Virus record (IMG/VR): IMGVR_UViG_3300031787_008284
DNA from: an uncultured virus (IMG/VR IMGVR_UViG_3300031787_008284)
Lineage: Duplodnaviria; Heunggongvirae; Uroviricota; Caudoviricetes
DNA: 64,000 nucleotides
Strand: one strand, 5' to 3'
The translations under genes were made by a program, and so were the position numbers. A model generated the notes under the pieces. The model was given only the letters and a program-made list of their open reading frames with translations. It was not told the origin of the DNA and searched no databases. Each line of letters starts with the position of its first letter. Position 1 is the stretch's first letter. This document shows, piece by piece, positions 1-64,000 of this stretch.

Positions 1-468
1 AGATGTAAAGTGTTCAAGCCCAGCATACCTAAGGTTATTCCTAACATCAACATAAGATCCATTTATCTCCTGGATATACTTATGTCCCTTATTAATTATA
101 AAATGGCTACTCTTTGCCTTGGATGTAATATTTTGTACAGGTGCACCAACCTTGCCAAAAAAGCTATAATCCATTGTGATAAAGAATGTAGGATTTCTTA
201 CCAGATCGATTGACTTATTTACACAAATAACATCTTCACCATTTAGAAATGAAAGATTTACATCTTTAATTGAAGGACCACCGCCTAGAATAAAAACTCT
301 TGTAGAACTCTTTGCAGAAAAACTTGTTCTCTTATTTATAGGTACACTAGGTCCATTATTTATTTGTGGTACTTGCCTTTGTGGTTGTACCTGGTTTGTA
401 ACCTGTATTGGCCTATTGGGTTGTACTCTAGTTGGGTTAACAATTATTTTAGGAATTCTCCTTTTCAT
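1..468 (-). CDS. DUF115/Maf-like glycosyltransferase-like protein, runs off the window (not in ORF track)
   Basis: Hand translation from ATG at 468: MKRRIPKIIVNP...RVFILGGGPSIKD...DVICVNKS...FFITMDY, open to the window edge; same motifs as 41925..42734. Confidence 0.7.
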   Translation of the reverse strand, partial: MKRRIPKIIVNPTRVQPNRPIQVTNQVQPQRQVPQINNGPSVPINKRTSFSAKSSTRVFILGGGPSIKDVNLSFLNGEDVICVNKSIDLVRNPTFFITMDYSFFGKVGAPVQNITSKAKSSHFIINKGHKYIQEINGSYVDVRNNLRYAGLEHFTS

Positions 469-503
469 CTGCAGGTTCTTAATTTTATTATTTATCTGTA
501 AGC

Positions 504-534
504 AAAAAAAGAGGATCTGATTACTCAGATCCTC
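504..534 (-). terminator. Intrinsic terminator
   Basis: GAGGATCTGA/TCAGATCCTC stem followed by T7 on the minus strand. Confidence 0.85.
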
Positions 535-559
535 GATCAAAACTAAGATCTTAACCACC

Positions 560-784
560 TTATGCTTTTTCTACTACCGGTTGAATAGTCTCTTCTTGAG
601 TTTCATTAATAACAGGATCCTGGCCATTTTCTTGGTTAACCGGTACAAACGCTTTAATTGCTTTAGAAACTAATTCTGCATCTTCAAGCGTGAATGCTCC
701 TTTTGACTGTGCAATACGAGCGGCCTGGATTAAAACATTGACTGCCTGTGCTTGGGTTAATTCCTGAGGATTTTGATTTTCCAT
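560..784 (-). CDS. Hypothetical protein
   Basis: 74-aa ORF with an upstream TATAAATA motif and a downstream terminator. Confidence 0.75.
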   Translation of the reverse strand: MENQNPQELTQAQAVNVLIQAARIAQSKGAFTLEDAELVSKAIKAFVPVNQENGQDPVINETQEETIQPVVEKA

Positions 785-826
785 ATCTATTGTTTTTTAT
801 TTATATACAAGTTTACTTATCTTGTT

Positions 827-1189
827 TCAAATAATTTCAATAATGTTTTCAGGATCTTTACCAATAGGAACTACAATTGATAAGATACCATTCTCAACAG
901 ATGCCTTTACTTTTTTAACATCAGCATCTTCTGGTAGAGTAAATGTTTTGTCAAAAGCAGAAGTCCAATGATTTTCTTTTTCACAGATAACATTAAGACG
1001 GCCTTTGATGATCTTAACCTTTAGGTCTTCTTTAGTTAAACCAGGTACTGCAATTTCCAACTTATAACCATCATCAGTTTTTTCTGAATAGTGATTACCT
1101 AATGAAGTTACTGTTGTTGACCATGTAGGCCAATCTTTAAATGTGTCCTTTAGCAGATCATCAAAATGATTTGAATTGTAATAAAACAT
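827..1189 (-). CDS. Small heat shock protein (Hsp20/alpha-crystallin)
   Basis: YKLEIAVPGLTKEDLKV...FDKTFTLPEDADVKKVKASVENGILSIVVP. Confidence 0.92.
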   Translation of the reverse strand: MFYYNSNHFDDLLKDTFKDWPTWSTTVTSLGNHYSEKTDDGYKLEIAVPGLTKEDLKVKIIKGRLNVICEKENHWTSAFDKTFTLPEDADVKKVKASVENGILSIVVPIGKDPENIIEII

Positions 1190-1340
1190 AGCTTAATTTT
1201 TTTTTAGTTTTTTATTATAATAGAGTTTCCCCTATTTGTTTATTATAACTATAAAAACCATGCAAAACTATATTTTTAAGAAAACACTACAAAAAATGTC
1301 ATGGATTTCATGAAAACTCAAAAGTGTCTATGACAATAAG

Positions 1341-1484
1341 TCAGCGACCTTGACCTCTATATGGCTTAACGTAATTCTTTGATTTCTTATTCTTAGACTG
1401 TTTAGTCTTAGCCTGAACCCCAGGTCTACATACCTTAGGTTTACTTTTGAAAGAATTTGTTACACCGGCTTTAGCTTTTGCCAT
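1341..1484 (-). CDS. Small, highly basic protein, 47 aa (not in ORF track)
   Basis: Hand translation MAKAKAGVTNSFKSKPKVCRPGVQAKTKQSKNKKSKNYVKPYRGQGR; fills the gap after the endolysin. Confidence 0.75.
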   Translation of the reverse strand: MAKAKAGVTNSFKSKPKVCRPGVQAKTKQSKNKKSKNYVKPYRGQGR

Positions 1485-1501
1485 TTCATATTTTCTATTT
1501 T

Positions 1502-2383
1502 TTAGAGGCTTGTTAACATATCCATCAATTCTTGCTGAGGGAACATATCAACTTTATCTTTTCTTGTATTGGTATGAGTCCAAAGTCCTTTGGCTTTACC
1601 ATAATAAGCATCTTCATTCCATTCAAATGCGGCAGCACCATTCTCCTTAATTAAAGCAGGTAATCCTGATCTAACATCAATGTTGTCTCTTTCAGCAATC
1701 CAAAGAATCCAAAGTCTTAATGATTCAATTTGAGCGTCTGAATAGCGATGCCATATTTTATGACCACGGAACGGCTTTGCTAATTCAACAGTTTGTGATT
1801 GTGTAACTTGAGTACCTGCATATGTTTTACCATTTACTACATACCCAAAATTACATACCTCAATTCCTACTGAATTCTTATGCATTTTTTGAGATCCACA
1901 TTGACCTAAGTGCCATCCATAATTTCCTTCAGGAAATGCTTGGACCATTACACCATCGTACTTATCGTCATTACCTCTAACCGAAGGGCCTCCTAGAACA
2001 AATTCAGTTGCGATTTTTCCACGAGTATCCTTTGCCCAGCTATCAATAGTGTTATAAGGATTATGCCATCCTGCGGTATGGTGAAGGAATACCCATTCAG
2101 GTTTAATAGGACCTGGCAGGTATTCATCAGTAGGCATATAATAGCGATTAACTATTAATCCATTTGATGTCGTATAAACTTTTTCCGAAGCATCAGTAGT
2201 AGCAACACCCATAGCGTTCCAAGTGGCAGGACCCACAATACCATCAGCGGTAAGACCATTTGCGGCTTGCCATTTTTTAACAGCGGCTTCAGTTCCTGGT
2301 CCAAAATTCCCGTCATCTTTAATACCAAGGAATCTTTGTAATTCTTTAACATCATTTCCCTTGGAGCCTTTCTTTAATATCAT
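1502..2383 (-). CDS. Endolysin: peptidoglycan-binding domain plus N-acetylmuramoyl-L-alanine amidase
   Basis: N-terminal LKKGSKGNDVKELQ...DGIVGPATW (PG_binding_1); FLHHTAG, SVGIEVCN, WTH...KVD (Amidase_2). Confidence 0.9.
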   Translation of the reverse strand: MILKKGSKGNDVKELQRFLGIKDDGNFGPGTEAAVKKWQAANGLTADGIVGPATWNAMGVATTDASEKVYTTSNGLIVNRYYMPTDEYLPGPIKPEWVFLHHTAGWHNPYNTIDSWAKDTRGKIATEFVLGGPSVRGNDDKYDGVMVQAFPEGNYGWHLGQCGSQKMHKNSVGIEVCNFGYVVNGKTYAGTQVTQSQTVELAKPFRGHKIWHRYSDAQIESLRLWILWIAERDNIDVRSGLPALIKENGAAAFEWNEDAYYGKAKGLWTHTNTRKDKVDMFPQQELMDMLTSL

Positions 2384-2398
2384 AATGGTTCATTTTTT

Positions 2399-3112
2399 CT
2401 ATTTATTAGGCTTTCCGCCATTTCTTCTTAAATTCTCTTCTTCATAAATATCAATAAGAGTATCAACAATAGGATCTCTGTGATTTTGAAATAGAGTAAT
2501 TGCAGCAAGATGCTTTATTTTCTTTGCGCAATTGTACAAAAATCTAAAGCCGGAGTCACTCTTATTCTTTAAGTCAACCTGGCCATCATCTCCACAGATA
2601 ATCATTTTGGAACGAAGACCTACCCTAGTAACAATCATTTCCATTTGTTCATTGGTAACGTTTTGTGCTTCGTCAACAATAACACACGAGTCAAGAAATG
2701 TTCGGCCTCTCATAAATGAAACTGGCACAATTTCAATTTGACCACTTTGAATAAAGGGATCTATTTTATCCTTACCGTACAAAAGATACATGTTTTGATA
2801 AATTGGTTGTACCCATGGATCCATCTTTTGGTGAAGATCACCTGGTAGGAATCCTATTTCTTCTTTTGATACAGTAGGTCTTGTAATAATTACTTTTTCA
2901 AAATGCCTACGGAATAAACCGTCAAGGGCAATTTGACATGCTAATAGCGTTTTACCACTACCTGCTTTACCAGCAAGGAGTGTTATAGTATTTGCTAAGA
3001 TTATATCTTTTGCAGATTTTTGTTCTTCGTTTAGAGGTATCTTAAATTTTATTGGGTTTTTTATAGTTCGTTTTTCACGAAACACTTCATCATCATAGGT
3101 TCTAGCTGGCAT
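2399..3112 (-). CDS. phoH: PhoH-family ATPase
   Basis: GKAGSGKT, ITRP, GFLPG, FMRGRTF, DEAQN, GDDGQVD. Confidence 0.95.
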   Translation of the reverse strand: MPARTYDDEVFREKRTIKNPIKFKIPLNEEQKSAKDIILANTITLLAGKAGSGKTLLACQIALDGLFRRHFEKVIITRPTVSKEEIGFLPGDLHQKMDPWVQPIYQNMYLLYGKDKIDPFIQSGQIEIVPVSFMRGRTFLDSCVIVDEAQNVTNEQMEMIVTRVGLRSKMIICGDDGQVDLKNKSDSGFRFLYNCAKKIKHLAAITLFQNHRDPIVDTLIDIYEEENLRRNGGKPNK

Positions 3113-3154
3113 ACCTTTTTATTTTTTTGAGTTAATAAGTTCATAAGTATATAC

Positions 3155-3820
3155 TTATGGCTTAGGATTGTAATGTTTAACTGGGGAGATTTCTTGTTTG
3201 GACGCCACTACATCTTCTTTAGTTTCAGTGACTTCAGGTGTTATGGTAACATGACCTACCTTTGAATCACCTATGATAGATGAGGCTTCCACTTTTTCTT
3301 CCACTACAGTAAGGGCTTCTATTTGTGGTTCTGTAGGTACCTCGGCCGGTTTATTTTCAATTGCCGCCTGTAGAGGTTCCTCAGTTTTTTCAGGTCTAAT
3401 ATAATCAACCAATGATTTAATGAATCCTAGAGCCACAATAGGTAATACGGCTCCACTCACAATTGAGAGAATTCTTTTTTGGAATATAGGCTCTTCCTCT
3501 TCAAGACCAAACAGTTCTATCCAAGGCATATAGTTTTCAAGATTTACAAATGCATGAAATGAATTTGCCATCATTTGGAATCCGGTTAAAAGTAGGAATA
3601 GAGTCCATACCATTGTTTTATTTGTCTTATCCAAGATAATAATAGCAGCAAGAGAAGCAGCTGCACCCAATTCAAATCCAATAGCAAGAGCCCAGTTCAT
3701 AATGCCATTATGAGCTAGGTCAAAAAATGCAACAGAGTTAATCATAGAGATTGTAGCTACTAAGAAATAAAGACTACAAAAGATACCTATGATAAAATAA
3801 TGAACGAGTTTATTTTTCAT
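3155..3820 (-). CDS. Membrane protein (about 4 TM helices)
   Basis: Four hydrophobic segments followed by an acidic low-complexity tail. Confidence 0.7.
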   Translation of the reverse strand: MKNKLVHYFIIGIFCSLYFLVATISMINSVAFFDLAHNGIMNWALAIGFELGAAASLAAIIILDKTNKTMVWTLFLLLTGFQMMANSFHAFVNLENYMPWIELFGLEEEEPIFQKRILSIVSGAVLPIVALGFIKSLVDYIRPEKTEEPLQAAIENKPAEVPTEPQIEALTVVEEKVEASSIIGDSKVGHVTITPEVTETKEDVVASKQEISPVKHYNPKP

Positions 3821-3915
3821 GACTTAGTTTTAATATTTATTTCAGATTAAATCTGTGTGTATCCGTAATATACTATTTAACCAACCACCTTTCCATTCAA
3901 AATTATTCATCTATA

Positions 3916-6192
3916 TTAATAAATTTTAGTTAGCACGAATATATCGGTGTAAATACTATTATTTGCATTGTTGCTAGACCACTGTGCGGTTACATCCAGA
4001 GTATTAGATGTTGTGGTATCAAATGTTGTAGTATTAATTGTATTAAAACCAAAACCTTCTTGTGAACCGCTTGCAAGTTTAAGAATATGCATTTGACCTA
4101 ATGTTGCTATTCCAGCAGTACCAGCACCACCTATAGCTCTAATTGTAAAATCTATTGTTAGATTCCACACCTGGTTAGTTATACCGCTACCAGGCATAGT
4201 TAATGGCCCGCTATCTGCAAGAACCACACTTCCACTTTTAATTCTAAGTCTAAGTGTATTACCATTTTGGGCAGACATAATACCACTCATATTTGCGGTA
4301 AAACTATCACCTACTGCAAATCCATTAGCAGGAACAGATAAAGTTCCAACCCCACTGCCTAAAATACTCAACTCCGTTGTAGTGGCTGTAACTGGAGTTG
4401 AGTTTGCTATCTGTGAAAATAGGCCTGCGCTGGAACTTGCCTGTGGGCCAGTTGATCCAATAAATCCAGTTGATCCTATTAGTCCAGTTGCTCCAGTAAA
4501 ACCTTGCGGACCAGTTGGGCCAGGTATTCCGTTTAAACCGGATGTGCCAGTTGCACCGGTGGCTCCAGTAAAACCCGTTCCAGTGGCTCCAGTAAAACCT
4601 GTTCCAGTTGCTCCAATTAGACCCGGATCCCCTTGGGTTCCAGTGGCCCCAGTAGAACCCATTCCAGTTGCTCCAATAAAACCCATTCCAGTTGCTCCAA
4701 TTAGACCTGGGTCACCTTGAGCACCAGTTGCGCCAGTAGAACCTAAACCTGTTGCTCCAATAAAACCTGGATCACCCTGGGTTCCAGTTGCACCAGGATC
4801 GCCCTGTGTGCCAGTTGCGCCGGTTGCACCTTTTTGCGTATATGTTACTTGTTGAGCAGTTAAAATTACAGATGGTACAGCTGGGCGAGTAGGACTAAAT
4901 GTTACGGGTATGTACGTAAGTTCAATATCAGTATTAGGACATGACCAATAGAGTTCAATGTAGTCTCCTGCATTTAGTTTTAGTTGATAATTCCATGCAG
5001 CAACATCCTTTGCCCCAGAGCTCGGTCCTGAAATGAACAAAATGGTGTTAGAGTCAGGGATTGATACTCCATTTTTTGCAAACCAAATATCAACCTCTGC
5101 CGCTAAAGGAGCGGCAAGTATTCTATTAACCTGTGCAGAAAATTGTATATTATAAACACCTTCATATGCAAATGTTAGTTCCGTGTTATTTTGAATAGAA
5201 ACACCATTTGAATCTGGGTCAGTGTTATTAAATGACATTACATTAACGGCATTAGGTGTTGGATTGGTTTGTGTTTGTGTACTCCAAAAACTACCCCAAT
5301 AACCTAATGTACCACCTGCACCTTGGGGGCCGGTTGCACCTATACCGGTTGCACCAATAAATCCTTGATTACCTTGCGATCCGGTTGAACCAGTAAATCC
5401 TTGATTACCTTGCGATCCGGTTGAACCAGTAAATCCTTGAGTTCCTGTTGCACCAGTTGAACCAGTAAATCCTTGATTACCTTGCGATCCGGTTGAACCA
5501 GTAAATCCTTGTGTTCCTGTTGCACCAGTTGAGCCTTCTCCAGCCAAACCTTGCACACCAGTTGCCCCGTGAATACCTGTTGCTCCAGTTGATCCTATTG
5601 CGTATCCTATACCACTACTACCAGGCTGAGGTGGAATGTATCCAGGAAAACATCCGCTATCTCCACCGTTTTTTGCAATTTTTGAATTAAGAATATTTGC
5701 AATTAGTAAACATGGAATGCCAAACGTTTCACCATCCGCTCCGGTTGGTGTAGGTACTCCAGTTAAAATTCCTTGCTCACCTGTTAATAAACATTCCTTT
5801 AATATGATCTCTGCAGAAACAGCACCAGGTGAAGTTAATGTACAGTTAGTTGATAAGCATATTCTAACAAGACCCTTATTTACAATATGACCACCTGTTG
5901 TAGTGTATTGTAAAATCTCAATATCAAATCCTTTTGATCCAGTAGGAACACCAGGATACCAAAAATTTGCAACAACGCATTCAAATTCATTCGTTAATTG
6001 AATTTGCATTTCGCAAAAACGATCTAGGTCAAGAGGTTGACCATCAGCACCAAAAAACTGAATATCAATACACGCGGATGTACCTTGCATTATATACTTA
6101 ATGCAATCTACTTGTGCTATAATTCTACCGCAAATGGTAAGAGCACACGATGGATCACTTGGCGTTGGTACACCTGGTATGATATTTGCCAT
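3916..6192 (-). CDS. Collagen-like repeat protein, probable fibre or virion appendage
   Basis: Two G-X-Y blocks (GATG/GSTG/GFTG) separated by globular beta-rich domains. Confidence 0.8.
5350..5530. repeat. Imperfect tandem DNA repeats encoding collagen-like triplets
   Basis: Recurrent AAATCCTTGATTACCTTGCGATCCGGTTGAACCAGT units. Confidence 0.8.
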
Positions 6193-6479
6193 TATTTACC
6201 TTGTAATATTTTGATCTCTTTTTCAATTTCGTTTTGACGCTGTACATCCAACATCTTACGATCTGTTGCTTGGATCATTCTTTTCTCTGCATTTAAGCCT
6301 TCAATCTTTACATCAGCCGCAGAGGGAAGCTTATTAATCAATTCAGTGTTTGCTTTAGATTCCTTTTTAAGTCTCTCTAATTCGCTATCAACTCCGCATG
6401 ATTTAAAGTACAAAAGAATCAAAAGAACTGTGATAACTTTTGATCCATTTTTTGCAAAAAATAAATTAATCTTTTCCAT
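6192..6479 (-). CDS. Single-TM coiled-coil protein, spanin-like candidate
   Basis: Probable start MEKINLFF at 6479; TM segment ending FKSC, then a coiled coil. Confidence 0.5.
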
Positions 6480-6483
6480 ATCT

Positions 6484-6789
6484 TTACTTTGTTTTGAATT
6501 CTTGTTTTGCTTTACTCTTCTCTTTTTTACCTGGAGGTACTCTATGGTAATTTTGAGTTGACCAAGGATCATCTTCCTGACATTGACAATCGTCTTTATG
6601 TTCACTGCATCGTGGGCAATAATCAGATTTATCGTCTAAGTAATCTTGTGCATCCTTTTCGGTCTTTTTATCTGATTCATTATCAGTTTCAATGTCCTCA
6701 ATATGCTTAGCTGCCTTATGTCTAGTTTGGTCTAATTCCTCAGATAGAAATCTAGCAAAAAAAGTCTCGAATGTCTGAATATGTTTCAT
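6484..6789 (-). CDS. Hypothetical protein with capsid-targeting-like N-terminus and Cys cluster
   Basis: Begins MKHIQTFETF; CPRC...CQC. Confidence 0.7.
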   Translation of the reverse strand: MKHIQTFETFFARFLSEELDQTRHKAAKHIEDIETDNESDKKTEKDAQDYLDDKSDYCPRCSEHKDDCQCQEDDPWSTQNYHRVPPGKKEKSKAKQEFKTK

Positions 6790-6796
6790 ATTACGT

Positions 6797-7630
6797 TTAC
6801 TTTTTTACTACCAATGCGGCATCTCCAGGTTCTACACCACCATATTTAAGATTTTTGGCTGAATAGTCTGTGTTGTATTCTGGAGTAGATGTTTTAGCAG
6901 GATCTTCGATCCACACAATTACCACACCGTCTTTATATGCGCATGCTTTCAATACTCCCCAAGTTTCTTCCTTTACAGGGCTCTCTTTTCTGTATTGGTC
7001 TCTAACAGCGTCAATTGCAGTGTTGTCATCGGGTCCGTGCTTAAGGTATTTAGTAACCTTGGCACCAACCACAGATTCAATAAAACTTGCAAGTTCTCTT
7101 ACAACATCACCTCTCCCACTTACATAATCATTCACAAGTCGGTCAGCAAAAGCTCTTACAGAAGAAGCAGGACCTGGTTGTACAGGTATCAGTTCAGGTG
7201 TGTAAGAATCGTAAAGTTTATCTAGCAATGCAATTGTCTTGTTGATTGCTGCAACTGCTTCAGATTCATTTGATACTTGCATTACAAGAGGATGAGAGTA
7301 TCTAAACTTAACAAGCTTGAACCCTATACCTTCCATTGCCCTTTCGAACTCTTTGAGGAAAGACGCGTCAATCTTTCCGCTCTTATCTCCGCGTTTCCAG
7401 TTAGTCAAATTCCGAATTGCTTTGTCTATTTCGGGAGATCTCAAGAAGCTGTCTTTGTCGCGAATGTCGGCAAAATCTTGTTTATCCGAAGGAGCTACTG
7501 CAGCTTCCAGGCTGTGGCCTCCTCCGTATTGTTGTCTCAAATTGATCTGAAGGAAGTATGGTCCTCCAGACACTGCTTCATTTAATATGCTTTCATTTAA
7601 GAAGCTCTCGAATGTTTGTATGTGTTTCAT
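6797..7630 (-). CDS. Probable internal head protein
   Basis: Begins MKHIQTFESFLNESILNEA; late-type promoter motif upstream. Confidence 0.6.
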   Translation of the reverse strand: MKHIQTFESFLNESILNEAVSGGPYFLQINLRQQYGGGHSLEAAVAPSDKQDFADIRDKDSFLRSPEIDKAIRNLTNWKRGDKSGKIDASFLKEFERAMEGIGFKLVKFRYSHPLVMQVSNESEAVAAINKTIALLDKLYDSYTPELIPVQPGPASSVRAFADRLVNDYVSGRGDVVRELASFIESVVGAKVTKYLKHGPDDNTAIDAVRDQYRKESPVKEETWGVLKACAYKDGVVIVWIEDPAKTSTPEYNTDYSAKNLKYGGVEPGDAALVVKK

Positions 7631-7646
7631 TCATTATTTTGTTTTT

Positions 7647-8390
7647 TTATATATTCTGAGGTAATGGATTGAGTTTATGATACTCCTTTACTAGGGATAA
7701 GAATTTCTTACCATATTCTTGAATATCATCCCAGGTAAGTTCAAAAACCTGAGGCTCATCATTTTCTACACCTATCCAGATTTCTCCACCGTCCGGTTTT
7801 TTACCGGTCATTTCCCAATATGCTAGAAAATATGCAGCAATCTGCATAAAATAGTTTTCTATCCATTCTTTTTTCTTTCTCTTACGAGATGTCTTAAAGT
7901 CTAGAATGAGTAGATGAGATAAAACATTCTCGTAAATATTATCTACTCTACCTGCATACCCTCCCATCTGGTGGGAGTAGATCGTCTCCTCGATACTTAT
8001 AACCTTACCAATCTTACTGAAGAGATCATTATTATAAAAACTATAGAATAATTTTCTGCCAACCTCTAATTCATCTTCAGTAAAACCTTCTGCTTCAACA
8101 AAAGTAATGATTTTTTCCTGTGCTTCTCTAAGCCTTTCTTTTTGAGTTTCTTTTTCTGAACCTAAATAATATTCAATCATTTGATGCATGATTGTACCAC
8201 GATTAGCAGAAAACTTAGAGATCTTATCTGCCTCGGCTTCACCAATGTTTTTTCTCCACTTATCAAGTCCAGATGAATCTGTCATTGATCCTAAGATGGT
8301 TGTAACTGATGGGTACTTATGTTCACCTATAACATAGTATCGTTTTCCATTTATTGTCTCGGTCTGTAAAAGAGATTCTTTTGTTGCCAT
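7647..8390 (-). CDS. PD-(D/E)XK exonuclease
   Basis: YPSVTTIL, RGTIMH, AGRVD, ILDFKTS, YFMQIAAY. Confidence 0.9.
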   Translation of the reverse strand: MATKESLLQTETINGKRYYVIGEHKYPSVTTILGSMTDSSGLDKWRKNIGEAEADKISKFSANRGTIMHQMIEYYLGSEKETQKERLREAQEKIITFVEAEGFTEDELEVGRKLFYSFYNNDLFSKIGKVISIEETIYSHQMGGYAGRVDNIYENVLSHLLILDFKTSRKRKKKEWIENYFMQIAAYFLAYWEMTGKKPDGGEIWIGVENDEPQVFELTWDDIQEYGKKFLSLVKEYHKLNPLPQNI

Positions 8391-8394
8391 GTTT

Positions 8395-8835
8395 TTAGAA
8401 TAACCAATTAAAGGCAGAAGTAATGCTGCCCCAATAACTGGAAAGTAAAAGATATACTAATCTTAATAATAAGAAAAGTCCGCCTGTCTTAAATAATGAT
8501 ATAAGAAATGGCCAAAGCTTAATATAGTCTCTATCGGGTGATAGGATTAAAAGATATGCTTCAGCATCTTGTAAATCAACTAGTTCTGGTGCAATAGCAT
8601 CGGCTATTCCCATATTAAGAAACATCGAGTCATATTCACGAAGTTTCATAAGTACATAACCTTCTCTGGAAAATGGTTGATTAACCACTTCTTCAGGCAG
8701 ATTAATAACGGTATAAATTCTACCGACCCAATCTACCCTAAAGCCATTTTCTTTTAGGAGCCCCTCATTTTCCAATGCAATAGCTCTTACCTTTCGCCAG
8801 ATGTTTATTTCATTGATGAGATTAAAAATATACAT
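8395..8835 (-). CDS. Hypothetical protein with C-terminal TM
   Basis: 146-aa ORF in operon context. Confidence 0.7.
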   Translation of the reverse strand: MYIFNLINEINIWRKVRAIALENEGLLKENGFRVDWVGRIYTVINLPEEVVNQPFSREGYVLMKLREYDSMFLNMGIADAIAPELVDLQDAEAYLLILSPDRDYIKLWPFLISLFKTGGLFLLLRLVYLLLSSYWGSITSAFNWLF

Positions 8836-8854
8836 AGTTCTTTATTTTATCTAT

Positions 8855-9481
8855 TTATGCTTCAGAAAAGAGTTTCATTTTCTCTAACTGTTTCTGAATT
8901 ATTTTTCTACCTCGGAAAATGCGATTCTTTACCGTCTGTAGATTGATATCTTTTTCATGTTCTACCATGATATCAAGAATATCGTTATATGATTTATGAT
9001 TAAGGAATCTCTCTATCATGTATCTCTTATACATTGGAGGTAATGCATTAATCGCTTCTTTAGTTAGTCTTACCTGTTCGGTTAAGATATCTTCCTCTGC
9101 CCAGAAATCATCCTCGGTTTTTACATGCATTTCTGGTTCAAGGAAACCATCTCTTGCCGGAGGTTCAACACCTGCATCGGTAAATACATTAATACTTATC
9201 TTTTTATTGCGGAACCTAATCCATCCAATGCATTCATTATATGCAATACGATAGGCCCATGTAGTTATTTGGTAAGATTCATCATATTGATCAATCTTTA
9301 AGTAAACATTTGTTAATGTGGTTGATACAATATCATCAGCCACCGCCGGATCTCTTACGATGTTATTTACATAAGACCATAATCCTGGTCTCATCTTTTT
9401 GTAAAGTTCATTGTAAATTCTTTCTGAGCGAGTTTTCTTAAACTCAATTGCCAGTTCTTTGTAGGTTTTAGATTTTGCCAT
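8855..9481 (-). CDS. ECF-like sigma-70 family RNA polymerase sigma factor
   Basis: Probable start MAKSK at 9481; region 2 ADDIVSTTLTNVYLKIDQYD...ITTWAYRIAYN; region 4 AINALPP...TVKNRIFRGRK. Confidence 0.88.
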   Translation of the reverse strand: MAKSKTYKELAIEFKKTRSERIYNELYKKMRPGLWSYVNNIVRDPAVADDIVSTTLTNVYLKIDQYDESYQITTWAYRIAYNECIGWIRFRNKKISINVFTDAGVEPPARDGFLEPEMHVKTEDDFWAEEDILTEQVRLTKEAINALPPMYKRYMIERFLNHKSYNDILDIMVEHEKDINLQTVKNRIFRGRKIIQKQLEKMKLFSEA

Positions 9482-10013
9482 TTGTAAATTCTTTAATTGC
9501 CGAAAATTTAATTGGTGAATAATTCCAAAAATCAATGCAAACGTTTACACGATTGGATGATCTTAGATCTGTCTTATGTGAAAAGACGGTATGTCCATGA
9601 AAATGAATAGTCCCTGATGATTTTCCATTCCATACTTCCAACGGATAGTGACAGAGAATAGAATCAAATTGAGGAAGTTCAATAATTTGTTGATCAAGAA
9701 CCTCAACGTTTTCAAACTCATCGGCTACTTCCAGTAGAGATTCATCAGAATTTCCAATCATGAAAAAGATTTTGCCTTTAAGCTTTTTCAAAACAGTTCT
9801 TGCGGTATGTGGATCCCACGCAAAATTACCTAAGTGAAAAACGAGGTCAGATGATTTGACCTGCTTATTCCAGTTTTTGATGAATTGATCATTCATATCA
9901 TCAATACTTGAAAACTGGGTACGCCTTGCAATATCAAGGATTTGTGGCCTTCCAAACCACGTATCCGATGTAATGTAAAAATCAGAGATTTCTCTTAATT
10001 GTTCTTCAGACAT
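9468..10013 (-). CDS. Calcineurin-like metallophosphoesterase with degenerate metal ligands
   Basis: ITSDTWFG, WNKQV, HLGNFA, IGNSD, LCHYP, HFHGH. Confidence 0.8.
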   Translation of the reverse strand: MSEEQLREISDFYITSDTWFGRPQILDIARRTQFSSIDDMNDQFIKNWNKQVKSSDLVFHLGNFAWDPHTARTVLKKLKGKIFFMIGNSDESLLEVADEFENVEVLDQQIIELPQFDSILCHYPLEVWNGKSSGTIHFHGHTVFSHKTDLRSSNRVNVCIDFWNYSPIKFSAIKEFTNGKI

Positions 10014-10051
10014 ATCATTGTTTTAAGACAGTATAAAAATACCATCAGTAC

Positions 10052-10081
10052 AAATATAAAACAAAAAAACGAGATTTGAAA
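10052..10081 (-). promoter_or_regulatory. Bipartite promoter-like motif TTTCA-N17-TTATATTT (also at 17573, 20388, 21960, 40699)
   Basis: Five copies with identical spacing, each just upstream of a gene or RNA start. Confidence 0.7.
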
Positions 10082-10100
10082 ATTTTTCGTAGACTTTTTT

Positions 10101-11051
10101 CTACTTTTTTACAGAAAATCTTTTCTTATCGCGTTCCAGTGTTCTTTCAATCATTTCCTTTGAGTATTCGTCTAGTTTTTGAAGAGATTTTTCATCTAGG
10201 GGTTTACCATAGAAGTCTTCATATACTTTCTTATAGATTTCAACTGTGCTATCGAAAGGTACACCGGGCTGGGCATTTGACTCAATAACATAGATCTTAC
10301 CTTCTTTATCCTTCATCATATCAAAACAGATGTAAGGAAACTTTTCAAATATTTTGCAGTATTTTTCTAAAACCTTTTTATAGTCTTCTGGAATATTATC
10401 AACATTTCTCTTAGCATAATTAAATTCCATTTCCTCATCGGTCTTACCATCACCAGATTTTGCCTTACTGTTTGCAGGTGTTCTTTCCATCCAAAAAATA
10501 GGTTGACCTTTAAAGTTAAAGAATCTCATTTCCTCTACCTTATCTACATATTCAGAAAAAGTGTCAAATATCTTTTCATCAAGTTCTTCCATTAATTCAG
10601 GCTTCTTAATAACCTGAATTCCAATACCGCTATGACCATTTGCAGGCTTTGCAATGATAGGAAAGTTTAATTTCTCTAAAGCCTCGTTTTTTGAGTAAAC
10701 GGTCTTAGGTACATTTTCATCTTCACCTACAAGTTTATGAAACTCTTTCTTTGATCCAGATAGTGGAATATACTTAGGATGATTATAGATGTTTTCCTCT
10801 TTAATCAATTTTCTTTTTAGTAATTCATCAACTATAGTACTATGATAATTAAGTACAGGGTACTCAGGATTAATGTCTAACTTATCAATATTATTTTCGG
10901 TAACCTGAATAAAAAACTTATCACCGGCAAAACCTTTATAAGACCACCATCTCTGTCCACTATCTCGGCGGGTGGCTAAATATACTTTCTTTAATCCGTT
11001 ATCTTCAACGGCTTCATTTAAGAACTCTTCAAAAAGTTTGACATACTTCAT
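10101..11051 (-). CDS. ATP-grasp (RimK-like) ligase with capsid-targeting-like N-terminus
   Basis: Probable start MKYVKLFEEFLNE at 11051; VPKT, FPIIAKPANGHSGIGI, FDMM, YVIESNAQPG. Confidence 0.8.
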   Translation of the reverse strand: MKYVKLFEEFLNEAVEDNGLKKVYLATRRDSGQRWWSYKGFAGDKFFIQVTENNIDKLDINPEYPVLNYHSTIVDELLKRKLIKEENIYNHPKYIPLSGSKKEFHKLVGEDENVPKTVYSKNEALEKLNFPIIAKPANGHSGIGIQVIKKPELMEELDEKIFDTFSEYVDKVEEMRFFNFKGQPIFWMERTPANSKAKSGDGKTDEEMEFNYAKRNVDNIPEDYKKVLEKYCKIFEKFPYICFDMMKDKEGKIYVIESNAQPGVPFDSTVEIYKKVYEDFYGKPLDEKSLQKLDEYSKEMIERTLERDKKRFSVKK

Positions 11052-11068
11052 TGTTATAGATGATTTTA

Positions 11069-11950
11069 TTATATATCCATGAAAACCGCATCGGATATCC
11101 ACACATGTAAAGGATCATCTTTAACTCTTATAACCTCGGAATCTGATTCTATTTCAGATTCAATTTCTTTAATACCTTCTAAAGGATTACCATTAGGATC
11201 GATTAAGAATTCTCTTATCTCTGGAAAACTCATTGGTTCAAAAGAATGATCTAACATTTCATCTATTAAGCCAAAGTGCCTTTCATAAATATGAAGAGAA
11301 TGTACAATATGTGTATATGTACCTAATTCTAGATCTGGGTAATACTTTTTAAGATGCTCATACATCTGCTGTTGAAGAAGACAGAAAAATGCAATGTCAG
11401 TCGGTGTACCTAGAATAAGATCGTTTGATCTCATATCAATGGTAAAGTTAAGATGATTATCACGAATTTGAAATACGCCTGTAAGAGTACATACAAAATC
11501 TTTATTACCTTTCCACTGATGTGAAGGCATATTAAAATGAAGAATAGCTTGACGAGAATCTTTATCTTCAATTAAAGACTGTAATGCCCATTGGTACTGA
11601 TTAATACCATGAGGATTCTTATCCGTAAAGATAAGATTACCGTAAGCAGAATTTACCGTACCGTTTCCGTTATCAATTTGTTCCCAGAACTTTGCAAATT
11701 TTGAAATAAAATTAGTATCTCTACGGCCAGTAAAGTACCAAACTAATTCGGCTGCAATATATTTGAATTGACTACTCCTTCTATTATTTTCATAAAGAGG
11801 AAATGTAGGATCTTCGATAACTAACGCAGCATTAGTAACTTCATTAATTTTCATACCTCTTGGAGAGGTAACATATTCAGGATTTTGGAGTACATCAGTT
11901 AGTGCAGTTTGATACACATCAGCAAATGTTTCACCTTTGTAAATTCTCAT
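11069..11950 (-). CDS. Thymidylate synthase-fold enzyme, T4 gp42-like dCMP hydroxymethylase/methylase
   Basis: NSAYG, SRQA, DFVCT (catalytic Cys), MRSNDLILGTPTDIAFF, SLHIYERHF. Confidence 0.85.
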   Translation of the reverse strand: MRIYKGETFADVYQTALTDVLQNPEYVTSPRGMKINEVTNAALVIEDPTFPLYENNRRSSQFKYIAAELVWYFTGRRDTNFISKFAKFWEQIDNGNGTVNSAYGNLIFTDKNPHGINQYQWALQSLIEDKDSRQAILHFNMPSHQWKGNKDFVCTLTGVFQIRDNHLNFTIDMRSNDLILGTPTDIAFFCLLQQQMYEHLKKYYPDLELGTYTHIVHSLHIYERHFGLIDEMLDHSFEPMSFPEIREFLIDPNGNPLEGIKEIESEIESDSEVIRVKDDPLHVWISDAVFMDI

Positions 11951-12119
11951 ATTCTTTTAAAGCTTTTTCGTAACATTTTTCCATTTTAGGAAAGAACTCT
12001 TCTACGTATTTTTCGGCTTGTGCCTTTTTCATTTCGAGTTCATATAATTCCATCAACTTAGGATTATCCCAGAGATGATTCATTATCTCATACATGCGTT
12101 CTTCTCTCCACTTACTCAT
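11931..12119 (-). CDS. Hypothetical protein
   Basis: 62-aa ORF tightly coupled to its neighbours. Confidence 0.6.
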   Translation of the reverse strand: MSKWREERMYEIMNHLWDNPKLMELYELEMKKAQAEKYVEEFFPKMEKCYEKALKEYENLQR

Positions 12120-12711
12120 GACTAAACATAGATAATTGTTTAGGATCTCCGGTTATTGTATTTTCATGGGATAAAAACTCAATAATAATTTTGGAGACTT
12201 CATCGGCACCCATAGTACCTACATTAAGAAGAAGTTTATTTTTAATCTTACTCAAACGATGAGCACGTTGGAATCCATCAACCTCGGCTTTAATACCTTC
12301 TTCATTTTTATAAAATGATTTTCCATCATCTCTGCTCCAAATGGTATGAGGGTCATTTGTTAACGTAATAAGATAAAGATTTTCTCTTAATGTATTTACA
12401 AAACCTTTTTCAATATCAAAAACATAATCACCGGAATATCCACGGTAAAGTGGAGAGTAAATACTTTCACCTAAATGAGAACGATTAAAGATGATATTAA
12501 TATCTTGATCTTTACAGAGAACCATCATCTTAAACATGTCTTCATACATTTTCTTTGAATATGAAGTATGCATTTCAATATCATCTTTAAAGGGTAAAGA
12601 CGAATAATGAATCTTATGAAAGACAGTATCTTTAAGATTCTTAATAATAAGATTTTGCTGTGTATCTTTACCGGTATTATCGGTGCCTTCAATGATAATG
12701 AACTTACTCAT
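12112..12711 (-). CDS. Thymidylate/dNMP kinase-like protein
   Basis: IIIEGTDNTGKDT P-loop; FNRSHLGESIYSPLYRG. Confidence 0.8.
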   Translation of the reverse strand: MSKFIIIEGTDNTGKDTQQNLIIKNLKDTVFHKIHYSSLPFKDDIEMHTSYSKKMYEDMFKMMVLCKDQDINIIFNRSHLGESIYSPLYRGYSGDYVFDIEKGFVNTLRENLYLITLTNDPHTIWSRDDGKSFYKNEEGIKAEVDGFQRAHRLSKIKNKLLLNVGTMGADEVSKIIIEFLSHENTITGDPKQLSMFSHE

Positions 12712-12725
12712 TTTATTTTTATATG

Positions 12726-13205
12726 TTAGAAGTTATGATTGTTTATCTCAATGTCAAAATCTGTAAAATTAGCAAAGTCATTTTCATCTGCCTGAATTCT
12801 ACGTTCCAATGTATCACCTGGCATATTGCGGCTAATAAGTCTTTGGCGTCTTACTTCAATTGGCATATTGAGATAAATGATTGTACATTCTTTACGATCA
12901 ATTGGATTGATATGAGAAATGCCTTTAGGTGTCATTATAAATAAGTTACACTGTTCCTTGAACTGTTTATAACTTGTTCCATAATACCAACCATTAAATT
13001 CAACCCATTCATACCAAAAGTTATTCTTAATACCATCATCAAATTGTTCTTTTGACATAAAGTAATAATCTTGGCCGTCAATCTCACCTTCTCTCGGTGG
13101 TCGAGTGGTATAAGAAATACCGTAGATAAATCCACGGCCTTCCATTACCTTTCTCATGTGATCTTTACCTGCAGCGGCTTTACCTACTAGGATTACTTTA
13201 TTCAT
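12726..13205 (-). CDS. Guanylate kinase-like protein
   Basis: Probable start MNKVIL; GKAAAGKD, SYTTRPPREGEIDGQDYYF, WYYGT. Confidence 0.88.
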   Translation of the reverse strand: MNKVILVGKAAAGKDHMRKVMEGRGFIYGISYTTRPPREGEIDGQDYYFMSKEQFDDGIKNNFWYEWVEFNGWYYGTSYKQFKEQCNLFIMTPKGISHINPIDRKECTIIYLNMPIEVRRQRLISRNMPGDTLERRIQADENDFANFTDFDIEINNHNF

Positions 13206-13458
13206 TATCTTCTGATTTTGAACCTGCAATAGGAGTGTTTACGGTTGTGCCTGGTGAGGTTGATGAAAAACTATACCAAAGATCGCCTGGTTTATAAGGC
13301 GGAGAATAAGGTTGAATGGTTGGCGTAGGGCTAGGTATGTAAAAAGGCTGATTTCTATTTACCTCGGCTTGTAAAAGTACTATGGCTTCCTCTGCAGTAA
13401 TATGTCTTTCATCAAGAAGTCTTTGTACTATCTCAGTTACCGTTTTCATTGGCTGCAT
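13198..13458 (-). CDS. Hypothetical protein
   Basis: 86-aa ORF in operon context. Confidence 0.6.
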   Translation of the reverse strand: MQPMKTVTEIVQRLLDERHITAEEAIVLLQAEVNRNQPFYIPSPTPTIQPYSPPYKPGDLWYSFSSTSPGTTVNTPIAGSKSEDNE

Positions 13459-13669
13459 TTTTTACCTCAAAGGTATTTTCTAAAGTTTGAATGCAATCAT
13501 TGGCCTCAGCAAGAGATCTTGTTAAGGTCATCATTTCATCTATATGCTGTGGATGTTCACCGATACCTACTGGATTTGTTAAGTAGATAGTAAGTGTGGC
13601 AAGAGCCTTTTGTTTTTGTGCTTCAAATTGTGCTTTGAGAGCATCATACATTACATTAGTTGGTCCCAT
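13433..13669 (-). CDS. Conserved phage hypothetical protein
   Basis: YLTNPVGIGEHP motif. Confidence 0.7.
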   Translation of the reverse strand: MGPTNVMYDALKAQFEAQKQKALATLTIYLTNPVGIGEHPQHIDEMMTLTRSLAEANDCIQTLENTFEVKNAANENGN

Positions 13670-13671
13670 AA

Positions 13672-13899
13672 TTAGTCTAATAAAAGTTTAGAGTTTTGAA
13701 AATTGTTTTTAATTTTTTCATTAAAGAATTTTCCTTGAGATTCTGCTCTACAAAATTCTTCATATGTTTGAGAGTCAACATTTGAATATTCATAGATAGT
13801 ACCTGAATTAAATTCAATTTTTAATGTGTTTGCAGAAAAATTATAAACTGCTTTTTTAATCATTGATGAGTCTGTCATCGAGGTTTGTTCTATTAACAT
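13672..13899 (-). CDS. KTSC-domain protein
   Basis: Probable start MLIEQ; SSMIKKAVY...LKIEFNSGTIYEYSNV...AESQGKFFNEKIK. Confidence 0.88.
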   Translation of the reverse strand: MLIEQTSMTDSSMIKKAVYNFSANTLKIEFNSGTIYEYSNVDSQTYEEFCRAESQGKFFNEKIKNNFQNSKLLLD

Positions 13900-13900
13900 A

Positions 13901-14062
13901 TTATTGATTTTTTGATTGATCACCGTTTAATACTTTAAACATTTTCTTTAGTTCTGTGATAGGTAATACTTTAATTTTAGATAAGGATTCCCATGCTTCT
14001 TCCTCGGTATTTGCCTTACACGTCCACTTAACTCCTGAACCTACTATAATAAATGTTTTCAT
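13901..14062 (-). CDS. Small hypothetical protein, 53 aa (not in ORF track)
   Basis: Hand translation MKTFIIVGSGVKWTCKANTEEEAWESLSKIKVLP...; promoter-like motif upstream. Confidence 0.6.
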   Translation of the reverse strand: MKTFIIVGSGVKWTCKANTEEEAWESLSKIKVLPITELKKMFKVLNGDQSKNQ

Positions 14063-14101
14063 GGATTTATTTTTTATATTGAAGTATCTTAATAAGTTTC
14101 A

Positions 14102-15445
14102 TTACCCTAATGATTTTTTCAATTGTTCAAGATCAGTTATATACATGTCCTTAGGATCAGTTTTCTTAATGGCTTCTACCTCAGATTCCTTTTCTGTTTT
14201 TTGTTTAAGTAGTTCTTCAAATCTCTCCTTAGTTAATGAATAGATTGCCATACTTAATAGGTATGTATATGAACCATCAATCTTATCATATTTGTTATCT
14301 TCCAGGTATTTAACAATGATATCTTTTGCTACATTATTTACCTTAAGTTTTCCTTCAATAATATCTTTAATGAATCTTGCCTTATTTGATATGATAAGAA
14401 GCTCTCTTCCTAATTTATCAAGAAGATAGGCCTTTCTCTTATGATAATACTGAAGTCTTATTCCAACAAAGTGGGTTACAATATCTTCAGCTTTGGTAAA
14501 GATCTTTAATTTACCAGTCTCATCGATAGTGGTAAGGTTTTCAGTTTCTTGTGAATGAATCTTTAACAGATTTTCTAGTCTATCCTTTGAAATATAGTCC
14601 TTAAGAATTGCTCGTTGAAATTTAAGAAGGTATTCAATTTTATCTGATGAATTATCTTCATAATCAACAATGATCTTTTTATCAACCAGAGCGTTTAACC
14701 ACTCTTCATATCTCTCATAAGTAAATGAAGGTGGAATTTCTGTTACTTTTACTGTTGTACTATTTACTATTTCATATGATCCACTAATCTTCCACGTATT
14801 AGGATTACCAGGATCTCTAGTAAATGATCCCTTAAATTCACTTAACCAAGGAGGAAGTGTTTTAATCTTCTTATCCTTAAGAACGGCCAAACATGCTTCA
14901 ACTACATCTTTAGGATTACGATTAAGAATGTTAGTTGCAAATCCTACAGCAATACCAGAAGATCCATTTAAGATAACGGTTGGAACGATAGGAAGAAAGA
15001 AGTCTGGTTCAATTTCTACACCTTCTTCAATCTTATTATTAAGAAGGTCAAAATCCTGATAAATTAATCTAAAATTAGGATGTAATTTTGCACTGATGTA
15101 ACGAGGTGCACCGGCAGAAGGGGAACGTAAAGATCCAAATTGGCCAATGCCATCCAAAAGAGGTAAAGAGTTCTTAAACTTCTGTGCCATACCAACCATA
15201 GCAGATTCCAAGGAAGTATTACCATGATGATAATATGCCTCTGCCGCTACACGGCCTGCAAGTTGGAATAGTTTCATTGGCTTTTCTGCTCCATTTTTCC
15301 AGATTTTATTTGCCACGAAAACGACCTTCCGTTGTGTTGGTTTAAGACCGTCAATACAGCTAGGGATTGCACGATTTTCTACAACATATTTGGCATACTC
15401 CAAATATTCTTTATCAAAGAATGATGTTACTGTTCTTTTTTCCAT
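14102..15445 (-). CDS. DNA topoisomerase II, gp52-like (GyrA/ParC-type) subunit
   Basis: RAIPSCIDGLKPTQRK, YHHG, GQFGS, APRYI (catalytic Tyr), GIAVGFAT. Confidence 0.95.
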   Translation of the reverse strand: MEKRTVTSFFDKEYLEYAKYVVENRAIPSCIDGLKPTQRKVVFVANKIWKNGAEKPMKLFQLAGRVAAEAYYHHGNTSLESAMVGMAQKFKNSLPLLDGIGQFGSLRSPSAGAPRYISAKLHPNFRLIYQDFDLLNNKIEEGVEIEPDFFLPIVPTVILNGSSGIAVGFATNILNRNPKDVVEACLAVLKDKKIKTLPPWLSEFKGSFTRDPGNPNTWKISGSYEIVNSTTVKVTEIPPSFTYERYEEWLNALVDKKIIVDYEDNSSDKIEYLLKFQRAILKDYISKDRLENLLKIHSQETENLTTIDETGKLKIFTKAEDIVTHFVGIRLQYYHKRKAYLLDKLGRELLIISNKARFIKDIIEGKLKVNNVAKDIIVKYLEDNKYDKIDGSYTYLLSMAIYSLTKERFEELLKQKTEKESEVEAIKKTDPKDMYITDLEQLKKSLG

Positions 15446-17322
15446 TAGAAAAGAGATTTATTGCTTGTTTTAATTTCAACAGATTCGCCTAGAATCTTCT
15501 TTTTACGAGGGCTAGAGTCACCTGCAAACCAGATATTTAATGTACTGTTAAATCCATTATCTCTGGTAAGAAAGTATGATCTAGGGCTTCTAATGATCTC
15601 CTGATATTCATCGTCCTCCAATGCAGCCAATCCTTTCTTATATTCAATATTCCATGAGGATAATGATTTTTGTTTTAACTCCCATTCTTTATAATCTTCT
15701 TCAGAATAAAAGCTTAAAGTTTCCTTTCCTTTCTTTGCTACCATAAGAGGTGTTTCTACCTTAAGAACTTTACCTTCTTCAAATAACTCAGGCCAATATT
15801 TACCAAAGAAATTAATTAGCAATGCAGAAATTGAATTCCCATCAACATCGGCATCAGTATAGAATAAGATCTTACCATATCTTAAGTCCTTTGGTTCATG
15901 ACCAATCTTTAATCCTATTGCAGCCATAAGAGATTGTACTTCTTTATTTTGTACCACCTTTGAATCAGGAATCTCTCTTACATTAATAAATTTACCGCGA
16001 AGAGGAAACGCACCTTGCGTTAGCGGATCACGGTAACGACGAAACGCAGAGGATGCAGAGTCACCTTCAAATATTGCAAGAGTACAATTTTTTCTATCAC
16101 CGGTTTTCTTAGCATCGATTAATTTAATTACCTTTGACTTATCGAGGTTATTATTTAATTTTCTAAGTTTTGCTCTTTCTTCGGCTGCCTGCTTTCTTTC
16201 AATCCAGTCAAGAACAGATTGGATGATTTCAGATGCAAATACTTGTTTAAGAATCTTTTCTGATAGTTCATGTATACTCCCAAAGTCTTTAGGTTCAGTA
16301 ATGAGTTTCTCCTTAGTTTGAGACGAGAATGCAGGATTAATAACTGTGCAATCAATAAAGAGAAAGATGTGTTGTTTTAGATCGGTTGGTTTTACATCAA
16401 CCCGATATTTTTTCTTAATCTTTTCTCTAAGGTATTGGATGATTTGAAATGTAACATTATTAACATGGGTGCCACCATCCTTTGTTTCAACCGAATTGAC
16501 GAATGATATTGCTTTAAATCCTGATGTTGAATGTCCTATACCAATTTTCCAATTAGGAGACTGTTCATAGAAAACATTATCAGTATAAAGATCTGCATAT
16601 TCTTTAAAGTTCTTAAACGATATTAAGGTATCATTAAGATAGATCTTAAGCAAAGTATTACATGCAGCAATATCATAAAGCCTTTTCTGAATCATTTGCA
16701 GAGAAGACTTATCAATTTTCTTCATTCCAAATCTTTCAAAATCTGCAATATAAGAAATTTCAGTATAGCCTTTCTTATGTGATTTAATTACAGGTTCTGT
16801 CTTTTTGGACATGTTATCTGAAAATACCTGCACAAATGATTTTTTACCATCACATGTTTCAATTTTGAATTCTTTACTAAAGATATTGGTTAATGTACTA
16901 CCTACACCATTAGTACCTACAACAGTACGGTCTTCAGTATCATCAAAATTACTACCAGTCTTAAGATTACTAAAGATCATTTCTGGAACCCATTCTCCGT
17001 ACTCTTTATGGATCTCTACAGGAATTCCTCCATTATCCCAGATTGATATTCTGCCAGATACTTCATCAATAGTAATTTTAATCTGGTTAAGTTGAGGATT
17101 TCTTTTATGTTCATCAACTGAATTTGATACGATCTCGTCAAAAAGTTTTATGAAACCTGGATTATAAGTAATCTCCGTAGGTTCAAATTTACCTTTCTTT
17201 TCGTTAAGAAGAAATACTTCCTCGGTATGCGGTTTAATTGAACCGATGTACATACCTGGACGAAGGAGAACGTGTTCAGTGTCAGTAAGTTTTTGATACC
17301 TCTTTTCTACACTTACGGCCAT
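15445..17322 (-). CDS. DNA topoisomerase II, gp39+60-like (GyrB/ParE-type) subunit
   Basis: EHVLLRPGMYIG, EIVSNSVD, GTNGVG, EGDSA, PLRGK, DADVDG, YKKGLA. Confidence 0.95.
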   Translation of the reverse strand: MAVSVEKRYQKLTDTEHVLLRPGMYIGSIKPHTEEVFLLNEKKGKFEPTEITYNPGFIKLFDEIVSNSVDEHKRNPQLNQIKITIDEVSGRISIWDNGGIPVEIHKEYGEWVPEMIFSNLKTGSNFDDTEDRTVVGTNGVGSTLTNIFSKEFKIETCDGKKSFVQVFSDNMSKKTEPVIKSHKKGYTEISYIADFERFGMKKIDKSSLQMIQKRLYDIAACNTLLKIYLNDTLISFKNFKEYADLYTDNVFYEQSPNWKIGIGHSTSGFKAISFVNSVETKDGGTHVNNVTFQIIQYLREKIKKKYRVDVKPTDLKQHIFLFIDCTVINPAFSSQTKEKLITEPKDFGSIHELSEKILKQVFASEIIQSVLDWIERKQAAEERAKLRKLNNNLDKSKVIKLIDAKKTGDRKNCTLAIFEGDSASSAFRRYRDPLTQGAFPLRGKFINVREIPDSKVVQNKEVQSLMAAIGLKIGHEPKDLRYGKILFYTDADVDGNSISALLINFFGKYWPELFEEGKVLKVETPLMVAKKGKETLSFYSEEDYKEWELKQKSLSSWNIEYKKGLAALEDDEYQEIIRSPRSYFLTRDNGFNSTLNIWFAGDSSPRKKKILGESVEIKTSNKSLF

Positions 17323-17357
17323 ACCTTTTATTTTTATATGCTAAAACTCTGTTTGGT

Positions 17358-17555
17358 TTAATTATATTGATGTCTAAGTGTAAGTTTCAGAAAGGCTTTA
17401 TATGAATTATAGGCTTCCCTAAATCGTGGATCTTTTTCATTATGTTTCCATTTTGCTGAAAACAAATGAATAAGTTTAACCAAAGACTCGTAATGAACGG
17501 TCTTGTTGTCTTTGTTTAGGATAACCCTGCGTACCCAAATAAAATCCTTTTTCAT
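17358..17555 (-). CDS. Hypothetical protein
   Basis: 65-aa ORF behind a TTTCA-N17-TTATATTT motif. Confidence 0.6.
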   Translation of the reverse strand: MKKDFIWVRRVILNKDNKTVHYESLVKLIHLFSAKWKHNEKDPRFREAYNSYKAFLKLTLRHQYN

Positions 17556-17605
17556 ACCTAAACTATTTATTCAAATATAATACATAGATATGATTTCTGA
17601 AAGAG

Positions 17606-17690
17606 CGGAAGGTGAGGGGATCGAACCCTCGCGCCGTTGCCGACCTAACAGTTTAGCAAACTGCCCCCTTCACCACTTGGGTAACCTTCC
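17606..17690 (-). tRNA. tRNA-Ser(GCT)
   Basis: GGAAGGT acceptor, loop TT-GCT-AA, long variable arm, GGTTCGATCC. Confidence 0.92.
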
Positions 17691-17691
17691 T

Positions 17692-18141
17692 TTATCTACA
17701 GCAATAATCAGCTGCACGAGTTGCAATTTGCTCGTTAGGTTTTACATTTACTTTATAGCCCAGAGAATTTGCCCACCCTTTAGCCGCAGAAATAATTCTA
17801 TATGATTTGTGTTCTTCATCTCCGTTATAGTCCATATCAATTTGAACCTTAACATTAATCTGTTGTGTAAGCCATTCAGCGGTTTCAATACTCATCTCGG
17901 CTTCTTTCCAAAGACGTGTCCACATATCAGTGATCTTTGGCATTTTATGTTTAGTAAAAATATAATGTACACCTGATGATCCAAAGCGATATGCTATCAC
18001 TGTGCTATACATAGTTACATCACCATGATTTTGTGAATCGGTTCCAATGTGAATCGATGCATGAGGATAATTCTTTAACTGCTCGAGGGTGTGATCTATC
18101 ACATTAACCTTGACTCCATTTGTCTTTCTAAACACCTTCAT
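17692..18141 (-). CDS. RNase H-like YkuK (DUF458) family protein
   Basis: IHIGTDSQ, RLWKEAEMS, QIDMDYN, KP...ATRAAD. Confidence 0.85.
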   Translation of the reverse strand: MKVFRKTNGVKVNVIDHTLEQLKNYPHASIHIGTDSQNHGDVTMYSTVIAYRFGSSGVHYIFTKHKMPKITDMWTRLWKEAEMSIETAEWLTQQINVKVQIDMDYNGDEEHKSYRIISAAKGWANSLGYKVNVKPNEQIATRAADYCCR

Positions 18142-18158
18142 TCATTTTATGTATTTCG

Positions 18159-18231
18159 CACGCCTGGATGGGTTCGAACCACCGACACCTGGTTTTGGAG
18201 ACCAGTGCTCTACCAACTGAGCTACAGACGC
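18159..18231 (-). tRNA. tRNA-Trp(CCA)
   Basis: Cloverleaf, CTGGT-CTCCAAA-ACCAG. Confidence 0.92.
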
Positions 18232-18239
18232 ATTTATTG

Positions 18240-18310
18240 AGGCACCAACAGGAATCGAACCTGTGTGAAAGGTTTTGCAGACCTCCACCTAACCACTCGG
18301 CCATAGTGCC
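18240..18310 (-). tRNA. tRNA-Cys(GCA)
   Basis: Cloverleaf, loop CT-GCA-AA, U discriminator. Confidence 0.92.
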
Positions 18311-18316
18311 ATTATG

Positions 18317-18391
18317 GGTGATTAATGGGAGTCGAACCCACGACCTTCTGAACCACAATCAGATGCTCTAACCAACTGAGCTATAACCACC
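18317..18391 (-). tRNA. tRNA-His(GTG)
   Basis: Cloverleaf with encoded G-1 and C73, loop TT-GTG-GT. Confidence 0.92.
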
Positions 18392-18396
18392 ATGTG

Positions 18397-18470
18397 TTGG
18401 AATAGGCAGACTCGAACTGCCGACCCTTCGCGTATCAGACGAATGCTCTAACCAACTGAGCTATATTCCA
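18397..18470 (-). tRNA. tRNA-Ile(GAT)
   Basis: TGGAATA/TATTCCA acceptor, loop CT-GAT-AC. Confidence 0.9.
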
Positions 18471-18528
18471 ATGTCACAGGACCCGCACCCTGTTCTGAAC
18501 TTGTACTTTGTTCTATTAAGCGTTTTTG

Positions 18529-18600
18529 CTCCCCGGGGGAATTACGATATCCCGACCCCATGATTAACAGTCATGTGCTCTGCCTCTGAGCTACCGAGGA
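18529..18600 (-). tRNA. tRNA-Asn(GTT), non-canonical T-loop
   Basis: CATGA-CTGTTAA-TCATG; T arm GGGAT-ATCGTAA-TTCCC. Confidence 0.85.
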
Positions 18601-18683
18601 ATAAAAGTAATAAGCAGAGGCTTTGGGTTAGACACGCCCTAATATTACATAGGAGACCCCTTAGATGCTTACCTATTACTTAG

Positions 18684-18756
18684 TGGTGATGGACGGAATC
18701 GAACCGCCGACACAAGGATTTTCAGTCCTTTGCTCTACCAACTGAGCTACATCACC
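18684..18756 (-). tRNA. tRNA-Phe(GAA)
   Basis: Cloverleaf, AAGGA-CTGAAAA-TCCTT. Confidence 0.93.
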
Positions 18757-18761
18757 ATTAG

Positions 18762-18834
18762 TAGTCAATAAAGGACTCGAACCCTTATCTCTTGATCCGT
18801 AGTCAAGTGTTCTATCCAATTGAACTAATCGACT
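18762..18834 (-). tRNA. tRNA-Arg(ACG)
   Basis: CTTGA-CTACGGA-TCAAG. Confidence 0.9.
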
Positions 18835-18839
18835 AAATG

Positions 18840-18913
18840 TGGACCTTGCAGGGCTCGAACCTGCGACCTGCGGATTATGAGTCCGATGCTCTAACCAACT
18901 GAGCTAAAGGTCC
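18840..18913 (-). tRNA. tRNA with CAT anticodon, probably Ile2 (lysidine type)
   Basis: GGACCTT acceptor resembling bacterial tRNA-Ile2; loop CT-CAT-AA. Confidence 0.8.
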
Positions 18914-18918
18914 AAATG

Positions 18919-19001
18919 TTGGAAGGGACGGATTCGAACCGCCGTACTCCGAAGAGAGCAGATTTACAGTCTGCCGGTTTTAACCACTCACCCACCTTCC
19001 A
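18919..19001 (-). tRNA. tRNA-Tyr(GTA)
   Basis: GCAGA-CTGTAAA-TCTGC, long variable arm. Confidence 0.92.
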
Positions 19002-19123
19002 ATAAAAGAGAGACTTCGGGTCTTTCGGGCATTCTGTGATATAATCAACACATCTGAATCTCCTAATGCCTTTTTGACAGTCAGCGGGATTAAGACCATA
19101 TCATACAGCTTCACTATCTCTCT

Positions 19124-19198
19124 TGGTGCACCCTGATGGTTTCGAACCACCGACCCTCTGCATGTAAGGCAGATGCTCTCCCACTGAGCTAAGGGTGC
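19124..19198 (-). tRNA. tRNA-Val(TAC), CCA encoded
   Basis: TCTGC-CTTACAT-GCAGA. Confidence 0.92.
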
Positions 19199-19203
19199 AT
19201 TAG

Positions 19204-19284
19204 TACCGAAGAAGGGACTCGAACCCTTAAGCCGTTAGGCACTGGTTCCTAAGACCAGCGTGTATACCATTCCACCACTTCGGC
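19204..19284 (-). tRNA. tRNA-Leu(TAG)
   Basis: CTGGT-CTTAGGA-ACCAG, long variable arm. Confidence 0.92.
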
Positions 19285-19384
19285 AAGTTGTAGGATATCG
19301 CTTAACCTACTGTGATTGCGCCTTTCACATTTACATCTTATAGCTACATCCTAAACGGGAAAACTATGATGTACGATTTTTTTG

Positions 19385-19457
19385 TGATCCCGGCGCGGCT
19401 CGAACGCGCGGCCCATACATTAAAAGTGTATTGCTCTACCAACTGAGCTACGAGATC
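19385..19457 (-). tRNA. tRNA-Lys(TTT)
   Basis: ATACA-CTTTTAA-TGTAT. Confidence 0.92.
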
Positions 19458-19461
19458 TTAG

Positions 19462-19535
19462 TGGAGGTAGAGGGATTCGAACCCACGACCCTCTGCGTGC
19501 AAGGCAGATGCTCTAGCCAACTGAGCTATACCCCC
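19462..19535 (-). tRNA. tRNA-Ala(TGC)
   Basis: GGGGGTA/TACCTCC acceptor with G3:U70; loop CT-TGC-AC. Confidence 0.93.
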
Positions 19536-19607
19536 AAAGTGTAGGTAGCCTTCCTACTGTGTAACCGTACGTGTTACTTTAGGTTATGCATTAACCTCGG
19601 CATTTTT

Positions 19608-19684
19608 TGGCGGCCCGTACGGGACTCGAACCCGTGACCTTCGCCGTGACAGGGCGACATTGTAACCATCTCTACTAACGAGCC
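19608..19684 (-). tRNA. tRNA-Asp(GTC), CCA encoded
   Basis: TCGCC-CTGTCAC-GGCGA. Confidence 0.92.
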
Positions 19685-19791
19685 AATAAGAGGGTGGCGA
19701 AAGATTTGCGATCCTTCATTTCTACTTCTGAATATGCTGATTAAGTCGACTTCACAGCAGGAATTTCATTTTCGTCTAGATACCACCTTTG

Positions 19792-19866
19792 TTGCGGGGA
19801 TGGGAATCGAACCCATGTGGTTCGGCTTATGAGACCGAGCTGGAACCATCTCCAGTCCACCCCGCA
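19792..19866 (-). tRNA. tRNA-Met(CAT)
   Basis: TGCGGGG/CCCCGCA acceptor, loop CT-CAT-AA, atypical D arm. Confidence 0.82.
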
Positions 19867-19872
19867 ATGTTG

Positions 19873-19946
19873 TAGTCCGTACGGGGATCGAACCCGTAAG
19901 CTTCTCCGTGAAAGGGAGATGTCCTAACCAATTAGACGAACGGACC
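19873..19946 (-). tRNA. tRNA-Glu(TTC)
   Basis: TCTCC-CTTTCAC-GGAGA. Confidence 0.92.
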
Positions 19947-19958
19947 AAATAATGTTTG

Positions 19959-20031
19959 AGCCTCCGATAGGATTCGAACCTACGACCCACTGATTACAAA
20001 TCAGTAGCTCTACCAACTGAGCTACAGAGGC
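19959..20031 (-). tRNA. tRNA-Thr(TGT)
   Basis: ACTGA-TTTGTAA-TCAGT. Confidence 0.93.
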
Positions 20032-20037
20032 AAAATA

Positions 20038-20093
20038 CAGGATACGTTTTGGCTTCAAAGTTGCAGTTTGATAAAATTTGCTGTATGTATCCT
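20038..20093 (-). ncRNA. Armless tRNA-like small RNA, copy A
   Basis: AGGATAC/GTATCCT-G terminal stem, ATACAGCAA bulge, TCAAA-CTGCAAC-TTTGA hairpin. Confidence 0.6.
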
Positions 20094-20095
20094 TG

Positions 20096-20168
20096 TAGGG
20101 AAGACAGGGCTCGAACCTGCGACCCCCTGGTCCCAAACCAGGTGCGCTACCAACTGCGCTACTTCCCT
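20096..20168 (-). tRNA. tRNA-Pro(TGG)
   Basis: CCTGG-TTTGGGA-CCAGG. Confidence 0.92.
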
Positions 20169-20173
20169 ATATG

Positions 20174-20244
20174 TTGCCCCCAAAGGATTCGAACCTCTAC
20201 ACTGTGGACCAAAACCACATGTCCTGCCATTAGACGAGAGGGCA
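20174..20244 (-). tRNA. tRNA-Gln(TTG)
   Basis: TGTGG-TTTTGGT-CCACA. Confidence 0.9.
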
Positions 20245-20252
20245 ATTTAAAG

Positions 20253-20338
20253 CGGAAAGAGAGGGATTCGAACCCCCGATACCTCGCGGTATGCCGGTTT
20301 TCAAGACCGGTGTAATCAACCAACTCTACCATCTTTCC
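20253..20338 (-). tRNA. tRNA-Ser(TGA)
   Basis: CCGGT-CTTGAAA-ACCGG, long variable arm. Confidence 0.92.
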
Positions 20339-20348
20339 GTTGGTACCT

Positions 20349-20365
20349 CAATATGTCAAAGAACG
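20349..20365 (-). promoter_or_regulatory. boxA-like antitermination site at the head of the tRNA array
   Basis: CGTTCTTTGACATATTG; near-identical copy upstream of tmRNA. Confidence 0.7.
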
Positions 20366-20426
20366 AATTTGAAATTCTATTCTAAACAAATATAACTCAT
20401 TCAATCTTTTTCTGAAAGAGACCCAT

Positions 20427-20463
20427 AAAAAAAGCCTCCCGGAATTTTTTATCCAGGAGGCTT
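20427..20463 (-). terminator. Intrinsic terminator (putative attenuator) upstream of the tRNA array
   Basis: AAGCCTCCTGGA/TCCGGGAGGCTT stem with T-run. Confidence 0.85.
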
Positions 20464-20486
20464 AGTATTATAAGTGTTTTATCTTA

Positions 20487-20582
20487 TCAGCTCCTGCCTG
20501 GACTTGGTGTAATTGAATCCGCCTGCGGAAAATTCTTTTCCACATTACTAAGAATCCAATATGTACATCCGTGCAGTTGCAT
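20487..20582 (-). CDS. Putative attenuator leader peptide, 31 aa, containing all 20 amino acids (not in ORF track)
   Basis: MQLHGCTYWILSNVEKNFPQADSITPSPGRS, then TGA TAA; 3' end TCCAGGCAGG is complementary to the terminator 5' arm. Confidence 0.75.
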   Translation of the reverse strand: MQLHGCTYWILSNVEKNFPQADSITPSPGRS

Positions 20583-20600
20583 TGAAATTGTTTTATTTGT

Positions 20601-20612
20601 TATTTATATATA
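20601..20612 (-). promoter_or_regulatory. Late-type promoter upstream of the leader ORF
   Basis: TATATATAAATA contains the T4 late consensus TATAAATA, 18 nt before the ATG. Confidence 0.65.
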
Positions 20613-20648
20613 CTCACATTGTGTTTGTTTCACATGTGTGAGAATTTG

Positions 20649-20721
<73 letters not shown>

Positions 20722-20726
20722 AGAAA

Positions 20727-20782
20727 CAGGATGCATTGGGTTGTAGTTTACAAGTCTAGTCCAAAGTTGCTGTATGCATCCT
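20727..20782 (-). ncRNA. Armless tRNA-like small RNA, copy B
   Basis: AGGATGC/GCATCCT-G terminal stem, ATACAGCAA bulge, loop CTTGTAA; 56 nt like copy A. Confidence 0.6.
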
Positions 20783-20785
20783 TTT

Positions 20786-21167
20786 TGGTGGAGGTGATGG
20801 GATTCGAACCCATGTCCGACTAAGGAACCTAAATCCCTCATTCACAAGCTTAGGCCATTTTTCTTAATGGCCAAAATAAATGGTTCCTATTTTGACATCG
20901 TTACCAATAACTATGTCGAGTTCACTTATAAGGTAGTACTCTGAACGAGACCTTGAATTCTCATTCTTTTTAATATCTCACGATGAGTGCGAGACTGATT
21001 AGGCTGCTACAGCGTAATCAGCACCAATGAAAGCCATTGCGTCTTCCCAGGTGAATGAAGATTTCTCTTCGCCTTTTATTGTGCGATAGGTGTTTAAGGG
21101 TTTCCATCTAACCCTGCTTGCATCAGTAACCTAATTTCAGCTTAATCGTCAAAACCTGGTCACCCCC
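20786..21167 (-). ncRNA. ssrA: tmRNA
   Basis: 5' GGGGGTGACCAGGTTTTGAC, 3' GGTTCGAATCCCATCACCTCCACCA; tag ORF 21073..20999 GEEKSSFTWEDAMAFIGADYAVAA-stop. Confidence 0.93.
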
Positions 21168-21183
21168 AATATGTTAAAGAACG
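21168..21183 (-). promoter_or_regulatory. boxA-like site directly upstream of tmRNA
   Basis: CGTTCTTTAACATATT, preceded by TATAAATA at 21190..21197. Confidence 0.7.
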
Positions 21184-21206
21184 TACCTTTATTTATATAA
21201 TCGCGG

Positions 21207-21509
21207 TTAACGATTGTTTACTGGAGCTCTCCAAGATTCCATTTGTTCGCGGCGATTCTTTTGAATCATATCCCATTCCATACGATCATATAGAACATAG
21301 GAATACTTCCACCCACAGTCATCATCATAGTCAGAATCTTCTTCTACCACAATAGAATGACCAAGGATTTCTTGAAGAGTTTTCCAATCTGTTGGTCTCC
21401 AATACCCAAAGCGAAGGTAATTATGATTACCGCCACCAAAGATACGGCATACCTCGAATTGCCCTAAGGCATTTTCAATCTGTTTGAGTTTTTCAATTTC
21501 TATTTTCAT
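21207..21509 (-). CDS. Hypothetical protein
   Basis: 100-aa ORF in operon context. Confidence 0.65.
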   Translation of the reverse strand: MKIEIEKLKQIENALGQFEVCRIFGGGNHNYLRFGYWRPTDWKTLQEILGHSIVVEEDSDYDDDCGWKYSYVLYDRMEWDMIQKNRREQMESWRAPVNNR

Positions 21510-21733
21510 CTTTCTAAAATTACAAAGTTACCAAATTCGCGATCAAATACTTGAAGGAGATGTTCATAATCACCACTCATCATTTCAGTGGTAAGTTCTC
21601 CGCGCCTATTCGGTTGATACCCTAATTGCTTTGCTAAGTTTTGTGCAAGACCAATTAGTGCGAATGCATTTCCATCAGGGCCTGTAAGATCAATTACTAT
21701 AGGGCCAGTTCTTTCGTGTTTTTCTCGTATCAT
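21506..21733 (-). CDS. Conserved phage hypothetical protein
   Basis: Probable start MIREK; IDLTGPDGNAFALIG...MMSGDYEHLLQVFDREFG. Confidence 0.75.
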   Translation of the reverse strand: MIREKHERTGPIVIDLTGPDGNAFALIGLAQNLAKQLGYQPNRRGELTTEMMSGDYEHLLQVFDREFGNFVILER

Positions 21734-21734
21734 A

Positions 21735-21941
21735 TTACATGCATTGATAAGTTTCAGACTTAGACCAGTATTCATAGAATGCGGCAGCAGATTCTGTAAC
21801 TTCAGTAAGCTTAATACTTTTGAAGTAGACTCGGTTTCCAAAGACAGACTTTAGATTGACCGTATTCTTTGTGCAGTTTGATACCCGGTAGAATCCACCT
21901 TGGTATGTTACGATTGATCCTTTGTTAATTTGATTTTCCAT
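21735..21941 (-). CDS. Hypothetical protein
   Basis: 68-aa ORF behind a TTTCA-N17-TTATATTT motif. Confidence 0.65.
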   Translation of the reverse strand: MENQINKGSIVTYQGGFYRVSNCTKNTVNLKSVFGNRVYFKSIKLTEVTESAAAFYEYWSKSETYQCM

Positions 21942-22037
21942 ATCCGTTTAATTTTATATAAATATAAAACAAATTTTTGGGATTTGAAAATATTTGGGAG
22001 ACTTTTTTCTCTCCAGATGAAAAAAGTTATTAACAAT

Positions 22038-22832
22038 TTAGAATGGCATTGGAGACTCTGCCTTTAACTTTTCTATAAGCTTTCTTGCAATGATTTTGGT
22101 TTCTTTTGCAAATTCACCTTTATCAATCATCCATTCAATATATCTGGAATCTGCTTCATAAACTTCTTTAAAAGGTTTACCTGCCCATTTTCCAAAATTA
22201 AAGATGATTTCTTTTTTCCCGTTAATTTCGGCAAACTTAAACTTACCGCTTAGGTCAACTTGCGTTTGACGAGACTCATTAACCGCTTGGTCAATTTCGG
22301 CAGCAGATCCTGGCATATCATATAGTTTACGTTGTGCCTGGAAGATTTCCATTGTTGCACGAATATCTGCTTCTGCACGGTGTGCACCATCTAAAGTTTT
22401 ACCTGTGTACTTGGTATATGCAGTACTAAGATCTCGTCTTTCGTATTTAGAATAGATTAGGAACGGATCAATAACGGCCTTACCGCGAGGATTAAATACA
22501 AGACCAGCTCGCATAAATTCTTCAGTAAGCATTGGGATATCAAAGTAAAGTGCATTATAACCACCGAGGTCGCTATCACCTATAAAGTCCATAACTTCTT
22601 TGGCAATATATTCAAACCTATCCTGGTCTTCGAGCATATCTGGTGTGATTCCATGTTTATCAATCGCTTCTTGGCGCCATTCAATACCAGGCCCAGGATT
22701 TACGAGTGTATAAAAAGATGAGATCTCATTACCTTCAAAATCAGTTTTGATCATACAGATCTCAATAATCCTATCTGTTGCTGTGTTAACACCAGTAGTT
22801 TCTAAATCAAACCAAACAATACTCTTATCCAT
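22038..22832 (-). CDS. DEDDh 3'-5' exonuclease (Pol III epsilon-like)
   Basis: FDLETTG, GYNALYFD, AHRAEAD; C-terminal FNFGKW. Confidence 0.92.
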   Translation of the reverse strand: MDKSIVWFDLETTGVNTATDRIIEICMIKTDFEGNEISSFYTLVNPGPGIEWRQEAIDKHGITPDMLEDQDRFEYIAKEVMDFIGDSDLGGYNALYFDIPMLTEEFMRAGLVFNPRGKAVIDPFLIYSKYERRDLSTAYTKYTGKTLDGAHRAEADIRATMEIFQAQRKLYDMPGSAAEIDQAVNESRQTQVDLSGKFKFAEINGKKEIIFNFGKWAGKPFKEVYEADSRYIEWMIDKGEFAKETKIIARKLIEKLKAESPMPF

Positions 22833-22917
22833 AATTACTATACTTTTAGTGGAACAATCCGTTAATTTTATATAGTAACCAGATAACTTAGTTTTAGGTT
22901 TCTAAGAAAAAGATTTA

Positions 22918-25900
22918 TTAATTACCTTCGGTAGGAATGAGTACGGCAATTTTTCCAGGTAAACCACTCATTGTAGAATTTAGGTTACCTAAAGTAGTAT
23001 TAATACTTCTAAGAGTTACTGAAAGACCTTTATCTCCGCCTCCACCGCCAGCATTACCATCAGATGTTGTTGTGGTGGTAGCAGTAGAAGTATTACTTTG
23101 ATTTAACGCATCTCTAATGTCTTCGACGGCACTAAGTAATTGAGCATATGCAGCTGCATTGTTACTTAATTCACCTGCGCCCTTAAATAGATTTGCAAAT
23201 GATTCTGCTTTATCTGCATCTATCTTATTAATAGCGGCAGCCATTTTATCCATACCTTCAGCAGCTTTATGAATAAGTCCTTTTCCAGCATTCTTAGATA
23301 TTTCAGAAATAAATCCTTGCATATGATCGACCTGGGACTTAAATTTAGGTTTCTCATAGTAATATGTAAATGTATCACCTATTGATGTAAAGATCTCTTT
23401 AATGCTTTTTGCAATTGCTTGTGGATTCTTAAGATCCGTAAATGCCTGTAAACCTTTTGCAATATTTTCTAATTCTTTACCTGCACCCTTTACATTCTCA
23501 ATACCTTTTTGAACAAGGTTTTCATCCCAGCTTATACCAAACAGAGAACTTAATCCAGTTGAATCTTCCTGTTCTTTTCCACCTATTGCCATAAATGCAT
23601 CACCTACAAACATAAGGGTATTTTTAATCGTATATCCTAACTTTTCAAAATCAACATTATTAGAAATCATATCTTGAAAAGACTTAAGACCATTTGCAAT
23701 TAAATTAAGTTGCTCACCAGCACCCTTTACACTCTCGACACCCTTTTGGACAAGGTTTTCATCCCAGCTAAAAATAAACCACCCATCCTCTTGTTCCATT
23801 CCACCTATTGAAGCAAAGGCTTCTCCTACAAAGGTAATTGATTTTTTAACAGCACCTGCTAATGTATCCCAGTTAATATTTTGATCAACCATGTCTTGGA
23901 ATGTTTTAAGACCTGTTGCAATATTAGTAAGTTCTTGACCTGCACCCTTTACAGAATCAATACCTTCAGCAACTTTATTCTTTTCAATTCCAAAAAGAGA
24001 TCCCATAATTCCACCTGCCTGTACATTACCTTGACTTGCAACCGCAGCAAAAGCTTCGCTAACAAAACCTACGGTATTTGTAACAGCATAACCTAATGTA
24101 CCAGGAGCATATCTTCCGTTTGCATCAGGTTGTCCAAATTGAACACCACCATCAATTAATGCCTGGAATGATTTAAGACCCTCTGCGATGTCTTTAAGCG
24201 CTTTACCGGTTCCCATAACTGATTGGATACCTTCCTGTACCTTATTCTGTTTAACATTAAATAAAGTATCAAAGAAACCACCACCTTGGACATTTCCTTC
24301 ATTGGCTACGGCGGCAAAAGCAGTTCTAATAAATCCTACTGTGTTTGTAACAGCATAACCTAATGTACCTTCTTCATAATTACCATTACCATCAGGTTGG
24401 CCAAAACTAACTCCGCTATCAATAAGAGATTGGAATTCTTTTAGGCCTTTGGCAATATCTTTTAATGCTCTACCGGCGCCTAGCACTGAATTAATACCTT
24501 CTTCAACCGCAGTTCTCTTAAATCCAAACATTTGACCAAAGAAAGATGAACTAGGTACCTGTTCGCTTGATCCTGCTAATGCAAATGCAGTAGTAACACC
24601 ATTTAACATTGTTACCAATTCTTTAGATAACTCATCATTCCATCCAACTTCTTTAAACTTATTAAGACCAAATGATAATGTTGTTAATGCAATACCAGCA
24701 GCAGTAAAACCAGCAGCGGCTTCAACCATCCTAACAGCATCGACTGCGCCAGTAATAGCTCCGCCTAATTTAGCAAAAAATCCTTCATCTGCATCGGCAT
24801 TACCTAAGAATGCTGATTTAATACCAACTAAAGTAGTTGTCATAGCAGAAGCATCATCCTCAGTAAAACCTACTGCTTTAAATAAAGCCAAACCACCAGA
24901 TAATACAGCTAAAGATATTCCAACTGCAGCAAATGCTGCAGACCCAGCTAATATAAATAATGCCCCAGCACCAGCCGCAGCAAATTCTAAACCTAATGCT
25001 AATAGGATACCTGATTGTACACCTACATCTTTCAGAGTCATATCCTCTGTTACCTTGGCAAACGGTAAATATCCAAGACTAAATACAAGTAATCCAAGTC
25101 CCATAGCAGCAACCCCTATAGCCCCTTTAATTAATTGACTAGCAAGTAATCCAGCCGCAGCAACAGCAGCTCCGACACCAATTAAAATTGCTGATTGTAT
25201 ACCTAATCTTTCAAGAGTTATATCTTTTGTTACCATTGCAAACACTAGGTACCCAACAGAAAATACTATTAAGCTCAATCCCATAATTAATAAACCAACC
25301 GCACCCTTTCTGATTTGCTTATCAAATAATCCTATAAGAGCAAATGCTCCACTTATAAGAACAAGAGTTCCTACCATTGCTAGCAGAATGATTGGGTTTA
25401 ATAAGATAAATAGAGAAGCTAAAGCAAATAGAACTAATCCGGCACTAAAGAAAACTAATGATCTTCCCATTAATAAAAGAGCTCGGGCACCCTGTCTGAT
25501 TGGTCTATCAAATTTACCTAATAGTGCAAATGCTCCTGCAAATAATACTACGGTCAGTAATATAACAGGAGCCATAACAATACCTATAATAGAAGCAATT
25601 GCAACTACTACAAGCCCTTTTGCAAATTTAATTAATGAGTCACCCATTAGGCCTAATGCATCGGCGCCTTTACTTATCACTTTACTTTTCTTTCCTATCA
25701 TTTCAAATGTAGGAAGTAATATCTTTAATGTAGCTTTAAGTAAAAGAGCACCTACATATCCTGGTATAAGTAAGAATGCAGCCGCAGCCAGCCCTCTTGC
25801 AAATTTACCTATGTTTGCTGCTATTTTTTCAAATGCTTCTGACCCTTCTTTAATCTTTTTTGTATCTAAATCATCAAAGACAGCCATTATTTCCTTAATG

Positions 25901-26256
25901 GTTGATGAAAATTTTCTAATAGCACCTTTAGGTACTAGCATAAAAGTTAATAGACCGAACGCTAAAGAAGAAGCACCACCACCTAACATTTTGATGGCTT
26001 CTGCTCCTTCTTTAAGTTTATCTTTATCCATAGGTTTACCTCCTACGGATATTGCACCATTTTTCGTATTTGTAGCAATCTGTTTTAATAAATCTGTCTG
26101 TACTTGTAATTCGGCTACAATTGCTTGACTTAACTGCCCACTACTTCCACCGGCAACAGCAGCAACCACAGCATCTAATTTTGATGCAGTTTCTTCAGTC
26201 GACTTTGCTATCTTGGTTAGAGGATCCATAAGATCCTTTAAGGTTACTACTGCCAT
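22918..26256 (-). CDS. Probable tape measure protein
   Basis: 1112 aa, Ala/Gly-rich helical and hydrophobic repeats; recurring V.EGI.SV.GAG..L..IA.GLK.F; downstream of the tail genes. Confidence 0.75.
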   Translation of the reverse strand: MAVVTLKDLMDPLTKIAKSTEETASKLDAVVAAVAGGSSGQLSQAIVAELQVQTDLLKQIATNTKNGAISVGGKPMDKDKLKEGAEAIKMLGGGASSLAFGLLTFMLVPKGAIRKFSSTIKEIMAVFDDLDTKKIKEGSEAFEKIAANIGKFARGLAAAAFLLIPGYVGALLLKATLKILLPTFEMIGKKSKVISKGADALGLMGDSLIKFAKGLVVVAIASIIGIVMAPVILLTVVLFAGAFALLGKFDRPIRQGARALLLMGRSLVFFSAGLVLFALASLFILLNPIILLAMVGTLVLISGAFALIGLFDKQIRKGAVGLLIMGLSLIVFSVGYLVFAMVTKDITLERLGIQSAILIGVGAAVAAAGLLASQLIKGAIGVAAMGLGLLVFSLGYLPFAKVTEDMTLKDVGVQSGILLALGLEFAAAGAGALFILAGSAAFAAVGISLAVLSGGLALFKAVGFTEDDASAMTTTLVGIKSAFLGNADADEGFFAKLGGAITGAVDAVRMVEAAAGFTAAGIALTTLSFGLNKFKEVGWNDELSKELVTMLNGVTTAFALAGSSEQVPSSSFFGQMFGFKRTAVEEGINSVLGAGRALKDIAKGLKEFQSLIDSGVSFGQPDGNGNYEEGTLGYAVTNTVGFIRTAFAAVANEGNVQGGGFFDTLFNVKQNKVQEGIQSVMGTGKALKDIAEGLKSFQALIDGGVQFGQPDANGRYAPGTLGYAVTNTVGFVSEAFAAVASQGNVQAGGIMGSLFGIEKNKVAEGIDSVKGAGQELTNIATGLKTFQDMVDQNINWDTLAGAVKKSITFVGEAFASIGGMEQEDGWFIFSWDENLVQKGVESVKGAGEQLNLIANGLKSFQDMISNNVDFEKLGYTIKNTLMFVGDAFMAIGGKEQEDSTGLSSLFGISWDENLVQKGIENVKGAGKELENIAKGLQAFTDLKNPQAIAKSIKEIFTSIGDTFTYYYEKPKFKSQVDHMQGFISEISKNAGKGLIHKAAEGMDKMAAAINKIDADKAESFANLFKGAGELSNNAAAYAQLLSAVEDIRDALNQSNTSTATTTTTSDGNAGGGGGDKGLSVTLRSINTTLGNLNSTMSGLPGKIAVLIPTEGN

Positions 26257-26272
26257 TCATGGAGTTATTTTA

Positions 26273-27265
26273 TTAGTTAACGTCAACCGTCCAGCCGTTA
26301 CCTTCTAGGACCGCTTTAGCAGCAAGACCAGTTGCGCTAGGAGTAGCATTAGTTCCTCCGTTTAACTCAACATATCCACCTGATACACCGTTTGTAGAAA
26401 GAGCAACTAAGATGTTATCTACCGCTTCTTCCGTTAGGTCACAGTTATATGCATTTACATCATAGCCGCCATTACCTAGAGGTTGACTGCTATCAATAAT
26501 TATCTCGGTTAAATCTGTATTTCCATTAAGATCAAATCCAGTTAATGAAGGTAACATTGATATGTCAAGACTACCTGCAATAAGAGATTGGTCAGCATCA
26601 AAAAATTCAAGATTAACTAATCCTACAAGATCTGGGAATCCACCTGAAAAATCACTATCGTCTACACGAAGCTCAATTAAATTATAGCAACCTGATAAAT
26701 TAACAGAAGTTAATGATGGTGTGTTTGTATCAACAAGATCACAGTCACTTATATCAATATATGTAAGGTTTGTTAAACCAGAAAAATCTACACTTTCTAA
26801 CGCATTATAGTCTGCCCTAAATTCTTGTAAATTAGCAAGGGTTTGTAAACGTGATATTGACTTAATAGGTGCATCACCATCACCAGGAAAATTTAATTGT
26901 AAGATTTTTAGAGGATCATCAAAGTATACTTTAACTGTGTAATCGCCAATCTCATCATATGTATGGTTTTCGCTGTAATAGCCACCACCACCTGAATCCA
27001 CATGTACATTACCATCACCCCATTCAATTGTAAATTCAATAGGTTCACCAGTAGAAGTAAAATCAAATTCAAAGTAAGTACTGTCAAAGGTATTTACTAC
27101 AAATTCCAATGAAGGTGTTCTACCACCCCCACCGCTACTTGAGTCTCCGGTTGCAGCAACAGCTGACATATTTCTAACCGCTTCTTGTAATGCCTGTGTT
27201 CTAATTTCAGAAAAAGCAGCCTGGCTCTTTGCCTGAATATCTTTAAGAATTTGTTGTCTATCCAT
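26273..27265 (-). CDS. PKD-like plus leucine-rich-repeat protein
   Basis: TIEWGDG...HTY (PKD-like); LxxLxxLxxxxN repeats. Confidence 0.75.
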   Translation of the reverse strand: MDRQQILKDIQAKSQAAFSEIRTQALQEAVRNMSAVAATGDSSSGGGGRTPSLEFVVNTFDSTYFEFDFTSTGEPIEFTIEWGDGNVHVDSGGGGYYSENHTYDEIGDYTVKVYFDDPLKILQLNFPGDGDAPIKSISRLQTLANLQEFRADYNALESVDFSGLTNLTYIDISDCDLVDTNTPSLTSVNLSGCYNLIELRVDDSDFSGGFPDLVGLVNLEFFDADQSLIAGSLDISMLPSLTGFDLNGNTDLTEIIIDSSQPLGNGGYDVNAYNCDLTEEAVDNILVALSTNGVSGGYVELNGGTNATPSATGLAAKAVLEGNGWTVDVN

Positions 27266-27289
27266 TATCTTTTGTCTTTATTTATATAT

Positions 27290-27532
27290 TTAGAATCTTG
27301 GCATACTTATCTTAGGCATAGAAGGTTGCTTATAACTAGACATATTTTTATTCATATTGGTAGCATTTTTCTGCATTCCAGCTATGTTATACTTATCTTC
27401 AGCATCTTGATTTTGTTTCTTTTCTTCATCATTACGTTCTTTAATGATGTCATTATAGATTTCAAGAGTATACTCAAATTCATAATATGGAAGCATGTCC
27501 AGCTCGGTAGGCTGAACATGCAATTTTTCCAT
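27290..27532 (-). CDS. Small baseplate/tail assembly protein, possibly a frameshift extension of the upstream ORF
   Basis: (ISLLNFYKIRVLL)MEKLHVQPTELDMLPYYEFEYTLEIYN. Confidence 0.6.
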   Translation of the reverse strand: MEKLHVQPTELDMLPYYEFEYTLEIYNDIIKERNDEEKKQNQDAEDKYNIAGMQKNATNMNKNMSSYKQPSMPKISMPRF

Positions 27533-27548
27533 AAGTAATACCCTGATC

Positions 27549-28541
27549 TTATAGAAGTTCAGAAGAGATATCTTGAATAATGAACAGAGATTTGATTCCG
27601 CCGGGAAAGGAAAGCGGAACTGTGACCTCCGCGCCACAAGATTGACATGGGTAAACAAATTCAGGCTTAATACCTATTTTCATTTTTTCCACCAATCTAA
27701 AAATTATTGAATATTTACCAGAATCCCATCCTTGGAATGATGTCATAGCAGAGAAGATTTGCTTTTCATCAAATCCTCGCCATTCTCTTTGCACATAAGG
27801 AAGTATACCAAGAGAAGATTTATCCCACGATTTATTTTCTTCCTCTCTCTTTCTTGCCCAATCAGTAATAGCTCTCATAACACCAATTGTAGGTGGTGCT
27901 AATACTAATTCACCGTGGCTTTTGGTTGGAATAGTGTAGCATTTATTTACAGAATCATAATACTTTTCAATAAGATCATCTACTTCATTAAACTGAAGAT
28001 TGGCTGTTTTTAATTCTACACTATCCTGTGACTTACATGAACCTGAAGTACATTTCTTTTTACCTACTGGCATCATTAATTTAGCTTCACCATTTTTGAA
28101 TGTAAGCTCTCTGATTGAAAGTAAAACATAAATACGGTCTTCTTCAAGAATATCACGATATGATCCTCTTTGGTTACCGTACATAATTTTAGTACAGCCT
28201 ACAAGAATAGAATTTAGTTTTTCATCTACGTCTCTAATGTTTTCTTCATCGATTGTAGAGAAATCTCTAATCTCACCAACTCTTGCAGCTCTAATATGAA
28301 TTTCAAAATCTTCACGATAAAATTTACCAGCAGAAGGAAGATTTCCTAAATCTAACTTCATATAACCGGTTAACTCCTGAATTCTTCTAATCTCAGGATC
28401 GTCTGGTGAAGTAAGTCCCATCCCTTTGGTTGGATCAACTTTACCTAAATTTGTAATTTTACCATCATTAACTACTGTTGCTGGTTGAATGCCTTCTGCT
28501 GCTTCAAACTCTTTTTTGATATTTTCTTCGTGATTACTCAT
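27549..28541 (-). CDS. Baseplate hub/tail assembly chaperone-like protein (gp26-like)
   Basis: LPSAGKFY, DRIYVLLSIRELT, two CxxC-type pairs; lies between tail tube and tape measure. Confidence 0.65.
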   Translation of the reverse strand: MSNHEENIKKEFEAAEGIQPATVVNDGKITNLGKVDPTKGMGLTSPDDPEIRRIQELTGYMKLDLGNLPSAGKFYREDFEIHIRAARVGEIRDFSTIDEENIRDVDEKLNSILVGCTKIMYGNQRGSYRDILEEDRIYVLLSIRELTFKNGEAKLMMPVGKKKCTSGSCKSQDSVELKTANLQFNEVDDLIEKYYDSVNKCYTIPTKSHGELVLAPPTIGVMRAITDWARKREEENKSWDKSSLGILPYVQREWRGFDEKQIFSAMTSFQGWDSGKYSIIFRLVEKMKIGIKPEFVYPCQSCGAEVTVPLSFPGGIKSLFIIQDISSELL

Positions 28542-28542
28542 G

Positions 28543-29013
28543 TTATTTGTTTTTTGTTAATTGTTTTTCTGGTGTAGTTTCTTCTACAATATGTTCAACA
28601 ATAATGTTTCTAACATATCTTGAGATAGGAATTGGCCTAATACCAGATTCCATTGATTTTTGAATGATAATAGTATTTAAGTTATCTTCATCCTCAGGTG
28701 TTAAAAGAACTTGTAATTTTTTTGTCAATTTCTTTTTTTGAGGAATCATTTCCTGTACGCTTTCATTATATCCAAATTTAGGATTGTCAGATTTGAATTT
28801 TTTAATCCAAAATTCAACCCGGTCCATTACAATACCTAAAGATTCTTCTTCATCAAATCTTTCTAACACATCTCTCTTAAAGGATGTTGTGCCAAAATCC
28901 TTTACGGCTCTCTTAATGTATTTTCCGGTACCTAAATTATTAGGATTATCATTAACTGCATATCCCACATAGGTTTTCCCATTGGATATATTTTCTACTT
29001 TAAATATAATCAT
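28543..29013 (-). CDS. Degenerate GIY-YIG domain plus ribbon-helix-helix-like C-terminus
   Basis: IIFKVENISNGKTYVG...FWIKKF...GYN; KKLQVLLTPED...ISRYVRNII. Confidence 0.65.
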   Translation of the reverse strand: MIIFKVENISNGKTYVGYAVNDNPNNLGTGKYIKRAVKDFGTTSFKRDVLERFDEEESLGIVMDRVEFWIKKFKSDNPKFGYNESVQEMIPQKKKLTKKLQVLLTPEDEDNLNTIIIQKSMESGIRPIPISRYVRNIIVEHIVEETTPEKQLTKNK

Positions 29014-29057
29014 GATCTATAGATTATGTATTCTATATTATATATTAGAGATAAGAC

Positions 29058-29085
29058 AAAAAAACTGGCCCTAAGGCCAGTTTTT
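29058..29085. terminator. Bidirectional intrinsic terminator after the tail tube gene
   Basis: AAAAACTGGCC/GGCCAGTTTTT inverted repeat. Confidence 0.85.
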
Positions 29086-29100
29086 GTTAAATGTTTAGAT

Positions 29101-29664
29101 TTAGTTATTTGGAGCTCCAACGTTTTCTTCAACCCAATGGTCACAACGATAAGTCATTGATAACTGGGCAGCATCGGCTGTTCCATAATCAAGTGCATCA
29201 ATAAAATCAGGTGCACCAGTTGGGAAGATGTCCTTACAAGTAATCTTTCTGAAGATATCCCCTGCACGGTTATATTGAACAATGATCATGCTTCCTACAT
29301 AGTCTTTCTTTAATCCCATTTCACCAGTCAATGGATCGTAGATTAATTTATACCAGTTTCTCATGGTATTGTAAATGTAGTTTTCATTTGCATCATTTAG
29401 ATTCAGTGTAAACGCGATAGTAAGATCTACGAAAGTCTGACCAGGCATACCTGCAAAAGAACGATCTGCAAATTTATATTTTTGACCAATTGCATCTACT
29501 GAAGGATTTAATGCATTTAAACCTCCAACAGATATAACATGTTCAAGGATCAAACCAGTATCATCACCATTTGGGGTAAAGAGTGTTACCTCAAATAGGT
29601 TAGGCTGAATAGGTTCGTATCTGTTATTACTTGCCCTTGATTGAGTGTAATGTGGTAATGGCAT
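29101..29664 (-). CDS. Tail tube protein (gp19-like)
   Basis: NLFEV, WYKLIYDPLTGEMGLKKDYVG, IFPT; follows the sheath gene. Confidence 0.85.
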   Translation of the reverse strand: MPLPHYTQSRASNNRYEPIQPNLFEVTLFTPNGDDTGLILEHVISVGGLNALNPSVDAIGQKYKFADRSFAGMPGQTFVDLTIAFTLNLNDANENYIYNTMRNWYKLIYDPLTGEMGLKKDYVGSMIIVQYNRAGDIFRKITCKDIFPTGAPDFIDALDYGTADAAQLSMTYRCDHWVEENVGAPNN

Positions 29665-29704
29665 AGTTTAACTTATTTTTTTATTTATTCTTTCTTTATT
29701 TCTT

Positions 29705-32700
29705 TTATTGGAAGTTTCCTGAACTAATTGCTCCAGTTCTTAAAATAGTGGTTCTTTGAACCAAAATTTCCATTCCTCTTACTGGTTCAATATAAGTATC
29801 TAGGATACCAACATTTTGATCAATAACTTCCGGCGTATTATTAGTTTCATCCATTACGTTTCTGAAGTCATATACACCATCATCGTTTTGGACCGTTGAT
29901 AAGAAGTTATCAGCAAGAGTTTTAATTTCCAATCTTGTTTGAGCAGTATTGAACTCAAATAAGTAATTCTTAAGAATTGCCTCAATACCATCCTGGATGT
30001 AAATAACAACCTCTCTCACATTAATTGAACTTAATGCAGATTTAGGAGTTTGTTGAGCAGTTTTATTTGCAAAGATAGTTGGACCAGTTCCACTTTGGAA
30101 AATGATTGGATTCAATCCAAATGGTTCTAAGTATTCTCTATCTGATAGGTCAAGATTAATTTCTAATCCTACCACACCAGTTCCACCTACAACACCTCTA
30201 CGAACACCTGCAACCAAAGACCAAGGTAATGCATTTTCATACTTTGCAATAAAGTTATTTGATACATAAGCAGCAGGAGGAACGTTAATGTTCTTTCCTA
30301 AATCCCTTACAGTAATAAAAGGATAATAGAATCCACCCCAGCTTCCACCTTGAGTAGATGCAGGCAATGAGTATCTAACTGTTGGGTTCTTAGAAAGATC
30401 ACCACCTGTAGAAATAAATCTAGATGATAAGGCTCCAGTTGCATCCACGAATGAAGGGTCTACGTTAGCCTTAAAGTCTTTTGCAGAAGGTGCATTAATA
30501 ATTGCAAATGCATTCTTTCTAGTTTGACATAAGTTAGTATAGATTGACTTAGATCCACTTTCAATACCGTTTCCAAAAGTATCAATTAAGTAACGGAAGT
30601 TAATAGTTTCTCTATCAGTTAATGCTTTAAATAAATTTGTTCCACTTAATGTTCCATTAAGAATAGCATTCTGACGATCATTGGTTCCGTTAGGTACGTG
30701 TTTATTAACATCCAATACAAATCCGTCAAGAGTAAAGATGTTTAGGTAATCAACCCAAGTATCAATTGGGTAATAAAGTTCAACCTTCTTAATAGAATTT
30801 ACAGTAGTAACGTTAATTTCAGATTGACATGTCACAAGTAATGCAGTAGTTCCTACTGGGATAGTAGGGAATTCATTATTCGTTTTACCACCTTGAACTT
30901 GATTAATTCTAGTTAATCTAGAGTGAGGTACTGAAACATTACCTTCAAAATGTAAAAGATAATTTCCTACAACCACAGTAGAAGCATCAGGGTTAGTTGA
31001 TGCAATAAGTACCTGGTTAGGTTTAAGAAGTGGTTCAGTTGAAGAATCTGATATAATATCGATTGAACGATTAAGAGATCCTTTAAGTGTTTGGATATCT
31101 AACGTGTTTAATCCAACAGAGCCTCCGTTTGAATTTAAGAAGTATCCTGTACCGCTATCCATATTAAACTGAGATCTTGGAGTAACGTTTACAAAAGTAT
31201 CTTGTTGATAAGGAGTTATTCTAACACCTGGTATGTAATATGCAGGGTCAGAGATTGCAAACTTAGTACTTACAGTAGCAGGTACACCAGTATGAATAAA
31301 TCCGTAACTAGTAGCATTAAATACTAGGTAAGATGTATATTCATTACCAGAGATTTCCCATACTGCTTCATCACCATCAGTAAGAGTTCCGTTAGAGAAT
31401 GAACTGTAAAGAGCACTTCCGTAAGAACCAATGATATTAGCATTAGTATTTGAAGTTTCAAATTCATGAACGGTAAAACCTAAGTCTTCTTCATTTACAT
31501 AAGTATATGTAGTTCCTAATGATGTTGGAAAATCACCAGATACAATTCCACCTACTCCTGATAAAACAACAGTAACAACGGTATTGGTAACATTCACAGA
31601 AAGTACAGGAACATACTTATTGCTAATTGCACCTTTAATGTAAGAACCTACTGTTGTAGGAGAGTTAGCAGACATACTTGCGAATGCATCATATAAAGGA
31701 TTACCCGCAGATCCAATTACTGAGATCTGAATATTTCCTCCTGTTAAAGTATTAACAGATACTATGTCACCTGTTGCAATAGTTGCTAGGTTTACACCTT
31801 GTGCAGCTCTTGCATAAGGAAGGTCAGCCACAATTGCTTCGCTATATGAAAGGAAATTAACATCATCCTGAATACCAGTAGCCTGAGTATATTCGATGTT
31901 ATGTCCAATTAGGTCAATACCACCTTTTACACCATCGATTAGAAAATCTCCACTGAAGAGATCTTCATTCACAGCGCAGAATAATCCGGTTGTAGCAGTA
32001 TCAGCATTGATTAATTTCTCAATGAATAAGTTATTACCAAGTAAATCTACAAAATCAGGAATTAAACATGCAGTGTAAGTTGCAATTAGGTTTACTTCTG
32101 ATTCATTAAAGAATTCTTGTAATTTAGTATCGGTTGTGTCAGATGCAAATTTCTTTCTCTCAATACCTTTAGTTGGATTAAAATATTGTTGGAATGTAGG
32201 ATCGGCAGTAAATCTGTCATAAGGTGTAGCAGAACCGAAGTTTCCACCAAAGTTACCTTCAATGACAAATACATCTACCATAAAGTCAGAGATTAAACTG
32301 TCTTTATCTAAGAAACCAGGAACATTTGCAGTTCCGTACCATTCTTCAACAGTAACATTAAAGCTTGCAACATTATCGTTTGCAGCTTTTCTAACAATTA
32401 TTGATATTGGATTTTGACCTAAGTTAACAAAATCTAAAAGATCATTAGTAGTTAGAGAGCTTAATACATTTCTGTTTGCTCCAACGTTATCTAGGAATGC
32501 ATCACTATCAGGGAAAAAGAATTTATCCCTGTTGTAAAATTTTTGATATTCTCCAGAAGCACCTGCATTATTTTGAGCTTCCGGTGTAGCAGCAGTACCT
32601 AACTTAATGTAGTCTACATCGTCGTTTGAGTCTAATGCTAAAAGGTTAAGGGCTAAAATTGGTCCTCTTTCTAATGCAGCTAAGCAGCTTCTATGAAAGT

Positions 32701-32920
32701 ATGAATCCTTTCTTTCGAGGTTTCTGTCAATATCTCCAAATACTTGCTTAAAAAATGCAGTATCCGGTACAAAAACTGGGGTATTAAAAGGACCTTTCTT
32801 AGAAAAACCAACAATTAATCTTGTTTGGTTTGCAGGAATGCTAACAACTTGACTCTTATCAAATTCGAAGCGGTATGTACCTGCGGCTTTAAGAGAAGCG
32901 ATTCTTGGATCTAGTGCCAT
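29705..32920 (-). CDS. Contractile tail sheath protein (gp18-like)
   Basis: GFSKKGPFNTPV; C-terminal AGVRRG, LNPI, INVRE, FEFNT, DETNNTPEVIDQN. Confidence 0.93.
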   Translation of the reverse strand: MALDPRIASLKAAGTYRFEFDKSQVVSIPANQTRLIVGFSKKGPFNTPVFVPDTAFFKQVFGDIDRNLERKDSYFHRSCLAALERGPILALNLLALDSNDDVDYIKLGTAATPEAQNNAGASGEYQKFYNRDKFFFPDSDAFLDNVGANRNVLSSLTTNDLLDFVNLGQNPISIIVRKAANDNVASFNVTVEEWYGTANVPGFLDKDSLISDFMVDVFVIEGNFGGNFGSATPYDRFTADPTFQQYFNPTKGIERKKFASDTTDTKLQEFFNESEVNLIATYTACLIPDFVDLLGNNLFIEKLINADTATTGLFCAVNEDLFSGDFLIDGVKGGIDLIGHNIEYTQATGIQDDVNFLSYSEAIVADLPYARAAQGVNLATIATGDIVSVNTLTGGNIQISVIGSAGNPLYDAFASMSANSPTTVGSYIKGAISNKYVPVLSVNVTNTVVTVVLSGVGGIVSGDFPTSLGTTYTYVNEEDLGFTVHEFETSNTNANIIGSYGSALYSSFSNGTLTDGDEAVWEISGNEYTSYLVFNATSYGFIHTGVPATVSTKFAISDPAYYIPGVRITPYQQDTFVNVTPRSQFNMDSGTGYFLNSNGGSVGLNTLDIQTLKGSLNRSIDIISDSSTEPLLKPNQVLIASTNPDASTVVVGNYLLHFEGNVSVPHSRLTRINQVQGGKTNNEFPTIPVGTTALLVTCQSEINVTTVNSIKKVELYYPIDTWVDYLNIFTLDGFVLDVNKHVPNGTNDRQNAILNGTLSGTNLFKALTDRETINFRYLIDTFGNGIESGSKSIYTNLCQTRKNAFAIINAPSAKDFKANVDPSFVDATGALSSRFISTGGDLSKNPTVRYSLPASTQGGSWGGFYYPFITVRDLGKNINVPPAAYVSNNFIAKYENALPWSLVAGVRRGVVGGTGVVGLEINLDLSDREYLEPFGLNPIIFQSGTGPTIFANKTAQQTPKSALSSINVREVVIYIQDGIEAILKNYLFEFNTAQTRLEIKTLADNFLSTVQNDDGVYDFRNVMDETNNTPEVIDQNVGILDTYIEPVRGMEILVQRTTILRTGAISSGNFQ

Positions 32921-32976
32921 CTTGTATTATATTTTTTTTATTGCTTTTTTTATATATCCACGGCATAGCCACTTTT

Positions 32977-34794
32977 CTACACAAGATCATAAATATCGTA
33001 ATTGAGATTTCCTCCCTTAGAATCCTTTTCTAAGATCTCATCAATCTTAGTTTGTAGAGATTCTTCTACGGTATCATAAATCTCTTCAACAAAGTCGGAA
33101 AAGTCTAAAGTAAAGAAAAATTCTGAACTATTTATGCTGGTCATTATAAGATCGTCATGACCTAATTGTCCTGCATATGTTCCATTAGGCATCTTTCCAA
33201 ACGTAGAGGCTTCATACACAGTTTTCTTATCTTTAATTACAATTCTATTCTGGGTTATATATTTCTTAAAGTTTTGACAAAAGATAGGTTTATTATCTTT
33301 TTTGATTTTAAGACCAAAGTTTTTAGTTCTTGCATCAATACGATGTTTAAACTTAACAACCATTTCTTCATCAAATTCATTTCTCTGTGGAAAGACAGTT
33401 TCCAGTCTCTTAATTAATTCACCGCCAAACATATTCCACTCGATTATTAGTTTTACGTTTTCTGAATGAAACATATCAAATGATAAAATATAAACAGCTT
33501 TTGCAAATTCTTCTATAGTATGTTCATTACTTCTAAATCTTCCTATTTGTCTAAGTCTAAAAAAGTCTACAAACGACCCAGGCGAGGTTATCTTTTTCCA
33601 GTCCTGCTCATCCATGATTTCAATCTTAAAGATATTTATAATTGAATAGTCACCACCATTTCCTTCTGCAATATCAATTGAAAAGACCCAATAATTTGTA
33701 TCTTCTTCAATTTCATCAAGATTAAAATCAGGATCCCATAATAAGCCTGCATACTCAATGTTCTCATCCTCAAATTCAGGAATCTCTTTATGAATAAATT
33801 CTTTTTGGTTTTGTTGAAGCTTTTTAAGACTATCTGCGCCTAATAAGAGAGAAGAACTTGCTATAAACTGATTTCCGTATTGTCTATTAAAAGCCTCCTC
33901 TGAACCAAGGTTAGCAACTTCTTGCCTCATCCATGCCTCGTCTCTACCAGGAACATCCCACCAGTCAACCCTAAACGGTGAATATTCATTTAATCCTTTT
34001 TCTGCAGATGAGTAAATATCATAAAACTTATTAAATCCGTTCGGTGTACTTGTAATAATTACCTTTGAATTTGAAGAAGCAGATACAGTAGGATAAACGT
34101 TTTCATAAAATGTTTCCACGAAGTTCTGTGGGATGTGAGCGAACTCATCCATAAACAGTAAGTGAATTGTAAAACCAATTGCGGCTTTCTTTGTAGTGGT
34201 TTGACCAATAATACGACAGCCATTATCAAACTTGGAATTAAATACATCCCATTTAATAACACCAGGCTTTAAGAAAAACGGTAAGTGTTCAAGAATCGTT
34301 TTTCCTTTATCAATAATTTCACGAGTGGTAGCCCCTTTGTTTGAAAGTACAAGAGAATTCTTATCAAAATTAAATAAAGAGTACCATGCAATAAAAATTG
34401 ATGAGCAAATTGTTTTACCAATCTGACGAGATGCTAAACAACAATTAAATCTTTCCTTTTGAAATTGTCTTAACATCTCTTCCTGATATCCTCTTAACTT
34501 AATTGTCTGAAGACCATGATCGGTCATTACGGTACAATAAGTATTTGCAAAATAAACAATATCAGTTGCGCATTTCTTTATTTCTCTAATCTCATGCGGT
34601 GTATAATTAAAAACTATGTTTCCCTTCCTAAGATTAGAATTACCTTCATAGAAAGGAGTTGCTTTAGGTTTATACCCTTCCTCTAATGCAAGCATAAGTT
34701 GTTCAACCTTTTCTGATGTCCATGAAAAGGATTCTTCTGCAGCGCCAATCTTAAACTCAAATCCTGCGCTTTCTGCTCTAGGTTTCTGTGCCAT
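32977..34794 (-). CDS. Terminase large subunit (gp17-like)
   Basis: SRQIGKT, FMDEFAH, ITSTPNGFNKFY, DIAEGNGGDYS, GHDDLIM. Confidence 0.95.
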   Translation of the reverse strand: MAQKPRAESAGFEFKIGAAEESFSWTSEKVEQLMLALEEGYKPKATPFYEGNSNLRKGNIVFNYTPHEIREIKKCATDIVYFANTYCTVMTDHGLQTIKLRGYQEEMLRQFQKERFNCCLASRQIGKTICSSIFIAWYSLFNFDKNSLVLSNKGATTREIIDKGKTILEHLPFFLKPGVIKWDVFNSKFDNGCRIIGQTTTKKAAIGFTIHLLFMDEFAHIPQNFVETFYENVYPTVSASSNSKVIITSTPNGFNKFYDIYSSAEKGLNEYSPFRVDWWDVPGRDEAWMRQEVANLGSEEAFNRQYGNQFIASSSLLLGADSLKKLQQNQKEFIHKEIPEFEDENIEYAGLLWDPDFNLDEIEEDTNYWVFSIDIAEGNGGDYSIINIFKIEIMDEQDWKKITSPGSFVDFFRLRQIGRFRSNEHTIEEFAKAVYILSFDMFHSENVKLIIEWNMFGGELIKRLETVFPQRNEFDEEMVVKFKHRIDARTKNFGLKIKKDNKPIFCQNFKKYITQNRIVIKDKKTVYEASTFGKMPNGTYAGQLGHDDLIMTSINSSEFFFTLDFSDFVEEIYDTVEESLQTKIDEILEKDSKGGNLNYDIYDLV

Positions 34795-35050
34795 CTTCTT
34801 CTATTATAGCTAAGATATGATTTTCATGTAGAGCTTCGTATTCTTCTCCGTCTATATTAAAAATCGTACCCTTACCAATTGTTTTTATGATTGTATGCCC
34901 ATCTCTAACATCTTCGGATGAGGACTTAATTACAATACATTTACGATTATACTTTTCGGTTGGAAGTATAATTCCACCTTCGGTTACTTTTTCTTCTATG
35001 ATCTCTTTTGTAAGAACATAGTTATTCTTCAGTTTGATCTGCATCGACAT
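34778..35050 (-). CDS. GroES-like co-chaperonin
   Basis: EEKVTEGGIILP, IDGEEYEALHENHILAII. Confidence 0.85.
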   Translation of the reverse strand: MSMQIKLKNNYVLTKEIIEEKVTEGGIILPTEKYNRKCIVIKSSSEDVRDGHTIIKTIGKGTIFNIDGEEYEALHENHILAIIEEDGTET

Positions 35051-35639
35051 CTTGTATATCTTCTTCGTTAATACTATCTTGTAAGGCTCTCATAAGATCC
35101 TTAGTTCCTCTTGCCTTAACACCAGTGTTACCGGATTTCTTTTGAGCAGTATCAGTATTAGCACCCCCATGATAAACATCAATATCCCTGGAAAGCTTTT
35201 TAGCATTCTCTTCAATTGCAACCATATACATGGTTTGACTTTTAATGATATCTAAAAGTGTTCTCTGTAGGTCGCTAAGTACTTCAAACATTCTAGGCGA
35301 AACGTCACCTTCATTAATAGTATCCATTAATGTTGAAATTGCAGTTTCACTATTTTGCATTTGGCGAATAAGCATACCTAATGCATATTCATCTAGCTCT
35401 GCTTTAACCTTAATGTATTCATGCTCCTCAATAATCTCTTCACTTAAATAGAACTTAAGAAGATTATTCATAACCCGCTGGGCCTTATTCTTTGCGGTTT
35501 GTAATGCAACAGCTTGTGTTCCTTCTGCTCTAACCTTTGGTAATTGTGGGGTATCTTCTAAACCAGGTACCTCATCAGGTAAATCATTTAATAAGTCTCC
35601 AAGGCTATCTCTAAATTTATGTTTAGAATCTTCTTTCAT
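35022..35639 (-). CDS. Probable terminase small subunit (gp16-like)
   Basis: SPRMFEVLSDLQRTLLD and GTKDLMRAL; near the large terminase. Confidence 0.6.
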   Translation of the reverse strand: MKEDSKHKFRDSLGDLLNDLPDEVPGLEDTPQLPKVRAEGTQAVALQTAKNKAQRVMNNLLKFYLSEEIIEEHEYIKVKAELDEYALGMLIRQMQNSETAISTLMDTINEGDVSPRMFEVLSDLQRTLLDIIKSQTMYMVAIEENAKKLSRDIDVYHGGANTDTAQKKSGNTGVKARGTKDLMRALQDSINEEDIQDVDADQTEE

Positions 35640-35669
35640 TAATCCTTAATTTAGATTATATATTCTAGC

Positions 35670-37628
35670 TTATCTAGGATTGGTTTCTTTCTGTAGTAAT
35701 AGTTGTGGTGCAGCATTATCCAGTAGTAAAGTTAAATGAGTATCTTTTACTACATATTGTGATAATATCAATTCCTGTAATTCTTCTTCAATAGGTTTAC
35801 TCCAAATACGAAGGTTAGTTAGGTCTGTTTTACACCCTAATAGTTTCCATGAATTAAAATCTGGTATTTCAATCGGTGTATACAATTTGGTCTCAGAAAA
35901 TATCTTTGTTAATTGAGCGCTATTTTTTGGATTAATTGCACCTGTTTTATCAAGAGTTTCATATCCAAACAGGCTTAATTGTTTTGCAATAGAATTAAGA
36001 TTAATTACGAATGCATACCAATTATTCTCAATAAGAGATAGACCTTGTGATTGTAAATTATACTTAAAATAGTTACCATCCAACTTTACTATAAACCAAT
36101 TTGGTGTGTATGTGAATTCTACAAGTTGAGCAGGTGGTAAAAGAGACGTTTCATAAACCATAAAGGTATTACTTGCCTCTCTGTTAAATCTAGGAGTACC
36201 TTGGAATGTATTATCAATATAGTCTACATCAATATTAATACTAGTAGATCCTATTGCGGTTATTTTATGAATACCGTTATATGATGCGGTACCAGCAACC
36301 TTAACCCAATTTCCAACAGAGAGGGTTTGTGACAGGGTAGGTAAACCTGAAGTATTAAGTTTTACCTTTCCTCCGCTATTAGTTATGCCTGTGATTGCCA
36401 CATTTATCCCAATAGGATTTGTGTATTTTGGTCTTACCCAAAAAGTAAATGCTCTATCATCGGTTTCTTTCCATCCTTTATTATATCTGTACTCAACACC
36501 TTCTATGCCTGTTTCCATTGAGGACAACTGATAGTGATATTTGGAAATAATAGTCCAGTTATTATAAACATTCTCCTCTTTAATTAAAAGTCTCTTATCA
36601 AGTATTCTTCTAACATAATCATTTGATAAAGTACCTATAGTGTTATATTGATTAGGCTTTCTTACATCATCGTATTCTTTATTAGCCTCTTCACCAAACT
36701 TAGATTCAAGGTCACTTACCAATGCATTCTTTTCAGCTTCAATGTTTTTATTAGGATAGAGAACAGCCGTTCTTTGTTGATAAGGTACAAGACTTACTCT
36801 CCAATATGATCCGGTATATAAAAAGTCATCCGCTTCAGTAACAGCATCAACTTCATACATTCTGTTCATATATTGTTCAAAATACAAATAGTCTCTCATC
36901 TGTGGTCTTGCACCAACACCAAATACTTGTTCAAATGCTGATTTAACAATATGCACCTCAAACTGTACAGGAAAATCCATCATAAGAGGATTATACTGAA
37001 TGTCCCTTGTTGGTAATTGGTTATCAGGAAACATTATCTTAACTTCTGCAGTTGAGATAACATTAAATAAAGAATATTCTTTTAGGATAACATCTTTACT
37101 TCTTTGATCTGCAGCAGTCTTAAAGTACTTAACACAAAAACCAAATAAATTTGATGCAACAGCAGAAAGTTGGTTATACATCTGTGATGCCCTGGACAAA
37201 TCATACGGGTTCCAGGATGAACCACAGCAATCAATAACAAGGTTTTGCGCACCTGATAATGAACCGCTATCACAACAATTAATTTGTGGAATTTTACAAA
37301 TCATTCCACCATCTGTAACTATTTCGAGTGATATAGACTTAAATTCTAGTGTGCCATCGCCCACCTGTTCATACTTATACTGCACCCAAAATGGATTAAT
37401 CGGATTGAGTAACAAACCGTCTAGATTCGCATTAGTTAATGAGATCCAATCAGAATAGGTAACTCCATCAATACCCCATCTAAAAGATTTACTAAAATAA
37501 ACTGATGTAGATTCACCTTCGGTTTGATCACTATAACTTAATACCTCAACAACATTCTTGTAAGGCTCTTGAAGACTTATTAAAATAGCATCGCCATTTT
37601 CATTTGTTGTTGTTCCTATAACGGCCAT
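35670..37628 (-). CDS. Virion structural protein with gp14-like neck domain
   Basis: FEVHIVKSAFEQVFG...RPQMRDYLYF...NRMYEV. Confidence 0.6.
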   Translation of the reverse strand: MAVIGTTTNENGDAILISLQEPYKNVVEVLSYSDQTEGESTSVYFSKSFRWGIDGVTYSDWISLTNANLDGLLLNPINPFWVQYKYEQVGDGTLEFKSISLEIVTDGGMICKIPQINCCDSGSLSGAQNLVIDCCGSSWNPYDLSRASQMYNQLSAVASNLFGFCVKYFKTAADQRSKDVILKEYSLFNVISTAEVKIMFPDNQLPTRDIQYNPLMMDFPVQFEVHIVKSAFEQVFGVGARPQMRDYLYFEQYMNRMYEVDAVTEADDFLYTGSYWRVSLVPYQQRTAVLYPNKNIEAEKNALVSDLESKFGEEANKEYDDVRKPNQYNTIGTLSNDYVRRILDKRLLIKEENVYNNWTIISKYHYQLSSMETGIEGVEYRYNKGWKETDDRAFTFWVRPKYTNPIGINVAITGITNSGGKVKLNTSGLPTLSQTLSVGNWVKVAGTASYNGIHKITAIGSTSINIDVDYIDNTFQGTPRFNREASNTFMVYETSLLPPAQLVEFTYTPNWFIVKLDGNYFKYNLQSQGLSLIENNWYAFVINLNSIAKQLSLFGYETLDKTGAINPKNSAQLTKIFSETKLYTPIEIPDFNSWKLLGCKTDLTNLRIWSKPIEEELQELILSQYVVKDTHLTLLLDNAAPQLLLQKETNPR

Positions 37629-37631
37629 GTA

Positions 37632-38060
37632 TTAAGAATTTATTTGTTGTTCTATTTCTTCAACTTCAACCACTTCCTTTTTGAAAGTTTCACCTAAAAT
37701 ATATGAACCTACAAACGGTGTTAATGCTGCAAAATATGCGCTTACTCCAATAAGATCTGAACCATTTACGATTACCCATAAACCTACGGCTAGCCATAAT
37801 CCAATTGTAATGTACATCATTACTTCTCTTCTACTGTTAGGGCCTGGCAAAAATATTGAAGAATTTTTACTTCTACGAACGCTTTCACCAAATATATATG
37901 AAGCAACGAAACCTGTTAAAGAAACAAAATATGCAGCCAAAGCAGTAAAATCGGTTTCAAAATATGTTGCAGTAATACCTACAGCTAACCATAAAAGTAC
38001 CACAAGATATGTTACGCATTCACGCTTAGATTCGCAACATCTCCTTAAAAAACTTTTCAT
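37632..38060 (-). CDS. Membrane protein with internal duplication, holin candidate
   Basis: Two copies of S.RE...Y....LWLAVG...AYF..LT.FV.SYI.GE. Confidence 0.6.
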   Translation of the reverse strand: MKSFLRRCCESKRECVTYLVVLLWLAVGITATYFETDFTALAAYFVSLTGFVASYIFGESVRRSKNSSIFLPGPNSRREVMMYITIGLWLAVGLWVIVNGSDLIGVSAYFAALTPFVGSYILGETFKKEVVEVEEIEQQINS

Positions 38061-38084
38061 AAGACCTTTTTGTTTATATATTCC

Positions 38085-38756
38085 TTAATAAGGAGTATAG
38101 TCTGTCTTAACCAAAAGGGTAGGATCATCTTCTTCTAGTTTTTGATCAATATGATCAAGAAGATCAAATGTTCCAAGAGTACCATCAATTTCAAGTTGGC
38201 CTAAAATTTCAAATAAAAGTGAAGCTTTCATATAAAAATATGAAGATCTTTCTAAATACTTGTTAGGCATTATTTTGTACTCAATAATCTTTTTATTAAT
38301 AATATCGAGTTGGCTTCTTTGGAATACTTGAGTTAAGTCAAAAATACCTTCTTCTATCTTAAAATAAAAGCTCATAATTTCCTTATTCTCAATCTTAACA
38401 ACTCTTGAGAATTTTTTATCATAAGAAATACTAAATGTCATCCACTCTAGATTTTCTAGCCTTTCTATAATTGACCAAAGAAAGGTAACCGAATTAGGTT
38501 TATTACCAGGCATTGCAGCAAGACCATCTACCTCGGCTTTTGTGATCTCATGATCCAGTCTTTTATTACCTCTAATAGCAGACTTAAAAGATTCTACATC
38601 AACGGTGAAAAGATTTTCATCACCGGATTCATTCCAGTTTTTACACTCTTTTATGACTCTTGATATGATAATACTATCAATGAGATCAAACTTATAAAGA
38701 GTAAAGTAAATGTGAGTTGGAATACCTAACTCAAACTTATTGTCTATTAGCATCAT
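38085..38756 (-). CDS. Hypothetical protein
   Basis: 223-aa ORF in operon context. Confidence 0.75.
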   Translation of the reverse strand: MMLIDNKFELGIPTHIYFTLYKFDLIDSIIISRVIKECKNWNESGDENLFTVDVESFKSAIRGNKRLDHEITKAEVDGLAAMPGNKPNSVTFLWSIIERLENLEWMTFSISYDKKFSRVVKIENKEIMSFYFKIEEGIFDLTQVFQRSQLDIINKKIIEYKIMPNKYLERSSYFYMKASLLFEILGQLEIDGTLGTFDLLDHIDQKLEEDDPTLLVKTDYTPY

Positions 38757-39153
38757 TTCCCATCTGTTTTTCTAATATATCTATCGCGGTTCGGACTTCT
38801 GATGGGTTATATTTTAGGCATTCTTTAAACTCTCTATGACCAATTTCATTAAATTTCATATAAAGTTCAACGGCCTTTGGATCTGGTGACCATTGCTTTT
38901 CTTTTTCTTGTTTCTTTACCTTTGTGTAAATAAAACCTGGAACTTTATTAAACTTTGAAGCAACCATTCTCCATGCTTCTGCCTGTCCTACTGGATCAAT
39001 TTTAAGAGTATTAAACAGATTTGCCTGGATAGGAAATTTAATACTCATAAAACGATTGGTCATAAAAGAATTACGAGACTTATCATAACTAGAAACTTTA
39101 TCCCATTGTGCGTCTTTACCAAATAAAACCTTTATGTAGTCAAATAATTGCAT
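38737..39153 (-). CDS. Probable clamp loader small subunit (gp62-like)
   Basis: LFDYIK...FMTNRFMS...ANLFN; near the gp44-like gene. Confidence 0.55.
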   Translation of the reverse strand: MQLFDYIKVLFGKDAQWDKVSSYDKSRNSFMTNRFMSIKFPIQANLFNTLKIDPVGQAEAWRMVASKFNKVPGFIYTKVKKQEKEKQWSPDPKAVELYMKFNEIGHREFKECLKYNPSEVRTAIDILEKQMGNDANRQ

Positions 39154-39172
39154 ACTCCTTTTTTATTATACT

Positions 39173-39463
39173 TTAACAGTTCATTTTTGTTTTAGGGGAA
39201 CATCCTAAAACAATAGATATTCTAAATGATTGTCTAAGATATTTAGGGATCTTATATTCTTTATAAATTTCTTTAAAAATAGGTTCCCATTTACTTTCTT
39301 CTAATTCATAATCTAAAAAAGGTATCTCTTTTTGACCTCTGTCATTTAAAGAAGCAGTTTCAACTAAATAGTCAAAATTGCCACTAGGAGTTGATTCTCT
39401 AAAAAGACGACGATAACATTCCATCATCGCATCATCTACTCTTTTTTGCATTCTTGACGTCAT
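39173..39463 (-). CDS. Hypothetical protein
   Basis: Probable start MTSRMQKR. Confidence 0.6.
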   Translation of the reverse strand: MTSRMQKRVDDAMMECYRRLFRESTPSGNFDYLVETASLNDRGQKEIPFLDYELEESKWEPIFKEIYKEYKIPKYLRQSFRISIVLGCSPKTKMNC

Positions 39464-39464
39464 A

Positions 39465-40679
39465 TTAAAATATTTTTCCCTTTTGTTTACGATCTGATAT
39501 GAAAGAAAAATCAGAGTCATCTTCATCATCTTTAAAGATCTTAGATGAAACTGCTATTGAGGTATCTTCTGTCTTATATGGGCTATTTTCTAAAATTGAT
39601 TTCATTGAAGAAACACCATTAATCTTTAAAGTATTTAAACTAATCTTAGACTCAATAGAGCGAAACATTTCGTCTAGGATACCCTCTGGGATAGATTCGG
39701 CAGAAAGAACCATTAAGTTTACGTTTGATTTAATATTGGCAATGATCTGTTCCCTGGTCATATGTTTAGCCTTCATAACACGAATAATGATATTGGCAAG
39801 GTCAGTTACCAACTCATCATTATAAAGATACATATGAGAAAGGACGCCATGCTTCTGTTTGAATTCAGAAACAATTTCTTCTGCCTTCTTTTCGCTGATT
39901 CCATAACGGCGATCTTTAGATACATACCAATATGCAGGAGTAACATTATCACCAGCATCACCGGTAAGAACTTTTCTAAAACGAAACTCTTCGGGGTCAA
40001 CCTCTATGATATCAACCTTTTTCTTTTTTACCAAAGTTTGTAATAGCTTCTTTGCTTGATTTTCTGGTGAAACTGAAACCTTCATAAGATCAAAGATATC
40101 TGTTGATGTTTCTTGTTCTTCAGTATTCATCCATTCAGAGAAGCCTTGATAGGTATAGAGTTTCTTATGAGCCGGTGAAAATAGGATAGTATGAGTATCA
40201 TTATTTTTACAAACTAATTGAACAATATCACGGTCACCAGTAAACATAATTACTGATTTGTTATTGGCTAAAGATTCAGTATTCCATGCATACATTAAAT
40301 CGTCACCTTCGGCTCCATCAATTTTTGAAACAATTACACCCTGACGAACCAAGAGACCAATAAAGTCTTCTGATACTTTAGAAAAGTTTTCCCAGTTAAT
40401 AGTGGAATCTTGTTTACGATTTCCTTTATAATCTGCCTCTGGGTAAAAGTCCTTACGCCATGAACGAGAATCTACCGTCCATACAATTTTATCAATAAGA
40501 CCTTCAAATAATCTAACCTGGTATGCAAAATCAGTTGCGAGTTTTGCCATAAAGGATTGAGACTCTTCAGAAGAACCTAGTAATTCTTTAGACTTACCTA
40601 GACGAGGCAAGACATATAATGTTCTGAATAGAAAATAATTTCCATCCACAACTAGTGTGTGTCTACCTGTTTTTTTCAT
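39465..40679 (-). CDS. T4 RNase H-like 5'-3' (flap) exonuclease
   Basis: LVVDGNY, WRK...YKGNR, AEGDD, TGDRD, GDAGDNV. Confidence 0.9.
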   Translation of the reverse strand: MKKTGRHTLVVDGNYFLFRTLYVLPRLGKSKELLGSSEESQSFMAKLATDFAYQVRLFEGLIDKIVWTVDSRSWRKDFYPEADYKGNRKQDSTINWENFSKVSEDFIGLLVRQGVIVSKIDGAEGDDLMYAWNTESLANNKSVIMFTGDRDIVQLVCKNNDTHTILFSPAHKKLYTYQGFSEWMNTEEQETSTDIFDLMKVSVSPENQAKKLLQTLVKKKKVDIIEVDPEEFRFRKVLTGDAGDNVTPAYWYVSKDRRYGISEKKAEEIVSEFKQKHGVLSHMYLYNDELVTDLANIIIRVMKAKHMTREQIIANIKSNVNLMVLSAESIPEGILDEMFRSIESKISLNTLKINGVSSMKSILENSPYKTEDTSIAVSSKIFKDDEDDSDFSFISDRKQKGKIF

Positions 40680-40710
40680 CTATTTTTGTAATTTATTAAA
40701 ATATAACAGG

Positions 40711-40875
40711 TCAAGAATTAAACTGAAAGTTTATAATAAGGAATTCTTTTTCAATCTGTTCTTGTGATTGATTAGATCTTTCTCTCTTAAACTCCCAAAA
40801 TCTTTTTACTGCTTCACCTAATGCAAAATGATTAGGATATCTCTTAATTAATTCATTTAGTAAATTATCTGACAT
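40711..40875 (-). CDS. Small hypothetical protein, 54 aa (not in ORF track)
   Basis: Hand translation MSDNLLNELIKRYPNHFALGEAVKRFWEF... Confidence 0.6.
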   Translation of the reverse strand: MSDNLLNELIKRYPNHFALGEAVKRFWEFKRERSNQSQEQIEKEFLIINFQFNS

Positions 40876-40876
40876 A

Positions 40877-41839
40877 TTATGCACCATTTAATATTGATTG
40901 CAATTCATAAATACAAGCGAGCATTGATACAGCAGGATCAATTACAAGTTGTCTTTGCGATTGATACTTTGAAACCGTTACAATTGTTTGCGGTATGAAT
41001 TGAATATAAGAAGGTCTTTCCTGTTGTATGTATTCAATAAATTCAGCGCCTAAGGAAGAGAGTACATCATCTACTCGGTTTGCATAATTTGATAACATAT
41101 ATTGGTAATTTTTTACCGGGTCAGTGTTATCAATAATAAGATCATAAACATCTTTGTAAACCGAACTAAACTTCTTAATATCTTCAACAGTAATAGTTTC
41201 CTTACCTTGGGATTTAAACCCTTGAAGTTGATTAAGCATATTACGAAGATCCGGAAATTTTCTTTTTACCAATTCAACAGCTGCATGTTTATCAATTCCA
41301 ATTCCTTCTTCTTTACAGATTTGTAAAATTCTCATTATGTAACCTTTCATAATTTCCATTTCCTCCTCCTTCGTAAAATCAAAATCAATCATTTCAAATC
41401 TTGATTGAATTGGATCTGGAACCTTATTAATGTAATTACATGTTGCAATAAATCTGGCATTGGATGCAAATTGATCCATTGTTGCACGAAGGGCTTTAAA
41501 AAATTGATCAGATACACCATCAATCTCATCTAGGATAATAACCTTAAGTTTACCAGGTTCATCCATAATGGAACGGTTTGCGCAGAAGTCAGTAATACGA
41601 TTTCTAACAATATCAACCGAGGTATCTGTTGATGCATTAATATAAAGATATGGATGCTTAAAATGTTTAACCAATGCTTTAGCAGCGGATGTTTTACCTG
41701 TACCTGGACTACCATGTAAAAGAAGATGTTGATAAACACCCTTTGATAATTTATCACCTACTCGTTTAGGTGTAATAAGATCATCTAAGTTTTGTGGCCG
41801 GTACTTTTCAGTTAAAAGAATATTCTGTACATTTCTCAT
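40877..41839 (-). CDS. Clamp loader large subunit (gp44/RFC-like)
   Basis: Probable start MRNVQ; EKYRP, GSPGTGKT, ILDEID, IQSRF, FPDLR. Confidence 0.93.
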   Translation of the reverse strand: MRNVQNILLTEKYRPQNLDDLITPKRVGDKLSKGVYQHLLLHGSPGTGKTSAAKALVKHFKHPYLYINASTDTSVDIVRNRITDFCANRSIMDEPGKLKVIILDEIDGVSDQFFKALRATMDQFASNARFIATCNYINKVPDPIQSRFEMIDFDFTKEEEMEIMKGYIMRILQICKEEGIGIDKHAAVELVKRKFPDLRNMLNQLQGFKSQGKETITVEDIKKFSSVYKDVYDLIIDNTDPVKNYQYMLSNYANRVDDVLSSLGAEFIEYIQQERPSYIQFIPQTIVTVSKYQSQRQLVIDPAVSMLACIYELQSILNGA

Positions 41840-41924
41840 AATTAAGATACTATTGTTTATTTTTATATGCAAACCTGAGTGATAGTTTTACTAAGGATAA
41901 ATAAAAAAATCATATAAGACATCA

Positions 41925-42734
41925 ATGAGAAGAGTAAGAAAATTACTTGGTAATGACAGAAGAGTTCCTGTCATAAAAGAGAATAAGGGATTACCTCCAA
42001 CTGTAATTAAGAAAGGGCAATCTAGTAATAGGTTAGGAAGAGTAGTTGTTGCTAATGATAATATACCAACAATACAGCGAAGAAATCTTAGTATTACAAC
42101 ATCGGCTGAAGTAACAAAAAGACCAATAAGTAAAATTGAACCTATTTGGTTAGGTGAAACCGTTTTCATTATAGGGGGTGGGCCATCTCTTCAAGATTTT
42201 AATTGGTCTGGTCTTTATGGTAAGAAAACCATTGCAATCAATAAATCACTACTTTCGTTTCCTCAAGCAAATGTTCTTTATTGGACAGATTCTAGGGTTT
42301 ATTCCTGGATGAAAGCCGACATTGATAATTTCAAAGGCCCTAAATATACAATACGAGATCACCCATCATATATAGGCGACATTAAGATTTTAAGAAAAGG
42401 TAATAAGTTTGGTTTAGAAGAAGCCAAAGATACGCTATCACATGGTAATAATAGCGGATATGCTGCTATTAATCTTGCATACCATTTAGGAGCAAAACGA
42501 ATTATTCTTTTAGGATATGATATGGGTAATGATGGTAAAAGAGGACATCATCATGATGGATATCCAGTTCCGGTAACAGGTGATAATATTTACAGGGATC
42601 AATTTATCCCAGGATTTAAGATACTTGCAGATCTACTTAAGACAAAAGGAATTGAAGTCTATAATGCATCTCCAAATAGTTTATTAAATACCTGGCCTAA
42701 GATTACATTAGAAAAAGCTTTAACTTTTAAATGA
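41925..42734 (+). CDS. DUF115/Maf-like glycosyltransferase-like protein
   Basis: VFIIGGGPSL, IAINKS, NSGYAAINLAYHLGAKRIILLGYDM, VYNAS; the only convincing plus-strand gene. Confidence 0.75.
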   Translation: MRRVRKLLGNDRRVPVIKENKGLPPTVIKKGQSSNRLGRVVVANDNIPTIQRRNLSITTSAEVTKRPISKIEPIWLGETVFIIGGGPSLQDFNWSGLYGKKTIAINKSLLSFPQANVLYWTDSRVYSWMKADIDNFKGPKYTIRDHPSYIGDIKILRKGNKFGLEEAKDTLSHGNNSGYAAINLAYHLGAKRIILLGYDMGNDGKRGHHHDGYPVPVTGDNIYRDQFIPGFKILADLLKTKGIEVYNASPNSLLNTWPKITLEKALTFK

Positions 42735-43211
42735 TCTTCTAATATGTGTGATAAACTCCCTTTGTTCACCTTTTAGAAGAGATTTACAGTGTTTAGTAAA
42801 GTTAACAGATGAATCTATTACTCGTTGATCAACCCTTTTATTCCGTGAGTTATGAGCCTCAGAACATTTGCTACATACAAAGTTTTCAATCTTCTTTGAA
42901 TCCATTCTTGCCTTAATCTCTACAGAACAGATTGCACAGTTCCAGTCTATAACATTTGAGTCTGATTCTACTTCCTTTATTGTGGTAAAGGTTTCTCTAA
43001 AGGGATTCCAAAGAATCTTATTAGGATTCTTTTCATGGTCATTCATATCCTCAACCTTAAAAATGATTTCATATGTTTGCGGGTCTGGATCTAACCACTT
43101 AAGGTAGTCATTCTCTGCCATAAATCGTTGCTTTGAAGGCGGCAGGTTCTCCAAAAGAATACCATGCCGCCTTCTATACCATCCAAAGTTTATTTTACGA
43201 ACTTTATACAT
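42720..43211 (-). CDS. Hypothetical protein with zinc ribbon
   Basis: CAIC...CSKC. Confidence 0.7.
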   Translation of the reverse strand: MYKVRKINFGWYRRRHGILLENLPPSKQRFMAENDYLKWLDPDPQTYEIIFKVEDMNDHEKNPNKILWNPFRETFTTIKEVESDSNVIDWNCAICSVEIKARMDSKKIENFVCSKCSEAHNSRNKRVDQRVIDSSVNFTKHCKSLLKGEQREFITHIRRSFKS

Positions 43212-44361
43212 TTACATTTTTACTTAATCTTCTAAATTTATCAGTAAAAGATTCACCAATATAACCAGCAGATTCATTTTTACCTGCCTTCTTATCTTTA
43301 AGATCCTTTAGTTTATTTTCTTCTGGTTCAAGAGCCTTTGCTAAAACTTCAGGACTTGCAAGAGGACTATTTTTATCCTTTGCTTTATTCTTAATTGCAG
43401 CTATCTTATCTTCCTGATCTGCTATTTCTTTATCAAGAGGATCCTCCTCGGTTGCAACAGCAGCCTTTAGATCATCCTGTGCAACATTAAGAGCAGATTG
43501 TGCAGCGGCAATGTCATCAGAATTACCTCCTAATTTTGCTTTTTCTAATTCTTCTGCTTTAATCTGTCTTTCAATAGCTAAAACATCAGGGTGTTTTTTA
43601 GATCCAAGCGAATCTTCTTTAGACTGTTTATCTGCCTTTAATTTATTGATCTTAGAATCTATAACGTTTATCTTTTCAGTATTATCCTCGCCTTCGGGCT
43701 TAGTCTCTCCTTCGGGCTTAGTCTCAGCTGCAGGTTTATTATCCTTTACTTTAGGCATTTCTTGCTGCTGTGGTTGCTCTTGAGCCTGTGGTTCTTCTGC
43801 TTTAGGTTCTTCGGCCTTTTCATAATCCTTAATATCTTGCTCTGCCTTAGCAGCTTGTGCATTAAGTTTCTTTATTTGGATCTTAAGTTGTTTAGTTTCT
43901 TCGGCATCAGCAGCTTTAAGAGCAGTTTCAGCAGCGGCAACTTTAGCCTTTGACATAGCAAGAGATTTAACGGCCTGTAAACCTGGACTCGTTGCAAGAG
44001 TAGTCATACGGTCAGAAATAGCGCTGGCCTTATCGGTAAGTGCCTGGTTCTTTGCAGCATTAGCCTGTCTAAGAACCTCCTTTTTATCTGCATCTACTTC
44101 TCCACCAGATGCCTGTATTTTCTTTTCATAGTCTACATTATTAAGAGCCTTTTGTACCAATGCTTGTTGGTACTTCTTTGCATTGTTCTTAATCTTTAAA
44201 AATTTAACAGGATTTTGAAAAAGGGCACCTGCTCTAGTTTGTGCAGGTTTAGGCGCAGCTTCATTAATAGCCTGTTCAACCACGCGGTCAAGATGAGCCT
44301 CTAATCTAGTCTCAGCTTCCTTAATTATTCTAAAATGTTCAAAATTGACAAGTTCTTTCAT
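43204..44361 (-). CDS. Ala/Lys/Glu-rich coiled-coil protein, probable head core or internal protein
   Basis: MKELVNFEHF...INEA; late-type promoter upstream; near the capsid genes. Confidence 0.6.
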   Translation of the reverse strand: MKELVNFEHFRIIKEAETRLEAHLDRVVEQAINEAAPKPAQTRAGALFQNPVKFLKIKNNAKKYQQALVQKALNNVDYEKKIQASGGEVDADKKEVLRQANAAKNQALTDKASAISDRMTTLATSPGLQAVKSLAMSKAKVAAAETALKAADAEETKQLKIQIKKLNAQAAKAEQDIKDYEKAEEPKAEEPQAQEQPQQQEMPKVKDNKPAAETKPEGETKPEGEDNTEKINVIDSKINKLKADKQSKEDSLGSKKHPDVLAIERQIKAEELEKAKLGGNSDDIAAAQSALNVAQDDLKAAVATEEDPLDKEIADQEDKIAAIKNKAKDKNSPLASPEVLAKALEPEENKLKDLKDKKAGKNESAGYIGESFTDKFRRLSKNVNV

Positions 44362-44406
44362 TTCTTATTATTTTTTTAGTAATTTATATATTCCAGGGTC
44401 TAGAGC

Positions 44407-44434
44407 AAAAAAAAGGTTCGCCGAAGCGAACCTT
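44407..44434 (-). terminator. Intrinsic terminator with cUUCGg loop
   Basis: AGGTTCGC-TTCG-GCGAACC plus T-run. Confidence 0.88.
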
Positions 44435-44457
44435 TAGAGTATTTAATTTTACGATTA

Positions 44458-45573
44458 TTAACACATAACTGGTGACCAGATGTCATTGTATAACCAGTCT
44501 TGGAATGCAGCATGATCTTGAGCATCCCACCAGTTAAGAAAACATTTATAATCAACCCAAACGCTAGAGTCCTGGAATATACCATCAACTATAGTGGAAT
44601 AGAATGCTTGAAAGTCAAAGCAGTATTGTTGTGCTAATGCATTAAACCAGTCAAGGGTACTTCCGTATCTATTATCAGTTACCCCACAAGGATTCGAACC
44701 GTCAAAGAATTGCTTAAAATTACTATCGCTAGGTGTTTTTACGGTCTGAGTAAAGAAAAACTGTGGGAGTTCCCAACCTGCTTTAGTGGTTGTGCCAAAG
44801 AAATCAGGTCTTCCATCTATAATGGCTTTAATGTCATTAGTGTTTACAAATCTAGTGCCTTCCCATGCATTTGGAACATAAGATAATGTCATATTAGGAA
44901 TAGGAACACCGGTATCCTCAACACGAAGATATGCGCCTTCCTGATTAGAGTATGGAACATATGATCTAACAATTGTTTTGGTTGCAGTAGTAGGCCAGTT
45001 ACCTATAGAATAAAATGGGGTTTGTGGTGCTTTAGTAAATGTATATTGTTGAATACCATAACCAAAAGGGACATTGCCATAAGATGTGGCATTTAACCAT
45101 GTAGCTACATCAAGAAGATCATCAAACCTAGTTGCCTGATTTTCATTAGAAACAAGGTAAACTTCCCAGGATGCTGGAGCAGCACCAGGATTTATCACAT
45201 AAATGTAGGCGCCTAGATCAAATGAATATAGGATAGCTGTTCTATCTAATGTATTTGATGATTTTGCACCACCTGCAACATTCGGTGTGGGTGCAGCCCC
45301 AAATGAAGTAGATCCAACCGGATCAGAAAAGAACTTATCCTTAATTTCATATCCATTTGCTGCATCAAAAAGTGTCTTTGATTCATCACCCCATTGGTTA
45401 GGATACCAGTATGTAGAAGGTATCTGTGCATCGAGTGTATTAAGATTTGTGTATCTTGTTGCGTTATCAGCAATTTCAACAGTATCACCCCTAACACCTA
45501 ATACGGTATTGTCTACTTTAAGCCATCTTCCAGCGTCTTTTGCTTTTATAACGGCTGCTCTATTTACTGCCAT
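44458..45573 (-). CDS. Probable virion protein with three copies of an ~80-aa repeat domain
   Basis: Repeats R.A...S...G.Y.....N.TRF; downstream of the capsid gene; late promoter. Confidence 0.6.
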   Translation of the reverse strand: MAVNRAAVIKAKDAGRWLKVDNTVLGVRGDTVEIADNATRYTNLNTLDAQIPSTYWYPNQWGDESKTLFDAANGYEIKDKFFSDPVGSTSFGAAPTPNVAGGAKSSNTLDRTAILYSFDLGAYIYVINPGAAPASWEVYLVSNENQATRFDDLLDVATWLNATSYGNVPFGYGIQQYTFTKAPQTPFYSIGNWPTTATKTIVRSYVPYSNQEGAYLRVEDTGVPIPNMTLSYVPNAWEGTRFVNTNDIKAIIDGRPDFFGTTTKAGWELPQFFFTQTVKTPSDSNFKQFFDGSNPCGVTDNRYGSTLDWFNALAQQYCFDFQAFYSTIVDGIFQDSSVWVDYKCFLNWWDAQDHAAFQDWLYNDIWSPVMC

Positions 45574-45625
45574 AATCTAATTTTTATTTTTATATATCTT
45601 TTAGGAGTAAAAATTTTAAAGAGGA

Positions 45626-45874
45626 TTATGCTGCAAAGTATAGCCATTGGATTTCCCAAGGGTATGCATTTATAGTAGGATCACCAATAGGTGTATCAGT
45701 TAAATAGTATTGAAGTTCCACGATGTTAACCCATTTAGTAGCACCATTAGGATTCGTAACCCATGTCCAAGTAACCGCCGAAGGATCACCACCAATGGTG
45801 CCAGGATCTATTGCAATGTATTTATCTTGGCTAAAATTATAAAGAACAGCTGCGCGGTAAACTCCTTGTGACAT
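45626..45874 (-). CDS. Probable capsid-associated protein, single copy of the same repeat domain
   Basis: YRAAVLYNFSQDKYIAIDPG...NGATKWVNIVELQYYL. Confidence 0.6.
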   Translation of the reverse strand: MSQGVYRAAVLYNFSQDKYIAIDPGTIGGDPSAVTWTWVTNPNGATKWVNIVELQYYLTDTPIGDPTINAYPWEIQWLYFAA

Positions 45875-45901
45875 ATTGTTATTTTTGTTTTATATATTAA
45901 G

Positions 45902-45933
45902 AAAAAAAAAAGGTCCGCCGAAGCGGACCTTTT
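45902..45933 (-). terminator. Intrinsic terminator with cUUCGg loop after the major capsid gene
   Basis: AGGTCCGC-TTCG-GCGGACC plus long T-run. Confidence 0.9.
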
Positions 45934-45955
45934 CAAACAGTATGATTACTATTGA

Positions 45956-47671
45956 TTAGATAATATCAACTCCGTTGAAGTTGAAGTTCAATACATAGTA
46001 CATAGTTTGTGGGTGGAATCCAGCGTCTACTAAGTCGAATCTAGATTTAACCGCGATTTTAGGAGCCATAGTTCCTTCTGCGATTGTCTCAACAGATTCA
46101 GCCATTAAGTAAGGCATGAATACTAAACCAGGAGAGTTACCATCACCTTTACGACCTACAGCGATCTTAACATCGTTAAAGTCTCTGTTTGGATCTACAT
46201 AAACAGTAACACCTGCGATAGCTCCGATTGGGTAAAGAGAACCACCAGCTTGGTTAACTGTGTTAGAAAGAGGATAAGCAACGAATCCAGCGATGTCCTG
46301 AAGAGCAGATGCCATCTTACCGCCAGTTACAGCGAAAGTAGCAGGTCCTCTACGGCCACGAGTAGCGATCAAGTTAGAAGCAGCAAGAACCTTAGTAAGG
46401 ATTCTACGTTGCAATGTACCTTGAGTTTCGCCACCACCACCAACTGATACAGAAGTAACAGTTACAGAGCGGTTAACGCCAGTATTGTCAGTTCCAAGAG
46501 GAATAGTAACAGCACCGGTAGCACCAGTAGTAAATGCAGCTGAAAGAACAGTAGCGTCTACTTGAGATACTTGGTAAGCGTTAGTTACGCCATTCTTGAA
46601 GATTCTATCCAAGATATACTTGTTGATAGATTGAGTTAATTCATTAACCAATACAGCTTCTACTTGAGCAACTGCATCGATACCGAATTGCTTAAGATCT
46701 TGTACTTGTTCGCGAGTTACAGCGGCAGCAACTTGATAAGTTTTAGCGGCAACTGATTTGTTGAACAATGATAGACCCATGATGTTATCTGGAGTAGATT
46801 CTCCATCTCCTCTTTGATAAGGATCAGTACTGTTAATAGATTCAGCGAAAGAAGGAACACCTGTAGCAGGGTTGTTCTCAGCGAATGCATTACCAGAGAA
46901 ACCAACGATGTGGTCTTCTAAAGCTTTAACTAATTCAGGAGCTCCGTCAAAGTTAACACGAACTACAGTTAGAGGATCATCAGAATAACCATCAGTAGCT
47001 GCAGTGATTGCAGTATAGATTGGCTGATAACCTTCTTCACCTTGTGCAAAAGGATCAGCACCTTGAGCTTGGTCAGTTCCTTTACCTCTTACGCGGAAAA
47101 TAGGATAACCATCGATACGAGACTTACCAACGAAAGTTAATTCGTATGCACCGAAGCTACCAGTACCAACGTAAAGAAGATCGTTAACTGCTAAGTCACC
47201 ACCAGTAGCGATAGTTAAAGGAACTTTGATCATTAAAGGAGCAGAGTTACCGTTAATACCACCAGCAGTAGTTACACGACCACCACCATATACAAAGTCT
47301 AGGTAAGTAAGAACTCCCATAGGACCTTGCATAGGAACTACAGGTACAAGATCAAGACCTACAGTCTGAGCAGCTACTTGCATAGCAAGTGGCAACAAAG
47401 AGAATGGTCTATCACCAGAACCTGGGGCCTGAGAATAGAAAGCGTTCAATGTAGTAGGATCTCCAGGGAAAGTAGGAGCGCCCATTGATTGAACGTTCAT
47501 GTTTGGATTGAGGTGTACAGTATTGTAAACACTTTCATTAAGGTTATGGTAATGGCAATACTTAGACATCCAAGATAACTTAGACTTCTCAGTGATACCA
47601 GTAGCCTCCTCAATGATAGGTGCCCACGTCTTTTGTACTTCAGCCTCATTAATTAAATGATTTGCGTACAT
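45956..47671 (-). CDS. Major capsid protein (gp23-like)
   Basis: LVPVVPMQGPMG, EQVQDLKQ, LTQSINK, FMPY, APKIAVKSRF. Confidence 0.93.
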   Translation of the reverse strand: MYANHLINEAEVQKTWAPIIEEATGITEKSKLSWMSKYCHYHNLNESVYNTVHLNPNMNVQSMGAPTFPGDPTTLNAFYSQAPGSGDRPFSLLPLAMQVAAQTVGLDLVPVVPMQGPMGVLTYLDFVYGGGRVTTAGGINGNSAPLMIKVPLTIATGGDLAVNDLLYVGTGSFGAYELTFVGKSRIDGYPIFRVRGKGTDQAQGADPFAQGEEGYQPIYTAITAATDGYSDDPLTVVRVNFDGAPELVKALEDHIVGFSGNAFAENNPATGVPSFAESINSTDPYQRGDGESTPDNIMGLSLFNKSVAAKTYQVAAAVTREQVQDLKQFGIDAVAQVEAVLVNELTQSINKYILDRIFKNGVTNAYQVSQVDATVLSAAFTTGATGAVTIPLGTDNTGVNRSVTVTSVSVGGGGETQGTLQRRILTKVLAASNLIATRGRRGPATFAVTGGKMASALQDIAGFVAYPLSNTVNQAGGSLYPIGAIAGVTVYVDPNRDFNDVKIAVGRKGDGNSPGLVFMPYLMAESVETIAEGTMAPKIAVKSRFDLVDAGFHPQTMYYVLNFNFNGVDII

Positions 47672-47754
47672 TTTGTTTTTTGTTTTTTTATTTGTTTTTA
47701 TTAATCAATCTGTAGCTCTTTGCTTCTTAGCTATTAGATTATATTTTTTATATA

Positions 47755-49485
47755 TTATCGTCCTAAGTTGAATTTTACTCTATTAACTAGGTCATTAGCA
47801 AAAGATTCATTTACTAAAGGCTCCTTAGGTGCAGCGGCCTCAGCAGCTGTTTTACTTTCATTAATTTGTTCTAATTCCATTTGAGATGGTCTTAGATCTC
47901 TGGTTCCCCAGAAGTTATTAATGGCGTAAGGAGTAGTTAAGGTATAGAACTTAGATTCTGCAATAATTTGATTCTTACGAGATTCTGATAAAGCTTCCCA
48001 TTTAGCAGAGAATTTCTCAGGCATATCAGCAATAAAATTCAATTCTCTCTTCTTTTCAATAAATGAAGATTCCCATATATTTTCAGCCTGAACAGTTGAC
48101 ATAATTGGTTTAGCATTCATTGATTCAACAATCATTTTCTGCTTTTCTTCAGAAAGTGAATTAAATTCATTTTTCTTAGATTCAGAAAGGAAGTTCATAA
48201 AATGCATTTCAGTAACAACCTTAGTTTTGGCTTCAGCCTTTGCAATTAATTTATTTAAGGCTTCTTCTATTGAATCTTTATATTCTTTCTTATCGGATTC
48301 TTTTTCTTCATTCTTAGATCCACAAGATCCTTCATGAACTTCACCGCATTTTTCACAAGTAGCTTCTTCAGATACTTCGGATTCATTAATAGCAGAACCT
48401 TCAACCGTGTTTACATTTTCTGCAATGTATTCAGCATATTTAATACTCTTTCTTAAACCTTCAGCAAGGTGTTCAGAGTATGCAATGTTTTGATCAACCT
48501 TTTCAGCAACATATTCGGAATACTCAATTCCTTTTTCAAGGTTCTCTCCTAAATAGTTTGCATATTGAATTCCCTTATCAGCTTTTTCAGCAACATGTTC
48601 AGCATATTGAATTGAGTTATCCAATTCTTCAGCAAGGTATGTCGTATAATTCTTAATCTTATCTACATTTTCAGCTAGATAGTCAGAATAAGAAATACTC
48701 TTATCAAGGTTTTCAGAAAGATACTCGGCATAATCGCTTAACTGATTTACCTTTTCTCCAATATGTTCACTGTACTTAATAAGTTTTTCAACGATTTCAG
48801 TATTGTCTGAATTTGCGGATTCTTTTACATTATTTAATACGCCTTGAACATATTCGGTGTATTTTTGAAAATCCTCAACGGTTACAAAATTTTGATTTTC
48901 CATTGTTGGTTCTTTTTTATCTTCTGTATTTTTAGTTTCTTCCATTTCATAAATGAATAAAGTAGGGTCGGCATCAAATCCGTAAGATTCGTTAACCCTT
49001 GATAATTCTGCATTTTCAAATCCAGGATCTGCAACTAGGTCATATGTAAAAAACTTCTTAATCTTTACTTTACCGTTTTCATCAACAGTTCCAGCGGCAC
49101 GACTTGAAATATGAAGAGGAATACCGTCCTTAATTAAAGCCTGTGCTTCTTTACCCTTTGTAGTATTTAATAAACGAACTCTTCCAACAACTTGTTTGTT
49201 TTCGGAATCGTACTTTAAAGATTCTATTACATGGGATACGTTAGAGAGACTAATATCAAAATCTTTTGGGTGGTCTAATTCACCTAAAAGTTTGTTTGTC
49301 TTTACCTTTTCTTGGAGTTCATTAATATGAGGTAAAACTTCCTTTTCCTCATAAATTCTGTTATTCTTATTACGAACACCGAACTCAGTAAAAACGCCTT
49401 CTAATACGACGGCGCCATCATCATCTGTCTTAAATGATAAATTAGACTGTGATCTCTCAAGAATTAATAGTTTTTTTCCTGACAT
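47755..49485 (-). CDS. Prohead protease (gp21-like) fused to a scaffold-like domain
   Basis: NKNNRIY, LGELDHP, ISSRAAG, YDLVADPGF; C-terminal Y.EYLAE repeats. Confidence 0.9.
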   Translation of the reverse strand: MSGKKLLILERSQSNLSFKTDDDGAVVLEGVFTEFGVRNKNNRIYEEKEVLPHINELQEKVKTNKLLGELDHPKDFDISLSNVSHVIESLKYDSENKQVVGRVRLLNTTKGKEAQALIKDGIPLHISSRAAGTVDENGKVKIKKFFTYDLVADPGFENAELSRVNESYGFDADPTLFIYEMEETKNTEDKKEPTMENQNFVTVEDFQKYTEYVQGVLNNVKESANSDNTEIVEKLIKYSEHIGEKVNQLSDYAEYLSENLDKSISYSDYLAENVDKIKNYTTYLAEELDNSIQYAEHVAEKADKGIQYANYLGENLEKGIEYSEYVAEKVDQNIAYSEHLAEGLRKSIKYAEYIAENVNTVEGSAINESEVSEEATCEKCGEVHEGSCGSKNEEKESDKKEYKDSIEEALNKLIAKAEAKTKVVTEMHFMNFLSESKKNEFNSLSEEKQKMIVESMNAKPIMSTVQAENIWESSFIEKKRELNFIADMPEKFSAKWEALSESRKNQIIAESKFYTLTTPYAINNFWGTRDLRPSQMELEQINESKTAAEAAAPKEPLVNESFANDLVNRVKFNLGR

Positions 49486-49530
49486 CTTCTACTTGTTATT
49501 TGATTTATATATTATCAACTTATAAAGTTT

Positions 49531-51180
49531 TTATCCTAAACCCGCCAATGGATCTTCTTCAATACCGCCTGCAGGCTTTTCTGGCTTAAAAAGTTTCTTA
49601 TCGGCGCCTAAAAGAATCTTTTCAATATCTTCCTCAGTGTAACCTTGGGCCTTTAGATCAGATCTATCCTTAGCACGTTGATTGGCTTTAAGGTCATCTT
49701 GTGTAAATCCTCCATACCTCTTAATTAACCATCCTAAGTCAAAATACGGTATTTCGGTCATATTTTCATCCATTATACTTAATTGGGTCTTCATATTACC
49801 AATAAAGTCTACTCTCTTGGTTTGAAGTTCCATTTCTTTCATTTCTTCAAATACGTTGTCCTTCATATACCTTAATGCCAATCCAGCCTTAAATGCAATA
49901 TCATTTTTAAGTTCTGGATGGTTAAGACACATTTGAAGATAAACAGGTTTGATTAAGATTTCCTGGAAAATTGATCTTAAGCGATCAATAAATTTAGAAA
50001 ACTTAATTTCATCTCTTAACATACCACTTGCATCCATATCGTAGGTATTACCACCTTCTTTATCGAAACGTGAGAATGGAATTTTTGAGGCAAGTTTAAG
50101 TTTATCAGCAAAGTATTTTAATGATTCGGTGTCTCCTAAATCAGGACCATCTCCTCCGATTGTACTAATCTCAGGTTGTTCGCCATCTTTAGAAGGTAAC
50201 CAGTATTCCTTATTAAAAGGCATCATTGGTTTTCCGTTTGTTTGAATTTCTCCACTTTCATAATTGAAGTCTACTACTTCACGATAAGAATTCATTAATT
50301 GGGCAAGGGATTGTTTTGCCCTCGTTTTAGATTTTCCACCGACCGGAATAATAAACTGTGTCTTAAACGAAGCATTAGAAACAGCCCAGATAATTCTGGT
50401 AGTTTCCATAATTCTTAAAAGGTTAAAAGAGCGGATAAGTCTCTCAACATAAGAGATTCTCTGTGGTGAATTAACTTGTGAATATGAAAGATAAAGAATT
50501 TGAGAATCCCAAAGCTTTCTTTCCTTAGATCCGCCACCTTTATACTGAACCCACATTTTCTTTCCAGTTTCAGTATCTAAACCTGGCATTAAAGAAATAG
50601 GATCTAGTTCTTTAAAGCCTATGATTTCGGTTTGCTTATCATTATAAACAATTTCAAATGCAAGATATCCATCAACCAACCATTTTCTAAAATAGTTCCA
50701 AGGTTGGATAGCATCATTAAACCCAAAATAATTGTAAATGTTATTATAGATATCTCCAATTTCTTCTTCAATAGAATTACTTATTTCTCCGTTAAATTCT
50801 GCATAAGCAAAATAGTTACTCTTATCAAATACTATTGCCTCATCGGTAACTACATCAAGGATATCTTCAATTTCATCTTGTACCGCAAAGGTTCTTAATT
50901 GATCTCTCTTCTTTTCATAATCTCTATCAAAGAATGAGATGTTCTTTTTAAGACTCGTATCGGTTAATGATAAGGCAGCAAATGCAGCATACATATCATC
51001 TGCATCGGATCCCATTGGATTCATTGTATAACCCATTGCATTTTCGGTAAAACCGATTGCTCTGGAATTACGAATGATCATATCATCATATGCCATCCCA
51101 AGGTTAGAAAGATCTTTTAGAATCTTTCTTACTGGATTGGAGTCTGTAAGAGGACCTCTTCTATTTGTAAATCCTGCCAT
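49531..51180 (-). CDS. Portal protein (gp20-like)
   Basis: FRKWLVDG, ISYVE, EYWLP, KIPFSRF, RDEIKFSKFIDRLR. Confidence 0.93.
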   Translation of the reverse strand: MAGFTNRRGPLTDSNPVRKILKDLSNLGMAYDDMIIRNSRAIGFTENAMGYTMNPMGSDADDMYAAFAALSLTDTSLKKNISFFDRDYEKKRDQLRTFAVQDEIEDILDVVTDEAIVFDKSNYFAYAEFNGEISNSIEEEIGDIYNNIYNYFGFNDAIQPWNYFRKWLVDGYLAFEIVYNDKQTEIIGFKELDPISLMPGLDTETGKKMWVQYKGGGSKERKLWDSQILYLSYSQVNSPQRISYVERLIRSFNLLRIMETTRIIWAVSNASFKTQFIIPVGGKSKTRAKQSLAQLMNSYREVVDFNYESGEIQTNGKPMMPFNKEYWLPSKDGEQPEISTIGGDGPDLGDTESLKYFADKLKLASKIPFSRFDKEGGNTYDMDASGMLRDEIKFSKFIDRLRSIFQEILIKPVYLQMCLNHPELKNDIAFKAGLALRYMKDNVFEEMKEMELQTKRVDFIGNMKTQLSIMDENMTEIPYFDLGWLIKRYGGFTQDDLKANQRAKDRSDLKAQGYTEEDIEKILLGADKKLFKPEKPAGGIEEDPLAGLG

Positions 51181-51198
51181 GTTTTATCATTTATTGTT

Positions 51199-51774
51199 TT
51201 ATATATTCTGGTAATATAAATCTTGCGCCTGTAAAATTGATCCACCAAAGAAAAAGTTATCATCATTAACAGCACCAAGGTACCAGTCTTCATAACCAAT
51301 TATCTTTGGATCTTTCATACGATCTAATCTATATTGCCTAATTGCATATGTTAAGTTATATTTTCTACCTAATGACTTTTTAACGGCTTCATATGTAAAG
51401 TCTTTATTAAATGTTTGTTTTGCAACTTCTCCAGCATTATTAAATTGTCTTTCAAAGAAACCACTAAACGATTTTATGATATCTTCCATAAAAGGTATTC
51501 TTGCATCATAAGGAATGTAATGTAAATTAATTCCTAATTGATTTGTCATTGATCCAGGAACAGCACCTAATCCTATAACAATAGGAAAGGTATCATAAAA
51601 AGTTTCATCTTCAGTAAAATACCTAAATGTATACATCCTACCTTGATCTAAAACGCCAGTTCCCTTAACACCCATTAATAATAAATCCTTAGAGGATGCT
51701 TTAGAGGCCTTAGACTGACCTTTATTCTCAGCAATGTATAAATCTAAATCATCTGTAAAACTACCTATTATCAT
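51199..51774 (-). CDS. DNA end protector-like protein (gp2-like)
   Basis: GRMYTFRY, FYDTFP, GINLHYIP. Confidence 0.75.
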   Translation of the reverse strand: MIIGSFTDDLDLYIAENKGQSKASKASSKDLLLMGVKGTGVLDQGRMYTFRYFTEDETFYDTFPIVIGLGAVPGSMTNQLGINLHYIPYDARIPFMEDIIKSFSGFFERQFNNAGEVAKQTFNKDFTYEAVKKSLGRKYNLTYAIRQYRLDRMKDPKIIGYEDWYLGAVNDDNFFFGGSILQAQDLYYQNI

Positions 51775-51775
51775 A

Positions 51776-52252
51776 CTAAAAAAGATTTGAGTCTTCGGTT
51801 AATAACATAACCTTAAAATTTCTTTGAGTTGCAGCTTTATTAAGAGCATCTGTTTTGCAAAGATTTCTAACATACGTTTCATAGGCATACTTAAAGTTAT
51901 CTATTGCTTTTTTGGTATTTCTTTTTGGTGGAGATGGTTTCTTTAATTGTTCTTTTGGCTTTATCTCTACCACATATTCTTCAACCAAACCCTCTTTATT
52001 CATTTTTACATAAAAGTCTGGATAATAGTTATGAAACTTATTATCCAAAACATTAAAGTATTTTATTGAAAAAGGTTCAGACACCCAGCTAATTACATTT
52101 TCATTATGATCACACCAATGACAGAATTTTCTTTCCCACGAGCTTCTGTATATGATAGGCCCTGGTCCTATATACTTATGAGGATTGTGTGGTTTATAAT
52201 AACCTTGTTTAAATCCTGATTTAGCCGTAGGTTTGACATTCTTTATACTCAT
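51776..52252 (-). CDS. Head completion nuclease (gp4-like, TnsA fold)
   Basis: YRSSWERKFCHWCD, WVSEP, YYPDF, VEIKP. Confidence 0.9.
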   Translation of the reverse strand: MSIKNVKPTAKSGFKQGYYKPHNPHKYIGPGPIIYRSSWERKFCHWCDHNENVISWVSEPFSIKYFNVLDNKFHNYYPDFYVKMNKEGLVEEYVVEIKPKEQLKKPSPPKRNTKKAIDNFKYAYETYVRNLCKTDALNKAATQRNFKVMLLTEDSNLF

Positions 52253-52262
52253 TGGTATTATT

Positions 52263-52628
52263 CTAAATGGTATAAATTCCTTCCCCGTCAGAACTACCGT
52301 CTATTGAAACGGTTCCTGCATATTTCTTTGGATGTAATTTATTCCAACCTTTTGCAAATCCTCTTTTTGCGATCTCTGTAAAATATGCAAATGCATTTTC
52401 ACTTTTATCTGGATTAAAGTTTCTCCAATAGCGGTAGAGATCCATATAAGCAAATGCTATACAATCTTCTCTATCAGCAGGATCGCGATATGTAAGCTTG
52501 GTTGAACATTTATCTGCTAATAACATTAAGAACTCTAAAGCCTTTGGTGTTAATTCATCGAGTTCTTTTGATTTACGTATTTCGTCTAAAAGATCTCTAT
52601 TATTTAAGTAATTCCTTTTTCTAGGCAT
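52263..52628 (-). CDS. Late-transcription sigma factor (gp55-like)
   Basis: NYLNNRDLL, NFNPDKSENAFAYFTEIAKRGF. Confidence 0.85.
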   Translation of the reverse strand: MPRKRNYLNNRDLLDEIRKSKELDELTPKALEFLMLLADKCSTKLTYRDPADREDCIAFAYMDLYRYWRNFNPDKSENAFAYFTEIAKRGFAKGWNKLHPKKYAGTVSIDGSSDGEGIYTI

Positions 52629-52655
52629 AACCTGAACTGTTTTTTTATTATATGC

Positions 52656-52688
52656 AAAAAAAGCCGACAGTTTACCTGTCAGCTTTTT
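52656..52688. terminator. Bidirectional intrinsic terminator
   Basis: AAAAGCCGACAG/CTGTCAGCTTTT imperfect inverted repeat. Confidence 0.75.
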
Positions 52689-52704
52689 ATATAAAGGTTA
52701 GCGA

Positions 52705-54534
52705 TTAAATTTCAACCTTAAGGCTTGCCTTCTTTACGATTTTAGATTTATCGGTTTCAGGGACGATGATATTAAGTAAATCAGTATCACCTAAAGAAGT
52801 ATATTCTTCTGCATTAACAAAAACAGTTTGACCTTTCTTTAATCCATTTACGTTATCTTGAACTTTTGCTTCAACATAACCGTCGTTTAGATATTGGTCT
52901 TTACTTTTTTTTTCAACTATAGAATAAGTTTCTTGAAGTTCTTTTTCAAACTTAATGATTTCGGTATTGATTAATTTTAATGCTTCCTGTAATTCTTCAG
53001 AATCTCCTAATGATTTGATTGCTTCAGATACCTTATTCTTCTTCTCTTCTAAGAAAGAAATTTTATCATTGATTTCATTTCTCTTTTTATCAGCAACTGC
53101 TTTTTGATTACCTTCAGCCACTAATCTTTCAGAAAGAATAGATGATGCATCATAATTAATGAATTCTTTAATCATCTTAACAGCTTCAGTTGCAGATGAA
53201 TAGAATTTCATTTCATTTACCTGCATTCCAAAGTTAACTTTATTAACCCATACACCTTCCTCAACAGCAATTACAGTTAAGAAAAGATTTAAGAATTCAG
53301 TAGAAGTAATTCCAGTGAAATTATCCATTTCATGTAAAAGATCTACATTCTCAAAGAATTTACATACAGTATCAGATTTCCACTGATCTCTATAACCAAA
53401 GAATCTTGTTGCAATAAGGGATTCCTTTAATTCTACGATACTTGCATTGGTAAGATCTACTCCACCTAAGCTTAATGTACCTTCAGTAAGGTTATATTCT
53501 AAAGTTTTTCCATTTTCAGAAAAAGTAACTAATGAATTACCGTCAAGTTTAAACATTTTAATACCTTCTAAAACATCAAAGAAACGAGAATCAGTTACTT
53601 CAGTTTCAGAAATCTTACCTTCGGTAAAGATATAGTTCTTACCATGTAAGTGGAATGTTAATCCTTCTTCAGACTCCAACACGGGTGAAAGAATTTTAGA
53701 AACCTTACCACCATGATTTGAATAGGCCTTTTGCTCAGAGGAAGCCATTTCGTTTAGAATGTTTTTACATTCAGCAGACCATGGGTTCTTTGCAGCAATA
53801 ATAGCAAATTTAGATTTAATGTCTTCAGAAGATTCTTTTAAAAGAATTTCAAATTGATTGGTTAGACTTTCGTATAGTTTACCTTTTTGTGAATTTGATC
53901 TATCGATTGCTTCAGCAATTCTAAATGACCATTTAGAAGAATCATATGCAGCCATGATATAGCTTCTTAATTCTCTAACTGGGTTTAACCATTCAGATGC
54001 AGCAAGATCTCTGTGAAGATTTTTTGCAATCTTAAATTTAAGAGCGGGGTTTACGTTGTTTTCAATATCTTCACTAATTATTGAAATATCTCCGCTAGAG
54101 AATCTCATTGGAAAATTACCTAAAGAATTTTCTAAAATGTTAAGTGCATTTTTTGCGGAATAAGATACTCGTGATTGATCTTCTCCCATCGTATTTAATG
54201 CATTAATGGCTTTCATAACGTTTTCATACAAGCCTGCAAGTGTAAATTTCATATTATTATGATTTTTTTGATTGTTTTCGGTTGTGAATGTTTGAGCAGC
54301 GGCTTTATATGCATTAATACCAGATAATGCTAATTGTTGTGGAGTACCCATTCCTACAAGAATAGCTAAAACTTGACTATCTGATTTACCACTTTTATAA
54401 AATGCGGTAATAAGATCAATCAATTGCTTTGGGGGATTATTTAGATACGGAGCATCAGTGTTTACACCATATTGAGGCTCAATAGTACCATTCGCATAGA
54501 CTTGAGTTTGTCCTTCATTAACTGCTTTACTCAT
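52705..54534 (-). CDS. Hypothetical protein, probably virion/head-associated
   Basis: Probable start MSKAVNE directly after a late-type promoter motif. Confidence 0.65.
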   Translation of the reverse strand: MSKAVNEGQTQVYANGTIEPQYGVNTDAPYLNNPPKQLIDLITAFYKSGKSDSQVLAILVGMGTPQQLALSGINAYKAAAQTFTTENNQKNHNNMKFTLAGLYENVMKAINALNTMGEDQSRVSYSAKNALNILENSLGNFPMRFSSGDISIISEDIENNVNPALKFKIAKNLHRDLAASEWLNPVRELRSYIMAAYDSSKWSFRIAEAIDRSNSQKGKLYESLTNQFEILLKESSEDIKSKFAIIAAKNPWSAECKNILNEMASSEQKAYSNHGGKVSKILSPVLESEEGLTFHLHGKNYIFTEGKISETEVTDSRFFDVLEGIKMFKLDGNSLVTFSENGKTLEYNLTEGTLSLGGVDLTNASIVELKESLIATRFFGYRDQWKSDTVCKFFENVDLLHEMDNFTGITSTEFLNLFLTVIAVEEGVWVNKVNFGMQVNEMKFYSSATEAVKMIKEFINYDASSILSERLVAEGNQKAVADKKRNEINDKISFLEEKKNKVSEAIKSLGDSEELQEALKLINTEIIKFEKELQETYSIVEKKSKDQYLNDGYVEAKVQDNVNGLKKGQTVFVNAEEYTSLGDTDLLNIIVPETDKSKIVKKASLKVEI

Positions 54535-54580
54535 ATTTGATGATTTTATTTGTTTTATATATTCTAAGATCCTAAAGTTA

Positions 54581-55561
54581 TTATCCTTCGTCATCTTCTG
54601 CATTTCTGTATTCTTTACTCTCTGGTGCCTCTAAATCATCATATTTTTTAGCATCAAAGTCAAAGTTGGCAGAAGTCGTTTCAGTTTCTATATAAGGTCC
54701 TCCACGATTAATATCAGAAGGATTAACATACTGCTTATTGGATAATACATTTTCTGGAGCAATCTTTGCAATGTTATCAATTGTGTATTCAAATTTCTGG
54801 AATACACCACCAAATGATATTCCAATATCTCCATTTGGTCCAGTTCTAAATAGACCAACACCTTCGGCATCAGGGTTACTCTGAATTGAATCTCTGGCTA
54901 TTAGATCAACCTCTGATAAGAGAACACCATTTTCAAAACATGGCATAAATGATTTAACTTCCAAATCAAAGGTTACATTAAATTCTTTCTTATCGTTAAG
55001 GGCAAATTCAAAGAGACGATCTTGGCTATAGTCTTCAGGAACTGACATACCAGCCTGAACTCTTGTCATACCTAAATCAACACTATAAAGAGTTGTCTTA
55101 TAGAGTTTTGATAAAATTGATTCGGTAACCTTTAACATTTCAAGATTATTGGAACAAACAACAGTTACTCCAAATGTCATAGTAAGAGGTAAAAAGTTTG
55201 TCTCTAGTGAAAATCTTTTTAAGACGCCGTTCCACTCTCTGACAAATTCACCTCTAATAAATTTATTTGTCTGGGCGCCTGAATCAATTGAAAGAGAATT
55301 TAATTGAAGTACACCTCTTGGTACAACTTCATAATCTCCTATAGCTTTACCTTCTGCAATAGCATCATATAAGAAGTTATCTGCCAGAAACCGATCATCA
55401 CCCGTAACAGAATAATAGAAAGGTACATTTACCTTTTGTACAGTATCCTCATCAATCTGATTATAATAGTAAACTTTATTTCTTAATTCAGCAAGAGTAG
55501 CTACAGTTACATATCGTAATATTGTGTTGTCTTTATTAAATTCCTGGTTATAAGCAGACAT
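54581..55561 (-). CDS. Tail completion/sheath stabiliser (gp15-like)
   Basis: ILRYVTVATLAEL...VNVPFYY, VPRGVL, PLTMTFGV. Confidence 0.6.
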   Translation of the reverse strand: MSAYNQEFNKDNTILRYVTVATLAELRNKVYYYNQIDEDTVQKVNVPFYYSVTGDDRFLADNFLYDAIAEGKAIGDYEVVPRGVLQLNSLSIDSGAQTNKFIRGEFVREWNGVLKRFSLETNFLPLTMTFGVTVVCSNNLEMLKVTESILSKLYKTTLYSVDLGMTRVQAGMSVPEDYSQDRLFEFALNDKKEFNVTFDLEVKSFMPCFENGVLLSEVDLIARDSIQSNPDAEGVGLFRTGPNGDIGISFGGVFQKFEYTIDNIAKIAPENVLSNKQYVNPSDINRGGPYIETETTSANFDFDAKKYDDLEAPESKEYRNAEDDEG

Positions 55562-55585
55562 TTAGTAGTGATTATTTACTATTAT

Positions 55586-57253
55586 TTATTTAATGCTTTC
55601 AATTGTAAACTCAGAAAAGCCGCCATCCTTTGTAATTTCCAACTTCTTATCAAAATATTCACTTGGCAGGACGGTATGATTAATAACAAATGTGTTTAAC
55701 CCAATCTCTTGTATCGTTTCATGAAGAATATTTACGATATGATAAACACCATCAGCATCAATTGAAGAAAAGATTTCATCCAGGAATAAGATGTTAAGAC
55801 TAGAGAATCTAACCTTAATCATTTTAATTAAAGCCATGATAATTACAAAATCAACTTTTTTCTTTTCTCCAGTACTTAAGGTTTTAGGACTAATCTCCTG
55901 ACCTAAATGATGGATAGTACAATTAAATTTATCGTCAAAACGGATCCCAAACGGTATACCCATTTCCTTTGCCATAACAAGGATATTATTGTTAAAGGAT
56001 GGTAGAATGGACCTAACTGCCAAGTTTTTAATTCCATCATCACCCATAAGAGTTTCAAGAATACTTAAGTAATAGTCTTCGCCTTCGCTCTTAAGTTTTA
56101 CCTGACCCTTTTCTTCTTTCTTTTCCTTAAATTCTTTTATAAGTTCTTTAAGATGCCCAGAAGATGAATCATCCTTTTCGGCTAATTCAATAATCTCATT
56201 CTTTAAGGTATTCATTTGGGATTCCAATTGACCAACCTTTACATGGATTTGTCTACCCTGTTCCCTGAGTGTGGTTAAAGAATCATCAATTTTTGCAACC
56301 TCATCTTGTATCTTTTGATACTTAGCATTTAATGTTTCTAAAAGATCCTGCTTTTCCTTTTTAATATGTTGATGAAATTCTGAATCAAGAGGAGAGTTAC
56401 ATGTTGGGCATGTATTATTTTCATAAAGCTCTAATCCTTTTTTAACCGCATTAATCTCAGATTTTAATTCAGTTTCTTTTGAAGATTTAGTTTTATATTT
56501 TTTATCGTTTTCATCAATTCTTACCTTGGTCTTATCATTGGCATCCTTTAGTTTCTTTCTCATTTCATTAAGAGAAACTAATTTCTTTTTAAGTTCAGCT
56601 ACTTTATTGGCATCTTTTTCTTTTGATGCTTCTTCGTATTGTTCTATTTTAAGTAAGACAGATTGGATAGATTCTTCAAGTGTTCTGATTTCATCATCAA
56701 AGGTTCTAATTTCATCTATGATTAACTTTCTCTTATTCTTTACCAATTCTCTCATCTGATTGATTACAGAGAAACCAAATATCCTATCAATGATCTGTTT
56801 CTTATCAAATGGAGACATTGTAATAAAAGACTTAAAATCATTTACAGATAAGATGATAACATTCTTAAATACATGATAAGGAATTTCATAAATCTCGGAT
56901 TCTAAAAACTCTTGTAAATTGGACTTACCTGCAACATCATATTCGGTTCCATTTATTGAAACATTAAATATTCCTGGAGATACTCCTCTTTCAATCTCAA
57001 TTTGATTTCCTTTACTTTCAATCCAGATTTTTCCCCAAAGATTTCCGTTAACACGATTAGGAAGGTCTTTAAGATTTGCCCCTTCAACTCTACCATAACA
57101 TAGATAGGTAATTACTTTGGCTAAGGTACTCTTTCCAGCACCGTTACCGCCTAATACTAGATAAAGATCGCTTTGTTCTTTATCAAATTCAATTACCTGC
57201 TTTCTATTACCGTAACTTGCAAAATTCTTAAACTCTACTTTATTAATCCTCAT
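55586..57253 (-). CDS. Recombination endonuclease ATPase subunit (gp46/SbcC-like)
   Basis: KNFASYGN, GGNGAGKST, CPTC zinc hook, LSTGEKK, LFLDE. Confidence 0.95.
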   Translation of the reverse strand: MRINKVEFKNFASYGNRKQVIEFDKEQSDLYLVLGGNGAGKSTLAKVITYLCYGRVEGANLKDLPNRVNGNLWGKIWIESKGNQIEIERGVSPGIFNVSINGTEYDVAGKSNLQEFLESEIYEIPYHVFKNVIILSVNDFKSFITMSPFDKKQIIDRIFGFSVINQMRELVKNKRKLIIDEIRTFDDEIRTLEESIQSVLLKIEQYEEASKEKDANKVAELKKKLVSLNEMRKKLKDANDKTKVRIDENDKKYKTKSSKETELKSEINAVKKGLELYENNTCPTCNSPLDSEFHQHIKKEKQDLLETLNAKYQKIQDEVAKIDDSLTTLREQGRQIHVKVGQLESQMNTLKNEIIELAEKDDSSSGHLKELIKEFKEKKEEKGQVKLKSEGEDYYLSILETLMGDDGIKNLAVRSILPSFNNNILVMAKEMGIPFGIRFDDKFNCTIHHLGQEISPKTLSTGEKKKVDFVIIMALIKMIKVRFSSLNILFLDEIFSSIDADGVYHIVNILHETIQEIGLNTFVINHTVLPSEYFDKKLEITKDGGFSEFTIESIK

Positions 57254-58331
57254 AAGAAGGTGCTAATGTTTGTTTATACAATTCAGATACTGACTTAATA
57301 AGTCTTTCTTTTAGGTCATCATCATAACCTAAACCATTTATAAAGTCAGCAGCAATTGTCATTAAATTAAATTCTCCATTAAAGTCAGAAGACTGTACAT
57401 CGTCATCTAATTCGATTGGATTTTCTTCATCGTATATCTTAGGTTCTAGATTCTTGGCATATCCATCCATAAAATCCATAAACTTATTAATATTATACTT
57501 ACCTAGAACGTTGGATGGAATATTAATATCAACAAAATTATCTTTAATTTCATTAAGTATATCCTCCATACGCCTCTCTAGAATATCATTTATATAATAC
57601 CGAATAAAGATAGGTGATCTCTCATTCTGGATAAATTCATGATTACCAGTCTTAAGATCTAGTAGATATATTCCTTTAATATTTCCACGGTCGGATCTTG
57701 TCATTTGATATGGATTACCTACCAAAATAAAGTTTTCTTTTTCTTGACGATAATGAATATGACCAGAATAAACCCTCTTAAATCTTTTAAATGTACTTAG
57801 ATCATTTCCACCTTCGTGGAGATGTTTTGTGCTAGGGCTAGTTTGTACCCCTTGGGTTTCCGTATGACAAAACATATAATCAATCTTCTTCTTAATTGAA
57901 GATAGAGTTTCTTTTTCATGTTCAGCATTTCTACGCCAAGGCATTAGAAGACAAGTAGCACCGTCATATTCCAAAATCTTAGGTTCTTTATGTACAGTAA
58001 CATTAGGAATATACTTAAGGCAATCAACAGAAGATATATCATTTGAATTCTTTCTCATGATATCATGATTACCAACTATGATATGTATTTCTGGGAATAT
58101 TTTTGAGAGTTCTTCAAAAACTCGTATGCCTAAATCTTGAGCAGCTAGGTTTAAACTTTGGCGGTTATCAAATACATCACCTAAGTGAAAAAGAACATCG
58201 CCCTGTTTATACTCTTTCTTTACAAGAGGAATAAAAAAGTTAAAGAAATAATCTTCAATGATACCAAGCCACAGAACAGAATTAGATCTGCAGCCAAGGT
58301 GTGTATCACTTATCATCCAAACTCTACTCAT
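57243..58331 (-). CDS. Recombination endonuclease nuclease subunit (gp47/SbcD-like)
   Basis: SDTHLG, HLGDVFDNR, GNHD, SGHIH. Confidence 0.95.
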   Translation of the reverse strand: MSRVWMISDTHLGCRSNSVLWLGIIEDYFFNFFIPLVKKEYKQGDVLFHLGDVFDNRQSLNLAAQDLGIRVFEELSKIFPEIHIIVGNHDIMRKNSNDISSVDCLKYIPNVTVHKEPKILEYDGATCLLMPWRRNAEHEKETLSSIKKKIDYMFCHTETQGVQTSPSTKHLHEGGNDLSTFKRFKRVYSGHIHYRQEKENFILVGNPYQMTRSDRGNIKGIYLLDLKTGNHEFIQNERSPIFIRYYINDILERRMEDILNEIKDNFVDINIPSNVLGKYNINKFMDFMDGYAKNLEPKIYDEENPIELDDDVQSSDFNGEFNLMTIAADFINGLGYDDDLKERLIKSVSELYKQTLAPSYED

Positions 58332-58332
58332 A

Positions 58333-58767
58333 TTAAAATAATTTTCTTATCTTTCGTTTTTCTAAAATATTATACTTATCATCAAGTTCCTTAATTAATT
58401 CATCCTTGAATTTATTTGATAATGAGTTATAGAACTTATTAGGAAAAACATCAAAGTAATCTGATATAACACTAAATAGATCAACTCTGGTATATGAAGT
58501 ACCTAAATGTTCAATGATATGAAAATAGATCTTATTAATCTGAACCTTATTAAGTTTCTTAATTACGCCATCTTTAGTTACCATATTAAGATGTTCGAAT
58601 TCACTACCACGAATTAAGGAATCCACTTTTGAAAATAGCATATTATAATGCATCTTATCATCAGGGTCCATGTTATCACCATAGGTATTAGAAACATTAA
58701 ATGTTATCTTATTTTCAGACGGATCCTGTTCGCCGTATGAATTATTGAAAATCTTGTCGTGTTGCAT
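58333..58767 (-). CDS. Hypothetical protein, possibly a gp33-like late transcription coactivator
   Basis: Helical C-terminal region ending KIRKLF; weak similarity only. Confidence 0.45.
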   Translation of the reverse strand: MQHDKIFNNSYGEQDPSENKITFNVSNTYGDNMDPDDKMHYNMLFSKVDSLIRGSEFEHLNMVTKDGVIKKLNKVQINKIYFHIIEHLGTSYTRVDLFSVISDYFDVFPNKFYNSLSNKFKDELIKELDDKYNILEKRKIRKLF

Positions 58768-58772
58768 AAATG

Positions 58773-60059
58773 TTAATGTGTTATATCATCAGTTTCGGTA
58801 AGGCGCATGTTATCATAGTTTATATTAAATCTGCATCGGCTGCCTTTTCCTTGACCATCACGAATTTTTAGAACCTTTAACCAATACTCACGATTTGCAT
58901 GCATCATACTATCTTGAATAAGAGCATACATTACATCGGCGGTATGGGCAAGACCTGCAGATTCAGCAATGTTTTCCATTTTAATTTCAGTTGAATCCCA
59001 GGCACCACGATTAAGCTGTGTTGCAGAGATTACTAACATATCTCTCTTTACTGCCAATGCCCTAAGATCTTCAGCGATTTGCTTAATCTTCATATAGGTA
59101 TTTTCAGTATTAGGATTGCGATAGTTAGATAAAATGTTAATGTAGTCAACTACCAAAACATTAACTTTATGATCTTGTGATTCTTGTAATTCTTTAAGAT
59201 AGGCTTCTATATCAAGAACAGAACCTTGTGATGTTGGAAATTCCTTAATAAAAAGTTTTCCTGGTGGTAATAAACCGCGAGATATCTTTTCTAATCGGCG
59301 TTTCATAAAATCACGATTAACTGATTTTTGATCATACTCCATCATAGGAATATCTAAAAGGTTAGCACCAATTCTTTTAAGAACTTTTTGTGCAGACATT
59401 TCAGCAGTAATGAATACTACATTATGACCCATCCTTACAAAGTTAGCAGCATCATTTGCCAACCAAATAGACTTACCTACGTTTTGTTCACCTGCATATA
59501 TTACTAATGATTTAGGATCATAACCACCACCTGATACATTATCAATAAAAGTCCAACCTGTTTCTAGTTTCTTATTCTTTCGCTGTATGTGATGTTCAGG
59601 ATTAAAGAAGTCTAAACCTATATCAGAATCAAAACTTAATGAACCTTCTCCTGATATCATACCAATTGCTCTGGTTACAATATCTTCAACATTATCAGGT
59701 GATACATCTTGTGTTTTTACATATTCAATTGTTTTAACCAATTGCTTATCAAAATGTTTCCATTTAATCCATGATTCACTGGTTCTTTTTATCCAATCCT
59801 GATCATACTCATTAATGTTTATTGAATAAACCGCAGAAACGATTTCATCGGAAATTTCATTAGGATCATCTTTAACTAAAGCTTTCATTTGATCCTTTGA
59901 TGGACTTTCTCCAAATTTGGTATGAAAATCTTTTGCTAATTTTGCAAGATGATCTACATCACTATTAGAAAAGAAACCTGGTTTTACCGACTTAAGGTAA
60001 TGAGGCTTATTTATAAAATAGTTAAAGAATATTTTTTCGTGATCTACGCCTGAATACAT
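58773..60059 (-). CDS. Replicative DNA helicase (gp41/DnaB-like)
   Basis: GEQNVGKS, ITAEM, VVDYIN, SATQLNR, AESAG, KIRDG. Confidence 0.95.
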   Translation of the reverse strand: MYSGVDHEKIFFNYFINKPHYLKSVKPGFFSNSDVDHLAKLAKDFHTKFGESPSKDQMKALVKDDPNEISDEIVSAVYSININEYDQDWIKRTSESWIKWKHFDKQLVKTIEYVKTQDVSPDNVEDIVTRAIGMISGEGSLSFDSDIGLDFFNPEHHIQRKNKKLETGWTFIDNVSGGGYDPKSLVIYAGEQNVGKSIWLANDAANFVRMGHNVVFITAEMSAQKVLKRIGANLLDIPMMEYDQKSVNRDFMKRRLEKISRGLLPPGKLFIKEFPTSQGSVLDIEAYLKELQESQDHKVNVLVVDYINILSNYRNPNTENTYMKIKQIAEDLRALAVKRDMLVISATQLNRGAWDSTEIKMENIAESAGLAHTADVMYALIQDSMMHANREYWLKVLKIRDGQGKGSRCRFNINYDNMRLTETDDITH

Positions 60060-60092
60060 GTTTATTTTTTTATGAAAATAGTTGACTTAGTT

Positions 60093-60392
60093 TTATTCAT
60101 AAGGATTTTTAAGTACCTCGTATGTTACATATGCCGAGGTGGAATTAACTTCTCCTAAAATTTTATCTGCAACTAATCTCTCTATTATAGTGGAGGTCTG
60201 TTCTTCGGTTAAACTGTATTTCTTTTGTAAAGAAACATTAGTGAATTTAATCTCCTTTGCAACTTTACCACAATAATCTCTAATTAATTCAAAGATTACA
60301 TCTTCAGGATCGGGATATCCTGATAATGCCGTGTGATTGCCTAATACATACTTAACCTTAAGTTTAGCAGTATTAAGCGTTTTCTTCAGCAT
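60093..60392 (-). CDS. Hypothetical protein
   Basis: 99-aa ORF between uvsX and helicase. Confidence 0.65.
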   Translation of the reverse strand: MLKKTLNTAKLKVKYVLGNHTALSGYPDPEDVIFELIRDYCGKVAKEIKFTNVSLQKKYSLTEEQTSTIIERLVADKILGEVNSTSAYVTYEVLKNPYE

Positions 60393-61572
60393 GTTCAGAA
60401 AGAATTTCAGTTAGGTTACCAAGATCTACATCATCAGTTCCATAACAGAACTTAGCATTAACAATAGGTTCTAAACGATCAAGAACATCTTGTGTGATTA
60501 CTCTAGGCGTAAATAATTCATTTAGTTCAACTAGGTCATTAAGATGGGCAACTGCTAATTTACGAGCGGTTGCTGAAGGTTGAAAATAAACGGTTACTTC
60601 TTTACCGTCTCTGTTATAAATATGTTGACGACATTCAGTTTTACCTGCTTCAGTTAGTTTTTCATATTGACCTTCTGTAATGAATCTTCCTTTTTCAATA
60701 CCGCAATTATCCCAACTAATATATTCCTCTAATCCAATATAAGGATTCATTCCTTTACTAAATGAAATGTGGAATTTAATTGGAGAAGGTTTTGCAAAAC
60801 GGTTCTTATTAGGTTTAGCAGTTACAACAATACCAGTTTGTTCTGTACCTTCTTTAAGTTTTGCCTTACCTAAGAAAAGAATGATTGATGCAGCATATTC
60901 CGGACCGGTACCACCACCTGAAACCGTTTGTGAAAATAGGTCTTGTGTTTGGTATGTGTGGTTAGTGAATAAGAAAGGAATCTTACAGATACCTAATTTA
61001 GTCATAAGAATACGAAATGCAGATTTCAATAATTTAGCACGGGTCATATCTGCTTTATCAGATCCACTCTTGGCATCATCAATTTCTTTTTGTGTAGCAA
61101 GGTTACCGGCAGAATCCAATGCAATAAGAATCTTTGGTAATTCTACTCCTTTACTTTTTTGTTCAATTAATAGGTCAGTTAATGCAGTTACCGAACTTCT
61201 AAATTCTTGAACAGTATTACACGGTTCATAGCGGAATTTTGAAGGATCAATTCCAAACTTTTCAACTAGGTCACGATCTACTGCATTTTCAGAATCGTAA
61301 AATACAATACTATAACCCATAAGTTGAGCCTGTTTAATTGCATTAAGAAGAAGGAATGTTTTTCCAGTTCCTGATGGTCCGGCTAATGCAACTGCTCTGT
61401 TATTAGGATATCCGCCACTAAAGGAGCCGGTTAAACATGCATTAAGATTAAAATTGCCAGTTGGGATGAAGTGATCAATTTCTGATACTGTTGATTTATC
61501 AAGAGTGTCTCCATACTGAGAGTGTTTTGACATTTCCTTGTTTAAATCGTCGAATGAAAATTCTTTACTCAT
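60373..61572 (-). CDS. uvsX: RecA-like recombinase
   Basis: GPSGTGKT, YDSENA, LDSAGNL, FTNHTY, GGGTG, KNRF. Confidence 0.93.
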   Translation of the reverse strand: MSKEFSFDDLNKEMSKHSQYGDTLDKSTVSEIDHFIPTGNFNLNACLTGSFSGGYPNNRAVALAGPSGTGKTFLLLNAIKQAQLMGYSIVFYDSENAVDRDLVEKFGIDPSKFRYEPCNTVQEFRSSVTALTDLLIEQKSKGVELPKILIALDSAGNLATQKEIDDAKSGSDKADMTRAKLLKSAFRILMTKLGICKIPFLFTNHTYQTQDLFSQTVSGGGTGPEYAASIILFLGKAKLKEGTEQTGIVVTAKPNKNRFAKPSPIKFHISFSKGMNPYIGLEEYISWDNCGIEKGRFITEGQYEKLTEAGKTECRQHIYNRDGKEVTVYFQPSATARKLAVAHLNDLVELNELFTPRVITQDVLDRLEPIVNAKFCYGTDDVDLGNLTEILSEHAEENA

Positions 61573-61595
61573 ATTCTTTTATTTTTATATGCAAA

Positions 61596-62501
61596 TTACT
61601 TACTATTGTTTAATAAAAATTTATCCTTAAAGATAGTCTTCCAATATTGATTAACAACATTATCCCAATTAAGTTCCTTAGTTATTTCATCATATACTTC
61701 TTCTGTATATTTTTTAAGTTTATCTGGATTAAGATTAAAATCTTTTATGATACTTACCGCTTCTTCAACGGTTTCAAATGTTTTAATACTCTTAAATTTA
61801 TTTGCAAATCCTGTTTTAGTTGATAATACAGGAATTTTACAAAATGCGGCTTCAGCTATTCCATAAGGTCCTCTATCATTAGTACTTGTACAAATATACA
61901 TATCAATATCATTATACATAGTCCGAGATTCGCCTAAGTCTTTACCATGAATAAATACCGCATCACCACCAATACCTTTTGCAATGTTAACTAACATATG
62001 AGGTCTTTTTATCTGATCCCAACCAGGATTTATGAAAGGGGCTCCATTAAGACCTACTTTATTAATCTTTGTTACTTTGCGATTAGGAATAAATTCTTTG
62101 GAATCAACGCCAGCTATTATAAGAGAGGAGTCCAGATTATACTGTTCTTTAAGTACTTTTTGCAAGTCTTCGCCAGCAGAACACCAGGTAATACCTTCTC
62201 TAGGTATAATATTTTCTCTAAAATGAGAACTAAGATTTGGGATAGACCATATTGCACATACCATTTTTTGATATGCTTCTTTAGGAAGTCCTTCTATAGC
62301 AGATAGTGTGCCATTACCTAATATAATATCAAATTCTTTCCACCCACCATCTCTCCAAAGATAATTAACATGGTCTGAATTAGACCAGTTAAAATGAACA
62401 AATTCATACTCGTCAGATAAAGCATTACCTAGACCAGTATGAATTCGTCCTATAGCCCAACCGGGCTCATTATATGTTGCTATTCTGGTTTTTTTTTCCC
62501 T
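61596..62501 (-). CDS. GT-B glycosyltransferase domain lacking its own N-terminal start codon
   Basis: Frame open from 62501 (REKKTRIATYNEPGWAIGRIH...), first ATG only at 62264; C-terminal IDMYICTS...GPYGIAEAAFCKIPVLST. Confidence 0.75.
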   Translation of the reverse strand, partial: REKKTRIATYNEPGWAIGRIHTGLGNALSDEYEFVHFNWSNSDHVNYLWRDGGWKEFDIILGNGTLSAIEGLPKEAYQKMVCAIWSIPNLSSHFRENIIPREGITWCSAGEDLQKVLKEQYNLDSSLIIAGVDSKEFIPNRKVTKINKVGLNGAPFINPGWDQIKRPHMLVNIAKGIGGDAVFIHGKDLGESRTMYNDIDMYICTSTNDRGPYGIAEAAFCKIPVLSTKTGFANKFKSIKTFETVEEAVSIIKDFNLNPDKLKKYTEEVYDEITKELNWDNVVNQYWKTIFKDKFLLNNSK

Positions 62502-63661
62502 CTATTAGTAGAATACATTTTTTCAACCCATTTTTTAGTATATAATTCTGGATCTTCTATTGTGTACCAACCTTTATCTAGTGTTACATATAAGGCTTCT
62601 CTAAAATATTTTTCATATTTTGGAGCAATTGCCTCAAGAGAGAAGTTTTCGCCATGCTTACGGCAATCGATAGATTTAATTTTACCAGCTTGGCAATCGC
62701 GAGCGGCTTTAACAAAATCTTCAAAAGAACGGCAGCGATATCCAGTTACACCATGAATATTATTTTCAGCAAATGCACCCCAATCAGTCGTAATTGTTGG
62801 AGTACCACATAATAGGTTTTCAATTTGAACTCCACCAAAAGGTTCAACATACATTGAAGGTAAGAATGATGCAATTGCGCCTTTCATTAAATTCTTTCTC
62901 TGTTCTGCATCAACATATCCAATGAATTCAACGTGTTTAGGCCACGGATTCTTTGTATAAAATTCATCACCAATTTGTCCGGCTATTTTAAGCTTTGCTC
63001 CAATTGCCTCGGTTGCCTGGATTGCAATATTAACACCTTTACCATCATATACACGGCCTACATAAAGGAAGTAGTCTTCTTTCTTTGTTGAATATTCAAA
63101 TTCGTCAAGATCAAAATAATTAGGAATAACCTGGTCATACCAGCTCTGACGACACATACTTACATTACCTAAACCGCAGTACGCATGGTAAATTGCATAT
63201 GATTCAAAGATCTTAAATACTGACCACATACCACCTGCATATCCAATGCCTGGTTCAATAATACATAAATCAGGGTGGGCATCACAGATAGGACGAACAC
63301 CAGATCCCCAGAAAGGCAAAATAATATCACCGGGTTGTTTTCTCTTTTCTATTTCTTGAATAGCATTTTTATAAAATGTTTGATATGCTTCATCCTGTGT
63401 ATCATACTTAAATAAATGAGTCTTATAATCATGACTTCCATAAACCTTTTCCCAAACATCATTTGTAATTACTGTGATGTTTTCATTTGCATCCGGGTTA
63501 GAATCTTCATGACCATAATGCATTAAGTAATGTCCTCGTGATTTCATCATTTTACAAAACTTCCATGCCTTTTGTGTATAGGCACAAGCAGTAAAATCTT
63601 TAGTTGTTTTAGTATGAGGTAAACCTAAAACGTGTATTCTGAACTTTTTGTCTTTTTCCAT
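62480..63661 (-). CDS. GT-B (GT4-like) glycosyltransferase
   Basis: YFLYVGRVYDGKG, EPFGGVQIENLLCGTPTITTDWGAF. Confidence 0.9.
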   Translation of the reverse strand: MEKDKKFRIHVLGLPHTKTTKDFTACAYTQKAWKFCKMMKSRGHYLMHYGHEDSNPDANENITVITNDVWEKVYGSHDYKTHLFKYDTQDEAYQTFYKNAIQEIEKRKQPGDIILPFWGSGVRPICDAHPDLCIIEPGIGYAGGMWSVFKIFESYAIYHAYCGLGNVSMCRQSWYDQVIPNYFDLDEFEYSTKKEDYFLYVGRVYDGKGVNIAIQATEAIGAKLKIAGQIGDEFYTKNPWPKHVEFIGYVDAEQRKNLMKGAIASFLPSMYVEPFGGVQIENLLCGTPTITTDWGAFAENNIHGVTGYRCRSFEDFVKAARDCQAGKIKSIDCRKHGENFSLEAIAPKYEKYFREALYVTLDKGWYTIEDPELYTKKWVEKMYSTNRGKKKPE

Positions 63662-63674
63662 ATTTTATTTATTT

Positions 63675-64000
63675 TTAGAATAAACTCGTTGTATAAATAA
63701 GATTTCTATTAAATCCCTTAAATCCCATTGCAGTTACTACTCTATTTATTGGATCTAAAATTGTCTTTTCAAATTGTACATCATAATCTACTTGAGGTGA
63801 AAATTCATAAGGATATTCGCCCGGAGTATATGCAAATACATCACATGATTTATCAGTAGAAAAGTACATTTTTAATTTTTCACCGTTTCCTAAAGGCTTA
63901 TACTTTCCTTTAAGTTTATTGTTATTATTCAAAAGGTAATTATGATAACCTGCAGCCCTTACACCTATTGGGCATTTAGAACCAATTTCAAATTGATCAT
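63675..64000 (-). CDS. Family B DNA polymerase (gp43-like), C-terminal fragment
   Basis: Frame open to the window edge: KCPIGVRAAGYHNYLL...GEKLK...DYDVQFEKTILDPINR. Confidence 0.85.
   Translation of the reverse strand, partial: DQFEIGSKCPIGVRAAGYHNYLLNNNNKLKGKYKPLGNGEKLKMYFSTDKSCDVFAYTPGEYPYEFSPQVDYDVQFEKTILDPINRVVTAMGFKGFNRNLIYTTSLF

Follow-up and report, generated by a model that had tools for sequence, protein, structure and literature searches.

What controls the expression of a phage tRNA array, and is a short open reading frame (ORF) with all 20 amino acids at its head part of that control? We address this question in a 64-kb stretch of DNA, hereafter the window, meaning the whole stretch that was analysed. 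It is part of an IMG/VR virus record of 139,776 bases rated 45% complete, and the large subunit of the topoisomerase II of this phage is closest to those of uncultured huge phages (57% identity).

Layout of the locus

All parts of the locus lie on the minus strand. They follow one another as a tmRNA, a tRNA-Gly, a hairpin, an A+T-rich promoter-like stretch, the ORF, a terminator, a sigma-70-like site, a boxA-like motif and 21 tRNA genes, with the following positions:

21167..20786, minus strand: tmRNA, upstream of the leader
20721..20648, minus strand: tRNA-Gly(gcc), 5' of the leader and hence outside the array that would be controlled
20642..20613, minus strand: conserved hairpin between tRNA-Gly and the promoter-like stretch
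20612..20601, minus strand: promoter-like motif of the structural-gene class, about 20-28 nt 5' of the leader ATG, kept in relatives
20582..20487, minus strand: leader ORF, 31 codons and a stop, then a second in-frame stop; all 20 amino acids
20580..20567, minus strand: segment 1, 5' strand of a long hairpin (codons 1-6), predicted to pair with segment 2 if the ribosome is absent
20503..20490, minus strand: segment 2, putative anti-terminator strand (last five codons, up to the stop codon), able to pair with the terminator 5' arm
20463..20425, minus strand: intrinsic terminator (5' arm 20463-20452, loop, 3' arm 20443-20432, T-run)
20417..20389, minus strand: second promoter-like site, sigma-70-like (9/12 match), 3' of the terminator and thus putatively attenuator-independent
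20364..20349 (core 20364..20355), minus strand: boxA-like motif at the head of the tRNA array
20338..17605, minus strand: array of 21 tRNA genes for 19 amino acids, with a single 149-aa ORF inside

An initial annotation had already located the promoter-like motif, the ORF, the terminator, the second promoter, boxA and the 21 tRNAs, and we find all of them at the positions it gave. Its description of the array as covering all 20 amino acids has to be corrected, as the 21 downstream tRNAs serve 19 amino acids and the tRNA-Gly lies upstream of the leader.

Promoters and start context

A late promoter had been proposed upstream of the leader. The site does hold a promoter-like signal, but the exact 8-mer that had been named occurs at chance frequency in the window (12 copies found, 11.4 expected). 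The longer, overlapping 8-mer at 20612..20601 is present in 16 copies on the gene (minus) strand and in none on the plus strand, and it sits 19-36 nt 5' of the ATGs of long ORFs, including those for the portal, the head maturation protease and the tail sheath. With this strand-specific 8-mer 28 nt 5' of its ATG, the leader has the start context of real phage genes. The tmRNA carries the same 8-mer promoter motif, followed by a copy of the boxA-like motif at 21182-21173. The missing Shine-Dalgarno sequence at the leader ATG is uninformative, because only 4 of 54 long ORFs carry a Shine-Dalgarno-like motif and the phage does not use such sites.

The second promoter proposed after the terminator is present as well, and is kept in four variant groups of the clade described below. 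Its sigma-70-like motif occurs twice in the window against 0.21 expected, the other copy lying directly after the last tRNA. With a promoter-like site and boxA in the interval from terminator to tRNA genes, expression of the array in the window need not depend on read-through of the terminator, and a switch at this position would at most add to basal expression.

The same features raise a first alternative, namely that the ORF is an ordinary small gene whose product is a 31-residue protein; it would have a promoter and a terminator to itself and be a chance neighbour of an array that is driven only by the second promoter. The promoter motif, the typical start context and the strong terminator would all suit such a gene, as would the conservation of the ORF and that of the promoter-like site and boxA 3' of the terminator. 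We return to this alternative with the comparison between phages, which bears on it most directly.

Composition of the leader peptide

The leader peptide has 20 distinct residues in 31, with 19 of them within the first 22, exactly as the initial annotation had claimed. It is the sole ORF with all 20 amino acids among the 162 ATG ORFs of 25-40 aa in the window, where the runners-up have 18 distinct residues, and none of 15,311 windows of 31 residues taken from 43 long ORFs reaches 20 (maximum 19). Under i.i.d. models the probability of finding all 20 amino acids in the leader is 1.3e-4 to 3.2e-4, and the chance of at least 19 distinct residues in the first 22, a figure which the initial annotation had left to be calculated, is 6e-6 to 2e-5. 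Across 77 related loci (1.16 Mb, 2,743 small ORFs) ten ORFs contain all 20 amino acids, every one of them a copy of the leader. As an ORF of this kind could arise by chance somewhere across many windows, we let comparison between phages, and not these probabilities, decide the question.

All 19 amino acids of the array occur in the window leader. Its codons are cognate to the phage's own tRNAs in 28 of 31 cases against 21.7 expected (P 0.0014), a score that about 2% of 31-codon windows in real genes equal. The tRNA-Arg(acg) of the array does not read the leader's sole Arg codon, and of the two Gly codons the tRNA-Gly of the phage reads just one.

The leader ORF has no codon runs, and most amino acids are used once or twice. 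This composition would make it weakly sensitive to any single tRNA, and thereby speaks for a second alternative: an attenuator with a leader ORF that reports general translation (ribosome availability, or the coupling between ribosome and polymerase) and not particular tRNAs, with the all-20 content as a by-product. What this alternative predicts for the relation between leader and array is taken up with the family below.

Conservation within the clade

We compared 77 loci anchored on the topoisomerase gene. The layout with 22 tRNAs is present in 10 of them and the ORF in the same 10, while the other 67 have neither; because the 10 carriers form a single clade, this co-occurrence of ORF and array amounts to one event. 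Seven distinct DNA variants were found, each with 31 codons and 20 distinct residues. The nearest variants, L089 (3 changes) and L087 (2 changes), differ from the window at synonymous third positions only, variant L109 carries a synonymous GGC-to-GGT change, and the stop codon survives a TGA-to-TAA change.

L091, the most divergent variant, differs at 17 bases; these fall into 5 synonymous and 8 non-synonymous codon changes, so that dN/dS within the clade is not low. Two singleton residues are lost in L091 and both are regained at other positions; when its changed positions are substituted at random, the full set of 20 survives in 8.6-15% of trials. Among 1.84 billion representative proteins, a profile search identified one homologue outside these variants, P0004, with 31 aa, about 50% identity and 19 distinct residues, Cys being absent. 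P0004 differs from L091 at 14 positions, and the chance of keeping at least 19 distinct residues over these differences is 5-9%. Apart from the clade and P0004, the same search returned only the 99-aa fusion-like protein P0002 and chance repeat proteins, and thus no protein family for the leader peptide.

With nhmmer no leader relative beyond the clade was found in 78 loci, and pattern scans of viral contigs, at the level of both DNA and peptide, led back to the same 13 loci and to no deeper relatives. A scan of metagenome contigs gave 7 leader copies and no deeper relatives, and a further locus from that scan, L112, was rejected as a chance match that is not a leader. The scan of genome contigs gave zero matches to the leader. 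By blastn against GenBank phage records, the leader regions of two relatives had no match, and the region of the window matched in its tRNA genes only.

Folding of the leader RNA

The 228 nt from tRNA-Gly to the T-run fold with -69.5 kcal/mol (z -7.1). Within them the ORF folds into a single long hairpin of -31.4 kcal/mol (z -3.49), a value that none of 200 shuffles equals; its outer helix joins codons 1-6 with the last five codons. This 1:2 pairing (20580-20567 with 20503-20490) is present in both the minimum-energy and the consensus folds of the window element, and L091 retains the topology of the ORF hairpin by means of a different helix.

Such a fold is also what one would expect from a small non-coding RNA, or from a structured 3' trailer of the tmRNA/tRNA-Gly unit that ends in the terminator, in which case the ORF would be a chance frame. 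The strength of the fold, the fact that the ORF spans one long hairpin exactly, and the helix replacement in L091, which suggests selection on structure, are consistent with this third alternative. Nevertheless, the frame is open and of equal length in all variants and in P0004, the changes in the close variants are synonymous, Rfam has no family that covers the leader in the window or in six relatives, and the match to the downstream tRNAs reported below appears only in the frame of the ORF. We therefore consider it very improbable that the element is a non-coding RNA of this kind.

The terminator has a stem of 12 pairs (7 of them G-C), an 8-nt loop and a T-run (-22.4 kcal/mol). It is found in all relatives, and its changes in the clade comprise one compensatory pair and several one-sided changes. 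The initial annotation had further proposed that the 3' end of the ORF pairs with the 5' arm of the terminator as an alternative to the terminator itself. This pairing exists, with -13.7 kcal/mol against -22.4 kcal/mol for the terminator. We also folded the RNA with a stretch masked by a ribosome, as had been suggested: with a 30-nt mask at codons 2-22 the nascent RNA is predicted to form the anti-terminator, whereas with the mask at codon 24 or beyond none is formed.

Compared with dinucleotide shuffles, the pairing in the window is borderline (-14.1 vs -10.2 +/- 2.1 kcal/mol; 5.45% of 2,000 shuffles reach the score). Within the clade neither the anti-terminator strand nor the terminator arm varies, apart from a single change at the bulged base, and for this reason the clade offers no covariation. 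The pairing is nonetheless specific when arms are exchanged between elements, as the 3' end of the window ORF pairs with its own arm at -14.1 kcal/mol against a mean of -4.6 kcal/mol with 24 foreign arms, none of which is as good (0/24).

Contigs from RNA libraries (four runs, low depth) cover the leader, and some bridge the terminator. As such contigs do not resolve transcript ends or strand and cannot exclude carry-over of DNA, we do not count the bridging contigs as read-through.

Leader elements in other phages

The initial annotation had suggested a search of related phages for a short, high-diversity ORF with terminator and anti-terminator upstream of tRNA arrays. Searching viral contigs for the boxA-like motif, we obtained at least 115 loci, and among those listed many have the motif just 5' of tRNA genes. 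Within the 115 listed loci a terminator lies at most 200 nt upstream of the motif in 20, and in 14 of these 20 a short ATG ORF ends shortly 5' of the terminator; these 14 were used as leader elements. The others were dropped: L133 has no ORF, that of L230 is truncated where the locus ends, L239 duplicates L180, and in L162, L183 and L202 the ORF has 50 aa and 185 nt separate the terminator from boxA. A second scan required a T-run directly next to boxA and gave 28 loci. In 27 of them a short ORF stops 36-59 nt 5' of the T-run; the remaining locus, L270, has no ORF by the criteria used and was dropped. In L283 the terminator routine finds no hairpin, and its leader was taken from the scan for T-run and boxA. 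A scan of bacterial genomes for the T-run abutting boxA gave 9 matches, which were rejected: their surroundings are free of tRNA genes and they look like chance or the starts of genes on the opposite strand.

Extending the analysis up to 6 kb downstream on 20 contigs gave 25 units of leader and array, where each array was taken to extend to the following leader, the following terminator or the locus end. The clade of the window was left out of all family tests. The layout recurs in many unrelated, uncultured phages and is constant in the 25 units: a promoter-like box, an ORF of 22-49 codons, a spacer of 19-36 nt, a G+C-rich hairpin with T-run, and then boxA or a tRNA. The box lies 20-30 nt 5' of the ATG and was assigned by eye against the host consensus; we take it to be promoter-like. 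The distance from the T-run to the first tRNA is at most 30 nt in 13 of 24 units, which leaves no room for a promoter, so that the tRNAs of these units should be reachable only through the terminator. Other units of the family resemble the window in having a second promoter-like box between terminator and tRNAs.

Overall the leaders exceed the expected amino-acid diversity, with a Fisher P of 0.0018 over 8 groups, 4 of which are individually below 0.05. High diversity as a trait of the family is only moderately supported.

Pairing of the leader with its own terminator

In 8 of 14 elements the terminator 5' arm has a pairing partner near the leader stop at P <0.05 against shuffles, and this partner ends no more than 13 nt 5' or 12 nt 3' of the first stop-codon base; in 5 of 14 the arm has no significant partner. 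Summed over the family, pairing of the leaders with their own arms amounts to -259.2 kcal/mol, against -161.0 +/- 11.1 kcal/mol when arms are swapped (0 of 20,000 permutations as good). One leader cluster pairs with its own arm no better than with foreign arms. With the exception of this cluster, the pairing between ORF 3' end and terminator arm is specific to each element across the family.

Correspondence between leaders and tRNA arrays

We compared the amino acids of each leader with those served by its array. The arrays of the 25 units, which come from 20 other contigs, serve 225 amino acids in total, and 218 of these occur in the leader of the same unit. The match is complete in 21 of 25 units; of the seven missing amino acids three fall in L281, two in L290 and one each in L291 and L299. 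Reduced to 15 representatives, one per leader cluster, the count is 7 misses in 152, compared to 33.7 +/- 4.7 when arrays are permuted (minimum 15; 0 of 200,000 permutations as low). Presence and absence taken together agree in 203 of 285 cases for the same representatives, against 149.7 +/- 9.4 for permuted pairs. A first pass with shorter flanks had given 1 miss in 67 against 14.5 +/- 3.4.

The correspondence holds between units of a single phage. On five contigs with two units each, the native pairing of leaders and arrays gives 0 misses and the swapped pairing 34 in 76. For instance, where a leader lacks Asp, Glu and Gly, the block behind it lacks the corresponding tRNAs, and the second leader and block on the same contig have them. 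It is also confined to one reading frame, since the other five frames of the same DNA give 34-49 misses in 152 compared to the 7 in the ORF frame.

The match extends to the choice of codons. A strictly cognate leader codon is present for 153 of 172 tRNAs, against 144.2 +/- 3.0 in synonymous shuffles (0 of 2,000 as high). Where arrays carry one codon box of a split family, leader codons match that box 8 to 0 for Arg, 15 to 6 for Leu and 5 to 6 for Ser. Leaders also contain amino acids that the array does not serve, and in the 15 representatives 75 such "leader only" amino acids stand beside 145 shared with the array. As the set of the leader tracks the set of the array across the family, the all-20 leader before a near-complete array in the window is best seen as the extreme case of a rule.

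These results bear on the alternatives introduced above. The frequent leader amino acids for which the array has no tRNA (75 against 145) are what one would expect of an attenuator that reports general translation, but such a device leaves no reason for leader sets to track their arrays far beyond permuted pairs, down to the shared absences of Asp, Glu and Gly, or for the match to reach synonymous codon choice. We consider sensing of general translation unlikely as the function of these leaders. An ordinary small gene would leave unexplained the pairing of leader 3' ends with their own arms, the match between leader and tRNA set in 25 units and the 13 of 24 relatives in which there is no room for a promoter, and its product would have no protein family match in 1.84 billion representatives. 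That the leader is such a gene is, in our view, quite improbable.

A proposed model for attenuation of the tRNA array

The core of the initial annotation was that the 3' end of the leader serves as an anti-terminator and that stalling of a ribosome leads to read-through. The existence of the family, the own-arm pairing and the frame-specific match between leader and array support this reading. The anatomy of the element, its conservation, the element-specific pairing and, across the family, the frame-specific correspondence are observed, and from these comparisons of sequence we put the probability that the element is a ribosome-mediated (leader-peptide) transcription attenuator gating the phage tRNA array at roughly 75%.

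We infer that the leader is translated in vivo, and likewise the direction and size of the response. The geometry suggests that stalling should favour read-through: the last codons and the anti-terminator overlap, whereas the arm of the terminator starts 19-36 nt past the stop codon, which is beyond the footprint of a terminating ribosome.

In the proposed mechanism, transcription would start at the phage promoter motif 5' of the leader ATG, and the 31-codon leader would be translated while RNA polymerase advances. A ribosome that reaches the stop codon would cover the anti-terminator strand, so that the terminator forms and transcription ends. If no ribosome is present, the 5' part of the ORF would pair with the anti-terminator strand, and this too would result in termination. 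If instead the ribosome stalls early, as it may when any charged tRNA is short, the anti-terminator strand would be free to pair with the terminator 5' arm, and with the anti-terminator formed the polymerase would pass boxA into the tRNA genes. With a leader codon for each amino acid of the array, any single shortage would raise the whole set, and the newly made tRNAs would close the loop. The second promoter after the terminator would provide expression that is independent of the switch.

Taken over the family, we find it rather likely that many uncultured phages carry such "codon census" leaders, in which at least one codon for each tRNA of the downstream block is combined with a terminator/anti-terminator switch. 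Any shortage, whether from a mismatch in codon usage or from cleavage of host tRNAs, would then turn on the set, its products would turn it off again, and the window would represent the pan-amino-acid extreme. A link to host defences that cleave tRNAs (anticodon nucleases) is a possible candidate for the source of such shortages.

Relation to known systems

The general principle of leader-peptide transcription attenuation has been set out before (PMC1183508). The mechanism proposed here is a known one. New are its target, the tRNA genes, a leader composed like a census, the position of the stop codon within the anti-terminator and the boxA after the terminator.

The leader-peptide attenuators of enterobacterial amino-acid operons include trpL, hisL, leuL and pheL as well as the multivalent thrL and ilvL, and the thr and ilv leaders are precedents for sensing several amino acids. 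Like trpL, hisL, leuL, thrL and ilvL, the phage element has a short leader ORF after a promoter, alternative 1:2, 2:3 and 3:4 pairings and an intrinsic terminator, and its putative regulatory codons correspond to what the controlled genes supply. In contrast to these leaders, the genes that it would control encode tRNAs and not enzymes, and it presents mostly single codons for up to 20 amino acids in place of runs. It further differs in that its anti-terminator overlaps the last codons and the stop, that boxA follows the terminator, and that it belongs to the phage of a bacterium that does not rely on Shine-Dalgarno sites.

Another known system is pheM, the leader-peptide attenuator of an aminoacyl-tRNA synthetase operon, located before pheST. 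In pheM a ribosome that stalls at codons for an amino acid raises a component of the translation apparatus for it, as would be the case in the phage; pheM, unlike the phage element, senses one amino acid, has a protein-coding target and resides in a cellular genome. The T-box riboswitch has no ORF; it recognizes uncharged tRNA directly, by its specifier codon and T-box sequence. It shares with our proposed mechanism the sensing of tRNA charging and the choice between terminator and anti-terminator before genes for translation supply. The phage element differs from it in having a leader ORF, and no T-box match was obtained with Rfam at E up to 1 in window positions 17000-22000 or at E up to 0.1 in six related loci.

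In rRNA operons, boxA and the Nus factors mediate antitermination. The phage locus resembles them in that a boxA-like motif heads an untranslated stable-RNA operon; unlike theirs, its boxA follows a regulated terminator, and action of Nus factors on the boxA-like motif is putative. In erm and ABC-F leaders, drug-bound ribosomes stall at particular peptide motifs, and resistance proteins are controlled, often at the level of translation. As proposed for the phage element, a ribosome stalled on a short ORF of mixed composition remodels the downstream RNA, but the erm and ABC-F leaders respond to drugs and control resistance proteins. Attenuators of this antibiotic-responsive type, with leader ORFs before resistance genes, are described in PMC8274638.

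The searchable full-text literature, which covers journals outside subscription, yielded no account of leader-peptide control of tRNA genes in the portions retrieved. If our reading is correct, the element would be the first known case of an attenuator acting on tRNA genes. To our knowledge, leader-peptide attenuation is known for amino-acid biosynthesis and for a few synthetase genes, not for tRNA genes.

The purpose and timing of phage tRNAs are debated, with compensation for codon usage on one side and escape from host defences that target tRNAs on the other. Should the proposed mechanism hold, the speed of decoding would feed back directly on the expression of phage tRNA arrays, and this debate would become testable. 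The rule that the amino-acid set of the leader equals the tRNA set of the array is a simple prediction that can be checked in any new phage genome. The leader elements would, in addition, be compact and modular sensors of shortage in single or multiple tRNAs, and could serve as reporters.

Elements flanking the leader and within the tRNA array

Upstream of the leader, a 31-codon ORF encoding all 20 amino acids, the window carries a tmRNA and, directly behind the tRNA-Gly, a hairpin:

21182-21173, minus strand: boxA-like copy preceding the tmRNA
20786-21199, minus strand: tmRNA region (Rfam tmRNA model, 110 bits)
20613-20642, minus strand: hairpin directly 3' of the tRNA-Gly, without a T-run

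The promoter motif 5' of the tmRNA is the same as that found before the leader. The tag encoded by this phage tmRNA is unusually long, with 24 residues compared with 9-10 residues in the tags of relatives. The hairpin is present in all four variant groups, with changed stem bases, and may represent a processing or pause site.

Three further elements lie within and behind the tRNA array:

17692-18141, minus strand: functionally unassigned 149-aa ORF (PHROG 11311, E 8.8e-11)
17574-17602, minus strand: second copy of the promoter-like site, of which the first follows the terminator
17358-17555, minus strand: 65-aa ORF between this copy and the topoisomerase gene

The 149-aa ORF is located inside the array, flanked by the tRNA-Trp on one side and by the last tRNA-Ser on the other; the second promoter-like copy is placed immediately 3' of the last tRNA and 5' of both the 65-aa ORF and the topoisomerase gene.

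Leader units in other contigs

A profile search with the leader peptide matched P0002, a predicted protein of 99 aa from a contig of 954 bases, in which a stretch of about 60 unrelated residues continues in the same reading frame into a close copy of the leader; the stop found in the promoter motif of the window is here read as a residue. This contig may be rearranged or chimeric.

In another phage contig, positions 1-194 of locus L290 match the 3' part of GOLLD RNA (124 bits, E 1.8e-32), truncated by the locus start; its end lies approximately 100 nt 5' of a leader ORF and tRNA block. Separately, ARAGORN reports at L291:3508, within a phage tRNA array, a tRNA whose anticodon is CUA, an amber-reading type that carries the label Pyl.

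Five loci (L285, L288, L289, L297 and L298) each carry two leader/terminator units in tandem on one contig, each unit followed by its own tRNA block, and the amino-acid sets of the paired units are largely complementary.
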